Below are positions 1 to 64,000 of a stretch of DNA of 64,000 nt, one piece after another. The position numbers and the translations under genes were made by a program. The stretch comes from Rhizodiscina lignyota. Taxonomy: Eukaryota. Under the pieces are notes generated by a model that saw nothing but the letters and a program-made list of their open reading frames with translations, did not search any database and was not told the origin of the DNA. The number at the start of each line of letters is the position of its first letter. Within the stretch, counting starts at the first letter, position 1. Where the stretch lies: contig ML978132.1 of NCBI GenBank assembly GCA_010015805.1, positions 558,001 through 622,000 on the forward strand. The letters run 5' to 3'.

Positions 1-74
1 GGGTTGTTTCTGTTACGACCGGTTCGATTCGAGCGAAGATTAGAGGAGGGAGGACGATGGCGTGGCTTCGCCAT
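1..74 (-). CDS. possible 5' end of a gene running off the left edge (MAKPRHRPPSSNLRSNRTGRNRNN...)
   Basis: Minus-strand ATG at 74, open to the window edge, with a TATATA-like box ~90 bp upstream (163-170). No homology recognised. Confidence 0.3.
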   Translation of the reverse strand, partial: MAKPRHRPPSSNLRSNRTGRNRNN

Positions 75-971
75 GTAATTATTCACACCCTCCGTCGGGA
101 TAAAGCAGCTAGCTTACTGAACTAATCGTTTGCCAAACATGTGGGCTTAGATTGTGGTTAGATATATATCGTTTAGTTTAATTGGGGCCAGGTGGTACTT
201 ACTAGTGCATATGCTACTATTCTTCCAACCTTCGTCTCCTTTCCAAGCAGCCATATTTCACTCCCGGAGGACAAGAGCAGGAATTTGCTCAGCACTCTTA
301 CTAGTGGTTGGCAGGCTACGAGTACCATAGGGCCGTCTGGAACTATAGTCGGCCGATTGCCTGCTCAGATTTCGTACGCGCTCCGAGGGACTCATGGCAG
401 GAAGTTCCCAGCGCGCTATTCGCATACGTCGTCATCACGGCAAGTCCCATCCATCTTGGGCAGTGTAGGCTCCGCGTAGACGTTACCGTCACGACTGGGC
501 ATACTTTTACACATTCAACGAAGAGGGGCCAGGCATAGCGAGAACGATAGGAGTTGGATTGGGTATTGGGCAACCGGCTCCGGCAAGGCAACATTTCCGG
601 GAGATACATGCACGACTTCGATGCCAGGAGGCTCATTGAACACTGGTGAAGAAGTTATTATGCATATTTTCCCAAGCTAAGGCAATATCGTTGAACGAAA
701 CATGTGTAAGAGAAGCAAAATGCTATGTCACGTCCGGTCAGAACTCGGCATGACTAACTGAACAGAAGATGCTTCTAAAGAGGAAGCCATTTAGAATCAA
801 AAATGAGAATAAACTCAACGTGGTGACTCTCCTTCAACCGCTCTCCACCCTACCCCCACCCATGACTCCAAAGATATGTGGGCTCCGATTAGTGTATCTT
901 TTAGCATTGCTCTATTTCCAATCATCAAAACTTTTTATATGACAAGTCGCTATGCATCGCTATGCATGTAA

Positions 972-2757
972 TCATGAATCGAGGAAGGTAAAGAGATTCG
1001 TATGAACGACGTTCAACGCACGGTCGGCGTCACGCTCTTCGATCACACACGAGATGTTGATCTCGCTAGCACCTACTTCGAGTGTCAATTCTGATTCCTG
1101 GGGCCATTGGGAGCTCCCATGATAGTCGAGCTTACCTTGAGATATCATCTCAATATTGATATCATTCTCTCCCAAAACGGAGAAGAATTTTCCCGATATG
1201 CCGACCATATTCTTCAGCTGCTTGCCCACCAAGCTCACAATGGCCATCTCGCCAACCAGGTCAATGGCGCCAAACTTCTTCAAGTCAGTGATAGCGCCAT
1301 GCAGGTCTTGGTCCTGGATTTGGAGTTCCTCCTCGCCACCACCGCTCAGCATTGCCGATTCCGAGTGCAGTGCCATGGAGACATGCACCTCGCTGGAGGA
1401 AATCAGATCCACAGAAAGATGCCACTTATCCAAGATGGAAAAGATGTTCATGAGGAAGCCATGTGCACGGGTGCGCTTGTTACTGTGAACGTTCAGAACA
1501 ACAATGTTGTGCTTGATCGTGACGGCAGTGGGCCTCTTCGGGCGCTGCCCATTGGCTACCAGATTGCTTGCAGAGCGTGTGCGGAAGAGAGGGTTCTTGA
1601 CCACCAACTGATCTTCGGCATCTGGGTAGATGACGGTGCCTTTGATGCGAGGGTTCATAACATTCTTAATCCGGATTGGAATCTTAGCACGGATAACTTG
1701 TTCCATGGTAAAGGGGTGGATAACCTCCGAGCCATAGAATGTCAATTCAGCGGCCTCTGATGGTGTGACAGAATCGAGAAGATGCGCCGTGGCCACCTTG
1801 CGAGGATCGGCAGTGAAAATTCCGTCAACTTCCTTCCAGATCTGAAGCTCCGAAGCACGCAGGCCCACGGCAACAAGAGCGGCACAAAGATCAGTGTACC
1901 CACGTCCAACAGAGGTCAGTAGGCCTCCTGGCACGTTTCCAAAAAATCCAGTGATGACCGGTACTTTGTCGCCGCAGGAGCGCACCACGTCTACAAAGGT
2001 ATCGGCAAGGCGTGTATAGAATTCCTCGTCCAGCCCTCCGTGACCCTCGTATTTGATGACGCTGGCGAGGTCAACATACTGTGCAGGGACTCCATTGTCG
2101 TTGAGCACAGCAGTCATGTACTGACAGCTCAGTTGCTCCCCCTTGCCAACGATCATGTCCTCAGCCCGGTTGCTCACTTCTCCAATGTATTGTGTGGACT
2201 CGAGGATCTTGACGAGGCCCTGACATTCGTTGTTGATGTCCTTCTCGAGCTTTTCAAGGACCTCAGGGGAGCGAATGGTCTTGTGCGCGGTCTCGAGGTG
2301 GTCGATTCGGATTGCTTCGACGATTGAGTCATACTTTCGAGACTTGGCCGTCTCTGCTTCACGGGCAGCGCGCAGAAGACTAATGAATTTTCAGATCAGC
2401 TCTCTGCATCAGGTGGGGATCGTACTCTTATTCGAAGTGCCCGTTGCGTGATGGGGTCGGTACGTACCGGTTGGTGGTGCCCTCAGCTTTTGTCTTGCTG
2501 CTACGAGCAGAACAGACGATGGCAATGCGCTTGTCTGCGAGGCCCGCTCTGCATATCATCAGCAGATTATTCCAATGTCATGTACGCCAGACTTACTGAA
2601 CAATGTCCGCTATATTGAGGGCGAATTTTCCCACACTCGTCCCGCCAAATTTTTGCACCACCCAATTCCCCCCGCCTGGCAGATTTTTCTCCATTGTGTG
2701 GGGTATTGAGTCGGTCTCGCTGTATGTGTGCCCGTTGGCAAATTCAGAGGAGCCCAT
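972..2757 (-). CDS. HOM3: aspartate kinase (multi-exon)
   Basis: VVQKFGGTSVGK, VCSARS, GRGYTDLCAAL and KEVDGIFTADPR motifs plus C-terminal ACT domains (SQGASEINISCVI); GT-AG introns at ~2550-2596, ~2380-2468 and ~1072-1136. Confidence 0.97.
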
Positions 2758-2885
2758 TGTCACAACAACTTGTACAATGCTGCTCGCGTAGTGTGGTGTG
2801 TGAAGTGTAAGGAATGGTTTATGGCAGCTTCGGCCCTGATGGCTCGAAAGAGGCACCGACGATGACTGGCGAGCTGCCCAGATCC

Positions 2886-2892
2886 TGACTCA
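2886..2892. promoter_or_regulatory. Gcn4/CpcA-type site TGACTCA in the HOM3/ADE13 divergent promoter
   Basis: Exact TGACTCA(T) ~130 bp upstream of the HOM3 ATG. Amino-acid and purine genes are classic cross-pathway-control targets. Confidence 0.55.
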
Positions 2893-3215
2893 TGTCGGCC
2901 GCAGTCCCGCTCCTGCGACGCCCCGATCTCTGAATCGTAAAATCTTTTCGCTGCTTCCGATTTTATATCGCAGACAGGCTTTTCTGATTCTCAATTAGTA
3001 CTTTCATCTTTACGACGAAAGATCACTCAATTGACTGAAGGTCTCGAATAGCAGGCTCTTGATTACGAGACGCTGCCTGATAAATATTTCTGGCTCAAAA
3101 GCATCCTGCCGGGCTACCGTTTACCTTTTCAAGCTACTCCTCCCTTTGCATACAAAGGCCCTTGACTTGTTCTCGTTTACCTCTCGTAAGGCTAGTCAGC
3201 ATCGCCGACCTGAAA

Positions 3216-5015
3216 ATGGCTGACAACGACACCTACGTGACGCCTCTTTCAACGAGGTACACCTCTCCTGAGATGAAAAAGGTGGCAAAATCTTGATTAC
3301 ATACCCTCCCAGCATCATCTGATTCTCTTCTCAGATCTTCTCAGCCCGCCATAGATTCAGTACTTGTGAGTTATCATTAACGCAATGAAGGAACTCACCT
3401 GCTAATTCTCTCTTAGGGCGGCAACTCTGGATATGGCTGGCCGAAAGCGAGAAAGAGCTGGGACTGGACGGCATCACCGATGAAGTCAGTATCCATGTTC
3501 CGGGTATTCTCCGCACTCCGGAGGTTCGGAGTTCTGACATGGTGCTTTATGACAGGCGATCGAGCAGATGAAGGCACATCAGGTGATCCAGGATGATGAG
3601 TTCAGAATTGCTCAAGAGGAGGAGAAGCGGAGGCGCCACGATGTCATGGTAAATACACCATATCCGTCCCCAAATTCCAAATGTTCATTTCTGCCAGGCG
3701 CATGTTCATACGTTTGGGGTTGCAAGCCCGGCAGCCGCGGGTATCATCCATCTCGGAGCCAGTAAGCCATCTCACGAGCAATAGCGGCGCGAAAGAGCAG
3801 TGACAGCTGATGTTCCAAAGCCTCCTGTTTCGTGACAGATAACGGCGACCTGATGCACCTTCGTGATGGGCTGAATCTCCTCATACCAAAGCTTGCGATG
3901 GTGATCAAGCAGCTCAGCGACTTCAGCATGAAATACAAGGACCTCCCTTGCTTGGGCTATACTCATTATCAACCTGCACAACCAGTCACAGTAGGCAAAA
4001 GGGCGTCTCTCTGGGTTCAGAGTCTTCTCCGTGATTTGCGGAACTTTGAGCGGGCGTTGGCAGACCTGCTCGGCGAATTCAGGGGATGCAAAGGTTCATT
4101 CTACCATCCCGATACTGAATTGATTCATAATTATTTATACAAACAGGCACCACGGGCACCCAAGCTTCCTTTCTCCAGCTGTTCAAGGGCGACCATAACA
4201 AAGTCGAACAGCTCGATGAGCTGGTCTGCAAGAAGGCCGGATTCGACGCCCCCGTTCCCGTGTCAAATCAAACGTATGACCGCAAGATTGACGTCGACGT
4301 TCTGAATGCCCTCGGCTCGTTCGGTGCGACGTGCATGAAGATTGGCTCTGATATTCGGCATCTGGCACACCGGAAAGAAGTTGAGGAGCCGTTCGAGAAG
4401 GACCAGATCGGATCATCGGCGATGGCGTATAAGCGCAACCCGATGCGAAGCGAGCGGCTATGCTCTCTCGGCCGTGAACTGATGAGCTTCCCGACTCCGG
4501 CAATGAACACTTTTGCCACTCAGTGGCTCGAGCGCACTTTGGATGACTCTGCGGGAAGGCGCATCTATCTTCCTGAGGCATATTTGACGGCGGATGCCTG
4601 CCTGATAATACTCCTGAACGTGACAAACGGCCTTGCAGTCTATCCGGCCGTGATTCAGCGCAATCTAAACGACGAGTTGCCTTTCATGGCAACCGAGAAC
4701 ATCATAATGGCACTCTCGGCCAAAGGCGTGAGCAGACAAGAGGCACACGAGGAGATACGAGTTCTGTCTCATCAAGCTGCTGCAGTGGTCAAGCAGGAAG
4801 GCAAGGACAACGACCTCATTGAACGTATCAGGCAGACTCCCTTCTTTGATCCTATAATCCCCGAACTGGAGAAGCTTCTGGATCCGAAGACGTTCATCGG
4901 AAGGGCGCCAGAGCAGGTAGATCGGTTCGTGAACGGAGCGGTAGAGTCGGCGCTTAAAAAGTATAAGAATGCTGGGGTGTTTGAGGGATCTAAGGGGGCT
5001 GATTTGAACGTGTAA
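3216..5015 (+). CDS. ADE13: adenylosuccinate lyase (multi-exon)
   Basis: [29 protein letters not shown] and the [16 protein letters not shown] signature; several short introns in 3282-4146. Confidence 0.97.
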
Positions 5016-5267
5016 AAGCTGGAGACTAGTGAACCGATTCGAACCATGACTCATTCTACGCGTCTCTACATGTATCAAAGGAAATTACAAGCGTTGTATG
5101 ACTGAGAAGCATCTGCCTTACAGCAAAAGTCTAACCGGCACCTGCCGAAGCTACTGGTGTTACTATGCTGTGATCGTGACGTGGCCACAGGTCTAAGCAA
5201 CACTACAACTTCACGTCCACACCGTTATTTGGCTGCTGCGGTCCGCCGTAGTCTTGGCATTTCTGAG

Positions 5268-5664
5268 TATATATCACTTCGAGGTTTCTCCATCTTTCCT
5301 TCTCTCTCCCCAGTAGGCAAAGGTAGGTCCAAGCCCATGGCATGTGCTCCCCTCCCCTTTGCAAGACCATGGCGCCCATACTGACTGGGTGCAACCCTTT
5401 GAGGTATACCTCGCACCCAACACCCACGGTTGTCTTCCTGAGCCGTTGTGTCCCGCCTCGCGCCCCACCCTTGTGCACCGCCATCGCCTGGCGGACAGGC
5501 AGACATAAAAAGGAGTTTTTTTGGAACCTCATCAACATCCCTTCAAAGGGATACACAATTTTTGGAAACCCCCCCAGTCCCAAAAGGGACACAACCTTAT
5601 TTCGCCATCTCAACTTCGCCGTTGGGCTTCCCCCTGGCACGGGGAACACCTTTTTTTTTTTTTT
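5268..5664 (+). ncRNA. unidentified structured element (candidate ncRNA or structured intron) with tandem Sm-like sites
   Basis: TATATAT 5268-5274, CT-rich tract, at least 7 short hairpins, GTTTTTTTGG (5515-5524) and AATTTTTGG (5557-5565) each followed by a CCC/GGG hairpin, and a T14 run. Lies between convergent genes. Confidence 0.4.
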
Positions 5665-5755
5665 CATTGACGCATCTGCCTTGAGCGGATTGTTGACGAA
5701 GAAACACTTTTTTTTCATTGACGCATCTGCCTTGAGCAGATTGTTGACGAAGAAT
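5644..5755. repeat. ~51-bp tandem duplication
   Basis: T-run + CATTGACGCATCTGCCTTGAGC(G/A)GATTGTTGACGAAGAA occurs twice (cores start 5665 and 5716), with one substitution. Confidence 0.95.
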
Positions 5756-6104
5756 GAAGAGGATCTCTTTGCTTGCTTTCTTACCTGACTTTGTCTGTCC
5801 ATCTCTTTGTATTACGCGTGGACATGTGTGAAGGCTTGTAGTGAGATGAGAGAATAGATACAGCGCGTCCCATGCTTGAAGGTGTTTTAGAGTAGTGGCA
5901 TACGTATACAGGTCTGCCATAGTACAGAAACAAATGCATATAGAAAATCAAAATAACGTAGAGAAGAGTCGCCAATGTGGATATCATTAATCGAGCAGTC
6001 ATTAGATTTTCAGTGTGAGTTTCCGCAGGTTGGGTCTCGCCTCATTGGCCACGCATGAGAGAGCGCGAATTTGACACGTTCAAAACATTCTGTGAGGCTG
6101 CCCT

Positions 6105-6902
6105 TCAAGGCCGCGCTGTCGAGCTCTCCCAAGCACCTCTAAATACCTTGACCAACTTCTCACTCTCCCCTTCATCACGTATTCTCTGCATTAGAAATCC
6201 CTTCAGGTCGCCCCAGAACTCTTCGGCCTTGAGCACCTCCACACCACTCGCTCCTTGTGCTACCGGCGCCGCGGGTGCAGTTGAATCAATATCCATCTTG
6301 TCCTTCTCCGAAACAGGCGACGTTACCGCTGCCGCCCCGGGCATAAGCATCACACTGAACTCTACCACAATCTCCTTTGCTAGATCTTTCTCGCTCGTCC
6401 CCTCAGCCCCGCCTCCCTCGGCTAGTACGTCTGCTAAGCTCTTGCTATCTGGTACAGGCTTCCTCGAGCGCAGAATCTTGATTTTGGACGTGTCTAGTCC
6501 TCCGGCTTGGGTGGCATATGCGGTCTTGAGGTCATAGACACTGGTTGTAGGCGCTTGGGAGGGGAGTGTGATGGTTGGGTTGCCAGCTTTCATGGGCTTG
6601 AGAGTTACGGTAAGGCCGCCTGATGGTGCTGTGGCATCTGTCGTTGCGGATTGAGCATCTGTGGCGGGTTCGGTACGCCTTCGTTTTGCATTGGGGAGGC
6701 GAGGAAGGATGTACTGGGGCTATATTCAGTGTCTATTGCTATATTGCTAGAATTGGAGAGCAGTCGAATGCATATACGAAATGGCACATACGGCTGATTG
6801 GGCGGGATACGTCTTTGCGTCAACGACATTGTCGCTGGATATCTTGACTGGCTTCGCATCGAGCGCAGTGAGGAATTGTTTCGCGAACGACAGTTCAGTC
6901 AT
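6105..6902 (-). CDS. GET5: Get5/Mdy2-like ubiquitin-like protein (2 exons)
   Basis: MTELSFAKQFLTALDAKPVK N-terminus, UBL-like core (KIKILRSRKPV), C-terminal FWGDLKGFLMQR; intron 6714-6791. Confidence 0.8.
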
Positions 6903-7384
6903 CTTGGCCTCGGATCGAATTAATATGTCGGTCGCGATGGGTTGACGTCGGAATATGTGGAGTAGACTAGGGCTGAAGTCGGCGAGTCCCTCGGCGTTGT
7001 TCCTGCAGCGCAATGTGACGTGATCTTTCCGCGTCAGATGCGCCGGTCGAGAATTTTGTGAGCAAGAGTCATCAACCTAAGTTCGTTCCTATTTATTCCA
7101 TTGCTATAGTCCTGCTTCACGAATTTTTAATAAATCGTGTTCACAGTGCGTGTTCTCCGTTATTGCCGTTTCTCGGTGGAGTCATCCCACTCCAATTAGG
7201 AAAGCCTACTCCGTCATTTTAGTATTGAATTAGAAACCGACGACTTTGTCCTAAGAATATATAAATTTCCGACTATCGTCTTCAAGTTGAGAAGACCAGA
7301 CTACAAGCTTCCACCAGTTGGAGTTGCTCTCAATCACCACCTCCATATCTCTCAGTCTTTCCAACCCCTCCAAAGCCCGCCACG

Positions 7385-8914
7385 ATGAACGGCGATCCAA
7401 CAGACGCACAAGATATCATACCGCGCGTAGACAAGCTCGCACGTTCAGTCTCAAACAGCTGGAACAGTCTCTCGACCTCTCCTTCCCTTGCATTCCATCC
7501 TCCACAGCTCCGCCGACCCTCGACCGTCACGAAGCCGCTCAAGCCATTCGAAACCAAGAACATCAAAGTGCTTCTGCTGGAAAATGTCAACAAGACAGGA
7601 CAAGATCTGCTCCGGGAGCAAGGGTATATTGTAGAAGCTCTGAAGACTTCACTGCCAGAAGATCAATTGATTGAGAAGATACGGTACGAGTTTCCTCCAT
7701 TCCATTGTGAGGCGGCTGAAATACCAAAACTAATGCAATCATCCTTGATGTAGAGACGTCCATGTAGTCGGTATTCGCTCAAAGACCAGACTCACTGCCA
7801 AAGTCCTCCGCGAGGCAAGAAATCTCATAGTCATTGGAGCATTCTGCATTGGCACCAACCAAGTCGACCTTGAGTTTGCAGCAGAAAACGGCATCACGGT
7901 CTTCAATTCGCCCTTCTCCAACTCTCGCTCGGTTGCAGAGCTCACTATCGCCGAGATAATCATGCTCTCCCGCCAAGCCGGCGATCGCTCAAACGAACTA
8001 CATAATGGGACGTGGAATAAAGTTTCAGCTGGGTGCTGGGAAGTTAGAGGGAAGACGCTGGGTATCATTGGTTATGGACACATTGGCAGCCAATTGAGTG
8101 TGTTGGCTGAGACAATGGGAATGGGTGTCGTGTATTACGATGTCCTGACTATGATGGCCATGGGCACTGCTAGGCAGCTTCCCAGCCTGGAAAAGGTTCT
8201 CGCCGAGGCGGACTTTATTACACTGCATGTGCCTGAGCTGCCAGAGACGAAGAACATGATCGGTGAGAAGCAGTTCTCACAAATGAAAGATGGCAGCTAC
8301 CTCATCAACAACAGCCGTGGAACCGTTGTGGATATCCCGTCATTAATTAATGCTTCAAGAAGCGGAAAGCTCGCGGGTGCTGCGCTTGATGTGTATCCGA
8401 ACGAGCCTGGTGGCAATGGCGACTATTTCAATAATGATCTGAATACCTGGACAACTGACCTCCGCAGCCTGAAGAACATTATCCTTACACCGCACATCGG
8501 CGGCAGCACTGAGGAAGCGCAATCAGCCATCGGCGCGGAAGTCGGCCATGCACTCGTCTCATACGTCAACGAAGGCTCCACGACTGGCGCCGTCAACATG
8601 CCAGAAGTCAGTGTGCGAACTACAGAGCCGAACCTTGCACGCGTGCTGTTCATTCATCAGAACGTACCTGGCGTGCTGAGGAAGGTGAACACCATTCTGG
8701 CGGACTACAACATTGAGCGACAGAAGAGTGAGAGCAGAGGGAAGGTCGCATATTTGATGCTGGAAGTTAGTGGAGCTGGGGAGCAGGAGATTGCTACGCT
8801 ATACAAGGAGTTGGAGAGCGTGCAAGGTGAGCATTTTCATGCAGTTCATGATCATCTAAACTGTCTAGCTGACTTGACCTCGTAGCATGCATTCGCACGC
8901 GTGTGCTCTATTAG
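7385..8914 (+). CDS. SER3: D-3-phosphoglycerate dehydrogenase
   Basis: VGIRSKT, FCIGTNQVDL, GIIGYGHIG and ILTPHIGGSTEEAQ motifs with C-terminal ACT domain; introns ~7684-7753 and ~8828-8885; GAGTCA cores upstream (~7066, ~7179). Confidence 0.96.
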
Positions 8915-9600
8915 ATGAGAAGTCTCACAACGAATTTGCATTACCTGGAGTATAGAAGGATGAGAATCAACTTGGATGGACTTGCCATAGCATTCAACAT
9001 GGCGTTTCTGATCACACACAAAAAGGGGTCTTTTGGTGGCGCAGGCGGAACGGCTTTCCGTGAAGGTGTGCGAGTACATCAGGTATAGAATTCCCAAGAA
9101 ACACATATCGCAAGAAGAGTCGATACCTCAAGATTTTCATTATAGATCAGTGGAGGCCACTTGCGCAGTCCGCGGAGTGACTATTACCGTTTTAGGAATA
9201 GCGAGATTTTCGTCTTTGGTGAGCTTTCGAGCTGGCCAATACTATAGAGGCCGGCGTTCGAGCACCGCCATCACAGCCTCAAGGCTCATTCCGCAAGGGG
9301 GCCGAACACTCTAAAGAAATAGGATATCACCGCCACAATCCTACACGAAGCCTCCATTTGCAGAGATATCGTCCCAATCTCCAAATTCTCTCACGCCGCC
9401 ATGGAAGGGGCGTCACATCGAGAGAGCACCATAGTCGCAAGTATAATTACTTTCCTTCTCCCACGGTCCTCGTGCAATTCAAACAGTTGATCTACAAATT
9501 TTCTCGCCTTCTATCAATTTCGTTGCTTTCATCTTCGCCAATACTTCAAGTCGCCATATTACAGTCAACCCGTAGTTCACTCGATCTCCAAAACCACAAA

Positions 9601-10023
9601 ATGATATCCACAATAACCGGGTCGCAAATGCCCATTTGCCTACCTAGCACCCTCTCCACTCTCCCAGACAGGATAGGCTCAGCCTGCGGCATCGCCGTTC
9701 AGGCATTCGAGGGCGTAGCCTCCAACTCCAGCGCCGCATTGCACTCCTGCTGTCACGGTGCGCCAGTCGTTCAGTTCGACAGTGGCTGCGGGCTCTACTG
9801 CGAAGCGAAGAATCAGACCACAGACCAATTGAAGGATTGCCTGATGCAGAATTTTAGCCCGCTGCAAGGGATCTCTGGGCCGATTGTTTGCACCTTGAAG
9901 AACGCGACGTCAACGCCGACGCCTGGCGCTGCCGTGGCTTTGAGAGGGGAGGGCGTTTCGAAAGGCGCGGTGATTGCGGCGGCGGTCGTTGGAATCAGCT
10001 TTCTTGCTGGTCTAGCGATATAG
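9601..10023 (+). CDS. small Cys-rich protein with hydrophobic (GPI-like) C-terminus
   Basis: 140 aa, C..C..CC..C..YC..C..C pattern, S/T/P linker and terminal hydrophobic tail; ATG follows a CT/CA-rich leader. Confidence 0.65.
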   Translation: MISTITGSQMPICLPSTLSTLPDRIGSACGIAVQAFEGVASNSSAALHSCCHGAPVVQFDSGCGLYCEAKNQTTDQLKDCLMQNFSPLQGISGPIVCTLKNATSTPTPGAAVALRGEGVSKGAVIAAAVVGISFLAGLAI

Positions 10024-10114
10024 GATTGTTGTATTAAAGGTTGAAGACGATGCTGGCCTCGAAATTGTACATGCTTTAGAGATACCAGATTTAATCGTAA
10101 TACTTAAAGACATC

Positions 10115-12379
10115 TCAACCCAGCACGACATCGATCTCCTCCACATCTTGCCGGTGCCAAGCTTCTTTCCAAACTCTGCCCAAAGCCTTTCTGTACGCTA
10201 CATCTCCCTTCCGCTCGATCCAAAGAACGTTGTAGAACTCGTACAAGGCCAATTCCTTAATTTCGTCGATGGATTTCCACTCTGGAAGCCATACTTTCGC
10301 CAAGTCAATCTCGTCTCGGCGAGCAGATCCAGCCGAGATAATGATAACTTCGCAAGTCTCTCCTTGAATCAAGTCCTCCCGGCTAGACACATTGGAATGT
10401 ATCATCCCTGCCCATCGGTCCGTTGCATCAACGAGAGAAAATGACAAGCATGAAAGAACGAGGTCATTCCAAACATTGCTCCGGTGTTGGTACTGCGGTT
10501 CTCCTTCTACTACTGGGCCCGAAACCAAAAAACAGCGCGACGTTCGAAAATTTAAATGAATGTCCCATACTGCAAGATTCTGGGACAACGGGTTGGTGGA
10601 AACTGGTAGAGGCTGAGAAAATTTTACATCTGGTACATCAATATGCCGGAATACCGGGAATCCATCTGAGATACCGGTCAAGGCCGATGTGATACCGGTA
10701 AGGCCGATGTTGGAGTTCGATGTATGTCTCTTGACCATCCAGACGGCAGCGGTATGGAATCGTCTCTTCTCATCAATTGGAACATATTATACGTATTGTC
10801 ATACAACATCTTTCGCCAGTTTGCCGAGAAGTCTTATACCACGTGACCATTGGAGTGATCTCGATGGCTACTTCGAGGTCAAACTCCTCCTCCTCATGGA
10901 TCTGGTGACCCAGTAAGGAACTTGGGCTTATTTCTCCCTCCCAACTTACCCACGACCAGCTTGGAAACGGGCCCCTGCGCCTCTTTGTGGGATAGTTTGG
11001 TTTCCACAAAAGTGCGAAATCAAAGTAAAACTCCGGCATTCCGTGGCAGAATCCCCCTGGGAAGGATAGGCTTAGCGAATTAAGGATCGCTGAAAACGCC
11101 TTGATGACATCGGTCTGATAGGTAAGGAGTCGGTCATTGTATGATGTGACGAGTCTGTTATATATGCGGAAGTTTGGCCACTGGAGGAACTCAAAATTGT
11201 ACCGGCCGCCACCTGCTGCCATTTTCGATGTGTGAGGCTTTCGCTGGAGATACACCATCTGGCGCATCGGCAATCTCTTCTGTCCATACGGACTGGCGGC
11301 ATTCCCAGAAGATCTTTCCTTCGAAAAAGACGATATTTCGATTAGAGAGAGTCCTTTCTTGGAATGTCCAGCCACGCCGGTGCCATTCTCGTCTGTTGTT
11401 ATGGGTCTCAAACTCAGGCGCTTGTAACATTGAACACTTTTCAGTGAACTTCAATATCGTCGGGTAAAAGGACCGTGGATTAAATGTCTCGGGAATGCCT
11501 CTGAGGCCGTAGTTTGCATCAGCACCATCGACAGCGATGATGGTGAAGCAGGAGTGTGCATATATTGAGCCCATCCAGTTTAGTTGATGGGCTTGGTCAA
11601 GCTCGTCATTTTGGATTATACACAGCCTGTCAACCCAGAGAAACTGCTTTCCCATTAACTTTGTGAATGTTATGGCATCGTGTATGGTCTTGGGCAGTCG
11701 GGCGGTTCAGGGCTGTGAAGCCAGAGCACCAGTCTGCTGGAGGGCGTGGAAGTTCTCTTTTGTCGTCTCCAAGGTATCAGGGATTTGGCCCCAGACATAA
11801 CTTAGAGCGACATATTGCTCGGCCTGCGATGTTGCAGTTAATTTCCAGTTCACCACGTCTATGAGAATTATCGTGGGGGGCCTATCCAGAGTTTTCCGGT
11901 CTGTGAGCCCATGACAGAAATTCTGGTGGTGCGTATCGCAATAGGATATCCAACGACGGATTCTCGAAACATCAACCCAGTTTGGATCGATTGGTAAGAA
12001 GTGTTTTTCTGTTGCACATATTGTACGTGATGGAATCAATATAAGGCACCTGTGTATTAGTGCGCAACGACAATTCTGACCGGAATGTATCAGTAAATCA
12101 TATTGATTACATATCAACGAAACTTACTTGGAGGATCCAGAATCTTCCGCTAGACGCCATTCGCGAGAATACCAGATCACATGAATGCTCCAGTGTATTG
12201 TGCGGTTGAGAGATGAAATATTTGACCACAGATTGACAAGCCGCACAGTGTGCGCGCTGTTGAAATCCCGCAAAATTTCCAACAGGAATTTCGAAATCGT
12301 CGTCTAGGAGGCCAGCCTGCCAGTCATCCACAGCTTGAGCAATGGCTTCGCATACGGTGCAAGTACTTTCCGGATCCAT
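10115..12379 (-). pseudogene. HET-domain (heterokaryon incompatibility) gene, disrupted
   Basis: YVALSYVWG, LPKTIHDA, LWVDRLCIIQ, WHRRGWTFQE and FPSWSWVSW motifs; in-frame TGA at 11707-11709, frameshifts near 11230 and 10800, and a 20-bp duplication at 10670-10710. Confidence 0.85.
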
Positions 12380-13384
12380 ATGCGCTACTTCGCCGGTTCG
12401 TCAGTCGTGATGGCCAGTAGCATTCTATGTGGTATCTTTATGCGAAATCTGAGCCCTCGGAATAGTCTGAATAAAACTGACCACTACCTAGGATAAGGCG
12501 CTCGAATATTCTGTAGACGAGCAGAAGTTAAGCTGAGAATCACAGCCTCAAGTAAAGCGCTAACTCGAATAGGGAAATTCTATAAATAACTCTCCCACCC
12601 GTTCAGTGAAGCGCAATTTGCATCTCAACTTTCCATCAAAGTTAAGGCAAGTTTCTGCAAGGCCTTACTAGACACATTAGGTTGAAGATGTGATTCCACG
12701 ATTCTCCGTGCTGAGAGGGACATCCAATACCTTGTCGTACATCGTATCGAGGAACCTCTCTCGACAACCTCATTAAGTAGCAACCTGCTTGGGAATGGGC
12801 TCTCTTCGGCCATGTGAGCCTCATACTATACCTCAGAAGGCGTTCCAAGAGCACTGAGAATGATGTGGCGCTACAGCAGGATCCTACCTACGAATATCTG
12901 GACAGACGATTAGCCACAGAGACACCACGGCTATCGCATTGCTTTTTGCCATGACTAGATGGATTCTGGCGCTCCTCGTGACCTTTCCGAAAGAAAAAGA
13001 AACAGAATTCAGTGGCGTTTTCTACGCCCAACCGTGACGTAGCAAGAAATGCGCTTCCCGAACCGCCAAAAGGCTGCGTGACAATTCTGTAAGTATGCCT
13101 GACAGCCTTGAACGGTACTCGTCCGTCGAATGAAGATGTTCCAAACTGGCGAGGCTCTATCCCGCGTCCGATGTGCTGTTCGTATCTTTGGATGCAGCGA
13201 GGCTGAAGATTCGACTAAAGTATAAGAGAAGGAGACATTTCCAGTCGATTTTGATCCAAGACCTTCTTCTATCCTACTGCACGTCTTCTCCCATGAAAGA
13301 GAGCTTCCTTCGCTTCGATCTCCCAGATTGTACGCACGTACACTGTCAATTTACCCGCGACGACACCAACATTGCCATTTCAGG

Positions 13385-13819
13385 ATGGATCCGAGAACGG
13401 ATCTCGAGCTTTACCGAAACATGCAAGATGCTCTTGGCGGCCTCCAGATAACCGAGAGAAATGGTCTCCTGCAGTTATCATTGAACAAGTCCACGGTCGC
13501 CAACACCATCAATACCTTCCAACGAACCGGCGAGGTCGAGATTGCCTATAACTTTCATGGCAACGACGGAAGCGTCTGGTTGCATGACGCAGCATTCGAA
13601 GACACCTGCAGGAGGTGCGGCACTTTCGTGGGAGTAGATGAACTCGCAGATCACGATACCTTCACGCAATACTGCTCGACGCACAGAATGTGCTTCGCAA
13701 AGTGGGGGGAACACAACAAATTACTTGCGCATACGTCTTGTGACTTCTGCACTCAGATGACGTTTAGAAACGACAAGGATTACAAGAAGCATTTTGCTAA
13801 ATTTCATGCGGGCAAGTGA
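13385..13819 (+). CDS. small orphan protein with C-terminal C2H2-like zinc ligands
   Basis: 144-aa ORF with CRRC...H, CSTH..C...H....H and CDFC-x13-H-x4-H; TATAAG box at ~13221. Confidence 0.55.
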   Translation: MDPRTDLELYRNMQDALGGLQITERNGLLQLSLNKSTVANTINTFQRTGEVEIAYNFHGNDGSVWLHDAAFEDTCRRCGTFVGVDELADHDTFTQYCSTHRMCFAKWGEHNKLLAHTSCDFCTQMTFRNDKDYKKHFAKFHAGK

Positions 13820-14757
13820 AATAGTGGAGGAAGAAGTGACCGAGTAGCAGACTTCGGTGCACCATAGAGATCGGTGATGAGTGAGCTGGTTGTTCTTGTG
13901 TAGAATGAGGAGGGCGGACATGTTTGCAAAGTGTGATTATTGGGCGGAACTGATGAGATCGATTGGCTGGAGCGATAGAGAACCTAGATCCAGCAACTTC
14001 CAGCGAGGTTGGATCAGAATCAGATCTCAAAGTCTTTGTTTAGTGGAAATACGAAACAAGTGAAATTTTCTACGTCGAAAGCAATCAAAAGGAGAGAAAG
14101 AATGCCGACGAAGACAAAGCTCAAATAGAGACGGATGTTGTGCCTCCATGGAATTTGATACTCCAATGCCGCGTCGAATCGAAGCGCCTTTCGATGAGAA
14201 GAGTACAGTGATAAACAAAGTCTTCAAAGTGAACCTTGCAGAATACGAATTGAGCGACGGTTATATTTTCAATAAAAACGCCTTGCAATGTTGTTTTGAG
14301 ATCTTCTTGGAGAACTCGGCTATGTATTTCACGCCTGGGTTCCCCATGGGGCTATCTTAACGCCCGAATAATCCCCTGTATGAACTTACGGAACTCCTGC
14401 CGTTCTCCGCTGAGAACAGCATGGAGATCCATCCCTCACGACTTACACTGATAAGTGGAACACTGCAACTGAGTGGAGTGCCAGGAGACATGCGGCAAGA
14501 CGGGTATCAAAAAATAGTACTACTTCCATATTGGGCTTAGCATCTGCCTAATATGGCACAAGTATAGCCGTTCGAACAGGCCGATGCCGCAAACTCAACT
14601 CTGTCTGTTTTCCGTGGGCTTGCGGGAATGTGCGGGGTTTACCAAGGTGTGCGAAGGTTTCTTTACCGCCGTGACCTGCTAGGAAGATAATATAAGATGA
14701 GGCTTGAAGGGCCGGTCGTGGCCCGGAATGCCATGAGACACTGCATTGCTCGCCGAC

Positions 14758-16519
14758 ATGAGGATATATAGATCGCAGGACAAGGATATCGATCTCCCTC
14801 ATCTCGATGTGTTGACCTTCTTATTCGGTGAGTAGCATCTGACTTCAGCTTTATGAATATATCGCGACTCAGACAAAATGCTCAGATTCGAGTTGGGGTC
14901 GAGCGAAAGAGGACACGAAAATCCATGTCGAGGCTGCAAACCCAGCAAATTACATCACCAAGGCCGAAGCCCGCGACTTGGTTAAACGCACAGCGTATGT
15001 GCTGCGGCATCGTTTTGGTATTGGTGCTTTAGGAGATGGAAAGGATGCTGTCGTTAGCACGAGTGCGGGGACTCCATTCCTGCCGATAATGTTTTATTCC
15101 ATCATTGCCGCCGGCGGCATTTATAGCGGTGCATCCACAGCCTTCACAACAGGCGAGCTTGTGAGACAGGTCAAAGATGCGGACGCCAAGTTGCTCGTGT
15201 GCACTGAAGAGCATCAGCGAAACACGGTGGAGGCGGCCAGGCAATGTGGCATCCCACTTGATCGGGTTCTGGTGATTGATAGCTCGATCCCGAAGAATTG
15301 GAAACTCAGATGCGTAGTTGATGGATCAGATGTTCTGGAGTACGGCCGTGGCAGAATGCTTGACTGGCGAAGAGTCACAGACCTGAAAGAACTTCAAACC
15401 ACGACGGCCTGCCTGCTCTACTCCTCCGGTACAACCGGCCTTCCCAAGGGCGTCAGAATCTCCAACTGGAACCTGACGGTATGTAACCCTTGCTGTATGC
15501 AAGTAGGTGAGCGTCTCAAGGCCAAGCGCGAGGCAGAAGGACGGCCGTTTGTCTTTAGCACAATTGCGAATCTCCCCATGGCGCACATTGCTGGAGTCTG
15601 TTGGTATGCTTTAAATCCATTCTACCTGGGCGGTACCTCATACTGGATGCGAAAGTACGACTTTGACGCTTTCATCGAATACAGTCGCCGTTATCGAACA
15701 ACTGTCCAGATGAGCGTACCACCTATATGGCTACGGGTTGCGAAGAGTCCCAAGGTGACTGATCACTTTGATAGCCTTGAGGTCGCATGTGCTGGTGCTG
15801 CGCCCATGGGCAAGGAACTTGCTGAGGAAGTGAGCAGGAAGCTGGGCAAGGGCAACACATACATCGTACAATTCTGGGGAGCTACTGAAGCAACTGGCTC
15901 AATTACCGGAGTCGACTGGACTGTCGTGGACAAGACAGGGAGCGTAGGGGGCCCCTTTCCCAACGTCACCCTTCGGCTCGTTGATGATGACAACCGAGAC
16001 GTCGAGCCTGGTCAACCTGGTGAGCTCCTTGTGGCAGGGCCGATAGTTGCGCAAGGATATCACAACAGACCAGAAGCCACTCGGGAGACGTTTGCTGATG
16101 GATTCTATCGGTCTGGTGACATCGGTGTATACAAGGATGGAATGTTCTGGATCGTAGATCGGAAGAAAGAATTCATCAAGTACAAAGGTCTGCAGGTGGC
16201 ACCGGCAGAAGTGGAGGCTCTTCTCATCTCGCATCCAAAGATCACCGATGCAGCTGTTATTGGCATTCAGGATGACGAGCAGGCTACAGAGGTACCGCGG
16301 GCATACGTTGTTTGTCAAACGCAGGCAGATGGTAACACTGACGGCAAACTTCCAACCGCCCAGGAAGTCAAAGACTTTGTAAAGGCCAATCTCTCGTCCC
16401 ACAAGCAACTGCGTGGAGGCGTCATTTTCGTCGACGAGATACCAAAAAGTCCGTCTGGCAAGATATTGAGGAAAGAATTAAGAGCTAGAGCAAAGAAGGA
16501 GCCGAGAGCTAGGCTTTGA
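14758..16519 (+). CDS. 4-coumarate-CoA ligase-like acyl-CoA synthetase, peroxisomal
   Basis: LLYSSGTTGLPKGV AMP-binding motif, YRSGD, IVDRKKEFIKYKG, PKSPSGKILRK; C-terminal ARL (PTS1-type); intron 14828-14885. Confidence 0.92.
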
Positions 16520-17512
16520 TGTATTCGTCTTCCTTGGAGTTGGCAGAAGTGAGGGTAGAAGATAGCGAAAGATAGAATGCATTTGTGTCTGCGTCCATAA
16601 TCCACCAATGCAGCTTTGTCAGAACCTACTCCCTGATGTTTCAAAGCATCATTTGGTGGCGCAGACGGGAAGGCTTTCCGAGGAAGAGTTTGAAATGAAA
16701 CCGCACGGGGATATTTCCAGCTGGCGTCATAAATTTTCCGTAGACGCGATAGACGCGTGAGAATGATGCTTCGAAGAAAAAGAAGGCCCAAAGGTGATGT
16801 TATTAATCCAATGATATAGGCAGACGCGCTCTGCTGGGATAGTTGAAAGCATAAACGCGGTGGGAAAGCTTATAGACATGCTGGTCATAGTACTGGAAGC
16901 ACCCCTGGAGCGTGTCCACATTCTTGTCTTTTCGGAGGCCGAAAGGCGTGCACGAGATGCTGAGAGCACACGTGAAAAGGCAGACGTAACGTTTGTCTAA
17001 GGCTCCGCGGCGGTGAGAGCGAGATGTCACGCTTGCGATGTATGTAAGAGGGATGGAGCAGCTATGTATAAAGAAGGGGCTCGCGGCATTACGTTGCGCG
17101 GAGGTTTGCGGCGAGCCGCACGTGTCGCTGGGTCAGGGGGAACTCGAGCCAAAGGCGAGTGGAAACGTGCACCACCAAACTCAAAGAAATGCCCCAGACC
17201 AGCTCGTCTCCTTCTCATCCCAACAACTTCCATCAACACCACGCTTTCCTGCGCGCCGTCCGCTGCAGGCTGCCCTCTACCGTCTGCATGTCGCTTTCCG
17301 GGCTGAAGTGACCCTTCTTTTGTTGTAGTTGCGGGAGTTTCTTAGGCCTTTGAATTCTTTGACCCGGGGGGTATTCTGCATATCTTTTCTTCGCCGGTTC
17401 TGGCTATCGGCCACCCTTTCAGACCGATAAACGCCGCGGGCTCGTCTTCGACACCGACAGCAACCACTGTCAACGACGTTGAACGTGCCTGCCTACCTCC
17501 GCCCCCGACACC

Positions 17513-20500
17513 ATGGCTTCGATATACGATGTCGGGACGCGCGCCTGGCAGCCGGACCCGACGGAGGGATGGGTTGCGTCAGAGCTGGAGGAGAAGCTGG
17601 TGGATGGGGACAAAGTGAAGCTGATATTCAAGCTGGCAAACGGAGAGGTATGCAAAAGCCCGGCGGCCTGCGTTGCGTTGGACCCTCTGTTTGGTATCAT
17701 TGCGGCACATGATGCCCTGGAGCCCTTCAAAACTGCACCGCGTCACGTTTTGATCTTTTGCTAATGCGACGCGACATTATACAGACAAAAACAGTTGCGA
17801 CCACTGTCGCCGCGCTGAATGACCATAACAACTCTTCTCTTCCTCCACTCATGAATCCAGCAATGCTGGAGGCGAGCGATGACCTTACGAACCTCTCACA
17901 TCTTAACGAGCCTGCCGGTACGCACTACATGGACCTTGTAAATCATTTTAGAACAGACATATACTAACTAACAGAAAAGTCCTGCAGGCGATTAAGCTTC
18001 GATATGCGCAGAAAGAAATTTACACATACTCCGGTATCGTCCTGATCGCCACGAATCCCTTCGCACGCGTCGACTCTCTCTACGTCCCCGGCATGGTACA
18101 AGTCTACGCGGGAAAGCAGAGATCATCACAAGCACCACATTTATTCGCGATTGCGGAGGAAGCTTTCTCGTAGGTGCTATCATACACGTCATGTGGAGAC
18201 AGGGACTGACCCAAGGTGCAGGGACATGCTGCGAGACCAAAAGAACCAAACCATCGTCGTTTCTGGTGAATCTGGTGCCGGTAAGACGGTCAGCGCGAAA
18301 TACATAATGCGATACTTTGCCACGCGAGAAGCCCCAGAAAAGACCACCACAAGGAAGAAGGGCGATGCTATGAGCGAGACCGAAGAACAGATTTTGGCCA
18401 CGAATCCCATCATGGAGGCGTTTGGCAACGCGAAGACAACGCGAAACGATAATTCTTCCCGATTCGGAAAATACATCGAGATCATGTTCAATCCCCAGAC
18501 TGATATCATTGGCGCGAAGATACGTACATACTTGCTGGAGCGTTCGAGATTGGTGTTTCAACCTGTGAAGGAGAGAAATTACCACATTTTCTACCAATTG
18601 GTGGCTGGTGCGACAGACACTGAGAGAGAAGAGTTGAGCTTGCTTCCTGTGGAGGAGTTCAATTACCTCAACCAGGGAAGCGCACCAGTAATCGATGGAG
18701 TAGATGACAAGGCAGAATTCGACGCAACGCGCGCCTCACTTACCACAATCGGTGTCTCCGTCAGTAGACAGGCTCAAATCTTCAGGATCCTGGCCGCCCT
18801 TCTGCACCTTGGAAACGTCAATATCACTGCCACGAGAAATGACTCGAGTCTCGCATCCGATGAACCCAACCTGTTGAAAGCAGCTTCGCTTCTGGGTATC
18901 AATCCAGCGAATTTTGCAAAATGGACAGTCAAGAAGCAGCTTATCACTCGCGGAGAGAAGATTATGTCAAATCTGACACAAGCTCAAGCGATCGTTGTTC
19001 GAGATTCAGTTGCAAAGTTCATATACTCAAGTCTCTTCGATTGGCTCGTGGAGAACATCAACCAGAGCTTGGCCACCGAAGAGGTGCTCAGTCATGCGCA
19101 CTCCTTTATTGGTGTGCTCGACATCTACGGTTTCGAGCATTTCGCGAAGAACTCTTTCGAACAGTTCTGCATCAACTACGCCAACGAGAAGCTGCAGCAG
19201 GAGTTCAACCAGCATGTCTTCAAGCTCGAGCAGGAGGAGTACCTGCGGGAGCAGATCGACTGGACTTTTATCGACTTTTCTGACAACCAACCCTGTATTG
19301 ACCTCATCGAAGGCAAGCTTGGTATCCTGTCTCTCCTGGACGAGGAGTCTCGGTTGCCAATGGGCTCTGACGAACAGTTCGTGACCAAACTGCACCACAA
19401 TTTCGCGGGCGACAAGCAGAGGTTCTACAAGAAACCTCGATTTGGAAAATCGGCGTTCACAGTGTGCCATTATGCCATTGATGTCACCTATGAGAGCGAA
19501 GGTTTCATTGAGAAGAATAGAGATACTGTGCCGGACGAACATATGGAAGTTCTCAAGGCGTCATCAAATGCATTCCTTGGAGAGGTGCTGGAAGCTGCAT
19601 CGACAATAAGAGAAAAGGAGACGGCAGCCGTTGGCCAGAAAGCAGGAGCAATGGCGTCGTCTGGCCGAAGAATAGGTGTCGCCGTCAATCGAAAACCCAC
19701 CCTTGGCGGTATCTTCAAGTCATCCCTCATCGAACTCATGAACACTATCAACTCTACCGACGTCCACTACATCCGCTGCATCAAGCCTAACGAGGCCAAA
19801 GAGGCGTGGAAGTTTGAAGGCCCGATGGTCCTGAGTCAGCTGCGCGCTTGCGGTGTTCTCGAAACCGTTCGTATCAGCTGTGCAGGATATCCGACGAGAT
19901 GGACATATGAAGAATTTGCCCTCCGCTACTACATGCTCGTCCACTCCACCCAGTGGACCCCGGAGATTAGAGCGATGGCAGACGCGATTCTGTCCAAGGC
20001 GCTCGGCACCGGCAAAGCAGGGCAGGACAAGTACCAGCTTGGTCTGACGAAAATTTTCTTCCGCGCTGGTATGCTTGCGTTCTTGGAAAATCTCCGGACA
20101 TCACGTCTCAATGCAGCGGCGATCATGATCCAGAAGAACCTTCGCGCAAGATTTTACCGCAAGAGGTACCTCGAAGCTCGCGACTCCATCATTGAATTCC
20201 AATCGCAAGTACGAGCCCACCTGGCGCGTCTGCGCGCAGACGAGGCGCGGCGGATCAAAGCAGCGTCCACAATTCAGCGCGTGTGGCGTGGCCAGAAGGA
20301 GCGCAAAAAATACACCCAAATCCGAAACAATGTCATCCTCTTCCAGTCCTTCGCCAAGGGCTTCCTCTGCAGGAAACACCTCTTGGATACTCGCATGGGC
20401 AACGCTGCCCTCCTCATCCAGCGGAACTGGCGATCACGCAAACAGCTCAAAGCATGGAGGCAGTACAGGAAGAAGGTTGTCATCATTCAGAGTCTCTGGC

Positions 20501-22575
20501 GTGGCAAGAAGGCCCGCTATGCTTACAAGGGACTTCGCGAGGAGGCGCGCGATCTCAAACAGATCTCGTACAAGCTGGAGAACAAGGTTGTGGAGCTCAC
20601 ACAATCTCTGGGTACGATGAAGCGCGAGAACAAGGCCCTTCAGGGCCAGGTGGAGAACTACGAGAGTCAGCTCAAGAGCTGGAAGAACAGGCACAATGCT
20701 CTCGAGTCGCGTACGAAGGAGCTGCAAGCCGAAGCCAACCAGGCCGGAATCAACGCCGCGAGACTCTCGGCAATGGAGGCCGAGTTCAAGAGGCTGCAGA
20801 CCAACTACGAGGAGAGCAATACAAATATGAAGCGGCTACAAGAGGAAGAGAAGGCTCTGAGACAGACGTTGAGACAAACCAACGACGAGTTGACACAAGC
20901 GAAACAGCGCAGCAGTCACTACGAAAGCGAGAAGCTCTCATTACGACAGCAGCTGGCAGACCTGCAAGATCAATTGGAGCTTGCCAAGCGGTCTGGTCCA
21001 ATCAATGGAGAGCTTACCAATGGTACTACTGCACATGTTCCACCATCAGGTCTTATCAATCTCGTCTCGTCCAGGAAGCCTAAGAGGAGAAGTGCTGGTC
21101 CTGAAAGGATCGAGGTCGATCGGTTCAGCGCAGGATATAACCCACGTCCAGTCTCGATGGCCGTCACGACTAGCGGACACAAGTCGAATCTCTCAGGCTC
21201 CAACTTTGGCCCTGTTGAGAATATTGAGGCCGAGTTTGACTCCATCTTGTCTGACGAAGACACTCTCAATGAAGAAGTCACAATGGGTCTCATCAGGAAC
21301 GTCAAGATCCCGACACCAGGGTCCACGCCGCCGCCCAGTGACAAGGAGGTCCTCTTCCCCGCCTACCTCATCAACCTTGTCACATCTGAGATGTGGAATA
21401 ACGGCTTCGTCAAGGAGTCTGAGCGCTTCTTGGCCAATGTCATGCAGTCTGTCCAGCAAGAGGTCATGCAGCATGATGGCGATGAGGCAATCAACCCCGG
21501 TGCCTTCTGGCTCTCGAACGTCCATGAGATGCTGTCGTTCGTCTTCCTGGCGGAGGACTGGTATGAGCAGCAGAAGACGGAGAACTACGAGTACGACAGG
21601 CTGCTTGAGATTGTCAAGCACGATCTTGAGAGCTTGGAGTTCAACATCTATCACACGTGGATGAAGGTGTTGAAGAAGAAGCTGCACAAGATGATTGTAC
21701 CGGCCATTATTGAATCGCAGTCACTGCCAGGTTTCGTTACGAACGAGAACACCAGATTCCTCGGCAAACTCCTGTCATCAAGCAATACCCCAGCGTACAG
21801 CATGGACAATCTCCTCAGTCTGCTGAATGGCGTCTACAAAGCCATGAAGGCATACTACCTCGAAGATTCCATCATCCAACAGACCGTCACAGAACTGCTC
21901 CGCCTTGTTGGCGTCACCGCCTTCAACGATCTTCTCATGCGCCGCAATTTCCTCTCCTGGAAGCGTGGCCTCCAGATCAATTACAATATCACACGCATTG
22001 AGGAATGGTGCAAGTCGCATGACATGCCCGAAGGCACCCTGCAGCTTGAGCATCTCATGCAAGCCACCAAGCTCCTGCAGCTCAAGAAGGCCACACTCAA
22101 CGACATTGAGATCATTCAGGACATTTGCTGGATGCTGAGCCCGAACCAGATCCAGAAGCTGCTGAATCAGTATCTCGTCGCGGACTACGAGCAGCCGATT
22201 AATGGCGAGATCATGAAGGCAGTGGCCAGCAGGGTCACGGAGAAGAGCGATGTCCTACTGCTGCAGGCAGTCGATATGGAGGATAGTGGGCCTTACGAGA
22301 TTGCGGAGCCAAGGGTCATCACGGCGTTGGAGACCTATACGCCCTCTTGTAAGTTTTTGCCTACTAAATTTATACGATCCCAAGAGCTAATCTTCACCTT
22401 CCCAGGGCTCCAAACCCCACACCTCAAGCGTCTCGCCGAGATCGTCTCCGCCCAGGCAATGCAGCAGCAAGAGAAGGAGGAGCTGGAGAACGGCAACGGC
22501 ACGAATGGCCACACTGAAGGCGGACCCAACGGCCTTGGCCTCGCAGTCCCGCAGGAGGTTGATGGCGAACAGTAG
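17513..22575 (+). CDS. MYO2: class V myosin heavy chain
   Basis: GESGAGKT P-loop, NDNSSRFGK, DIYGFE, IQ repeats, coiled coil and DIL domain; 4 introns. Confidence 0.98.
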
Positions 22576-22738
22576 CCTTCCCGAATGTTTATTTAAGCAA
22601 AGCAAATCTGGCCTCTTGTCCCACGACAGAGCATACATGTAGAATTAATCTTTTGGTTTGGCGTGGGAGAGAGAACGAACGCTGGACGCGTTCCTTCTTT
22701 CTTCCCCTCTTGAAGCGAGTACGAACTGGCCCGTTGGG

Positions 22739-22969
22739 TTAATCTTGAACTTCTGTTTTCTTGGTGCTTAATTTTGCTTTCGAACTGGGGAAGTTTGATG
22801 GGAACGTGAAAGAGGAATTTTGTAGCATTGTTGAGCTTCTTTTTGCATATGGATGGTATGAGCGATGGCCCCGCGAGGGGTCCTGATTTGAACCCTTTTC
22901 ATTCTGAGACTTGCTTTCGACCTTTTCTTTGGGCGCCGGCAGTGATTGAGCCGTGTAAATTTCGGACAT
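22739..22969 (-). CDS. possible small basic protein with RxYHPY motif
   Basis: 76-aa ORF containing HRSYHPYAKR (PY-NLS-like); no other support. Confidence 0.25.
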   Translation of the reverse strand: MSEIYTAQSLPAPKEKVESKSQNEKGSNQDPSRGHRSYHPYAKRSSTMLQNSSFTFPSNFPSSKAKLSTKKTEVQD

Positions 22970-23214
22970 ATGGTCAAGGCGCTGGGAGTCTTGGGATTTC
23001 TGGGTTCAAGATTGTTGTTTCAGTAAGTAGGATCACAGGATCCAATGCCTTGAGGCAGAGTTTGCAAGAATAATATGCTTCCTTGTGTTGAATATCCCGT
23101 CACAGAAGGCTTCTGAAATTAAATACAGTGAAAATAAATGATAATGGAATGCTCCCGTGGAAGACGTAAGGCCTTTCCCGGAAAGCGAGAGAAGTGAAAG
23201 TAGCGACTGCGAAT

Positions 23215-25100
23215 CTAGGTCGCTTTGGTCGTGTCCCACACCACACTTCCACTTGAATCCTTAATCTGGATCCAGGGAGCCGTGTTAATGCACACCATCG
23301 TGTATCCCGAGCCCGAGGTGCCGGTGGAAAACTCCTCGGTACTTCCGAAGAAGGAGGCCAAGGTACCATCCGACGAGAACGTCAGCTTGCACTGATCCTG
23401 CGCTCCGGAGCCGCAGGATGAAACGGTATGATCGCTCGCCCATTGTACTGCATTGCTCTTCAGAACCACAATGTTGCTGTCGCCCTGGTACTGCATGATC
23501 ACGCCTTCTGACAGCACTGCGAACTGGGAGCCTTTCTCTGGAGTTACCGAGAGGTCGCCGGCCGCGAATGACACGGACGATGGCTTCGGAGTCGATGTGC
23601 ACAAGAAGTTGGTGATGTTGGACGAGGCCGCCACAAATCCGCTTTGAAGGTTGGCCGTGCCACTGACGCCAGCGGGGTAGTAAACCAGGGCGTCGTTGTC
23701 GTTGAACAGGTTCTGGATCTCGGTGCTGCAGCTCGAGGCATCTGCGAAGCTTGACCTTGGAGTCGTGACGCCCGAAACATCATTGCCGCTGATCTATTAA
23801 TTGTCAGTGGAGTGCTCACGAGCAGAATACGTGTTCAAAGTGTGGTAGTGGCACACGAGTGACCTTGTGTACTACGAATACGACTTCGGCAGTCATTCAA
23901 GTTGCGTGGGGGCAGTCTTCAAGCAAAGATAAAGAAATCAGTCTTACGGTGATCCCGTCTTCCCAACCATTCAATGCGATCGGGAAGGCGACGTTTCCAC
24001 TTATAGTGTTATCCTCAATGGTCGCAGGGCCTGTTCACGGTCAGCACTCACATGCCTTCCCGACCGAGACGTTGCACACTCACCGCTTAGGAAAGAGGGG
24101 TCATTGAAAGACCAGATGTACGCTCCAATACCAATTCCCTGTGATGTCAATGTTAGAAGGCGAAGCAATGTTGTTCGGGAGTTTTGGGTTGCCTCACGAG
24201 ATTGAACATCTTGCCGCCGATGATGGTGTTCTTTGTCACTTGAACGCCTGAGTAGCTACCGCTGTACTCATCGTCGACCATGTTGATTGCGCCAAAACCC
24301 AAATACTCTTCTGAGCCGTAAATCTAGATACATGTCAGCAACTCGACCATAGTAGAGGTGAGATGCATACAGTGTTCTCGGTTACAACCGTTCCGGGCGA
24401 GCCAAAGATGACAATCCCTCCATCGGTGGAACCATTGACTGTGTTGCTCTGGACCAACGTGTCTGCAACATATTTGTGAATATCTTGAAAGTCTTGTACG
24501 TCAGTGCTGCTTACCTGTGCAGTCAATGGAAAGGCCGTCCGCCCAGAGTCCATTCCCATTTGCATCCGTTCCGGATTGACCACACGGGCCCGACTCGTTG
24601 TTTGTCACGGTAACGTTACGGCATGGATTGCTGTTGTCTCCGGATCCGATGACGTGCAAGCAGCTCCAGCCGCGTGGGTTCCTTGTGACAACATGATCGA
24701 TGATTTGGCCGTTAGAAAGACCTCCCATCTCAACATTTGCGTCGCCGCCCGTCCATCCGGCGTTGGGACGGTTACCATCCAATTGAACGTTTCGCAGTCG
24801 AAGTCCATCCAGCTTTCCGGTGACAAGGTTGGAGGCCGAAGATCCTGGTGCAACGATGAGTGTTGCCCTTGAGTCGTCAGTTGGATAACCTTCGGTGGAC
24901 AGCTCCTGATCTGCCGCGGTGAATGTGACAGAGCCCGTGATAGTGATAACGGCGTTGGCGCATAGCTGAACTACGGCGCCCTGGCCTCCGGCAGAGAAGG
25001 CGTTGTTGATCGTAGTTTGGTCTCCTGAGCTGATGCACGCAGCGGAGGCAGACGCCGCTGCTGCGAGGAGAGGTAAAACCTGCTTCCGGAGAAAATGCAT
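23215..25100 (-). CDS. secreted parallel beta-helix protein with C-terminal bulb-type (B) lectin-like domain (multi-exon)
   Basis: Signal peptide; beta-helix-style strands (LRNVQLDG, VTVTNNESG, STDGGIVIFG); C-terminal QYQGDSNIVV...WAS and SGSVVW repeats. Confidence 0.75.
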
Positions 25101-27320
25101 AATGAAAATAGACCAAAAGACTGTGTGAGGGACGCAGGGAAATAGAGCTAGAAGTGAACGTTGGGCTCTATATGTACCCTTTTGGGACCCTTCTGAACAA
25201 GAGTATTAAGGAAGTCGTAGTAAGAAATACATGAAAAAGATTGGTGCCCGCCCTCTAATCTAGATGATGGTACATTTGGACCACGTACAGAAGGGATCAC
25301 CATGTAACTCCAAATGGATACCTACCTTTAGGGGAGTTCGTTGTGCTTAATGTCGCTTGTAGAGGAGCCGCTGCGGCCGTCTGTGCAATGCGCTTAATGC
25401 CGGCGTGATATACCATATTGAGCATGGTTTGATCCAGGAACAAAATCCTGTTCTAATCCGGTAGCGCCACACTCATCGGCCTAGAAATTTGCAAGGGTGG
25501 AAGAGGTATCCATCGAATTTCCGAATTTCTTTAAAGCTGCATCGGCCAATGGGCTGCGAGACTCACCACACATAGGTACGCCATTTGGCCTTTGGCGTTT
25601 CTTTAAGATCTTCGATGGCCGACCCCGCATTTTATGGTCACTCAGATCCAAGATGATGGTCTTTTGCAATTTTCCAAGCGAAAACAGACCATTTTTCTCC
25701 TCACTCTTTCTTGGCATAGCAGTCTCGCGATGACATGGATGAACACAGCAACACCTAAGATGAAGTCTTCGACGGGGCGAAGAATCGCTCAGTTAGAGTC
25801 CTGTGAACGTAATCTCAACACCACGAGGATCAGCCGCTTGTGAACTTTAGGTGTGGCTGAAACCCGTCTGTCCATGGATGAACGCCGCGTTCCACCGTGT
25901 CGTCCATGTTTCACGCTCAAGCCGCACGCAGCAATTCGGCATACAAGGATAGAGCGCCGACTGCGGGTAATGTGAGAGATCTGCAAAACACTAAAACAAG
26001 CGTTCAAACCGAGAAGAAGACTTGGCTGAAGGCGGGTACGGAGTAGAAAGGAGGGTGGGTGAACATGTCTTTTTCCACCATTCAGGGGAAAACTGGCAAA
26101 CGCAGACATCTCATGTGATGAGCGCTAACGCGGTGATTGAGGTCAATCAGTATGTAACACGACTTTGTGTGGAAATGCCAGTCATCGGTCTGTTTACGTG
26201 GTTGGTATGTTCCATACTGCTTCTGCGCATCCTTGGACGTATCCTCATGTACCCCATTGGTGATCCGGGTCAATCGCCGACAAGGTTCGACTGTCTATCT
26301 TCGCTCATTTGGAACAACCCCATCTGCGATACAACGTTGAACCTCGTAGCGGGAACCAACGCTTTGGTAACAATTAAGGGGGTGGTGGCGCTGGTTGAAT
26401 GGGGCTGTGTTTCGTCGGGTCTGGGGACCTCAAGAGCTTTACACGTAACTCTGCAGGTACAGCAAGTCTTAGCCGTCGAAGAATCGAGAGCTCTGAGATC
26501 ACTCCGTCAAAGAGAAGGGAAGGTATGAGATCTTTGAGTAAGCGGGACTTGTGATTTGAGACGATTGTAAAATTCGTTTATGCCTCCTGGAGAAAAGTTG
26601 GATGGACGTTATGACGGTTTAGGATATCCCATAGTATTTCTTCAGGGGGCTTTAGGCTAAGCTACCGGTACGTCGATCACCCGGCGCTCCCTCCACGAGC
26701 TTACCCAACCGTCTCCATCGTGCCCGGAATCAGAATTTTGGTCCTGATCGGAGTATCTTTCCCCATTCAAAGTTTTCCCATGGATTTTGAAGACACTGTC
26801 ACGAGCATTCGATCTGATAACCACCAATCTTTTAGGATGGTCATTGAACTAACATACTAAAAGACTTCCAAATGGCTGAAGGAAGTCGTTTCAAACGCAG
26901 GTACCTGTGGATCCTATGTTGCCTATCTTCTCTCAAAGCTCCACTGTGGCATCTTCCAAACTTCTACTATTGACCTCCTTCCGCCTTTATGGTGAGGGAT
27001 CGCTCTTGCTATGAAGGCCGTTCCCAGAGGGAGAACGATGTAACGGCTAAGTATGTTCAACGATGAAAGTCCGACTTTCAAATGAGCTCTTTCATTCTGA
27101 GTATCCTGCACAAACGGAGTACATTGTTTTGATTGTTTGCCTGAGCCGGAAAGCGCAACAGTGTTGATGCATTTCTGGCAAGCACGAACGAGACTCCATC
27201 ACACCAGACATCACTGTCTGAGAGAGCACTTACAAGATGAAAACAACATTCTATTCCAGGAATGCTTATGAACACACCTTCCAACAGATCTCATTACTGT
27301 CGCTCCAAGTACATATACAG

Positions 27321-28187
27321 ATGGCTTTTTCTCCATTCGCGATCCAAGCTCCGACAACCCGCTACACGGTATACCTCGCACCCGTGTACCCAGCACCGAT
27401 AACCTTTTTCACCTTACATGAATTCATCCGCAAGCAGATCTACAGATACGTTTTCACTCACGATCGACGCTCAGAACCTCCAGAGGAGGGTGAGACGCAT
27501 TTGTGGGCGCCCACTACATTTCTCAAACTCGGCGAGCCGTCGAAGCCAAAGTGGACAAATGTTGGGCTGCTCGGAACCTGCAGACTCATTCGAGTCGAAG
27601 CGCAACCGATTTTCTTTGAGATCAACTGGTACAGCCACTTGCAGCCTCCGTTCCACACTCTACCTGGCGCAATTCAGCTGATGTGGTGGGAGCGATGTGT
27701 CGTAAGCTTGCCGATGACAAAGTTTCGCGTGCTCAGAGTCGATGTCGGGATGATAGTGGTGTACCACAGGAACGGCATAGCAATCGAAAGAGATGCCACC
27801 CTTAGCGTCACCTTCGACCTCAATCCACGAAGGCTCGCGGTCACAATCAAGGCGTTTCCTATGGATGATCAGGGAGACTGGTTTGTCCTTCCCGAAGCCG
27901 CGATGAGATTGATGGTCTGCGTCAAGATGATTTTGGACGCTTACGAACCAGGTGCTACGCACGAGTGGCGGGGTGAATCGATCTTCCGTCTAGCCCGATT
28001 CACCATGGGGCTCGAAGGACGAAAACAACTCGCCCAAGTTATCCCGGACCAGGAACCCCCTATCTTTGGATTCTGGGGACAATGTATCTTTGTCATGCTC
28101 CGGAGGGCGCACCGAGGTGCGTCGATACACGAAACTACTGTGCTAGATATATGTCCGCCTCCCGCATGGGAACTGGAGTCATACTAG
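27321..28187 (+). CDS. F-box-like orphan protein
   Basis: FFTLHEFIRKQIYRYVF followed by LLGTCRLIRVEAQPIFF, typical of fungal F-box-like families; start uncertain. Confidence 0.65.
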   Translation: MAFSPFAIQAPTTRYTVYLAPVYPAPITFFTLHEFIRKQIYRYVFTHDRRSEPPEEGETHLWAPTTFLKLGEPSKPKWTNVGLLGTCRLIRVEAQPIFFEINWYSHLQPPFHTLPGAIQLMWWERCVVSLPMTKFRVLRVDVGMIVVYHRNGIAIERDATLSVTFDLNPRRLAVTIKAFPMDDQGDWFVLPEAAMRLMVCVKMILDAYEPGATHEWRGESIFRLARFTMGLEGRKQLAQVIPDQEPPIFGFWGQCIFVMLRRAHRGASIHETTVLDICPPPAWELESY

Positions 28188-28416
28188 CGCTGAGTTAAAG
28201 TGTGATGCTTTACGAGTTGTCGCACGAGGCCAAGTCAGCCGGTTCGAGAAGCGAGGTACAAGCAGGACGCAGCTGGTGGATGTGTCGGGTGTTGATGAGA
28301 TGATCGGCCGAAGAGTGACGATGGATATTCTAAGCGTTTGGTCGAAGGGGCGCTTGATGCGGTATGAAGTGGATTGCAAGCCTAATCGCATCGATAATTG
28401 GAGTCGAGTCTGGAAT

Positions 28417-29541
28417 TCAAGGAGCAGCTTCCAGTCTCAGCCTCCTAGCGCCTCTTTTCTCTCTCAAGGTGTTGGTGTTTTCAATGATCGCCCGATCCAC
28501 CGCCCACCACCAATTTCTGAAGAACGCGTCTCCAATCTCCCACTCCTTTTCGCTTAATCCGTTGGCACCTTCTACTCTGAATCCCTCAGTATGGTCCTCC
28601 ATGTCTCCGACAAGATGCATCAGCGCCATTGGATCCCGTGCGTTTGGATGCCTCATCTCCACTGGTAACCAGAACATGCTGATGAGTTTCGTGCGCACTG
28701 ATGGCCACGGAAGAAGATCCATCATAGGATGATGAGGTATGCGCTTCTGAACCTCCGTGGGCTGGTAATTCAGTGGTAGCCGGTCTGCGTGCCGTGGATT
28801 GAATGTCCACCGCATGGCGGGATCCCACAGCAACTGGTCGCATCCGATAAGCCGAGCGATTGACAGGCTAACTTGGAGCACCTTCATATGGGGCACGTCG
28901 AGCAACATGTCCAGTGAAAGTTCATTTGCGGCCGCCATCTGTGCGTTGAGTTGTCCTTGGCAAGGCTGGAGCTCATGCTCCTGGACCTGTGGTGCGGCAA
29001 TGGCTAATACCAGCAATTAGCAAACATAGTACAAGGAGTTTAATGATTCGTATTGTGGAGCATACTGTTACTAAAGAAATTGAGTGGATTGGTAGTGTCG
29101 TCGAGACTGAAATTCGATTGCGACCCATCGGTCAAGGGCAAGTCCGGAAAGGAAAGGAGACCGTCTTGCTCAAGAGATATTCCGCCTTCGCTGGTAGACT
29201 CGGCGGAGCCCTCGTTTGACGGAGAATTACTTGTACTGAACATGAAGGTATCTATACTACCGGCGCGGAGGACATCATGAGCGGTTTGCGGAGATTGGTT
29301 CTCGTCCGACGAGTCTGAGATTCGCGAACATGCGCCGGAAGTCTTCGCTTGTGCCTCCAGGCTCGCTATCTTTTGGCGCTTTCGATCTCCTACAACCATC
29401 CATTAGTCTGAGACCGAATGTGGCTGCCTGGGGGACATTACGGTATCTTCTCTGCGCAAGGACGTTCAACATCCGCTTGCGATCTGGGTCGCCTGGCGAA
29501 GGCACCTCCGCAGAAGACGTCTCTTTACTTGTGCGAGCCAT
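28417..29541 (-). CDS. bZIP-like transcription factor with DUF3425 C-terminus
   Basis: RKRMLNVLAQRRYRDRKRQKIASLE (after splicing); PTEVQKRIPHHPMMDLLPWPSVR, WEIGDAFFRNWWW and NTLREKRG motifs. Confidence 0.85.
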
Positions 29542-29865
29542 CAGGGTATCAGGAATTGCCTATGCTGGTTGAATAACGATGGGATAATTAAAAAAATGTG
29601 GGAAAGAAATCGAAGGCGAAGGTTCAAATGCGACGAGCTGAACTCCGAGTCACGAGTCATGCAAACATAACGTTATGCTTCGGGCTTGGCAAGCATTATG
29701 GTTACCCCATTCGGTATCGCGGGCAGATCCTATTGCGTGAAGCCCGACCAATATAAGGAGCAAGGCAGCGTTGATGAGTAGAATTAGATTTGCCAGATTT
29801 AGCAATTATTAAAGCAATCATCTATCTCAAAGCACATCTCTCCTACAAAAATTCATCAAGCTGTC

Positions 29866-30321
29866 ATGTCTACTGTAGACTCGACCACCCCTCTGAACCC
29901 TGCCTCAAAGGCAGCGGATGGGACTACCGAGACATCTTCGTCTGCTCGCTTTGCGATTAACACCATCAATGCCCTCGGAATCATTCGAGCTACTGCTGGC
30001 GCTATGGCGCTCATTGCTCCTCACTTCACATGCAACCTCTTCAGAATCCCCGTCACCGCAAATACTGCGGTCATCGCGCGATTAGTCGGTGGACGGGATA
30101 TAGTGATTGGAGACTTGACATGGACGGCAAGCAAAGACCCGAAGGACAGATCCGAGCTTCGACGCTTGATGTGGGCCAACGTGGCAACGGATGCGATGGA
30201 CATTGGGGCGCTCGCTTACGGCTTCGCGACTGGTACTGTAAGCCGCGCCGGAGCAGTATTATTTGGCAGCGGCGCTCTGTTATCCGTGGCTATGGGTGCC
30301 ATTGGACTGAAGAGCCTCTGA
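29866..30321 (+). CDS. small membrane protein (DUF4267-like)
   Basis: Four hydrophobic segments and an ARLVGGRDIVIG motif; divergent from the bZIP gene. Confidence 0.7.
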   Translation: MSTVDSTTPLNPASKAADGTTETSSSARFAINTINALGIIRATAGAMALIAPHFTCNLFRIPVTANTAVIARLVGGRDIVIGDLTWTASKDPKDRSELRRLMWANVATDAMDIGALAYGFATGTVSRAGAVLFGSGALLSVAMGAIGLKSL

Positions 30322-30396
30322 ATGCTGGAATTGGATATCGGGACCAGAAAGAGATCCGGGCGAATGTAAATTAGGAACAGGCCTTGTTGTTTGGTG

Positions 30397-31698
30397 TCAC
30401 CCAGGTAGTGGTTGTATCCTTTCTCCTGCTCTTTCAACTTCTTCTTTTTGCTCCTCAGCTGAGCAGCAGAGTTCATTCGCGGAATCACTCGATTCTCCGG
30501 CCGCTTCAATGTCGTCAAGTTTTCCAGTGTCATCGAACGACCCTCTTCGTGTACCGATTCTAGATATTTGGGTATCCCTAAACAGGCTTCCAAGGTCATT
30601 CCTCAGCCAGTCTGGGCTCGTAAACTTTTTCCTCCACCCTACTCCCTCGCCGCCCATCTTCAACCCTGCCCCAATTGGGACAGAAGAATTACGAGCCGCA
30701 TCAGGACCTTGTAGACCAAAATCAGATGGTCTTCGAACCGATGGTGTGTCATCCGAGTCATCTCTGTGCCTGAATTTTTCCAGTAATCCGGGCATGTTGC
30801 GTGAAATCAAGCCACGGAGATCGGGCAGGCTCGCGGCAATTAATCCGAGGGCGAGCTCAATTTCAATGAAGAGTGAGACCTCGGAACCAAACCAGCTTTG
30901 GCCGTTCGGTCGATGGCGATAGTTCATGATAATGAATGGGATCTGGAGCAATGCGAAAATGCAGGCAACACTGCCGATGCCGAATACAAAGACCAGCCCA
31001 AGTCGTTGATCGAGGCGCAGACGTCTCAAACCCCACACGTATGGTATTGGAGTTACTACATGATATTAGCTTCAACTATATTTCTTGATTCAGAACACAC
31101 AGGATTTTTACGGACAATAGATCATGCCATCGATTGCCGCGTCGACAATGGCTCCAGAGTAGGTAAATCCGTAGGCGTCGCTGCAGCTTGGATTGTCATA
31201 GTGCTCGATATGGCCACGGTAAAGGTCCCCGATGTCATTGCAATAGACGCCTAGTTCGATGCAGAGCTGCGCGCATTGCAGAAAGCTCAGCACGAGCACA
31301 GCCCAACTCGTTGCACGTAACCGTCGAAGAGCTGTCGGGAATAATCTCAGGTAGTACGTGAGGACACCAGCGCGGATGAAGAAGGCGGCCAGAGCATAGA
31401 ATAGTCGACGCTCAAAGTAGCGCAGATAATAAGGAATCTGGTAGTTCGCTTGAGGGCCATGTCTTGAAGCCCATCCTGATTCACTCGACAGACCTGCGAT
31501 CACAGTACGCGCGATTGAGAGGGCGAGTCCAAGAACGATGCACACGTCGTCGACGGCCAAGTGCTTGTGCAGAGTTATTCGAGCATAGAGTCGTAAGCCT
31601 ACCGAGGCAGTTGCGATTGTGATTAGTATCGTCGGTATGGTGATCACGACGACGGAGGGACTTCTCCAGTGGCCATCCGGAAACAGCTCTTCAGTCAT
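30397..31698 (-). CDS. PTH11-like / fungal rhodopsin-domain integral membrane protein
   Basis: VGLRLYAR, DDVCI, YYLRLF, LVFVFGIG and IELALGLIAASLP motifs; intron ~31050-31110. Confidence 0.85.
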
Positions 31699-32750
31699 GA
31701 TCGTTGGCAACGAGAATCATCCCATGGCGTTTGAGGATATTAAGCCGACGTTGATGGGTTATTTTTATACGTCTCTTCCGAGAAATGCGACCAGTTTGGG
31801 GGCGGACGATACGTCAACGAACGCGAATGCCGCAACGGCTGGAGAGCTAACACATGATGGAGCAAAACAGAAGCAGACCGTCGAGACAGAACATTGAAGG
31901 AGAGGATGGAGTTTTTAAAAATCAATACAGTGAGCAGAAATGGGTGGTGAGCCCCCTCTTTGGTGGCTTGGAAGCCGGTTCCTCTCCGCATTTCCGCCGC
32001 CAAGACTGTGCCGTGCTGACACACCGCTGTTCGCAACGTTCCATCTCCCCGGCTGGGCAGTTGCGTAGCATTTTCGTATTGCGACTGGACGGGGGCAGAA
32101 AGGCCTTGAAGAAAGTGCGTCACTTCCAATGCATCGAGCGTCTTGTTTGGGAGAAAAGTGGGAAGCAGTGGTTGTTTGAGGCGCATCCCGGTCGTCGAGC
32201 GTCTCCCGAATTAGCCTTCATTCAGGGTCAGCCGCACGGGTACATAGCTTAGTTGCTGTTGCGCAGGGACCCGGAGTCTCTTCCACCTGAATGACGAGTC
32301 TTTACTTAAGACCCTTGATGGGCCGATGGAAGAATTCAGGGCCGTATTTCCACATTATGGCCCGGTACGACGTCATTCAGCGCTCTTCCACGAGCATCTT
32401 CTCGCGCGAGTGCGCTGCTCTGCTGCGCTAGAGTTAAGAATGTCAGATACGCCAATGAAGCACTAAAGCCTACCCCGACCGGTAAGAATTGCGCAAATGA
32501 GTAGAATTACGCCAGTCTCTTTGCTGATTCACTCAAGCTGCCAAGCTGCAAGCAAGCTGCCCCAAAGTGGCAAGCGCAGCGTGACACCAAACACCACAAT
32601 GTGCACCTGCCAAGGCTGCCCCGGCCACGACCCAAACGGGAAGGGGCTTTCCAGTTGACACTTCCATTGACAATCAACCTCAACTTCAACTCTCTTTGAT
32701 CATATGGTTCATACCTACAGAACATCGCGTTTACATTCGCTCTCAGAACG

Positions 32751-33836
32751 ATGTCTGATCTAAACGGAGTACCGGGCCGAGACACGCATCACTCAACTAG
32801 TATCATCCGCCATTCAATGCAGATTGCAGCCCACCATCGATACCCTTGCGGGCGTCGCAGCACCGTCAACCGTTCGTTGAACTCTCGCAGACGACCACCA
32901 GCACGAACAAGACCCCGGAGTGCGACCGATGCTCAACGCCCAAGCTTCATCATGTATCTTCCTCCAGAACTGCGATTGATGATATACGAATACGCCCTGG
33001 ATATGGAGGACATGCGGCAGCAAAGGCTGTTCCTTACCCCCATTGAGCTCCGGCATATTCTCCAACCAGCTTACAGCCTTGCGTTTGCGTGCAAAACATT
33101 TGCCTTGGAAGTACTGCCGATGCTCCTCCAACAGGTCCGTTTTGGGTTCTTCCAAGACATATACTACGAACACCAAGACAGGCCTGATGAACCTCCCCAT
33201 CGACGAGCATTGGACGCGCCAAAATTGATGTTTTCCAATGCCTTCAGGCTTTTCGTACAACCTGCCCGAGGGCTGCTTATCGGTCTTCCTATCGAGAACC
33301 TTCGAAAACTAAGTCTGACGCTTCTCGTACATACTGCGCCGCCCATTGCATTTCCGCCATCGCTGTTGGAGCGTGTGTGGGACCAGGAACCATTGCGTCT
33401 CCGTTTCGAATTGGTCCCCGGTGGCTGTAACACTATGTACTGGCCGTCGCTATACCGTTCAACAACGAGTGTCATTCATAAAACGATGATACCCAACTCA
33501 ACTCGAGAACTCATCAACGCAACAACGGCTGGAATACTAAGCGCCAACATGGGCACGGTTTGGAGTGGCCATGTGCTCGCAGCCATCGGGAAGAAGCTAT
33601 TGCGGGAACACATCAGGTTGCAACTGTGGTTCGACCCCTTTGTATGGTGCGGTACATCGGAGGAGCATACGGTAGACTGTGAGCAGGACAGACGCCATCC
33701 TCGCCATGTGACCGTTGTCCACGTTCAGTATCGACAGAGGCCCAGTGCAACAGAACTGGAAGTGCATACACACTACGACCTGGCACATTGGAGGGGCACT
33801 GCCCTTGAAAACTTCGAGTTGGTGGTGCAGAAGTGA
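32751..33836 (+). CDS. F-box-like orphan protein
   Basis: FIMYLPPELRLMIYEYAL and LAFACKTFALEVLP; intronless 361-aa ORF, start uncertain. Confidence 0.65.
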   Translation: MSDLNGVPGRDTHHSTSIIRHSMQIAAHHRYPCGRRSTVNRSLNSRRRPPARTRPRSATDAQRPSFIMYLPPELRLMIYEYALDMEDMRQQRLFLTPIELRHILQPAYSLAFACKTFALEVLPMLLQQVRFGFFQDIYYEHQDRPDEPPHRRALDAPKLMFSNAFRLFVQPARGLLIGLPIENLRKLSLTLLVHTAPPIAFPPSLLERVWDQEPLRLRFELVPGGCNTMYWPSLYRSTTSVIHKTMIPNSTRELINATTAGILSANMGTVWSGHVLAAIGKKLLREHIRLQLWFDPFVWCGTSEEHTVDCEQDRRHPRHVTVVHVQYRQRPSATELEVHTHYDLAHWRGTALENFELVVQK

Positions 33837-35588
33837 GGGAGGAGGGAGGTTGCAGAGCATTGGTTCACAAGAGGGGTCGGAAAATTGAAGTCGCAATTGC
33901 TCTCTCGGCCCCGAATATATCAATACCTCGCTCGCTCGTCAGTCGAAGTCTACTTGAACACCATTCACTTGATTTGCATATCGCGCTCTATCCGTGTTGG
34001 TGGGCGCTGAGTCTGAACGCCCATCGTGTGATACGTATCCTCGGTGAGCAACAAAGGGGAACTAATGCGGCGCCCAGTAATTATCAAACTTTCTTTGATT
34101 TGATGCCTGGCCTGGCTGGTCCAGATGCTAATAATGCGAGACCCTTGGCTGCTCCCTACAAAATAATGCCATCCGCTGAATGTCTAGCGGCACAACGCCA
34201 ACGCGCAAACGCCATGTCTTTTTCCGTTGCAGGAATAGGACCATTACGATCCATGCGTGTCTAAACAGTCTCCAAATGTATGAATACAAGAATCGTTTCG
34301 AACAGCTCAACCAATGCTCTGCGATCGCAGGACCGCTCTTGCGGCCAGCGGCCAGCCGAACAATCCAGTTACCATGGCCACGTATCTGGAAGAAGAAAGT
34401 CAGTCTCATGCGTTACAAATTCTGACTGACGATTCTTACAGCGCTGATGTCCTCCCAAGGCGAGCGAGAACTGGAGTGATTGGATGATCATGCGGCCTCA
34501 GTGATACTGGGTATTTGCCCATTGGGTGTGGCTCTCTGAGGAGATTGCGTGCGGCAGAGGCGAAGGTGCGCAGGAATGTTGTGCTTGCTGGCATGGTGTC
34601 GAATAGTCTTCGAAATAGTAGTCTATAGAGATGGTTCGAACGTGGAGTGTCTTTTGGTTGCGTGGTAAGGCTTAGTTGTGTCCAATCAGATCGCCGATCG
34701 AAATGCGTGTGGTAATGAGGACTTTAAGAATAGTAGATTTGATAGGGCAGCTGTGGTCTATGTATTGAGAGGAGCAATGAACTCTTTGCTTTGTGAATCT
34801 GTGATGATGTAGAGGAAATCCATATACTTCATCCTTATGCGGCGTCTTTATAACTTTCTGCCCTATTCCATCATACAGTGGTACGAGTATGGTGGAGTGA
34901 CAATAAGACAATTACGGAAAATCAGATTACAGCATTCTCAGCCAATATTTCCATCGGTTCCGCTGCCTTTTCGCGCTGACGTGCTGGTTCGTGGTGACTG
35001 TGGGCTGTTTTCCATGCGATGGTGCGGGCCGCAGTTGACTGATCGTGGTGTGACCATTGTACCACAGACTCCCGACGCGACTCCCGAGAGCCTCATTTCG
35101 GCGAGCTGCGACGTTGCAAGCAGGCGAGAAGCGCATCCTTTGGAATGCTATCTGTTGCTTAGGCGACTATCAATTGCAAGTTTAGGTAGAGAAGAACATG
35201 GAGGCGATTCCGGGGCAGCCGCGTGATGGGCGCCCGCTTGCTGGGTGCAGAGAGATGCCTCAGGCCGGGCTTCTCTTAGCAAGACGCTTACAGAGCAGCC
35301 ATCGAGAGCGCTGCGTGCTCTCGCTGTGCTTTCAGTGCTCGAGGACTGTGGAATCATGAGAAACTGCAACTGCAAAATCAGTGCCAAAATAGAATTAAAT
35401 TGCGCTGTGCGTGACCGTGTGAGAAAGCCCGAAAGCTAAGGATCGCGTGGGCATAAGATGGAGCCCGTTGAGGCCAAGGGTGAGCGGGAAAAGCGTTGAA
35501 TCGGATCCAGTTTTCTTGCTTTATATAGCGTAAACGGACTGCCCTACCTCAACAGTTCAAAGACTGCGCTCTGCCTCAGCGGAGTACA

Positions 35589-35713
35589 TCCTCCGTAGTC
35601 TGTAAGCTGCCCCGATTCGGTTAGCTTCTCTTCAACTTCTCACACATATCACAGAGTGGTTATGATCGCCGCTTGTCACGCGGCTGGCCCGGGTTCGATT
35701 CCCGGCGGGGGAG
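35589..35713 (+). tRNA. tRNA-Asp(GTC) interrupted by a 53-nt spliceosomal-type intron (35602-35654) between positions 13 and 14
   Basis: Exon 1 TCCTCCGTAGTCT + exon 2 AGTGGTTATGATCGCCGCTTGTCACGCGGCTGGCCCGGGTTCGATTCCCGGCGGGGGAG give a 72-nt canonical cloverleaf with G10-U25 and G73; the insert is GTAAGC...CTCAC...CACAG. Confidence 0.85.
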
Positions 35714-35726
35714 AAAATCCACTATC

Positions 35727-35741
35727 TTTTTTTGTCTTTTT
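35727..35741 (+). terminator. Pol III-type oligo-T terminator after tRNA-Asp
   Basis: T7 and T5 runs 14-28 nt after the discriminator base. Confidence 0.7.
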
Positions 35742-36554
35742 GGACAGTATTTCTTTTTGTTCCTTAGGAAAAGTAGTTTGACAGAAGTGGAGGTGTACAT
35801 ACACGTTGTACGTTGTATAGAAGCAATGAAACAAGTGAAAGCTACTTAACTACTTCCTTTTTAATACTAGCTACGAGTGATAACCACTCTGTAATGTGTG
35901 AGAAGTTGAAGAGAAGCTAACCGAATCGGGGCAGCGTACAGACTACGGAGGATGTACTCCGCTGAGGCAGAGCGCAGTCTTTGTTGAGGGCCAGAACCAA
36001 TTGAGAGCGAGACACGTCTCGCTCTCAATTAGCGGACGCTTGAATGCTTTGCTGGGCAGTGTCTGTGGAGGCTGTCTCGCGCTGGCTAAGTACATCCACT
36101 CTACGGCGGAGTGTAATGGGATGGAGGGTTTTGAGGCAATGTCCGTCGCATAGCGATTTTTCGTATACTTGATGGCCTTCCCATGCTCGTCAGCTTTGCA
36201 CTTTTCTGCCGCGATGTGCTTCGCTTCGCAAAGCTGGCAGACTCGATTTCGGACGAGCGAGATCGCTGTGGTACGTAGGTCTCGTACCGAGCACAAACGA
36301 ACCGTCATTCAAGCATGCTGAACACATTATCAGAACATGTCCTGGACCACCCTTGGATGGATCCGCTACGCGACAGAATCTTTTGGCCATAGGGTTTGAC
36401 CGGGCAAGAAGCTTCGCCGACTGTTGGCCTGTCCCCGTCTTCAGCTTCAGCTAACCACTGCTCTGCGAAATTGCGGATGACTCCTTTGTGTTCTGTGGCA
36501 CAATCAGGTACCTTTGGATTCCAAGGCAACACTTTTGTCGTGGATTGTTTCCAA

Positions 36555-36930
36555 GGTTCGAGCTTTGCCTCAATTCAATGCAGTTACTGGACGCCCAATT
36601 TGCGCGTGGAGGTTAAGCTTCCCTTCGATTATGGGTGGACGCTCGACTTGCAACCTGCACACATAAATCGAGCTTTGCTTTGATTTAATGCACTCGTTCA
36701 ACTTCATGTCTGAGCGAGGGTGCTGAGCTTCAATGCAATCATGCTCGAGCGCAGACTTGCAGCTTACACGCATAGGGTGAGGCTTACTTTCATTCAGCAC
36801 AGTCACAAAGGCGTGCGGTTTACGCAGAAGCATTGAGCTTCAATTCGATCATATGTGGACAGTCAACTCACAGCTTAGCCAGGTAGATCCAGCTTTGCTT
36901 TGACTAAATAGAGCCCCTCGGCTTCGACGG
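36555..36930. repeat. degenerate ~110-bp tandem repeat, ~3.5 units
   Basis: AGCTTTGC-like anchors at 36561, 36671, 36780 and 36891; TGAGCTTCAAT at 36724 and 36835. Confidence 0.75.
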
Positions 36931-36979
36931 GAGCTGGCTGCTGTGACACAGCTTTTCTGAGGCCGCGAGCCGTAGCTCC

Positions 36980-37282
36980 AGTGGGCTTCTCAGTCCTATG
37001 CAGCATCGTGGCTACAGGCAGAGGCTTCTCAGTCCCATGAGCGTCGGGGCTGCAGGCAGAGGTTTTTGCTCCGTCCCATGCAGCCTCGGGGCTGAGGGAA
37101 GATGGTAGTTCATCTCAATCCCATGCAGCCTCGGGGCTGAGGGCAGAGGGCAGTTCATCTCACTTCCATGCAGCTTCGGGGCATGCTGGCAGAGGCTTTC
37201 ATCTCAGTTCCACGCAGCTTCGGGGCATGCTGGCAGAGGTTTCTTCTCAGTCCCATGCAGCGGCGGGCTGCTGCTGGCAGAG
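36980..37282. repeat. GC-rich minisatellite, ~7 units of 38-46 bp
   Basis: Consensus GGCAGAGG..TTC(A)TCTCAGTCCCATGCAGC(C/T)TCGGGGC repeated in tandem. Confidence 0.9.
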
Positions 37283-38164
37283 CAACATCGTGAGCGGAAG
37301 ATCTAACAGAAATATCAGCATCTTGGTGCCGGCTCGTTTTCATTGCTTATGCAGTGGTAATGAACTCAACGCTCCTCGGAGATGACTGGATCGACATCTT
37401 ATCTTGCTCGAGTCGCTTCAGTCTGGCAGCTTCGATGATCATGTGCCTGATGGATTGTCTATTGACGACCATTGAAAAGTGAACCTCCTGAATTTGTGAG
37501 AGTCCGAGACTCTTGTCAGAAGGGAGACGTGTGAAATTGAGACGTGAGAGTGAACGTGACCGAAGATGATGGAAGCTGAAGAATGTGGAAGTGAATTGGA
37601 AGTTGATGAGCACTTCTTCAGGTCTCAGAACTGGCGTCTGGCGCAACTCGACGCCAAAGGGCATGCGCTTTCATTGAGCACGGCAGCACGATGTGACATT
37701 GTAAGCTTGTGAAGAGAAGTTTACTTGAGATATTGCGTTAAAAATTTGATCGGAATGGTTCAGCAAAGATGGAACAGTGAAACGACATGATTGAGGTCTG
37801 CCCTGTCGATCGGCGTTAAGACGGAAAGAACAGACGAAGTAGAGCAAGGAGCTTAACCTGTACGTATACAATGTCTGCAGCCTAGGCACGCGAGATTGCT
37901 CTGCCGGTTTCTGGATTCTCCCTGTGGCCATCCCGATTTACTCATGCGCACGCGTTTGTTACAGAACCTGCAGCGACGTTAGGGTTCACTATCTAGCGCC
38001 TCATACTCTATAGGTCACGTGGTGTCGGGCCTAGATTACCGAGTAAGGTACCTACCTACCTAGCTCTATCGTTCAAGCAGTTTCGCGCGTAAGTCCGCGA
38101 CATTCAAATGGACTCCAAGGCGAACTGAGCACAAGCTTGAGGAGCAAGCAAATCTATTGAACTA

Positions 38165-39304
38165 TCATATCTTCCTCTTCTTACTCGCACCATTTGTCCC
38201 CGACTCCGCGCTCGCGCCATTGGATACTTTAATATGAGACCGACACTTCATCAACGGTTGGATCTTTGTCCCAAACTTGTCCAGGCCCTCCAACCAGTCG
38301 TCAAAAGTCAACATGATACCCCTCGTTGCCGGCACAGTGGAAGCCTCATCCAACATCGCCGCAACCTTCTCGAAAGAGCCACACAACGTCCCCATGTTCA
38401 TGTTGACAGAGCTTTCAGGAAGCTTCACCATTGATCGCCAGGTTGCATTCTTATCGGCCTTTGTGTCTTTGCCTCCTTGGTCTGCGATCCATGACACTGC
38501 ATCGACATCGATGCCTTCCTTGTAGTGGTTCCACTTTTCCTCCGCGGCCTCGTCCGTCTCCTCTGCAATGATCATAAAGAGCACATACGCGCTAACATCC
38601 CTTCCGGTTTTCTTCACTACCTCTTCAAGCCGTGTGTTCTGCTCTGTTGCGGCCAATGGAGTATTGTAGCCATGGCCCATGACGAAGTTGTAGTCCACCA
38701 TCTTCGCTGCAAACTCCATACCACCGGCGGACTGGCCTGCGGCGACGATCTTGATATCTGAAGAGGGCTTGGGAGACAGTTTGCAGTCTTCCATGGTGAA
38801 ATGCTTCCCCTTCAGATTTGATACACCATCCTCCCATAGATCTTTCATCACCTGGACATACTCCGTCGCGTATTCGTAGCGGTAGCCGAAATATTTGTTT
38901 CCTGGCCACATGCCCATCTGAGTGTATTCGGCCGGCTGCCATCCAGTGACGATATTAATTCCAAAGCGTCCAGGTGCAACGGAGTCGATGGTCGTGGCCA
39001 TACGCGCAACAAGTGCAGGCGGGAGCGTGAGAATAGCGGTTGAGGCGAACAGTTTGATCTTACTCGTCACAGCAGCGAGTGCGGCCATGAGCGTAAAAGA
39101 TTCGAGATTGTGATTCCAGAACTCCGTTTCGCCGCCAAAGCCTCTGAGCTTGATCATGGAAAGAGCGAAATCAAAGCCATAATGCTCGGCTTTCTGAGTG
39201 ATCTGCTTGTTCAATTCGAACGACGGCTTGTATTGCGGTGAGTTCTTCGATATGAGCCAGCCATTGTTCCCTATGGGAATGAAAACTCCAATGTCCACTG
39301 CCAT
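38165..39304 (-). CDS. rutA: pyrimidine monooxygenase RutA (luciferase-like flavin monooxygenase), intronless
   Basis: [52 protein letters not shown] and VNMNMGTL match enterobacterial RutA as I recall it along the whole length. Confidence 0.93.
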
Positions 39305-39343
39305 GGTAGAAATGAGTATTTCTATATAACGACTTTCCGCAAA

Positions 39344-39580
39344 TTATCTACGACTTTCGAGATCAGGCCGTGAACGTCGCAGCGTAGCTCCCAGTGACCA
39401 GAAGACGAATGAGAAGAAGGAATAAAAACGAACGGACGGACGATTTTCTATTCAAAAATCATCTGATAATCCTACCAGAATTTAGCCTTACTTAAGATAT
39501 CGCTACCTTTGACATCTGCAGGGTACTCGGCTCCTTATCGCGCTGATATCCGACTAGTTTGACGGCGAATTGCTCTATCC
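39344..39580. promoter_or_regulatory. GATA-site cluster upstream of rutA (AreA/Nit2-type nitrogen control)
   Basis: TTATCT 39344, TGATAA 39464, GATATC 39496, TTATCG 39535, GATATC 39545, CTATCC 39575. Confidence 0.55.
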
Positions 39581-40711
39581 GGCAATAGCGGATCTAGATT
39601 CCCACTCGTACGCCAAGTCCAAGAACACCAGACTCGCAGTGCTGAGGCCGTTGATATCTGAGCTCTTCCATGACTTTAGCTTGGGAAAGAGGTTGTAATA
39701 GATGTTTGACAGTAATTGTTGGGTCTCCGTCATTTCCCGGTTTGTGGTACGATGTCGCCGGCAGGTCTCTTCCGCAGAGTAGCCGAGATGCTTGCGTCTG
39801 AACTATGCGAACCAAATCGGTGCTGAATCTCGTCAAGATAGGAGGAGAGAGAGAATATCAAAGAAATAGGTAAGACAAGATGGTGGAAGAGAAGGTTGCA
39901 GAACTTGTCAAAGATTTTGTCGTCTTCGGCCACGCACGCTTGAGGGTGACAGCGCAGGGGATGAGTGCCCCACTTTCCTGTTCAATGTCACGAACTCCTC
40001 CCTTTCCTTCACCTCAGACACCGATTGAATATTTTGGGAAAGACCTCTCTTGGAAGCATTACACAGCCACTGTCAGGCCTACATATACCATGGCCATTAA
40101 TAATGTTCGCGCGAACGCGGCGGACGACAACTGCGGCGGTCGAGCACTACGGCGGTCGACTACGACGGCGGACGACAGTCTGATAGGCCTGCGCCAGAGC
40201 GATACATGGTGACGATCGATGTCGCGCTGATGTCGTGCTCAAAGTCCCCGCCGTACTGCCCTCTACCTTTCCGGCTCACCCAGTATTCAGACAGCTCACC
40301 ATCGTTCTAATCCGAAGACCGCGTAGTATCGAAGCCCATAAATCGCGATTGACTAGACTAAAGGGCCACTAAATCTCCTGCTCAGACCACTTGGAGCCTT
40401 CTGATCGGAGGAGTCCTCGAAAAGAGGAGTATCAGATTGAGAGCTCCTGTTACCTTTGGAATGGTCCCTTCCAGAGACCTTTGGCGGAAGTGTGGAGCCC
40501 CGCATGCTGAGAATGGCATCATTCGTACTCACTACGATTGCACCATATCCATGGATCCGACCCCGAACAAACCGAGGACATATATATGCACATATGGCTT
40601 GATTATCTACAGGGCTGACAAATTAAATATCTTAATAGTTTATATTTGAATCTCTCTTCTCTCTCGCTCACTTCACGCTCCTTAACTTCATCTTCCATCA
40701 CATATCTCAAT

Positions 40712-41698
40712 ATGGCATCCGCAGCAGTTCAACTCCCGCCCTCTGCTCCACACCTTAATGGCCCCTTGTCGGCAGTTGGTGTCGAAACCAAGGGTGCAGG
40801 TCCTCGCGATGTAGTCACCAAGCTCAACTACTACAAAGACCCTGGTGATGGCAGCCCACCAGTTCCATCCTACGTGGGCAAGCCTGATACATATAACCGC
40901 CCAGTTGATACTCGCACTGTGACTGTTCATGACGTGCGAGGCCGTGAGACCGAGCCGCACCTGGACACCACTGGTTTCCAGTTCCTCAAGCATGAGAGTA
41001 TCGAAAAGGACTTTACGGACGACGAGCAGATTAAGAAGCAGTACTATCCCGAGGTCGAGCAACTTCTGAAGGACACGTGAGTAACTTCCATCGTCGTAAT
41101 GTCAGCGCTCTAACTAACCTGCAAATAGCACCGGTGCAAAGAGGGTCTTCATCTTCGACCACACGATCCGCCGCCCACAAGCTGCAGGAGAGAACCCGCT
41201 TCGTGGCCCAGTTCAGCGTGTGCACATCGACCAATCATATTCTGCTTCCGAAGACCGCGTCCGCTACCACTTCCCAGAGGACTACCACCGTCTGCTTAAC
41301 GGACGCTTCCAGATCATCAACCGTAAGTCTACCTGTGCACTCTTTGCCCATCCCTGCTGATGATTCGACTAGTGTGGCGCCCGATCAAGACTGTCCAGCG
41401 AGATCCCCTCGCCGTCGCCGCAGCCCACAGCGTCGAGGAGAAGGATCTCATTCCAGTGGCACTCATCTACCCCAGCCGCCGCGGTGAGACGTACACCGTT
41501 CTTCCCAACGAGAAGCACGACTGGTACTACCTGAGCGGCCAGCGACCGGATGAGCCACTCTTGATCAAATGCTTCGACAGCGAGAAGGACGGTCGTGCAA
41601 GGCGGATCCCGCATACTGCGTTTGAGATTGAGGGCACGCAGGATAAGGAGGCGAGAGAGAGCATCGAGGTTAGGTGCTTGGTCTTCTTTCAGGAGTAA
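40712..41698 (+). CDS. AsaB/CmcJ/NvfI-family oxygenase (often mis-annotated as methyltransferase)
   Basis: LDTTGFQ, YYPEVEQLLK, FDHTIRR, VHIDQS, NVWRPI, DPLAV, WYYLS, PHTAF and RESIEVRCLVF motifs; 2 introns. Confidence 0.88.
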
Positions 41699-41904
41699 GA
41701 AGGGAGTTGATGATATTACGAAACAACATTGAATGTGAGTTTGGAATCGAGATTGTAAAGGGGACCCGAGATATATCCATTCCTTCACGTACTGTATTCT
41801 TAAGTCTGAGCAGCATTCGTTCCGACCCTCAAGTCCACAAGCATATGATAAGGAGTTTTGATATTGTCCCTTTGCGCCCTGCTTCAGGTGTGGTGTCGGT
41901 GGCT

Positions 41905-41946
41905 ATGACTCTACCCTGCGTGACTCAGCATTACGCCTGTGAGTCA
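41905..41946. promoter_or_regulatory. cluster of Gcn4/CpcA-type sites upstream of the tandem tRNA genes
   Basis: ATGACTCT 41905, TGACTCA 41921, TGAGTCA 41940; another TGAGTCAT at 42351. Confidence 0.5.
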
Positions 41947-42024
41947 AAAGGCTCCACCGTGGTTTTGCAAACCCAAGCGCTCAGCCTTATATTCCCAAAC
42001 GAATTCTGGGACCGCAGTATTCAA

Positions 42025-42097
42025 AGCTCGTTAGTTTAGTTGGTTAAAACACTTGGCCCATGACCGAGATCCCGGAGTTCAAATCTTCGACGAGCTA
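42025..42097 (+). tRNA. atypical tRNA with CAT anticodon (Met-like; C33, G37, A1-U72)
   Basis: AGCTCGT/ACGAGCT acceptor, GTTT/AAAC D-stem, CTTGG-CCCATGA-CCGAG anticodon arm, CGGAG-TTCAAAT-CTTCG T-arm. Confidence 0.8.
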
Positions 42098-42102
42098 TCT
42101 AC

Positions 42103-42173
42103 GCCTCGTTAGTTTAATGGTAAAACACTGTGCTGATAACGCAGAGCTCGGCGTTCGATTCGCCGACGAGGTA
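42103..42173 (+). tRNA. tRNA with GAT anticodon (Ile-GAT), unusual for a eukaryotic nuclear gene
   Basis: GCCTCGT/ACGAGGT acceptor, GTTT/AAAC D-stem, CTGTG-CTGATAA-CGCAG anticodon arm, CGGCG-TTCGATT-CGCCG T-arm; T-runs at 42177-42190. Confidence 0.9.
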
Positions 42174-42716
42174 TTATTTTTGCCTTTTTTCTTGTAGAAT
42201 CTTTTTGTTCTGCTTCACGGGTTTCTGAGTGCCTGGCAATGAGCATGACCATGGCCAGTGTTGCCACTGCGAACAGACATGGAAACAGTGACGAGACAGT
42301 AGCATGTTTAGAGCAATTCAATTGTATTCGATACCAGTTTGAAACCTGACTGAGTCATTGTATTTTGGTATCGCATTTGTGAAAGGGAAACCACGGAAGG
42401 CATGTGCCTGGGTATATCTTCCATCCTAGCATCGCGGTCGAATGCCGCGCTTTGAAAAGAAAATCATAAACAAAACCATAAAGTATCCAACCAAGTATGA
42501 ACTTGGTCATACGAGAACCTTGGATTCGAAAAAGACATGCCTCGTAACGTAGTCCGATAGCTGAGGACACCTCGCTCACCATGTAGTTGTTCCTGCAACA
42601 ACATCATACGCAGTGTCATAAGCCATGATAGACCTCCTTGTCATCCGAAAGATGCAAATCGCATCTTCCCCGCTTCGCCAGTTACGTATGGAGGCTGGCA
42701 AGTCCTCGCAGCATGG

Positions 42717-43427
42717 CTAGGTTGCTTCCACCTTGACTTGAACATCACCATTCGAGGACTTGTTGACTCCATTCTTGTTGACTCCATTCTTGTTGGCTCC
42801 ATTCTTGTTGGCTCCATTCTTGTTGACTCCATTCTTGTTGAATCCATTCACCACTCCAGCATTCTCAGTCTGATCATGTCCTGCGGCATCAATGAGAAAG
42901 TGGAGCCTTCCACCAGTGAAGTCGTTGAGCTGGTTACCGATTGTCTCGCGCTTCTTAGCCGGTGAACCGCTATCAGTGAGCCACTTGAGGATAATGTAGC
43001 CAACGAAGCCCCAGAAGAATATGAACGACGCGAACACGCTAGTCACGAACATCGTGGGGAGGAGAATAAGCAGAGCAATGCCAACCAGGAGACCAGTCCA
43101 GAGGAGTGCGATGGTGAGGCCGGCGAGGAAGCAGAAGGTGAGGGAGAAGACGAGGACGGAGATCGAGAAGATAGCGAAGAAAAGGATCGGAAGGCCAGTC
43201 ATGAGGAGGTTGACGAGGAGGAAGGCCTCGAAGAAGTCCTATTAGCGTGAGGTAGTAAAGTCAGTCGCTCTTGATGTGCCTCAACATACAGAGAGCTTTG
43301 GATTGCGGTCGGCGAAGGTTTCGACGCGAATCTTCCATTCCTCGGAGAAGACAGACTCCACAAAGCCTTGTCCTCTCGCTAGCATCGTGTTTTCCGCGCC
43401 AGCGTTGTTGTTGGGAGCGTCCGGCAT
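42717..43427 (-). CDS. promethin/LDAF1-like lipid-droplet membrane protein
   Basis: RNPKLS|...GLPILFF... long uninterrupted hydrophobic hairpin region ending FFWG; intron ~43239-43289. Confidence 0.75.
42761..42848. repeat. coding 15-bp tandem repeat (NKNGV/NKNGA)
   Basis: CTTGTTG(A/G)CTCCATT repeated 5-6 times in the promethin-like tail. Confidence 0.95.
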
Positions 43428-43762
43428 GATGGTGGCAGGTCTGAGATGCAAGATCGAGAAAAAGTTGGATAGAACAAGCCGAAGCAGGTCTAGAGTGGTG
43501 GTGCGAGCTGCAAAAGTTGAGTCTGAAGTTGAGGTTCTGGAGTGAAGCCGAGGAAAGTGAAGTGAAGGAAAGTTCGTTGCCTCGAAGTCGACGCGCCGTG
43601 TTAAAGTTCAAAGTTGTGACTGACTCGTTGAGCCACGTCAGGGTAAACTGTTGCGAGTCATGGCGCGATCGGTGCAAGGGTCTGAATGCCAAGATTCACA
43701 TTCCGACTCCACTTAAATTTTGAGCAGCTTTGCAGCTCGATAGGAACCCAATGTGCGATACA

Positions 43763-45331
43763 ATGCCGGAAAAGAAGAGGAAGAGAGCAAACGAGCATGA
43801 TGGCCGAAACGCGAAGAAGGTTGCCTCTGCGCCTGATTCTGCAAATTTGAAAGTATCTTTACTCCGCGAGTCTGGAGAACTCTGTCCTGTCATAGGTATG
43901 CTCATTTCTATATATTTTCGCACCGAGATGTCAATTGAGACTGGGGCATAAAGTACATCATGAGGATATGATAATGATCTAATGATTTATGATGACTAAT
44001 TATTGTGATTGTATAGCATCCTCTCCTGGGCTCTCTTTTCCCTCTGACATCTCCCTCAAAGCCTACAAGAAGCGCGACTCCACTGTCCCAATCCCAGGCC
44101 GACCCGCTCCAGAAGGAAAACCATACGAGCTCCTCCTACAGTCTTCAGATCACCCCCGTCTCGACTACGAAGCGCACCAAGAGCAAGATGGCGCGAATGG
44201 ACTGTTACAGCATTACATCGGCGTATACGACCCAAAGACGGGGGATCTGAAGTTGATGGAAGCTCGCAAATTAGTACTTCGGACGACATTGCGCCCAGAG
44301 GAAGGGTCAGAGGATGAAATGGAAGAGCCTAGGCAGACGAATGCCTCACTCCGCCAGAATCTCGGGATGGAGTTCGGCACGAAGAAGGCGAAGAAGGCCA
44401 TCGCTTCTCTTACTGTGAATGCGATATCACCAGCGAAAGGGACGGGCGATGGCAAACCCAAAGACGCTGCGACGAAAGCACTGCTCAACTCCATCGCTGC
44501 CTCAACAGTTGACATGCCGTCTCGGAGAGACCTCCAAGCGAGCGTGGACGACGCGAAACCCCGTCCGAAAGCCAATTTATCTGCTACAGCGGTACGAGAC
44601 GTATATCCTCTAGTGTCCTTGATTGGGCCGGAAGAACTGAAAAACTTGCCGGTGAAGGAGTGGATCGATGCAGTGAAGGAAAAGCAAGATGTGCTGACGA
44701 GGAGTCGATATGTTGCTAGGCGGCTGCAGCAGACAGCAAGGGACGATGATAATCAGGACAGAGTGAAAGCATTGCGTTACCTTACAGTATTGATAGAGCT
44801 TTATGCTGCTGGAAAGCCGTCTCGAGGGGGCGGAAAGAAACTGCCTCCACGAGACGCGCTGAACAAGAGACTTGGAGTTGACGAGGCGCTTGTTTCAAGC
44901 GTGGTCAGGAAATTTGCTGATGGAGGGTAATCGCTGATCGCTAAATCCACTTATTCGTACTTATTTACTAACGCTCAATTTTAGTGATATGACGAAGTGG
45001 AAAGTCGATAATCTTGTCACGCACATCTGTGCTCTGGCCCTTATCGTGGACAATTTCGAGTCAGATGTCAACGACATAAGAGAGGATCTGTCACTTGATA
45101 ACAAACAGTTAGTTTTGTCACTGCGCATCTTTTCTGGCAGGTCATGCTTACTTCTTTATCAGAATCACGCAGTACTTTCACGAGATCGGATGTACCATAA
45201 CAGCCCCCACAGAACGAGAGCGTGAACGGACTAAAATCACGAAAGCAGAAGCATTCAATCATCGCATGGCGCGGCTGAGGATACCACTGGACTTCCCGAA
45301 GCAGAGGGTCATGGCACAAAGACGAAGATAA
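43763..45331 (+). CDS. RPA49: RNA polymerase I subunit A49 (multi-exon)
   Basis: HYIGVYDPKTG, LGMEFGTKKAKKAI, RPKANL and DVYPL motifs, C-terminal ARLRIPLDFP; alternative ATG at 43751. Confidence 0.9.
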
Positions 45332-45784
45332 TTGTTTGGCGTTAAGTGGAGCTGCGGCAGTCGCTCACGAAATTGTACGCATAATATCAAGATTGATGTC
45401 TACGTATTAACAATTCCACGTTGCATTTTGCTTTGCAAGGTCTTCTTCCAAGATGAATCACTTGTTGCTGCAACAGTGCATGATGAGGGGCAGCGCAGTT
45501 GATCTGACTTACTTCCAGTTCACTCTTCGCCGAAAGCTCGACCAAAACACGCCAAGCCTTGACTGGTGATTCTAAGCTCTGAGCCATCTCTTCTCGTTAG
45601 CACCCATCGAGTATTCCCGCACCGCTTCGGCTTTCCGGTATCGTCTTTGGACCAGATGAGATATCTCGCGGTGTGAACAAAAGGAGAGACGGAATCACTG
45701 AGCCAAAAATACTACGCTGCACCTGGCTTTCTGTTTTCCCGCATAACACCCTTCAGCGGCAGCAAGTTACCCAGTAGTAGCATC

Positions 45785-47393
45785 TTATGCTGTGATAGCT
45801 TTAATCTTCGTGACTATAGGATACGGCCAAGACCCGTTGACAAGAGGAGGTGTGGGTGAATACAACCGAACTATATCAGATGTGAGCAAGATCCAAAAGT
45901 CTAAAGCTCTAAGAAGACTTACAGATAACGCTGAAATCGCTATAGTTTGATGGAGACGGGAGCCAACTGTACCACGAGGTCAGTCACAAACATGCGGTAA
46001 ATAACTAGCACTCACTTGTGAGTCCAATTTGCCGGAGGTGGAGCCGCTGCAGATTGAACAAGAATCTGGAACGTCTCATTGCTGGAGCTGCTTCCTGTGC
46101 CATATACCAACGATCCATCCGGATATGTAATGTTGCTTCGATCTCCAACGGCGTATATATTGATGGGATTCTCAACCAGGAAACCGTTTTGATACATGGT
46201 CAAACTCCAAAAGCCAGTCGGCCCAATGGGCGGCTTGCTGGAGAAGGTAGCGAGATATGCTTCACCTTCTGCCAATGAGATATTTCCCTCCGGGTAAGTG
46301 TAAAGCGACTCTGTTATCCTCTCCGACTCCTGGCCTTGGGCGACGACATAAGCCCTAGCAACGTAATCTGCGCCGAATAGACCCACAGTTGTGAACCTCT
46401 TCCAGCCATTACCCAGGCTGAAAAAAGCGCAGGTCTTCTCGTAATTAGCTATGGCTTCAATAACGACATTAGTTGCCGCCGTCAAGTTGACACCTGCAGG
46501 TTTACTGTATGACCCCTGATGAATGCCGGCGACGTTCAATTCTTTATCTACGGCGCGGGGATTTGTTACGTTGATTGGAGGAAAGCCATTTAGTGTGCGA
46601 GCGGTGAGTTCCAAGACGCCGGTTGCATTTTCTGGAAGTCCTTCAAACGTCGCTAAGCTTAGCGGTGGAGTGTTATCGAACGCTGCTCTTGGTCGAGGTC
46701 CGGCCTCTGTTAGCTTGCAGCCGTTGATGATTTTCGCTGATTGTGCCAGGTCGGTGCCATTATTTCGGACCAGAATCCTGATAAGGAGCGATCCATAGGC
46801 GACGGGTGATTCAATGCATAGCGTGCCCTTGTCTTCAACAACAGTCTGACCGTTCAACTGCGGATTCCAGCGCAAGGTGTAATTTCCGAAAGAAGAGCCC
46901 GATATAGAGCCAATTACGGCGTAGTTTTCGCCAAACCTTTCATCGTCAGTTGAAATCGCGTCAAGCGTGCTGTAACATACCCATCGAAGAATGAGAAGCT
47001 CCAATATCGGTCATCATCTACCTCTGGTACAGTCAGTGTGAAGATATCGGCTGATAGATCGAATATGGCCTCTGCGTATAGCGTGTCGGCGTTGGGATAG
47101 ATTCCAAACTTGTCTCCGGCGCCGGCTAATTCATCATTAATACGGAGTTTGTTCAATCCCGTATTATTGATTGTTGCTGTTGCGATTGCGTCCCATGCGA
47201 CAAGAAGAGGATAACCGTACTCGTAAGAGTCAGTTATTCAAGCATACAGTTGCATGAATGAGAGCCTTACCTCTAGCGCAAAGATTGTTGCTGCTGTTGT
47301 ATTCTCTGTCGGCTTATGATCTCTTGACTGGAAACAAGACCCAGCCTGAACCCAACCGATCATATGGAACGCGACAAAGGCAAAAATCTTCAT
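45785..47393 (-). CDS. secreted DUF1254/DUF1214 domain protein (multi-exon)
   Basis: Signal peptide; YGYPL, PNADTLY, RYWSFSFFD, GFWSLTMY, NWLP and RLYSP motifs; 4 introns. Confidence 0.85.
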
Positions 47394-48287
47394 GATTACT
47401 TTCAATGCTCAGAACAAGCTTGGCTCTGGGTTGTTTCTCCACGCTCCAGGCACATATACAAACCGCTTGCGTTACTGGCTTACGAGCGAACTATGCCGCA
47501 TTGTACTGTGGCGGCGTGATTAAACACGCAAAACAAGGCTGATTGAGATGCACTCCTCTTCGTATCGACCCGTCAATCCTCCGCCGCAGCGAACGTCGAC
47601 CAATTGCCAAGACCCGTGTATACCTCATGGCAGTGATAGGCCTGGAGTTAATGAGCACTGCATTGGAGGTTCTGCCGTTGGGCACAATGATTCCGTACGA
47701 GAAATCATGAGTTGTAAGTTCATTATGACCGCCAAAAAGGCAAATATATCAGAAAGAGCACATTGGTGTCGTGAGTGTTGATGACGCATATTCCGCCAAG
47801 CATGGTGTTTCCCGACCAGCCCACCACAGCGAAACAAATTCCCATGTGCAATACCGAAACCAGCACCCTTGGCAGAAAGGTGCCTGGAGAGGCTACACGA
47901 GGACCATGGCATGTGGCGGTGCGCTGAAGCTATGTCCTATTTACGGATGGTGCGAGATATAATACTTTTCAATCCTCTGTTTCTTTTGATTCGCCCAGCG
48001 CTTGAGTTCAATCAAGTGGAAAGAGGACAGGAGCGTACAAAATCGAAAGCTAGATTACACTACTATACAAGGCCGAAACTACGCTTTTTTCTGTGCTTCG
48101 ATTCTCGTCTTCTCGGATTTCTCCTTCGGCCTTCTTGGCTTCGATCTCCTCGCCAACACACTTTCCTTCTTCTCCTGCTGCGTCCCACGTCGTTCATCTT
48201 CCTGCTCCGCTTGCAATCTCGCCTTTCTTAATTTTTTCCTCAGTTGTGTGCTTGCTTTTCCAAGCTCCGACATTTCTCTCCGCACCT

Positions 48288-51200
48288 TCACATCCATTCA
48301 TCCTTGCTTTTCTTCGCTTTCTTCCCTTGCCGCGCCCCACCCTTCCCATCGTCATACGGCGCAAACACCACCGCCTCTGTATCCCTCCGATCCTGCTCCG
48401 CCCTCCACTCGCGCCCCTTCTTCGCAAACTCGACAACCTGCCTCCTAAACTCCTTCAGCCCATAGGGCTCCTGTTCGTTGTCCAGTATCTCAGCGCGACG
48501 CTTCTTGGTTGCCTCGTAGAGCGCCCAGGCCTGACGCGCGGATTCAATTTCGGAGAAGGAGTACTCGACTTTCCACTTGTCACCTGGAGCGAATGGATTC
48601 TCGGGACGTTGGACGGCTTGGCCGTTGACTTTGTTGCGAATTGTGAGGGTAAGGGCGAGAAGGGGGCGCGTCTTTTTGCCGTCGATGTCGGGGTGCTTTT
48701 CACCAGTAATGATGGAGTAGTGCGAGCGGCCGGACTCGTCGGGTTCGGGCTTGAGTTTGAAGCGTTTGGGTTTAGGGGGTTGTGGTGGCCATGCTTGGAG
48801 GTTGTCTTGTATGGGACTGCCTTCTTCTTCCGATGCAAGGTGTGAGGATATGTCTGCAACATGTGAGCTATCGTTGTTTCCAGAGTATAGGGTGATGGAT
48901 ACATACCCACTCGATGACGGTCATACTCTGAAATTCGGCGCAATTGAGCTTTGATGAGATCCTGTGTATGGTTCACATAGAAGAGAAGCGAGGACTGCTC
49001 TCCCTCCTCTCCTTGCTCCTCCTCGATTTGGCCTCGAAGAGCATCAGCCTTTCGGTCCAGCTCGTACAGTGACTGTAAGACAGCATTGAACTCCCTCTCC
49101 GATGGCTTCTCTCCGGCCTCGTCCGGAAGATCCGAGAATCCCTCATTATCGTCTTCAGCAGCTGAACTGATCGCCCTTTCCAATCTCGTCTTGAGCTCCT
49201 CGGCCGATACTTGCATTCTCAGCAGACGGCGCTCAAAGCTCAGTTCGTCATCAAGCTCATCCGTGTCATATGAAAGTCGCTCGTGCATCCCAGCATCCTG
49301 TTCCGAGCCTATCTCTTCCGCGACCTTGGCGCGAAGTTTCTGCCAAGCAATCTCATCGACATCATCTGGATCCATATCCTCCTCTTCTTCTTCGCCATTC
49401 TCAAGTCCGAGCAGATGCTTCGTCAATTTCTCGTTCTTCCGTTTGTTGCGTGATTGTATGGCATCAGCTTCCGTTTCCTCCATCGGCTCCGCAAATATGT
49501 ACATGAAAGCTGGGAGGGAGCGCGTCTCAAAGTGTAGGCGAACACTCTGTTCATCGTTAGCTGCTTCCATTACGCCGTTACAAACAAATACTCACTTGCT
49601 GGGGGAAGCGATCAGTCACTTGAGTGAGAACTTTTTGCAGAAGCTTCAGGCTCAATTTGAACTCTTCATCTCCAAGGAAAGTATCCTTTTGCCCGTGCAG
49701 AGCCAGGTCGAGATCTTCCAATCCAAGGTACTGGAAGCCAAAGATGCGCTCAATATTGTGATATGCCATAAAAATGCCATCCATTCTACCGAGACGAGCT
49801 TGCAAAGAGTAAGCAAGCATCGAATTCCTCGTCAAATCGTACAGCTCGCGCTCAAACGACTCCCATTGTCCATGTTCCTGGCGGAGCTCATAGCCGAGTC
49901 CAGCTCGGTGGTCTGTTTGGCCGTGCGCACGAATAGACACCACGGCCCTAGTTTTAATGTCGAATACGCCTGTTCCAGGAAGTCTTGGATCATGCGCGTC
50001 AAGCTGTGAGCGCGTCAAAATACTTCCAGCGGTTGTATAATGATATGAATTGGGTATCTGGTTCTCTTCGTCCGCCGTAATGCCGTTCGCATGCGACAAT
50101 TTGTAACGATCGTATTCCTTGGACGGCAGAGTAAGAAGCTTCTCCAAAGAATGGCCAAGCAAGCTCATGATATTCTGCCGATCAAAGTATTTGTCTGCAT
50201 CTATCGCATATCGGCCATTTCGATGTCTCAGGAAGACGGCAGCAGGCATCTTCGTGAATTGCGAGAACACACGAGTCTTGGGGTCAAATGTTCGAGAGAG
50301 CATGTCAAAAGTCAATGACCGCCACTGCGACAGCAAGAAGTGGAAATGCTTCAACATGCCAGTCATACTCGACGTAGATCCATAAAACTTGGCCTTGGAA
50401 CGCTTTGCCAGATCTCCAAGGGTAGAATCTTGCGACGGAGTCTCGAACATCTGAAGGGCTTTAAAGTTAAACTCGGATACGGGGAGGACCTTGTGCAGGT
50501 AAGGGTCGAAATTGAAAACCCTCGTTCGAGGGTCTTGTAACTGATACACTCCTGGGTTGAACAAGACTCTGTCCAGTCCATGGCACAGCCGTGGTATTGG
50601 CTGTTGCTCGACTTCAAGAGGTGAAAATTTCAAGCCGCGAGTTGTCATCGACCTGATGCCCTTCACACTCAAATGCAGATCATCCTCTTTCCAGGCAGTG
50701 TCGTCTTTGCTTCTTCCAGTTCGGCGCTTGGGAGCCTGCGTAGCAACTTCGTCCTTAGGAAGGCCCAAATGCTTCCGAATCCGCACAGCATCTTCGTCCT
50801 TAGGAGGGCCCATATGCTTCTGGATCCGCACGACATCTTTGGCGTTTCTTGTTCTACTCGAGCGCCCCCTAAGCCGCATAGCCGCGTCTGTCATTCTACT
50901 CAAGCGCATGCGAGCCCGGAGAACCGCTTCGTGCATATCTCTTCCACTGGAATGCTTAAAGTCGGTGTCGACCATTCTAATAGTTGCTTTCTTGGGAGCT
51001 CCCTCACTCAAATATTTCCGCGCAATATCGGCTTTGATCATTCTAATTGTTGATCTGTTGGGGATTCGTGTAGTCAAACGCTTCCGTAACTGTATAATAC
51101 TGTCACCGGCCATCCTAGTTGATCTCTCGGGGGTCCTCTCCGGTTGATCGACCTTATCCTCTGGACGCTCGCCAGTAACTCGCCGGACGACAGGCATCAC

Positions 51201-51629
51201 TAACGCCTTCCGCCTCAATTGCCCTTTCCTCAGCTGGTGAGGGGTCCTCTCTGGTTGATCGACCTTATCCCCTGGACGCTCGCTAGTAACTCGCTGGACG
51301 CCATGCGCTATTGCTATGCCTCGGATACCTCTTCTTCTCTGCAAACGCGTTTCTGGCTTTTTGTCTTTAACCGCATTTTTTCCCAATTCATCTATCGCAA
51401 GTGTCGAACGAGAGCGTCTCCGGGTAGGTCTGCTTGACGAGCTTGATTCATCGTTGTGGCCATCGTCTACATCTTGCTTGGCTTCCGTGGAGCTCGCTCG
51501 AAGGTTTCTCGTCCGGCGCGCAAAGGAGTCGTACGCAGGGGGGCGCTGGATACGAAGGCATTTGAGGCATGATGGGCACACGTATGCTGACAATTGTCTC
51601 CGGAGACTGCCCAGAGGCCCGCTGAGCAT
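48288..51629 (-). CDS. PET127: mitochondrial RNA-processing 5' exonuclease Pet127 (3 exons)
   Basis: LCHGLDRVLFNPGVYQLQDPR, STSSMT, RSQLDAHDPRLPGTGVFDIKTRAV and QARLGRMDGIF motifs; introns 49547-49595 and ~48854-48906. Confidence 0.93.
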
Positions 51630-52279
51630 TTGTTGTAAAAGAGGTGTGCGAAGGGAGCGACAATTCGCATTGCACGTGTGGTGTCGCTCAGTGTAAGCCG
51701 ACCAGAAAATCCATCGCGCCAAGAACCTTGATGGCGCGACGCGTCGCGGCCCGACACCGGCCCGTTGGCCGCGTGGCAAACGGGACCAGCGACTCGGAAC
51801 GTGGAAAGGGCGGAGCATCCCGCCAATTACGCTGTGCCGCTGCCGAATTACGTAGGCCAATTGGGCGCATAGCCATAATTAGCAGCCACGATAGTACAAA
51901 TGAGCGACCCTTTAATGAAAATTCACCACCACCAGCGCTGCCTTCACATGCCCGCGTCGCGTCCGTGCAACACGCAAACAATGCCGTCCTAACAATACAT
52001 CAACCAACCTCTCCGAACGCGTCCTGTTCGCCTCAATCGCTGTTGCGATGCGCGTCCGCGGCTGCAACTACTCCGACGAGCGTGACGGCTACAACAGGCG
52101 AGCGGGACGTGGAACATTGCAGTTTGGCCATCTCCCCTGCCATCGAACACTACCAGCGCTGGCGACACACGCTACTGATTGCTGTGTTATCACGGGCGAC
52201 AACGGCTGGCGTGGGAGGTGGGATATAAGCAGCGGAATAGGAGGGCGCTCTTCAGTCACAACCAGCGTACAAAGGCATA

Positions 52280-55200
52280 ATGACAGGCTCTCCAGTCGAC
52301 GGCACCACTTCCTGGAGCAAGAGGCGATCCATATTCTCTCGTTCCCCACTCGGTGCCATCAATGATGGCGCCAGCGGCGGCAGTGGAAGTGGGAGCAGCA
52401 GCACCAATAGCAGCGCGTCGAAGCTGGCTCCGAAAGCATTGAAAAAAAGATTTACGGCTCCGACATTCTCATCAACCCCAGCTCACACTCCGACCAGCTC
52501 CACCGACGATGGTTACTTGGAGGAGAATGAGAAAGACATTGGAGCACTTCCATCAAAACCGGCGCTGTCACTACGCACTGTCAGTAGTTCGGTTCGACCA
52601 CCTTCGATGTTTGGCTCAGTGCGCTCTTTCAAGTCTTCGGAAGACTTTGACGAACCAAGAACAGCATCATCCAGCCACGCTCCGTCAGATCATTTTGCAG
52701 GCACTCCAGACTCTTCCGGACGTTGTTCTAAGCATGTCATTCACCACGGCGAGGTGCAGACAAGCAACTCTCTCTTCAGAAAGAAACGAGAGTACTTGGT
52801 TCTCACCGAGACGCACCTGTACAAGCTAAAGAGCCAACAAAAGGCTAACGAAATGTTCAGCCAGTAAGTCCCAGTTGTATGGCCAAGATGTAAGCGTACT
52901 AAACTCTTAAGAATCCCAGCGTCGGCTCCGAATCGCAGCTCCATGATCGGACACGTTTCCCGGGCATCAACTAGTTCCTTCCAAGACTACCAGTCCTTCA
53001 ATTCCGATACACTCGACAGAGAATACGGCACACCGTTGCGGCAGGTTGTCGCTGTTTACCAGCTGGACGACGGTTCTCCATACTTTGCGCTTGAGGTAGA
53101 CTATTTGGAAGAGGACTGGAACCATGCTTCTTCCCTTAGCTTGCGATTTGCAGAAATGCATGAGCGTGACTCATGGCTCCGCCAAATCCATGCCGCTACC
53201 AATACGGCAATATTGAGCGATCCAAATCCTGTCTCACCTTACAACCATCAAGTGGCAGTCCGCATTGTCGAGAACGAACAAGACTATGACCCTCTGAGCT
53301 CCACAATCTTCAAAGTCGTACATCGCGCACACAAGGGGGGCGCTCGCCCTTTATCCACGGACGACGTCAGCAAGATGTCGAACGTCTGCTTCCTCGTGAT
53401 TGGTATGCATAAAATCCACCTCATACCTCTGTTCAAGAAGAACCCTACTCCGTACACTCCGCAGTCATACAAGGACGGCTCCACTCTTACGAAGAGTTTC
53501 GGCATACTCAGTTTGACCGCCATCCGCTTAAGCAAGGATGATGACACCTTTGATCTGACTTTCAGAGTACCATTTCAGGGACACAAAGTCCTTCACCTGG
53601 CGTCTCTGGCGTCGCGTAACATCGCGTCGCACGTTCGTAAAGTCGAAGATCGCTTACGACCGGAATGGGAGACACGACCATACTATATTGACGACCCGCT
53701 GCAGATGCGACCTGACTCGATAGCTGCATCAAATACTCTATCATTGGATATTGATTCTTTCGATCGCACTTTAATCGCATACTGTGTGGCGTATCGCATC
53801 AGACCAGACAATATTCGGTACTTCGTTACAGACGACGTCGAGGATGCTCCCCGTTTTGTGCTTCTTCCACCTTCAAGTACTCAAAGGCAGCAGTACAACG
53901 AGCTTGAGCTGCTGGCAGTGTTCCGGTCACTGCGATACAACGAATCGTTTCGCAGTATTTCATTCGCCAACATCCGCCTTGATATTCTAAACAACCTTCA
54001 CGATGAACACGGCCATGAACATGTCTGCATGAAGACTAAGAGGGGAACAGTATTGAAGATGGATTACGACGAGCAATGCCGATCATGCCTACTCGTGCAG
54101 GAACTTCGAGCTCTGGCAATGACCAACAAGAAGCTGAGGCGAATGGACATGTCTTCTACCATAACTCGCAAACCTGGAAATGCCGACGAAAACGATGGCG
54201 TGCGCGATCTGGGCTGCGGTATCGTTGAAGCGCTTTTTCCTCTCTGCAAGCTTCAGATCACCAATGTGGATTGGATCACGCTGAATGGCATTCAGCTTGG
54301 AGAGACCGACCTTGACTATCTTGTTGCAGCATCCGTCGACCGGAGCTGTCATTTCCGCGCGCTGGAGATGAGCGACTGTGGCCTGAATGACCGCAGCGTG
54401 ATGCTCCTTCTTGACTCTTTTCGAGCTCAAGATGATACTCTAGAAACAATGGACATCTCGAAGAATTCTGCTCGGCTCAGTCCGTCGACTTTCGGCCCGC
54501 AGCTCAGCGTATTTGGTTTTCTCAGGAGACTCAACTTATCGCATCTATCACGCACGTCGGATCCAGAATCTCTCATTCCCTTGGATGCCCTAATGGCTTG
54601 GAGGTTAGAAGAGCTTGTGCTCAGTGGAACTTCTGTTAACTCTGCCACGTTAGACGTCATCTGCCGGTACTTGGTGAGCCCGAAGTCGGACCTGTTGCAA
54701 GAACTCAAGTTGGACCACACGTACCTGTCTGGAAAGGATATAGCGATGGTGATGCGTGCGGTTGCCCGACATCCAGGCGGTCTCCGCTCTCTACACGTCG
54801 ACCTCAGCCAGAACAGGCTGGAAAAGGACCACAAAGATATGGTCGAAGCGATTCGAGAGGGCTTGACCCCTTCCTTACTCACGATACGACTGATGGAATA
54901 TGAGGACGAGAGCCACTTTCGCGAACTCATCTCAGCACTGACGCACAACACTTCGATCACTCACCTCGACATCTCCCACGTCTCACTGCCCTACCAGGCT
55001 TCAGAAGAGACCTGCCAAGCTCTCGAGCGTATGTTTGCGGAGAACGCTACACTGCAGTTCCTTGACATGTCCGGCGAAGAGTCGAGACTTGAGAGTTCAA
55101 AACTGGGCGTCGGCATCCACCAGGCCATAGCCGGCCTGAAGAGTAACACCTCGCTTCGCTGCCTGCGGATCCAGTGCCAGAACCTCGGTATGCGTGGCGC

Positions 55201-55927
55201 ACACACACTGGCCGACATCCTCAAATCAAACGAGACCCTCCAGGAGCTCCACTGCGAGAACAACCGCATCCCACTCTCCGGCTTCATGGACATTGTCAGC
55301 GCTCTGTATCTGAACCACACCCTACTGCATCTCTCTGGCATCGAGGACTCGCAGAAGGAGGCTCACAGCGTCGCCGAGTCACAGATCAAGGCCATTCGCG
55401 ATGAGCATCAATCCACCTTCCCTACCGGCAAGGCCGCATCTATCCGCGACAAGTTCACCGCCCGCGTCGGCGGCGTCACGAGGCGACAATCCGTTCGGCC
55501 ACCGATGAAGACCCAGAGCGTGGGCAGGAGCGAAGCGCTCGAAGCCCTCGGCGACCTCGACAACGTGTGGAACAAGCACATCGCGCTGATGAACTTCTAC
55601 ACGCACCGGAACCGCTGCATTGCGCTCGGCATACCCTGGGAGCCTCTCGGCGAAGAGTCAGCGTCCCCGAAACCATCGGCGACCAGATCCACGTCGTCGA
55701 ACACGCTGGGCAGGGTCCTGTCGGGGTCAGACCTGGATACGACGCCCAGGGCGGAGAAGAAGAGCTTCTTAGGAGATGGCGCGCCGGCAGGCGTGGATAT
55801 TGGCGTTTCTGAGGCGCCGAGCTCGGCGGGAGGAGGACTGCTGGAGGAAATTGAGGCGGCGTTTGGCGGGAGCGGAACGGATCCTTTCATGTCCGGCCCA
55901 CCTGAGCCGGACGGTCTCTTTGTATAG
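52280..55927 (+). CDS. large PH-like + leucine-rich-repeat (RNI-like) protein
   Basis: HHGEVQT...KKREYLVLTETHL (PH-like) followed by LRRs (LEELVLSGT, ITHLDIS, LQELHCENN); intron ~52864-52911. Confidence 0.85.
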
Positions 55928-56679
55928 TAGACGGCGTCCGGCGTTGATTGCTTAATGGGAGCGAGCGTGTGTGCTTGCATTTTCTTGGAGTTTTTTGATT
56001 GTAAATAGAATTGTTGATTTTTCAAATTTGGACATAGGGCGGGCTTGGGCACGGTACATATGAATGGATACGACATAATGCGGGGGACATGATGCATTGG
56101 ACCGGTTGGGCTTGGCTTGGACTCTTGGAGCTTGGTTGTAGGATAGGCTATTTCCGGTTGCCAGACATATTGTAGTGAGAATGCACATAATATGTGTCCC
56201 CGTTGCTGAATGAGTATACTTTGTGCAACTACATCTTGAGGATTACTTAAAAGGAAGTGCGATAATGTGGACATGCGGCACATAGACTGTTCGATTAACA
56301 TGGGCCAAGCTCGTTGAAGTCGTGCAAAGTCAAGAAGTACGGGCTGAAGTATATTCAACTAAACTTTCACGCAGGCTCTTACATAGTCTGCGGAGTAACA
56401 CCCGCATTTATTTCGATACTTTAACATTCCTTTCCACTTTGCGCTCCGACATCTCGAGTACGACCAGTGTAGTCAGACAACTCTGCCACAAGGGACGTTT
56501 TCGATAAACACAGACCAAATTCTTTGAAGCCGTGCAATTTGAGCACACACGGGTTGAACTACGTTGAATAGAACTTTCACGCATGCTGTCGCCTGGTTCG
56601 AATAGCAACAGCCGTATTTACTCTGCTATTTCTGCCTTCATCGGATTCAATTACTTCGGCCACGTACGTCTAGTCGAGG

Positions 56680-56930
56680 CGATGCTCGGTCAGTATATGC
56701 AAGCTACCAGTTAAGCTGTTGAGTATGATTGAATTGAAACTCAAGCTCTATGCATGAGCTAGGAGCTGAGGGAGTACTCCGGACCAAAGTGATACTCGAC
56801 CTACGCATGCAAGTTGGATGTTTATCCCGTATATAATGGGATTGAAGCTCAACTTCTAAGTACAAGGTGGGAGCTGAGTAAGTATATAAAATCAAAGTAA
56901 TGCTCGATCTACGCGTGCAAGCTGTAAGTC
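56680..56930. repeat. degenerate ~108-110-bp tandem repeat, ~2.3 units, inverted relative to the 36.6-kb array
   Basis: TGCAAG anchors at 56698, 56808 and 56916; GGAGCTGAG at ~56762 and ~56870. Confidence 0.7.
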
Positions 56931-57264
56931 ATTACTCCAATGAACGTACAACTAACCTTTCAGAGATGCTCTCATTCCCCCCTGAAGAGAAAGATCTGCT
57001 CGCCTTCAGGCGTTACAGCCTGGCCGGCCAAATACTTTGTCACTCTCAAGTCGCCCAAAGAGCGCCACTGTGGAGATGCTTTTTCGGCGCCGCAAGAGGG
57101 CGAGACTCCGTCTATGTAGGAAGTTTGGGGGTGGAGGCGTTGTCAGTTGAACCCTGCATGGAATGGCAATCCACTTGCCGCCACGTGATGCCGCTCATAA
57201 ATATCGCAAACTCCAACCTCTTGGTCTGCGCTACAACAACTCATCGATATTCAATGGATCCAAC

Positions 57265-57853
57265 ATGAGACAACATGGCAGCCTTCAGAACGATGAGGAG
57301 ATAAACGCGGCCGCTTGGGAGGCTGCGAGAGGAGCGGTTACTGGTGCCGTCCGGGTATGTGCAATGGAGTCGCGTGAGAGATGATGCTGGCCTCTGCGGG
57401 ACAATGTCCTGATCCCGAGGGCCAAATAGATGTTTGATCTAATACTGACTTCTTCGAAATTAGTGGGGAATTTACTCCGGCCTCGTCGGAGCCGCAGCAT
57501 ACTTCTACAGCCCGATATATCGAGGATTGACCATCCAATTCAAGGTGTATGTTCACCGGATGATGCTATTCCTTTCACTTTCTATTCGGAAAAATAATTA
57601 ACACACACTCAGCTTTCTCCAAATGAGTGGAATGTGTATCGGCTCCATGATTGAAGCCGATCAGCGACTCCGTTTGTACGAGACGCAAGTCCGTCGGCAG
57701 AAGCGCCTCCAAAGAGATGCGGCCGTCTGGCAGCGGTATGAAGCCGAGTTCGAGGCTAGAAGGGCAGCTATCGGACAAGGCCAGTCCGAAATGAAGACTC
57801 CAGCTTTGCGAAATGACAACGTCACGCATTTCGCAAAATCAGACGGAGAGTGA
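57265..57853 (+). CDS. small mitochondrial HIG1-related / Rcf3-like protein (3 exons)
   Basis: AAWEAARGA, SPIYRGLTIQFKVFLQMSGM and EADQRLRLYE motifs; introns ~57355-57462 and ~57547-57612. Confidence 0.75.
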
Positions 57854-57979
57854 TCGACGCGGATGCATCAGAATGTCATGTTTGCATTGGGCGGCGTTTT
57901 ATCATTGCATATGCATACTCCCATCTCAGCATTTCTAGTACTTGTAGCCCTCTAGAATGAGGCGAGAACATTCAACATT

Positions 57980-59564
57980 TTAGGCCACAGTTTTCTCCTT
58001 CATCTCAATGCCATACTTCTCTTTCAACTCAATCCTAAGAGGCTCATACTCTGGCGTGACCGGCGCAAGGACACCCTTCTTCTTCGTCCATTCCTCCTTG
58101 CCCGCCATCAGCTGCAAGATAGCTACACCGCATGGCACGCCCACCAACTTTGCCATCGCGCTGTAACCCTTCGGATCGCCATACTCAACCAGAGTGCTTG
58201 TCCTTGTCTCGTTTGTGCCGTCCTTGTGCTCAATCTCGAACTTGTGCTGAAGAATCACCATATCGCGCTCGCCCTCCTCATACTGCATCTTCTCTTCGAG
58301 AGTCGCGCACAGCGTGTCGAGCGGATTCTTCCGCGGTGTGATCTTTTCGTCGGAGAACAGGCCGATCCAGCGCAGGCCGGCGATGATGCGGTTCTTCTCT
58401 TCCGTCGATGGGAATTCCGTCTTAGAGCTGATAGCCCACACAAGATCGTCTTCGGAGGAGGACTTTGAGCCGAGAATCTTGCTAGTGGCCTCCTTCCAGG
58501 TGAGCTTGGAGTCGGGGCCGAGGAAGTCGTGCTCTGCTTCGCTAAGGAAACCGATGTCAACAAGTGCTTTGACGAACTCGCAGAAGCCTTGGTAGCGGAG
58601 TGAGCCACGGAGGACGGTTTGTGCTTCGGGGATGCTGTAGCGTTCCCGGAACGGAGTACTATCTCGGTTGGGGTATCCATAGAGAGCGTATCCAGGGTAG
58701 ATCAAGTACGGCTTAGCTGAAGCCATCAGGTCTTCAGATTTGATCTCGACAATCTTGCCGTCTTTGTAGACCTTGGCCGCATTTCGCAGAGCCAATAGCA
58801 CACCCCGAGCACTCCACGAGAACTTGTAGCCCAGAGGATTGTCGCTGGCTTCAGGTGCAGGTAGACCACCACAGTACGACAAGAAGCCTGTGATCTTGCC
58901 ACCCTCCTTGTGGACTTCGTCGATGGTCTTCACAGCCCAGAGGTGGTCGATGCCAGGGTCCAGCCCAATCTCGTTCATGACGGTGATGCCAGCGTCTTTC
59001 GCTTGCTGGTCAAGCTCCATCATTGCGGGAGAGACATAGCTGGTCGTTACGACGTTGACCTTGTTTCGGATCCCACTCTTGATCACAGCAGCATGGAAAG
59101 TGTATGGGATGAGAGAAACCACAACGTCGTTCTTGGCCACCTCCTTGTCCAACGCAGCTTCGTCACTCACGTCTAGTGAGATTGAATACGCATTTTTGAT
59201 GCCAGACTGGATATCAAGTTAGTGGTTATACGTCAGATATCAGATTTTCAATACTTACGCAGAGTTTCTTTGCGCTTTCAAGGGTTCGGCACGCTGTTGA
59301 GAGATACATGAGCGAATATAACTTGCACAGCATAGGACCACATACCAACAGTGACCTTGACACCTGCGTCTGAGAGGATCTGGACAGTAGGACGTGTGAC
59401 TGTAATTATTAGACTATCTTTCACTTGAATTTGGAGAACATTGGAAATTACCAAATCCTGCACCGAGCACGAGACTAATTTCGTCAGCGATAGTTGAAGA
59501 TAGCGTTGAGGCAGCACACTTACACTTTCTTTGATGAGCCGAGGATTGGTATCATAGACTCCAT
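57980..59564 (-). CDS. LYS9: saccharopine dehydrogenase (NADP+, glutamate-forming)
   Basis: LVLGAGFVTRP, VVTTSYVSP, NEIGLDPGIDHL and SYCGGLPAPE..NPLGYKFSWS motifs; several 5' mini-exons; TGACTCA at 59638-59644 upstream. Confidence 0.97.
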
Positions 59565-59874
59565 AATGATTAAGTGGTGCAATTGACTTTGATTCAAGCT
59601 CAAGGTTAGAATGAGAGCAGTTTTCACAAGTGACCTTTGACTCAAAATTTGTGTACGAAAATTGCAATGGCCCACCTCCGCAATCGGTGGCACAAAATCG
59701 GGCATCGGTGACGCCACACATGCGCAAAGCCACACTTGTCCGGGTTTTCTTCGGCACAACAGCAGTTCCGGCCACGACAACCTTTTGCAGCCTGCAAACG
59801 TTTTCCTCTTCCTTCTTCCGGGCTTCCACGCCTCATCCTTCTCACAACAGTTGAACAAGCTCAAGGCCTTCAGA

Positions 59875-61122
59875 ATGGATGTCTTCTGGACGTGGCCTCC
59901 GGTGACGAGGTACAGTAGTTCTCATGAGCGGAAGATTGCCCACCATATATTAACGAACTTGCAGGACCATGGTCGCCGTAAGCTTCACGATGTCCGTCCT
60001 TGTCCATACCCAAATGATAGGGTTTCCTTGGGTTGTCTGGATCCCTTCAAGGGTTTTCCGCATCCCTCCAGAGGTATGGCGGTTTGCCACATCGTTCCTC
60101 TTAACAGGTCCTCAATTTTCGATATTCATGGATCCGTACCTCAGTAAGTCAACGAACAGCCTCGTGGCGATTTGACTTGTAGACTGACGGTGCAAGTCTA
60201 CCAATATGGAACCTCTCTCGAACGAGAATCTCCACGATTCAGTGAAATAGGATCATTCTTTATATACATCATTTTCATCTGCAGTGTCATCTTGGTATGT
60301 CTGCACTTATATTTATCGCCCCCACTTCTCCAACAATCACCATTCCACTCTGTCATTACTTGAACCTCGAATATCTGCCCGCCCAGTTCTTCTAGCTGAA
60401 GCGGTTCCTGGAATCGAGGGAGATTACCCTTGCACTGTGCACGATCCATCATTCGCAATCAATCAAAAGGGTCGCTGTAGAGTGTGAGCACGGTGGGAGT
60501 ATCGATTGAGAAAGCCTCGCGGATCTTCTATTTCGTGTTGGTGGTTGTGACTCCCTACATCTCTTCACACATAATTCGTCTACTCTACCTTATTCGGTGA
60601 TCAGTCGGCATCCCACTGACTCTTCGAACAGGGCATTGCAGGATACTACATGGGCGAGTTTACCTTTATAAACCGTATGTTACACCATCACGTCCGTTAA
60701 TACAAAGCTAACGCTGTCGCTCAGCCCTCATCCTCGGACTCGCGTACACGTACTCGCAGGACAATGCCGAACGTATCGCCTCGTTCTTCATTATCTCGTT
60801 TCCCGCAAAGTACCTGCCGTACGCGCTCCTGTTCATCACCTTTGTATTGGGAGGCCCTGCTGCAGCAAAGGTTCAGGCCACCGGTCTTGTTGCTGCACAT
60901 CTCTATGATTTCCTCACTCGTATCTGGCCAACTTTTGGCGGCGGCACGAATTATATCCAGACACCGAATTTCGTAAAGAGGTGGTTTGGTGGTGATGGCA
61001 CGAGGCCGGCGCCTCAGAATAGAGGCTTTGGCACAAGCTTCGGAGCGCCAAGTGCACAACCACCTCCGAACACCAACTGGAGCAATCAAAGGGGGCCGGG
61101 AAGGAGGCTCGGCGGAGAATGA
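59875..61122 (+). CDS. derlin (Der1/Dfm1-like ERAD membrane protein)
   Basis: PPVTR, PEVWRFATSF, YQYGTSLE, PAKYLPY and GLVAAHLYDFL motifs, C-terminal SHP box GPGRRLG; 4 introns. Confidence 0.92.
60362..60562 (+). ncRNA. intronic box H/ACA snoRNA, snR43-like
   Basis: In the 337-nt derlin intron 60295-60631: hairpin CCTCGA...TCGAGG, H box AGATTA 60421, final hairpin GGGAGT...ACTCCC, ACA 60557; pocket TCTGC/TCCTG matches 25S CAGGA-U-A-GCAGA. Confidence 0.8.
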
Positions 61123-61437
61123 GACTCAGCCGCAACCCATTTGCCATCTCAAAATGTAACTTTAGAAGACATGAGGAATATCATGAATTATGTAACGCCG
61201 CTATCCGAACTCCCCCGCGGGCGCCCCGGCTTTAACTTCGTGCAGAGAACCTCGGGCATGCTATGCAACGAGCTTGATTCCATAATTCATTTTGTCTATT
61301 TGACCCGTCCTTGAAAAGCAAATCCATGTGTAGTGAAAGGTGACCAAAACCGCAGAATTTCATGCCATCCTTAGAATCGTCCAGTAGACTCCTGAGCTCT
61401 CATCCGCCAAATCACCCCCAAGTGCCCAATGTGACCT

Positions 61438-62160
61438 CTAGTCACAGATCTCCAAAGCAGCAAAGTCAAGCTCCTCCACTTCCACCTTCGGATCGATGTT
61501 CTTCTTGAGGAATTCGGCGTTGAAAAGGTCAGGAGCGTCTTGAGCGAGGGGCTGCCAAATCTCCTTGCGGCACTTCACCTGCAAACCACGACTCTTTGCC
61601 CCACGAAGCAGCTTGAGTATCTCGCGTTTACTGACAGGACCGTTGATTAAAGACAGCGCGCCGGAGCCGGTCGAATACGTAAGCCATAATGTTGAGAGGG
61701 GTTTTGGAAGTTTGAAGAGAAGCCACAGAGGGACCGAGCAGGCAAACGAAAGCTCCACCTCAACGTTTTGGATTTCTTGAAAGGGCAAGTGGAGATGTGC
61801 CCAATCCAGTTCGAGGATGCAGTGGAAATGAAAGATGCGTTCCTTGAGCACAAGCTTGTGGAACACCGGCGTCGCCTCGACATGGATTTGTTTGCAGACC
61901 CGCAAGACCTCTAAGGGAATGCGAGCGGGAGTCGATATGGTGTAACAATTCTTATCTTCCTCAAGTCCTCCCGACACCAATTCAGAGTCCCAATTGCAAC
62001 CCTTCTTCAGCTCGATGAGTGTGTCGTCATAGAACACGTGGTGATAGATAGCCAGGCGAAGCTCTGCTGGAAGCCGCAGCAACGGAGAAGGAATGGCTTG
62101 GGAAGCTTCCGAATTGGTCGACGCTGTCTGGCTCGTCTCCGCTGCTGGATTTTGAGGCAT
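61438..62160 (-). CDS. F-box-like orphan protein
   Basis: SPLLRLPAELRLAIYHHVF and LEVLRVCKQIHVEATPVF. Confidence 0.75.
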   Translation of the reverse strand: MPQNPAAETSQTASTNSEASQAIPSPLLRLPAELRLAIYHHVFYDDTLIELKKGCNWDSELVSGGLEEDKNCYTISTPARIPLEVLRVCKQIHVEATPVFHKLVLKERIFHFHCILELDWAHLHLPFQEIQNVEVELSFACSVPLWLLFKLPKPLSTLWLTYSTGSGALSLINGPVSKREILKLLRGAKSRGLQVKCRKEIWQPLAQDAPDLFNAEFLKKNIDPKVEVEELDFAALEICD

Positions 62161-63485
62161 TGTGGAAGGTTTGAAAGTTGTAAGACGAAAGAAAGTGGAT
62201 GAAGTTGAGGTGAGCAAGTAGTCCTCAAGCATATGTATTTATAGTGTAACGTGTTAAGTTTAAGTTCCGAATCATGAATGCCAGCGGTAGGCAGCATCAA
62301 GGCTTAACTTGAGTGTTGTGATGTCATTTGAAGAATTGGAGAACGCACCGGGTTACGCTCTGGAAGTAGAAGGGGAGGTATAGCTGCAGTCGCGGGTCTA
62401 GTGCTTCGTTCTGTAGTTTGATAGAATCTTTCCTTCGAATGGGAGATTTCTTTTGTCTGTGTGATCGAGCAGACGTGGCTGCAATGTCACTGACGAAGCA
62501 TCTTCTGGCGATTGCGCACTTGAGTCTGAAGGCTACTTTCCTTCGAGCTCGACGTTCTTCTGTCACTTAGACGACTGAGGTCCGAATACCTTATTGACTA
62601 CCGTACTTGTCTCTCCCGTCGTGAAGGCAGCTAGGCCTGACTTGTTCGTTGTAGTCATGATATCTTCTGCCGTTGGCACGATGCCAGCTGAGTGCGTATT
62701 CAATTGGAGTCGGAGTATCTACCAATAGTCGTATAAGTAAAATGCAGAGGCTGTGAAACTTGGAGCTGGATCAGCTTCGAACGGTAGTGAATAGTGACTG
62801 AATGGCCGTAGATCCGAGCTAGACATCTTCTGTCGGTCCCGACTCCGCTATTCGAATACCTCGACAGCTAAGTCGGATTGAACTCCAAGGCCATGCTAAT
62901 AAAGCCTAAGCACTGAATTGATTAGAGCCAGAAGTTCCCCCTTCGTTGCGAGGTGCTGATATGAAGCGAACGCTGGCGAGAGTTGGAGCGCGGTCGTTCG
63001 TAGTCAGACAACCCTCCGACCCAATATTGGTTAAATGTCGACTTCAACCCCATTTTCGAGAGTAATAGGTGATTACTGCCGGTTATGCAGTGAACCGGAT
63101 CCACGCAGGTGAGCGAGCACATTGTCTTTCATAGGTAACAGCTGCAACGTGTGAATAAGTTCCGGGTTCGTAGAGAGACGTACGCGTACGTAAGCACACC
63201 AAGTTGACAAGATCAAATATACAATCAGAAGTGTCAAACATCTTGCAGATTCTATGTTGAAGGGCTGATAACAAGAAATGTATCTAAGCGAATGTGTTTA
63301 TCGATGTAGGCTTGGCTGTGGAAAAACACTGCTCTCCAGATTTCAGATCATTCATCAAGCAGGGCGTTCATTTAATTTCGGATATCCACGGGGCTGTGCA
63401 GGCAACATTCTGACTTTTCTATATCTATTCTCTCAGTCTCCAGTAAGGCACGGGCGCAGACATTCTAAGTTTTCACTACAACACC

Positions 63486-64000
63486 TCAAATCCATATGTA
63501 TACCGCCGACACTGGGGAGCTGGGGCTCCACGTCGAGACGAATCCCCAGTCCCCCTCCTCCTCCTCGCCCACTGCCCAAAGCGCCACATGCTCCCCTTTC
63601 ATCCTTCCTTCCACGATCCTGCGCAGCTTCCCGAAGCAGTGCTCGACCCACTGCCCCGATCCAGGCCACTTCGCCGCATCCACGCAATGGTAGATGCTCC
63701 AATCTCCACTTGGCTCTACCCACTTCAGCCCTCTCGGCCTGAGGACCAAAAGAAGGTCCGAAACCTGGCACCGGATCTCTTGCCTGTCCGCCTCTTTCAT
63801 ATAAACGTCAAAGGACAAGTACAGCGTCTTCAACGCAGCGGGGAGCATCCTGGGAGATGGCGACGGGTTGTGCTCAAGCGACGTCACAGACACCATGTAC
63901 TCGACCCGTTGGATTCGATCGTAGTACGACCAGCGTCTCGCCTGGTCATTGTAGGTTTTGTTCCAGAAGTAGAAGATACACTCCTCGACCATCAACTGCA
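63486..64000 (-). CDS. 3' part of an unknown protein entering from the right edge
   Basis: Protein-like open frame of ~170 aa (LPAALKTLYLSF..., LRPRGLKWV) reaching the window edge; no family recognised. Confidence 0.45.
   Translation of the reverse strand, partial: QLMVEECIFYFWNKTYNDQARRWSYYDRIQRVEYMVSVTSLEHNPSPSPRMLPAALKTLYLSFDVYMKEADRQEIRCQVSDLLLVLRPRGLKWVEPSGDWSIYHCVDAAKWPGSGQWVEHCFGKLRRIVEGRMKGEHVALWAVGEEEEGDWGFVSTWSPSSPVSAVYIWI

Follow-up and report, generated by a model that had tools for sequence, protein, structure and literature searches.

Introns in tRNA genes constitute the textbook case of protein-only splicing, a reaction carried out by an endonuclease and a ligase. In the literature, this endonuclease/ligase splicing of tRNA introns is contrasted with the spliceosome (excerpt of PMC10275265), and ectopic tRNA introns lying outside the anticodon loop, including in the D arm, are described from nucleomorphs and from Cyanidioschyzon merolae (excerpts of PMC4090602 and PMC3728597). 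Spliceosomal introns, for their part, occur in fungal U6 (Pol III), U2, U5, U1 and rRNA genes (excerpt of PMC5855946), as well as in the U3 snoRNA gene (excerpt of PMC5832005); the statement of a first-pass annotation of the locus studied here, that such introns are known in fungal U6, U3 and rRNA genes, agrees with these sources, the former covering U6 and rRNA and the latter U3. The introns of snRNA genes have been related to the closeness of these RNAs to the spliceosome active site (excerpt of PMC5855946). In full-text literature searches, whose coverage leaves out most subscription journals, no report of a tRNA gene with a spliceosomal intron was retrieved, and the only phrase match was "non-spliceosomal tRNA introns".

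In this work, we analyzed a stretch of 64,000 nt (hereafter the window) of contig ML978132.1 of Rhizodiscina lignyota, corresponding to positions 558,001-622,000 of the forward strand; all coordinates given below are window positions. The window contains a tRNA-Asp gene interrupted in its D arm by an insert with the appearance of an mRNA intron. On balance, the reading that we favour is that of a working nuclear tRNA-Asp(GUC) gene with an mRNA-type (U2-type GT-AG) intron at position 13/14, which the spliceosome would remove as it does in fungal U6; it would thus be the first tRNA found that appears to need the spliceosome.

Anatomy and surroundings of the split tRNA-Asp gene

The features of the locus, together with the one protein gene used for comparison, are collected in Table 1.

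Table 1. Window coordinates of the split tRNA-Asp gene, its signals and neighbouring features
Feature	Position	Strand	Description
Fungal-rhodopsin-domain gene	30400-31716	-	60-nt intron 31115-31056; 5' site GTCCGT, branch GCTAAT, TAG
TATATA	35522-35527	+	-67 to -62 relative to the mature 5' end; candidate upstream promoter element
5' leader	35558-35588	+	duplicated along with exon 1 and the intron
Exon 1	35589-35601	+	13 nt; tRNA positions 1-13: acceptor 5' strand, U8, A9, D-stem 5' strand
Insert (putative mRNA-type intron)	35602-35654	+	53 nt, GTAAGC...CACAG
5' splice site GTAAGC (putative)	35602-35607	+	from sequence
Hairpin of the insert	35604-35627	+	from fold prediction
Branch-like CTCAC	35639-35643	+	A35642, 12 nt before the insert end
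3' CAG	35652-35654	+	from sequence
Exon 2	35655-35713	+	59 nt; tRNA positions 14-73, from the D loop through the GTC anticodon arm and the T arm to the 3' acceptor strand and the discriminator G
B box GGTTCGATTCC	35692-35702	+	intact, in exon 2
T7 and T5 runs	35727-35741 (T7, 35727-35733)	+	Pol III-type terminator, 14 nt past the discriminator
Inverted truncated copy	35880-35983	-	leader, exon 1, 51-nt intron and the initial 9 nt of exon 2, followed by unrelated sequence
Perfect palindrome	35999-36030	.	15-nt arms, 2-nt loop, just beyond the inverted copy

When the two exons were joined by script, slicing the letters of the window, ARAGORN called a 72-nt tRNA-Asp(gtc). This bears out, in coordinates and letters, the first-pass claim that excision of 35602-35654 yields such a tRNA. 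In the ARAGORN structure the acceptor stem is paired at 7/7 positions (one of them G-U), the anticodon and T stems have 5 bp each, and the anticodon loop is the 7-nt TTGTCAC; the D stem consists of 3 pairs plus one U13-U22 non-pair. The accompanying claim that all canonical features are present was therefore right for the acceptor, anticodon and T stems but too generous for the D stem. The residues expected of a cloverleaf (U8, A14, G18 G19, U33 and T54-C56) are in place, and the ARAGORN drawing also displays G73, the GUC anticodon (G34 U35 C36), C38 and G10-U25, which together we take to be the yeast Asp identity set. The match between the two halves exceeds what chance would provide, since a 13-mer able to complete the cloverleaf (7/7 pairing with the acceptor 3' strand, U8, R9 and at least 3/4 pairs with the D-stem 3' strand) occurs at just 11 of 127,974 window positions, two of these 11 being real copies. 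Furthermore, the splice register is unique, a shift of one base altering the joined product.

The unspliced gene is poorly handled by standard tools, as had been anticipated in the first-pass annotation. ARAGORN forced a poor 76-nt call on the unspliced DNA (35638-35713, with two acceptor mismatches), and the Rfam tRNA model gave no match to the unspliced gene at its gathering score, reaching with loose thresholds 21.7 bits (cut-off 29) over 35656-35706, model positions 7-64. As genes of this kind are missed or mis-called, fungal tRNA gene sets may be incomplete.

Regarding transcription signals, the B box and a T run are present, with no run of at least four T between 35540 and 35726, and the insert divides the A box, which places normal Pol III start-site selection in doubt. 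A guide to the start site is offered by the tandem tRNA gene at 42025, which carries TTATATT at -38..-32; if the same spacing rule holds for TATATA at the split gene, the leader of the Asp precursor would be of ~35 nt. In both the MFE and the centroid folds of 35555-35730, leader positions 35561-35568 are predicted to pair with 35594-35601 (8 bp), reaching the 5' splice site, the z-score of the overall fold (-1.35) being not significant. This helix, as modelled, may present or mask the 5' splice site, and the inverted duplicate begins 3 nt before it.

The tandem arrangement at 42025-42173 (+ strand) merits a description of its own. It comprises two well-formed tRNA genes (Rfam, 53 and 63 bits) in head-to-tail orientation, separated by 5 nt, with nearly alike 5' halves, the anticodons CAT and GAT according to ARAGORN, a C33 in the first gene, and T runs after the pair. 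A GAT (Ile) anticodon is not usual for nuclear eukaryotic Ile tRNA. From their sequences, these genes would seem to be transcribed together, as a pair whose identity is unusual.

The first reading of the locus recorded the split gene and missed a second, inverted copy 166 nt downstream, which is 97% identical (103/106) to 35558-35663, including 31 nt of leader. All three differences fall inside its insert, a number too small for significance: GTACGC at the 5' site, and two 1-nt deletions close to the 3' end. Because this copy runs into unrelated sequence it cannot make a tRNA, and it is a dead fragment. As the insert is contained in it, the rearrangement postdates the insert; the sequences therefore suggest that the locus was rearranged recently, with the insert already in place. 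The palindrome just beyond the inverted copy is a possible trace of the same event. A further 27-nt piece at 35200-35226 (- strand), with 81% likeness to exon 2 between anticodon and T loop, was rejected as a relative, its 11-nt exact seed being about what chance gives in 3 kb; the statistics being borderline, it may represent a chance match or else the remnant of an old tRNA.

A look-up of the stretch in public runs returned 24 rows, one of which (X1) shares 0.91 of the words of the stretch, the other 23 sharing 0.04-0.06; the contigs of X1 and of three of the 23 small-share runs (X2, X3 and X7) were aligned to the locus at 80% likeness. The X1 contigs amount to 34 Mb in total at ~150-fold depth, and break exactly at the borders of the inverted repeat because the inverted copy is present. 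In X1, exon 2 lies within one unbroken piece (35618-35893) with a depth of 142, compared with 153 and 156 in the flanks. No other X1 contig matched the tRNA body, a hint rather than a count given that some records may have been filtered out; X2 and X3, in contrast, yielded matching pieces down to 37 nt in length at 84-89% likeness. No paralogue with this tRNA body was thus seen in the X1 contigs, which we take as a hint.

Intron-like signals and related inserts

The insert has the termini of an mRNA intron, and its final 30 nt are 70% pyrimidine. According to our own arithmetic, a random insert would present GTAAG and YAG exactly at the tRNA break in ~3 of 100,000 cases. As a measure of the mRNA introns of the window, the pattern GTAAGY...CTRAY...YAG was matched 9 times (8 distinct sites of 40-64 nt), against 1.73 matches expected from shuffles. 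The 53-nt insert falls inside this length span, shares its GTAAGC 5' site with one of the 8 distinct sites, and places its branch-like A 12 nt from the 3' end, the window matches ranging between 8 and 21 nt (own count). The branch-like CTCAC, however, matches CTRAY in 4 of 5 letters, and the pattern with CTYAY, the class to which CTCAC belongs, is not enriched in the window (4 matches vs 2.23 expected). The first-pass claim that size and signals match the mRNA introns of the window is thus upheld for length and for the GT-AG ends, but not for CTCAC, which lies outside the enriched CTRAY; judged by the window alone, the insert is weakest at its branch site. Also counted against the spliceosomal reading are the exon bases at the 5' splice site (CT/GT vs the usual AG/GT), the location of this site within a predicted hairpin, and the rearranged DNA and dead partial copy next to the gene.

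The window is fungal DNA whose introns are short. How strictly real introns of this genome follow the consensus can be judged from the Fungal-rhodopsin-domain gene, in which position 155 of the Pfam profile ends one ORF and position 155 resumes in the next, supporting an intron between them. The 5' site of this intron is GTCCGT (Table 1), from which it follows that real introns of the genome can deviate from consensus. It was placed by joining ORFs de novo, an approach that yielded 1,221 candidates (too noisy) and then 316 junctions, of which 19, with both ORFs of at least 130 codons, were inspected by eye and used solely to place this Pfam-supported 60-nt intron. A Pfam search of 15 ORFs around the split tRNA detected no family in any of the 10 that lie at 33.8-38.0 kb, and there is thus no sign of a protein gene hosting the tRNA. 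Downstream of the split tRNA, in a region devoid of recognisable genes, positions 36966-37267 are occupied by degenerate direct repeats with a unit of 44-45 nt, which fall into families D1-D3 (60-93% alike). Beyond them, at 38165-39343 (- strand), lies an intron-less ORF of 392 codons with a domain of the luciferase-like monooxygenase type (Pfam E 1e-45). The Atlas clusters closest to it are without exception bacterial RutA pyrimidine monooxygenases, although the window is fungal; this alone is no sign of gene transfer.

Sequences related to the split gene were found in the contigs of the three small-share runs, each of which contains exon 2 with 1 mismatch in 59. Their inserts were compared by hand with that of the window, starting from the 30 letters upstream of exon 2. 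In X3, exon 2 is part of a 323-nt contig and is followed after 6 nt by a T5 run; upstream of exon 2, sequence of unrelated appearance is followed by ...ACTTCTAACA TCCCAAT AG, where ACTTCTAACA is identical in 9 of 10 letters to ACTTCTCACA, found at the matching place in the window, and the distance from the branch A to the insert end is 11 nt vs 12 nt in the window. In X7, a soil metatranscriptome, exon 2 is found in a 170-nt contig and is preceded by CAACTT TG CTAAC CTAAAACAG, with an ungapped identity of 15/22 to the last 22 letters of the window insert. Two extra letters (CT) stand there between CAG and exon 2, so that the position of the insert in X7 may differ by 2 nt (further 5', 11/12 vs 13/14). 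Only the unspliced form is seen in X7, and DNA can occur in an RNA library. Its contig extends 103 nt before and 8 nt after exon 2, and its size is that expected of the precursor, a coincidence worth noting which we keep outside the evidence. Finally, a 151-nt contig of X2 displays exon 2 directly after ...TAGTCT, that is, the intron-less form, with 30 upstream letters available.

Judging from these alignments, the insert is probably homologous in at least three sources, and the CTCAC of the window sits where its relatives in X3 and X7 carry the consensus CTAAC. Conservation of GT, branch and AG in orthologous inserts had been proposed as a check on the intron; within the 30 letters upstream of exon 2, the span in view, the branch motif and the AG are kept in both of the relatives with an insert (2/2, X3 and X7). 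The exon has been kept at 58/59 letters while the insert drifted with branch and AG retained, which points to a selected gene in which the intron signals matter; from its sequence, this pattern does not look like that of a decaying copy. No spliced junction or lariat was seen among the aligned contigs of X1, X2, X3 and X7, of which X1, the sole run with the full locus, is not recorded as RNA; this absence says nothing on the transcription of the locus. No related tRNA emerged from wider searches: metagenome contigs gave 0 stretches for the pattern with a non-T base before exon 2, and viral contigs and prokaryote genome contigs gave 0 stretches each. The three metagenome stretches matching a 20-nt anticodon-arm pattern (L001-L003) were rejected, since each of them appears to be a fortuitous match within GC-rich DNA that does not encode a tRNA.

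Other classes of intron and element were considered as well. Folds of the gene, of the insert and of a putative 176-nt precursor predicted no bulge-helix-bulge (BHB) at either junction, both junctions lying in open or unrelated regions of the folds (z-scores of -1.0 to -1.8), and no pairing between the anticodon and the insert was predicted. An intron of the endonuclease type (Sen/BHB) is made improbable by these folds and by the location of the insert at 13/14 instead of 37/38. A group I or group II intron was discarded, as the catalytic core of these elements takes hundreds of nt, compared with 53 nt here, and no Rfam intron family matched in a search of 35450-36050 with E up to 10. With respect to mobile elements, the ends of the insert (GTAAGCTG... 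and ...ATCACAG) show neither a terminal inverted repeat nor a target duplication, leading us to reject a transposon or MITE footprint, and, apart from the local inverted duplicate, the insert recurs nowhere in the 64 kb. The possibility raised in the first-pass annotation, that of a transposon footprint in a dead copy, accordingly found no transposon ends and no target duplication at the insert in its favour.

Alternative explanations for the insert

The alternative that survives best is that of a dead or dying tRNA-Asp copy, which would have received the insert by an insertion event (e.g., reverse splicing and recombination), would be neither spliced nor used, and would leave the supply of tRNA-Asp to intron-less genes elsewhere. 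We regard it as rather unlikely, even though several of the observations above fit it: the off-consensus branch motif, with a CTYAY pattern that is not enriched; the split A box; the rearranged locus with its truncated inverted copy 166 nt downstream; the occurrence of an intron-less form of the same tRNA body in the run of another organism (X2); and the lack of spliced RNA among the contigs of the aligned runs. Against it stand two flawless exons and the comparison with the relatives, in which the tRNA body differs by 1/59 in two sources and the diverged insert nevertheless keeps CTAAC and AG, a conservation that would be unexpected in a dead copy unless gene conversion mends the exons only. 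Furthermore, no paralogue with this body was matched from X1, the body residing there in an unbroken piece with single-copy depth.

A second alternative keeps the gene alive and has the insert removed by proteins only: the endonuclease and ligase of tRNA splicing would work at an ectopic position, in the manner known from Cyanidioschyzon or nucleomorphs, and the GT-AG ends would arise by coincidence. Endonuclease and ligase are the normal route of tRNA splicing, and spliceosome-free ectopic introns in the D arm are indeed reported from nucleomorphs and a red alga (excerpt of PMC4090602), the reported ectopic introns being, however, of 3-24 nt in the same source, compared with 53 nt here. We consider this explanation improbable, given that neither the fold of the gene nor that of the precursor places the junctions in a BHB, that the coincidence of GTAAG and YAG at the break would be as rare as estimated above (~3 in 100,000, own arithmetic), and that two relatives retain a suitably spaced branch motif. 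Least credible of all, and in our view very improbable, is that the insert is retained and that transcription starts inside it, giving a 5'-variant tRNA-like RNA (35638-35713) which uses the 3' end of the insert as acceptor strand: the 76-nt ARAGORN fold on unspliced DNA and the partly A box-like TCACAGAGTGG at the insert/exon 2 border (relative to what we presume to be the A box consensus) speak for it, but 2 of 7 positions of the substitute acceptor stem are non-pairs, its D stem has three pairs only, and the complementary exon 1, a 13-mer of a kind present at 11 of 127,974 positions, would be left unexplained.

Taken together, the proposal that this tRNA is matured by the spliceosome draws on the split tRNA, the ends and size of the insert, the lack of a BHB and of transposon ends, and the relatives, with the off-consensus branch in the window weighing against it, and it is the best-supported interpretation of the locus.

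A candidate maturation route and its relation to known systems

For a gene spliced in this manner, the following route can be proposed. With the A box split, Pol III would rely on the intact B box and possibly also on the TATATA upstream, producing a precursor of ~170 nt that would start ~35 nt upstream of exon 1 and end at the T7 run. The spliceosome would then recognise GUAAGC, the branch region ACUUCUCAC (A35642) and CAG, and would ligate the two exons, after which the tRNA would be completed by RNase P, RNase Z and CCA addition. A bolder version, which we put forward tentatively as a possibility, is that in one filamentous-fungal lineage the sole tRNA-Asp(GUC) gene carries an mRNA-type intron in the D arm, that Asp decoding there depends on the spliceosome, and that pairing between leader and exon 1 presents the 5' splice site.

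If the spliceosomal reading is true, tRNA joins the short list of ncRNAs with mRNA-type introns, and a third splicing route for eukaryotic tRNAs would exist that standard tRNA finders overlook. The capacity of the cell to translate one amino acid would then be coupled to its capacity for splicing, and the locus would provide a natural test of the spliceosome on an uncapped, highly structured Pol III transcript.

Among the systems described, the canonical tRNA introns at 37/38, handled by the Sen endonuclease and tRNA ligase, share with this locus an insert in a nuclear tRNA that needs removal before function (excerpts of PMC10275265 and PMC4090602), but differ from it in that the insert studied here lies at 13/14, has GT-AG ends and a branch-like motif, and is predicted to form neither a BHB nor a pairing with the anticodon. 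The ectopic introns come closer in location; those of Guillardia, however, are of 3-24 nt and linked to BHB-like motifs (excerpt of PMC4090602), whereas here 53 nt with spliceosomal signals and no BHB are found. The nearest parallel is offered by the introns of fungal ncRNA genes, in which, as here, a short insert with 5' splice site, branch site (here branch-like) and 3' AG interrupts the gene of a structured, abundant ncRNA, its presence varies among lineages, and its sequence is otherwise poorly conserved; moreover, the U6 host is a Pol III transcript. In contrast to these cases, the host in R. lignyota is a tRNA, which is not among the hosts given in the excerpts of PMC5855946 and PMC5832005, and the insert interrupts the D arm along with the A box of the internal promoter. 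Proximity to the spliceosome active site, the argument advanced for the introns of snRNAs (excerpt of PMC5855946), is inapplicable to a tRNA, and a spliceosomal intron in this gene, if true, would for that reason bear on how introns are gained.

Follow-up and report, generated by a model that had tools for sequence, protein, structure and literature searches.

A tandem tRNA-Met(CAU)/tRNA-Ile(GAU) gene pair with Pol III-type flanks in a fungal genome: a candidate dicistronic unit

Two tRNA genes with the anticodons CAT and GAT lie almost back to back in a 64-kb stretch of fungal DNA, the whole of which is referred to here as the window. What kind of genes are they, how did they come to stand side by side, and could they serve in translation? 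The first-pass annotation had described a G34 tRNA-Ile as atypical for the eukaryotic cytosol. This agrees with the available part of PMC8007984, in which GAU is reported to be absent from eukaryotic cytosolic tRNA sets.

Two complete tRNA genes in tandem

Both genes were called by ARAGORN and by a search of the whole window with the Rfam tRNA model RF00005. The pair consists of the following elements, the first gene being termed the leader and the second the trailer:

42025-42097, forward strand: leader, tRNA-Met(cat), 73 nt; ARAGORN and Rfam RF00005 (53.3 bits)
42098-42102, forward strand: spacer TCTAC, 5 nt, without a T-run; read from the sequence
42103-42173, forward strand: trailer, tRNA-Ile(gat), 71 nt; ARAGORN and Rfam RF00005 (63 bits)

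The E-values were 1.2e-08 for the leader and 2.6e-11 for the trailer, and both calls are far beyond chance. Each gene covers positions 1-71 of the 71 model positions and scores above the gathering score of 29 bits. With ARAGORN in agreement, both are full-length members of the tRNA family.

A position-by-position parse of the leader yielded an A1-U72 pair, a D arm with the stem GTTT/AAAC and a 9-nt D loop, a 4-nt variable loop (ATCC), the T loop TTCAAAT and A73 as the discriminator. The anticodon loop reads CCCAUGA, with C33 at 42058, the anticodon CAT at 42059-42061 and G37 at 42062. All 21 stem pairs are standard, two of them being G-U. The trailer starts with a G1-U72 pair and has the same D stem as the leader, closed by a 7-nt D loop. 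Its anticodon loop CUGAUAA is canonical (GAT at 42135-42137), the variable loop AGCT again comprises 4 nt, and the G+C-rich T arm (CGGCG/TTCGATT/CGCCG) has a stem built entirely of G-C pairs. The discriminator is again A73. The G+C contents of the two tRNAs are 47% and 51%, and every conserved tertiary position that we checked is present in both.

The minimum free energy fold of the 149-nt unit consists of two cloverleaves. Its energy is uninformative either way (z = -0.99; 32 of 200 shuffled sequences folded equally well or better). The two full cloverleafs 5 nt apart with a T-run only after the second, as described in the first-pass annotation, are thus agreed on by ARAGORN, Rfam and the sequence itself. 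The parse likewise bears out what had been said there of the 4-nt variable loops and of the CAT copy with its C33, G37, A1-U72 pair and TTCAAAT T loop.

Flanking signals, genomic context and copy number

The window has a G+C content of about 50%, and its open reading frames carry fungal nuclear families (myosin V, Pet127, RNA polymerase I A49, promethin and a luciferase-like monooxygenase). To judge from its sequence, the window belongs to a fungal nuclear genome. With 99% identity, the closest named match of the A49 protein comes from a dothideomycete; the next ones reach only about 50%, a gap which indicates that close sequenced relatives of the organism are missing from the protein database. 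The tRNA pair lies in an interval of some 1 kb between two convergent genes, with candidate Pol III signals on either side:

ends near 41698, forward strand: upstream neighbour gene (open reading frame)
41986-41995, forward strand: TATA-like upstream element CTTATATTCC; TATA starts at -37 from the first base of the leader
42177-42181, forward strand: T5, Pol III terminator-like, starting 4 nt past the trailer
42185-42190, forward strand: T6, Pol III terminator-like, second T-run past the trailer
ends at 42717, reverse strand: promethin gene, downstream neighbour (Pfam-supported open reading frame)

Within the pair the longest T-run is 3. We estimated how often such signals occur by position in the window. 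A TATA at -42 to -27 is found for 2.7% of the window positions, which is the chance level, and a T5 within 15 nt past a 149-nt unit for 0.6-0.8%. Both signals together are found for 0.005-0.03% of the positions. For comparison we used table S2 of PMC6108506, which gives the 100 nt upstream of 37 Aspergillus niger tRNA genes together with their terminators. An exact TATA was counted by eye in 16 of the 37 genes; it starts between -42 and -26, in most cases between -37 and -31, and several further genes have a close variant in a similar position. T-run terminators are listed for all 37 genes; they are often bipartite, for example TTTTTGCTTTTTT, as are T5 and T6 here. The flank around the TATA of the pair has a G+C content of 49% and thus nuclear composition. 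Overall, the flanks look like those of a working Pol III gene.

The layout also agrees with the definition of a tandem tRNA unit in the available part of PMC2566860: the spacer comprises 5 nt, no internal T-run exceeds 3, and T5 and T6 lie past the trailer. According to the same part of that paper, hemiascomycetous yeasts commonly have tRNA genes in tandem, separated by very short spacers and sharing one terminator past the second gene, and the trailer of the Ser-Met pair of Schizosaccharomyces pombe was found to require the A and B boxes of the leader. With the TATA at -37, the T-free spacer, T5 plus T6 and this yeast precedent (PMC2566860), the earlier proposal of co-transcription fits well, the layout being consistent with one Pol III unit. 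The spacer (42098-42102) would then be the expected processing site for RNase Z and RNase P.

The copy number was assessed in the public sequencing run X1, which was read whole (34.2 Mb). Only one of its 15,746 contigs matches positions 41725-42474 at 80% identity or more, and that contig is identical; X1 may be the source of the window itself, and short matches may be missed in such a comparison. Neither ARAGORN nor Rfam called another copy of the pair within the 64-kb window. We consider it probable that the pair is single-copy. No flanking target-site duplication or direct repeat was found within 41700-42720.

ARAGORN calls three tRNA-like genes in the window. The third is degenerate:

35638-35713: tRNA-like Asp(GTC), 21.7 bits against the 29-bit threshold

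Class membership, relatives and common descent

Eukaryotic cytosolic initiator tRNA-Met is characterized by an A1-U72 pair, three G-C pairs in the anticodon stem (29-41, 30-40 and 31-39), A54 and A60 in the T loop, and A37. The leader has A1-T72 in common with this class. Its anticodon stem has T29-G41 next to G30-C40 and G31-C39, its T loop is TTCAAAT in place of ATCGAAA, and G37 (42062) stands beside the CAU anticodon. As judged by these commonly quoted features, three of which it lacks, the leader is not a cytosolic initiator. An elongator tRNA-Met would be expected to have U33 and A37; the leader has C33 and G37. It also has no motif in common with the elongator tRNA-Met of A. niger in the available gene list of PMC6108506.

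The anticodon of the trailer starts with G34, and the gene agrees with a G34-type tRNA-Ile in the anticodon GAU, U33, A37, A38 and A73. Eukaryotic tRNAs for isoleucine carry A34, which is deaminated to inosine, or U34. The match to the G34 type would bear on the expected decoding of the trailer, not on its origin.

A direct comparison is offered by list S1 of PMC6108506, in the part of that source which covers 284 nuclear tRNA genes of A. niger. There, tRNA-Ile(AAT) has 74 nt with A34, the D stem GCTC and a 5-nt variable loop, the initiator tRNA-Met has the anticodon loop CTCATAA and the T loop ATCGAAA, and the elongator tRNA-Met gene contains an intron. All three share the general cloverleaf and A73 with our pair, and the initiator has A1-T72 and, as counted by eye, five of the seven acceptor pairs in common with the leader. 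Otherwise the bodies of tRNA-Ile(AAT) and of both tRNAs for methionine are quite unlike the leader and the trailer. We searched the same list for 14 motifs of the pair taken from the D arm, acceptor stem, T arm and anticodon arm. Thirteen of them are absent from the 284 genes, and the remaining one, TAGTTTA, occurs once, inside a tRNA-Leu gene with a 52-nt intron. Since these motifs are missing from the A. niger set, the pair is not universal in Pezizomycotina, which is all that a comparison across fungal classes shows. A derivation of the trailer body from tRNA-Asp, considered on the basis of a human sequence, was dropped; in list S1 the tRNA-Asp of A. niger has just CCTCG in common with it (PMC6108506).

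To look for relatives more widely, metagenome, prokaryote-genome and viral contigs were scanned with a loose pattern for the D arm and D loop, TAGTTTAN{5,8}AAAACANNNNNCYSATRA. It matched at least 122 metagenome, at least 120 prokaryote-genome and 92 viral stretches, together at least 334 loci. A BLAST comparison of the pair with these loci gave matches of 32 nt at most, all inside the region forced by the pattern. Among the 554 tRNAs that ARAGORN called in the matches listed, the best global identity was 70% to the leader and 72% to the trailer. No ortholog was found among the matches listed, a result that carries little weight with so loose a pattern and is not evidence of absence. Scanning viral contigs for the 19-nt 3' halves gave zero matches for one and a single chance match for the other, located in coding-looking DNA without a tRNA. 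The literature searched contained no fungal tRNA-Ile with the anticodon GAT. For tRNA-Ile GAU in Pezizomycotina it yielded only work on a mitochondrial genome, and a text search with six sequence motifs of the pair led to unrelated matter alone.

The two genes can also be compared with each other. An alignment of leader and trailer has 53 identical columns out of 73, corresponding to bodies that have diverged by 27%. It includes a 12-nt block that is exact in both copies (CTCGTTAGTTTA), and a 54-nt unit of one copy recurs in the other with 72% identity. Overall identity alone would be weak evidence of shared ancestry, because tRNAs that have just the D-arm and loop pattern in common reach 70-72%. 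The acceptor stem is more telling. Its pairs 3-7, in a region that usually varies more than any other part of a tRNA, are identical in leader and trailer, which is a stronger sign of common descent than the overall identity, and ACGAG is common to both 3' acceptor strands. On this evidence, we regard the two genes as tandem paralogs.

Ten stem nucleotides differ between the copies, and all 21 pairs are nevertheless standard in each. Fifteen pairs are identical, two are changed on one side, four on both sides and none is broken. In a simulation, ten random stem substitutions left all 21 pairs intact in only 3 of 200,000 trials. The tertiary pair 15-48 covaries as well (G15-C48 in the leader, A15-T48 in the trailer). 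The first-pass annotation had spoken of tandem paralogs with diverged but paired stems, and the identity of 53/73, the 21 intact pairs and the four double changes support this. They also support past structural constraint on both copies and are not proof of present function. The anticodons differ at position 34 alone, with C34 in the leader and G34 in the trailer, and this single C/G difference separates the reading classes of Met and Ile.

Proposed origin and use, alternatives and known systems

Based on these observations we propose, with a probability of about 0.5, that the pair is a single-copy, lineage-restricted, dicistronic nuclear Pol III unit that arose by duplication and an anticodon shift, with a trailer that is a sound G34 tRNA-Ile and a leader that decodes poorly and may mainly drive transcription. 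One tRNA gene would have been duplicated in tandem, and a C/G change at position 34 would have transferred one copy from one of the classes Met (CAU) and Ile (GAU) to the other while selection for the tRNA fold persisted on both. Pol III would initiate ahead of the leader with the aid of the TATA at -37 and of the leader's internal A and B boxes, pass through the 5-nt spacer and terminate at T5/T6 beyond the trailer. RNase P and RNase Z would then liberate the two tRNAs. IleRS would be expected to charge the trailer, which should read AUC and AUU. In six Pfam-supported open reading frames of the window, isoleucine is encoded by 112 ATC, 66 ATT and 29 ATA codons, and this preference for AUC fits a G34 reader.

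In the leader, C33 and G37 beside the CAU anticodon should make for a poor elongator. With impaired decoding and an intact body, the leader may have been retained chiefly as a promoter-bearing, processable leader for the trailer; possibly it also acts as a weak Met acceptor. Several points count against this reading, among them the motifs absent from the A. niger list and the bodies unlike those of its Ile and Met tRNAs. A working G34 tRNA-Ile would also break the eukaryotic absence of GAU as reported in the available part of PMC8007984, and C33 together with G37 might be seen in a damaged gene as well. We rate it as less likely than not that the trailer works in the cytosol as a G34 tRNA-Ile, against this rule.

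The damaged state just mentioned corresponds to a different reading of the locus, in which a once-working tandem unit or duplicate is now neither expressed nor charged nor used in translation and its stems are intact because the loss was recent. The departure of the leader at two near-universal anticodon-loop positions, C33 and G37 beside U36, would be in line with such a silent relic, as would an anticodon outside the normal eukaryotic set (PMC8007984, available part) and an apparently single-copy pair without a counterpart in the curated A. niger set (PMC6108506, list S1). The degenerate Asp(GTC) gene at 35638-35713 indicates that tRNA pseudogenes do occur in the window. However, neither copy has a broken stem pair, the checked tertiary positions are present, and neither the TATA at -37 nor the T5/T6 terminator shows damage. 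The leader's two oddities are confined to the 7 nt of its anticodon loop, the remaining 66 nt being free of any, a distribution unlike that of random decay; the chance that two random changes both fall into this loop is about (7/73)^2, near 1%. We consider a silent relic doubtful. A tRNA-derived SINE or another repeat family, of which the pair would be the head, could likewise account for tRNA-like sequence that contains internal Pol III boxes and has a T-rich tail behind it. With a single matching contig in X1, no second copy in the window and no target-site duplication around the pair, this reading is close to refuted and largely excluded.

With regard to origin, the main rival is a NUMT or another organelle- or bacterium-derived insert, that is, a set of adjacent organellar tRNA copies with inherited folds. 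The anticodon set (Ile GAU, and CAU with G37) is of organelle or bacterial type, and Lee et al. 2007 are said to have found that Trm5 methylates G37 of the initiator tRNA in yeast mitochondria. Seven A+T-rich metagenome loci among the matches listed contain a tRNA-Met(CAU) with the loop CTCATGA, and phage, bacterial and organelle-like tRNAs often have the A+T-rich D arm TAGTTTA...AAAACA (more than 330 pattern matches). Similar spacing is found in mitochondrial clusters as well; in the available part of PMC4366305 two dothideomycete trnM genes of 71 and 73 nt are 5 nt apart. On the other hand, the TATA lies in a flank of nuclear type that resembles those of ordinary fungal tRNA genes, and the two tRNAs have 47-51% G+C as compared with 25% in one dothideomycete mitogenome (PMC4366305, available part). 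In the gene orders given in the available parts of PMC4360972 and PMC4366305, Pezizomycotina mitochondrial trnI follows trnV or trnW (VISWP, WIS, W-I-R), and the gene after trnM is another trnM, or L, E, G or H, but in no case I. A working organellar tRNA would not be expected to have C33, and none of the 554 tRNAs from the matches listed exceeds 72% identity to either gene. Such an insert is thus unlikely. The doubt about a NUMT that the first-pass annotation had expressed on composition and the T-run was reasonable, and the upstream TATA and the published mitochondrial gene orders (PMC4360972 and PMC4366305, in part) add to it.

The same annotation had suggested a specialised or non-translational role, which found no support here and remains a guess. 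An expressed pair could serve beyond bulk cytosolic decoding as a special-start Met tRNA, by mitochondrial import, as the substrate of a tRNA-dependent enzyme or as a source of regulatory fragments. In the leader, an elongator-type T loop does go together with initiator-like features (A1-U72, C33, G30-C40 and G31-C39), five of the leader's seven acceptor pairs recur in the A. niger initiator (by eye, PMC6108506, list S1), and both anticodon loops are of a type used in organelles (PMC8007984, available part, and the finding ascribed to Lee et al. 2007). Against this stand the three cytosolic initiator features that the leader lacks and the neighbouring genes (luciferase-like monooxygenase, promethin, Pol I A49 and Pet127), which give no functional link, so that we rate such a role as very unlikely. 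Even less probable is the particular version in which a nuclear Pol III unit is kept under selection and an organelle-style G34 tRNA-Ile and an initiator-like G37 tRNA-Met are imported into mitochondria.

If the trailer is expressed and charged, a eukaryotic cytosol would be using a G34 tRNA-Ile beside the inosine system, and the tandem gene would contain a natural switch of Met/Ile identity via one anticodon base. This would bear on the evolution of tRNA sets and on how strictly eukaryotes avoid GAU. If the proposed dicistronic unit is real, the leader would exemplify a tRNA gene retained mainly for its role as promoter and in processing. If neither tRNA is used, the pair would be a tRNA relic of the ordinary, lineage-specific kind, with little interest beyond the locus itself.

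Among known systems, organellar and bacterial tRNA-Ile(GAU) resembles the trailer in the anticodon GAU, the loop CUGAUAA and A73, and the yeast mitochondrial initiator and the seven A+T-rich metagenome tRNAs from the matches listed have CAU followed by G37, as has the leader. Unlike organellar and bacterial tRNAs, the pair has G+C-balanced stems, nuclear flanks of Pol III type, 4-nt variable loops and, in the leader, C33. The closest parallels in layout are the tandem genes of yeasts, namely tRNA-Ser/tRNA-Met of S. pombe, tRNA-Arg/tRNA-Asp of Saccharomyces cerevisiae and 17 tandems in Debaryomyces hansenii (PMC2566860, available part). A gap of a few bases, T-runs after the second gene alone and a leader that carries promoter elements are common to these tandems and our pair, and processing is expected to involve the normal tRNA maturation enzymes (PMC2566860). 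In contrast to the yeast tandems, the host here is a filamentous ascomycete (a dothideomycete, going by the best protein match), the members are paralogs of each other, neither is a standard cytosolic tRNA (G34 Ile; C33/G37), and co-transcription is inferred. The proposed anticodon shift has its counterpart in the survey of Rogers and Griffiths-Jones 2014 (PMC3923123), where likewise a duplicated gene, one anticodon substitution and spare copies are involved. In the available part of that survey, which covers five taxa including 11 Saccharomycetes, there are no isoacceptor shifts for Ile or Met and no alloacceptor shift between Met and Ile was found; unlike the shifts catalogued there, the bodies of our pair have diverged by 27% since the split. 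The pair thus combines two known kinds of system, tandem tRNA genes and an anticodon shift, with an unusual content.

Genes upstream of the tandem tRNA pair

The tandem pair consists of a tRNA with a CAT anticodon (the leader) and a tRNA-Ile(GAT) (the trailer). The following features lie upstream of it in the window:

35638–35713, + strand, tRNA-Asp(gtc), 76 nt (ARAGORN)
38165–39304, − strand, intron-free gene for a luciferase-like monooxygenase of 379 aa (Pfam PF00296, E = 9.5e-46)
40646–41080, + strand, ORF
41360–41698, + strand, ORF

The two ORFs look like exons of a single gene that would end approximately 330 nt 5' of the leader tRNA. Neither ORF matched a Pfam family at E ≤ 0.001. The genes around the monooxygenase gene are otherwise ordinary housekeeping genes of fungi.

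The tRNA-Asp(gtc) call is probably a damaged tRNA-Asp gene. Its 3' half has the appearance of a normal Asp tRNA, including G73, and is followed by a run of seven T. The fit breaks down on the 5' side, in the acceptor and the D region. The Rfam model scored it at 21.7 bits (threshold 29 bits), covering model positions 7–64. No TATA element was observed upstream.

Metagenome loci with a CTCATGA anticodon loop

Among the metagenome loci listed by a pattern scan for the D arm and loop of the pair, seven (L024, L043, L056, L058, L059, L063 and L067) carry a tRNA-Met(CAU) with the loop CTCATGA, i.e. with G37 beside CAU. All seven derive from soil-type metagenome contigs of at most 108 kb and look like organellar genomes; L024, the one locus among them whose sequence was inspected, is extremely A+T-rich. 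The combination of CAU and G37 is found in organellar-looking DNA, for which the seven loci serve as illustration only.

In two further loci (L004 and L017, match at 401–432, − strand), a tRNA-like sequence combines a GCCTCGG acceptor and the D arm pattern of the pair with the CTCATGA loop. Additional bases are located between this loop and the 3' anticodon stem, and the arrangement looks like an intron-containing tRNA-Met. ARAGORN called no tRNA at either sequence.

GAT anticodons in fungal annotation

The curated list of 284 nuclear tRNA genes of A. niger (PMC6108506, S1 table) contains one 'tRNAIle2' entry with the anticodon GAT, 187 nt in length and with a 100-nt 'intron'. As given in that table, its sequence does not have the appearance of a tRNA. 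On the strength of this entry, fungal annotations therefore contain odd GAT calls, each of which needs its own check.
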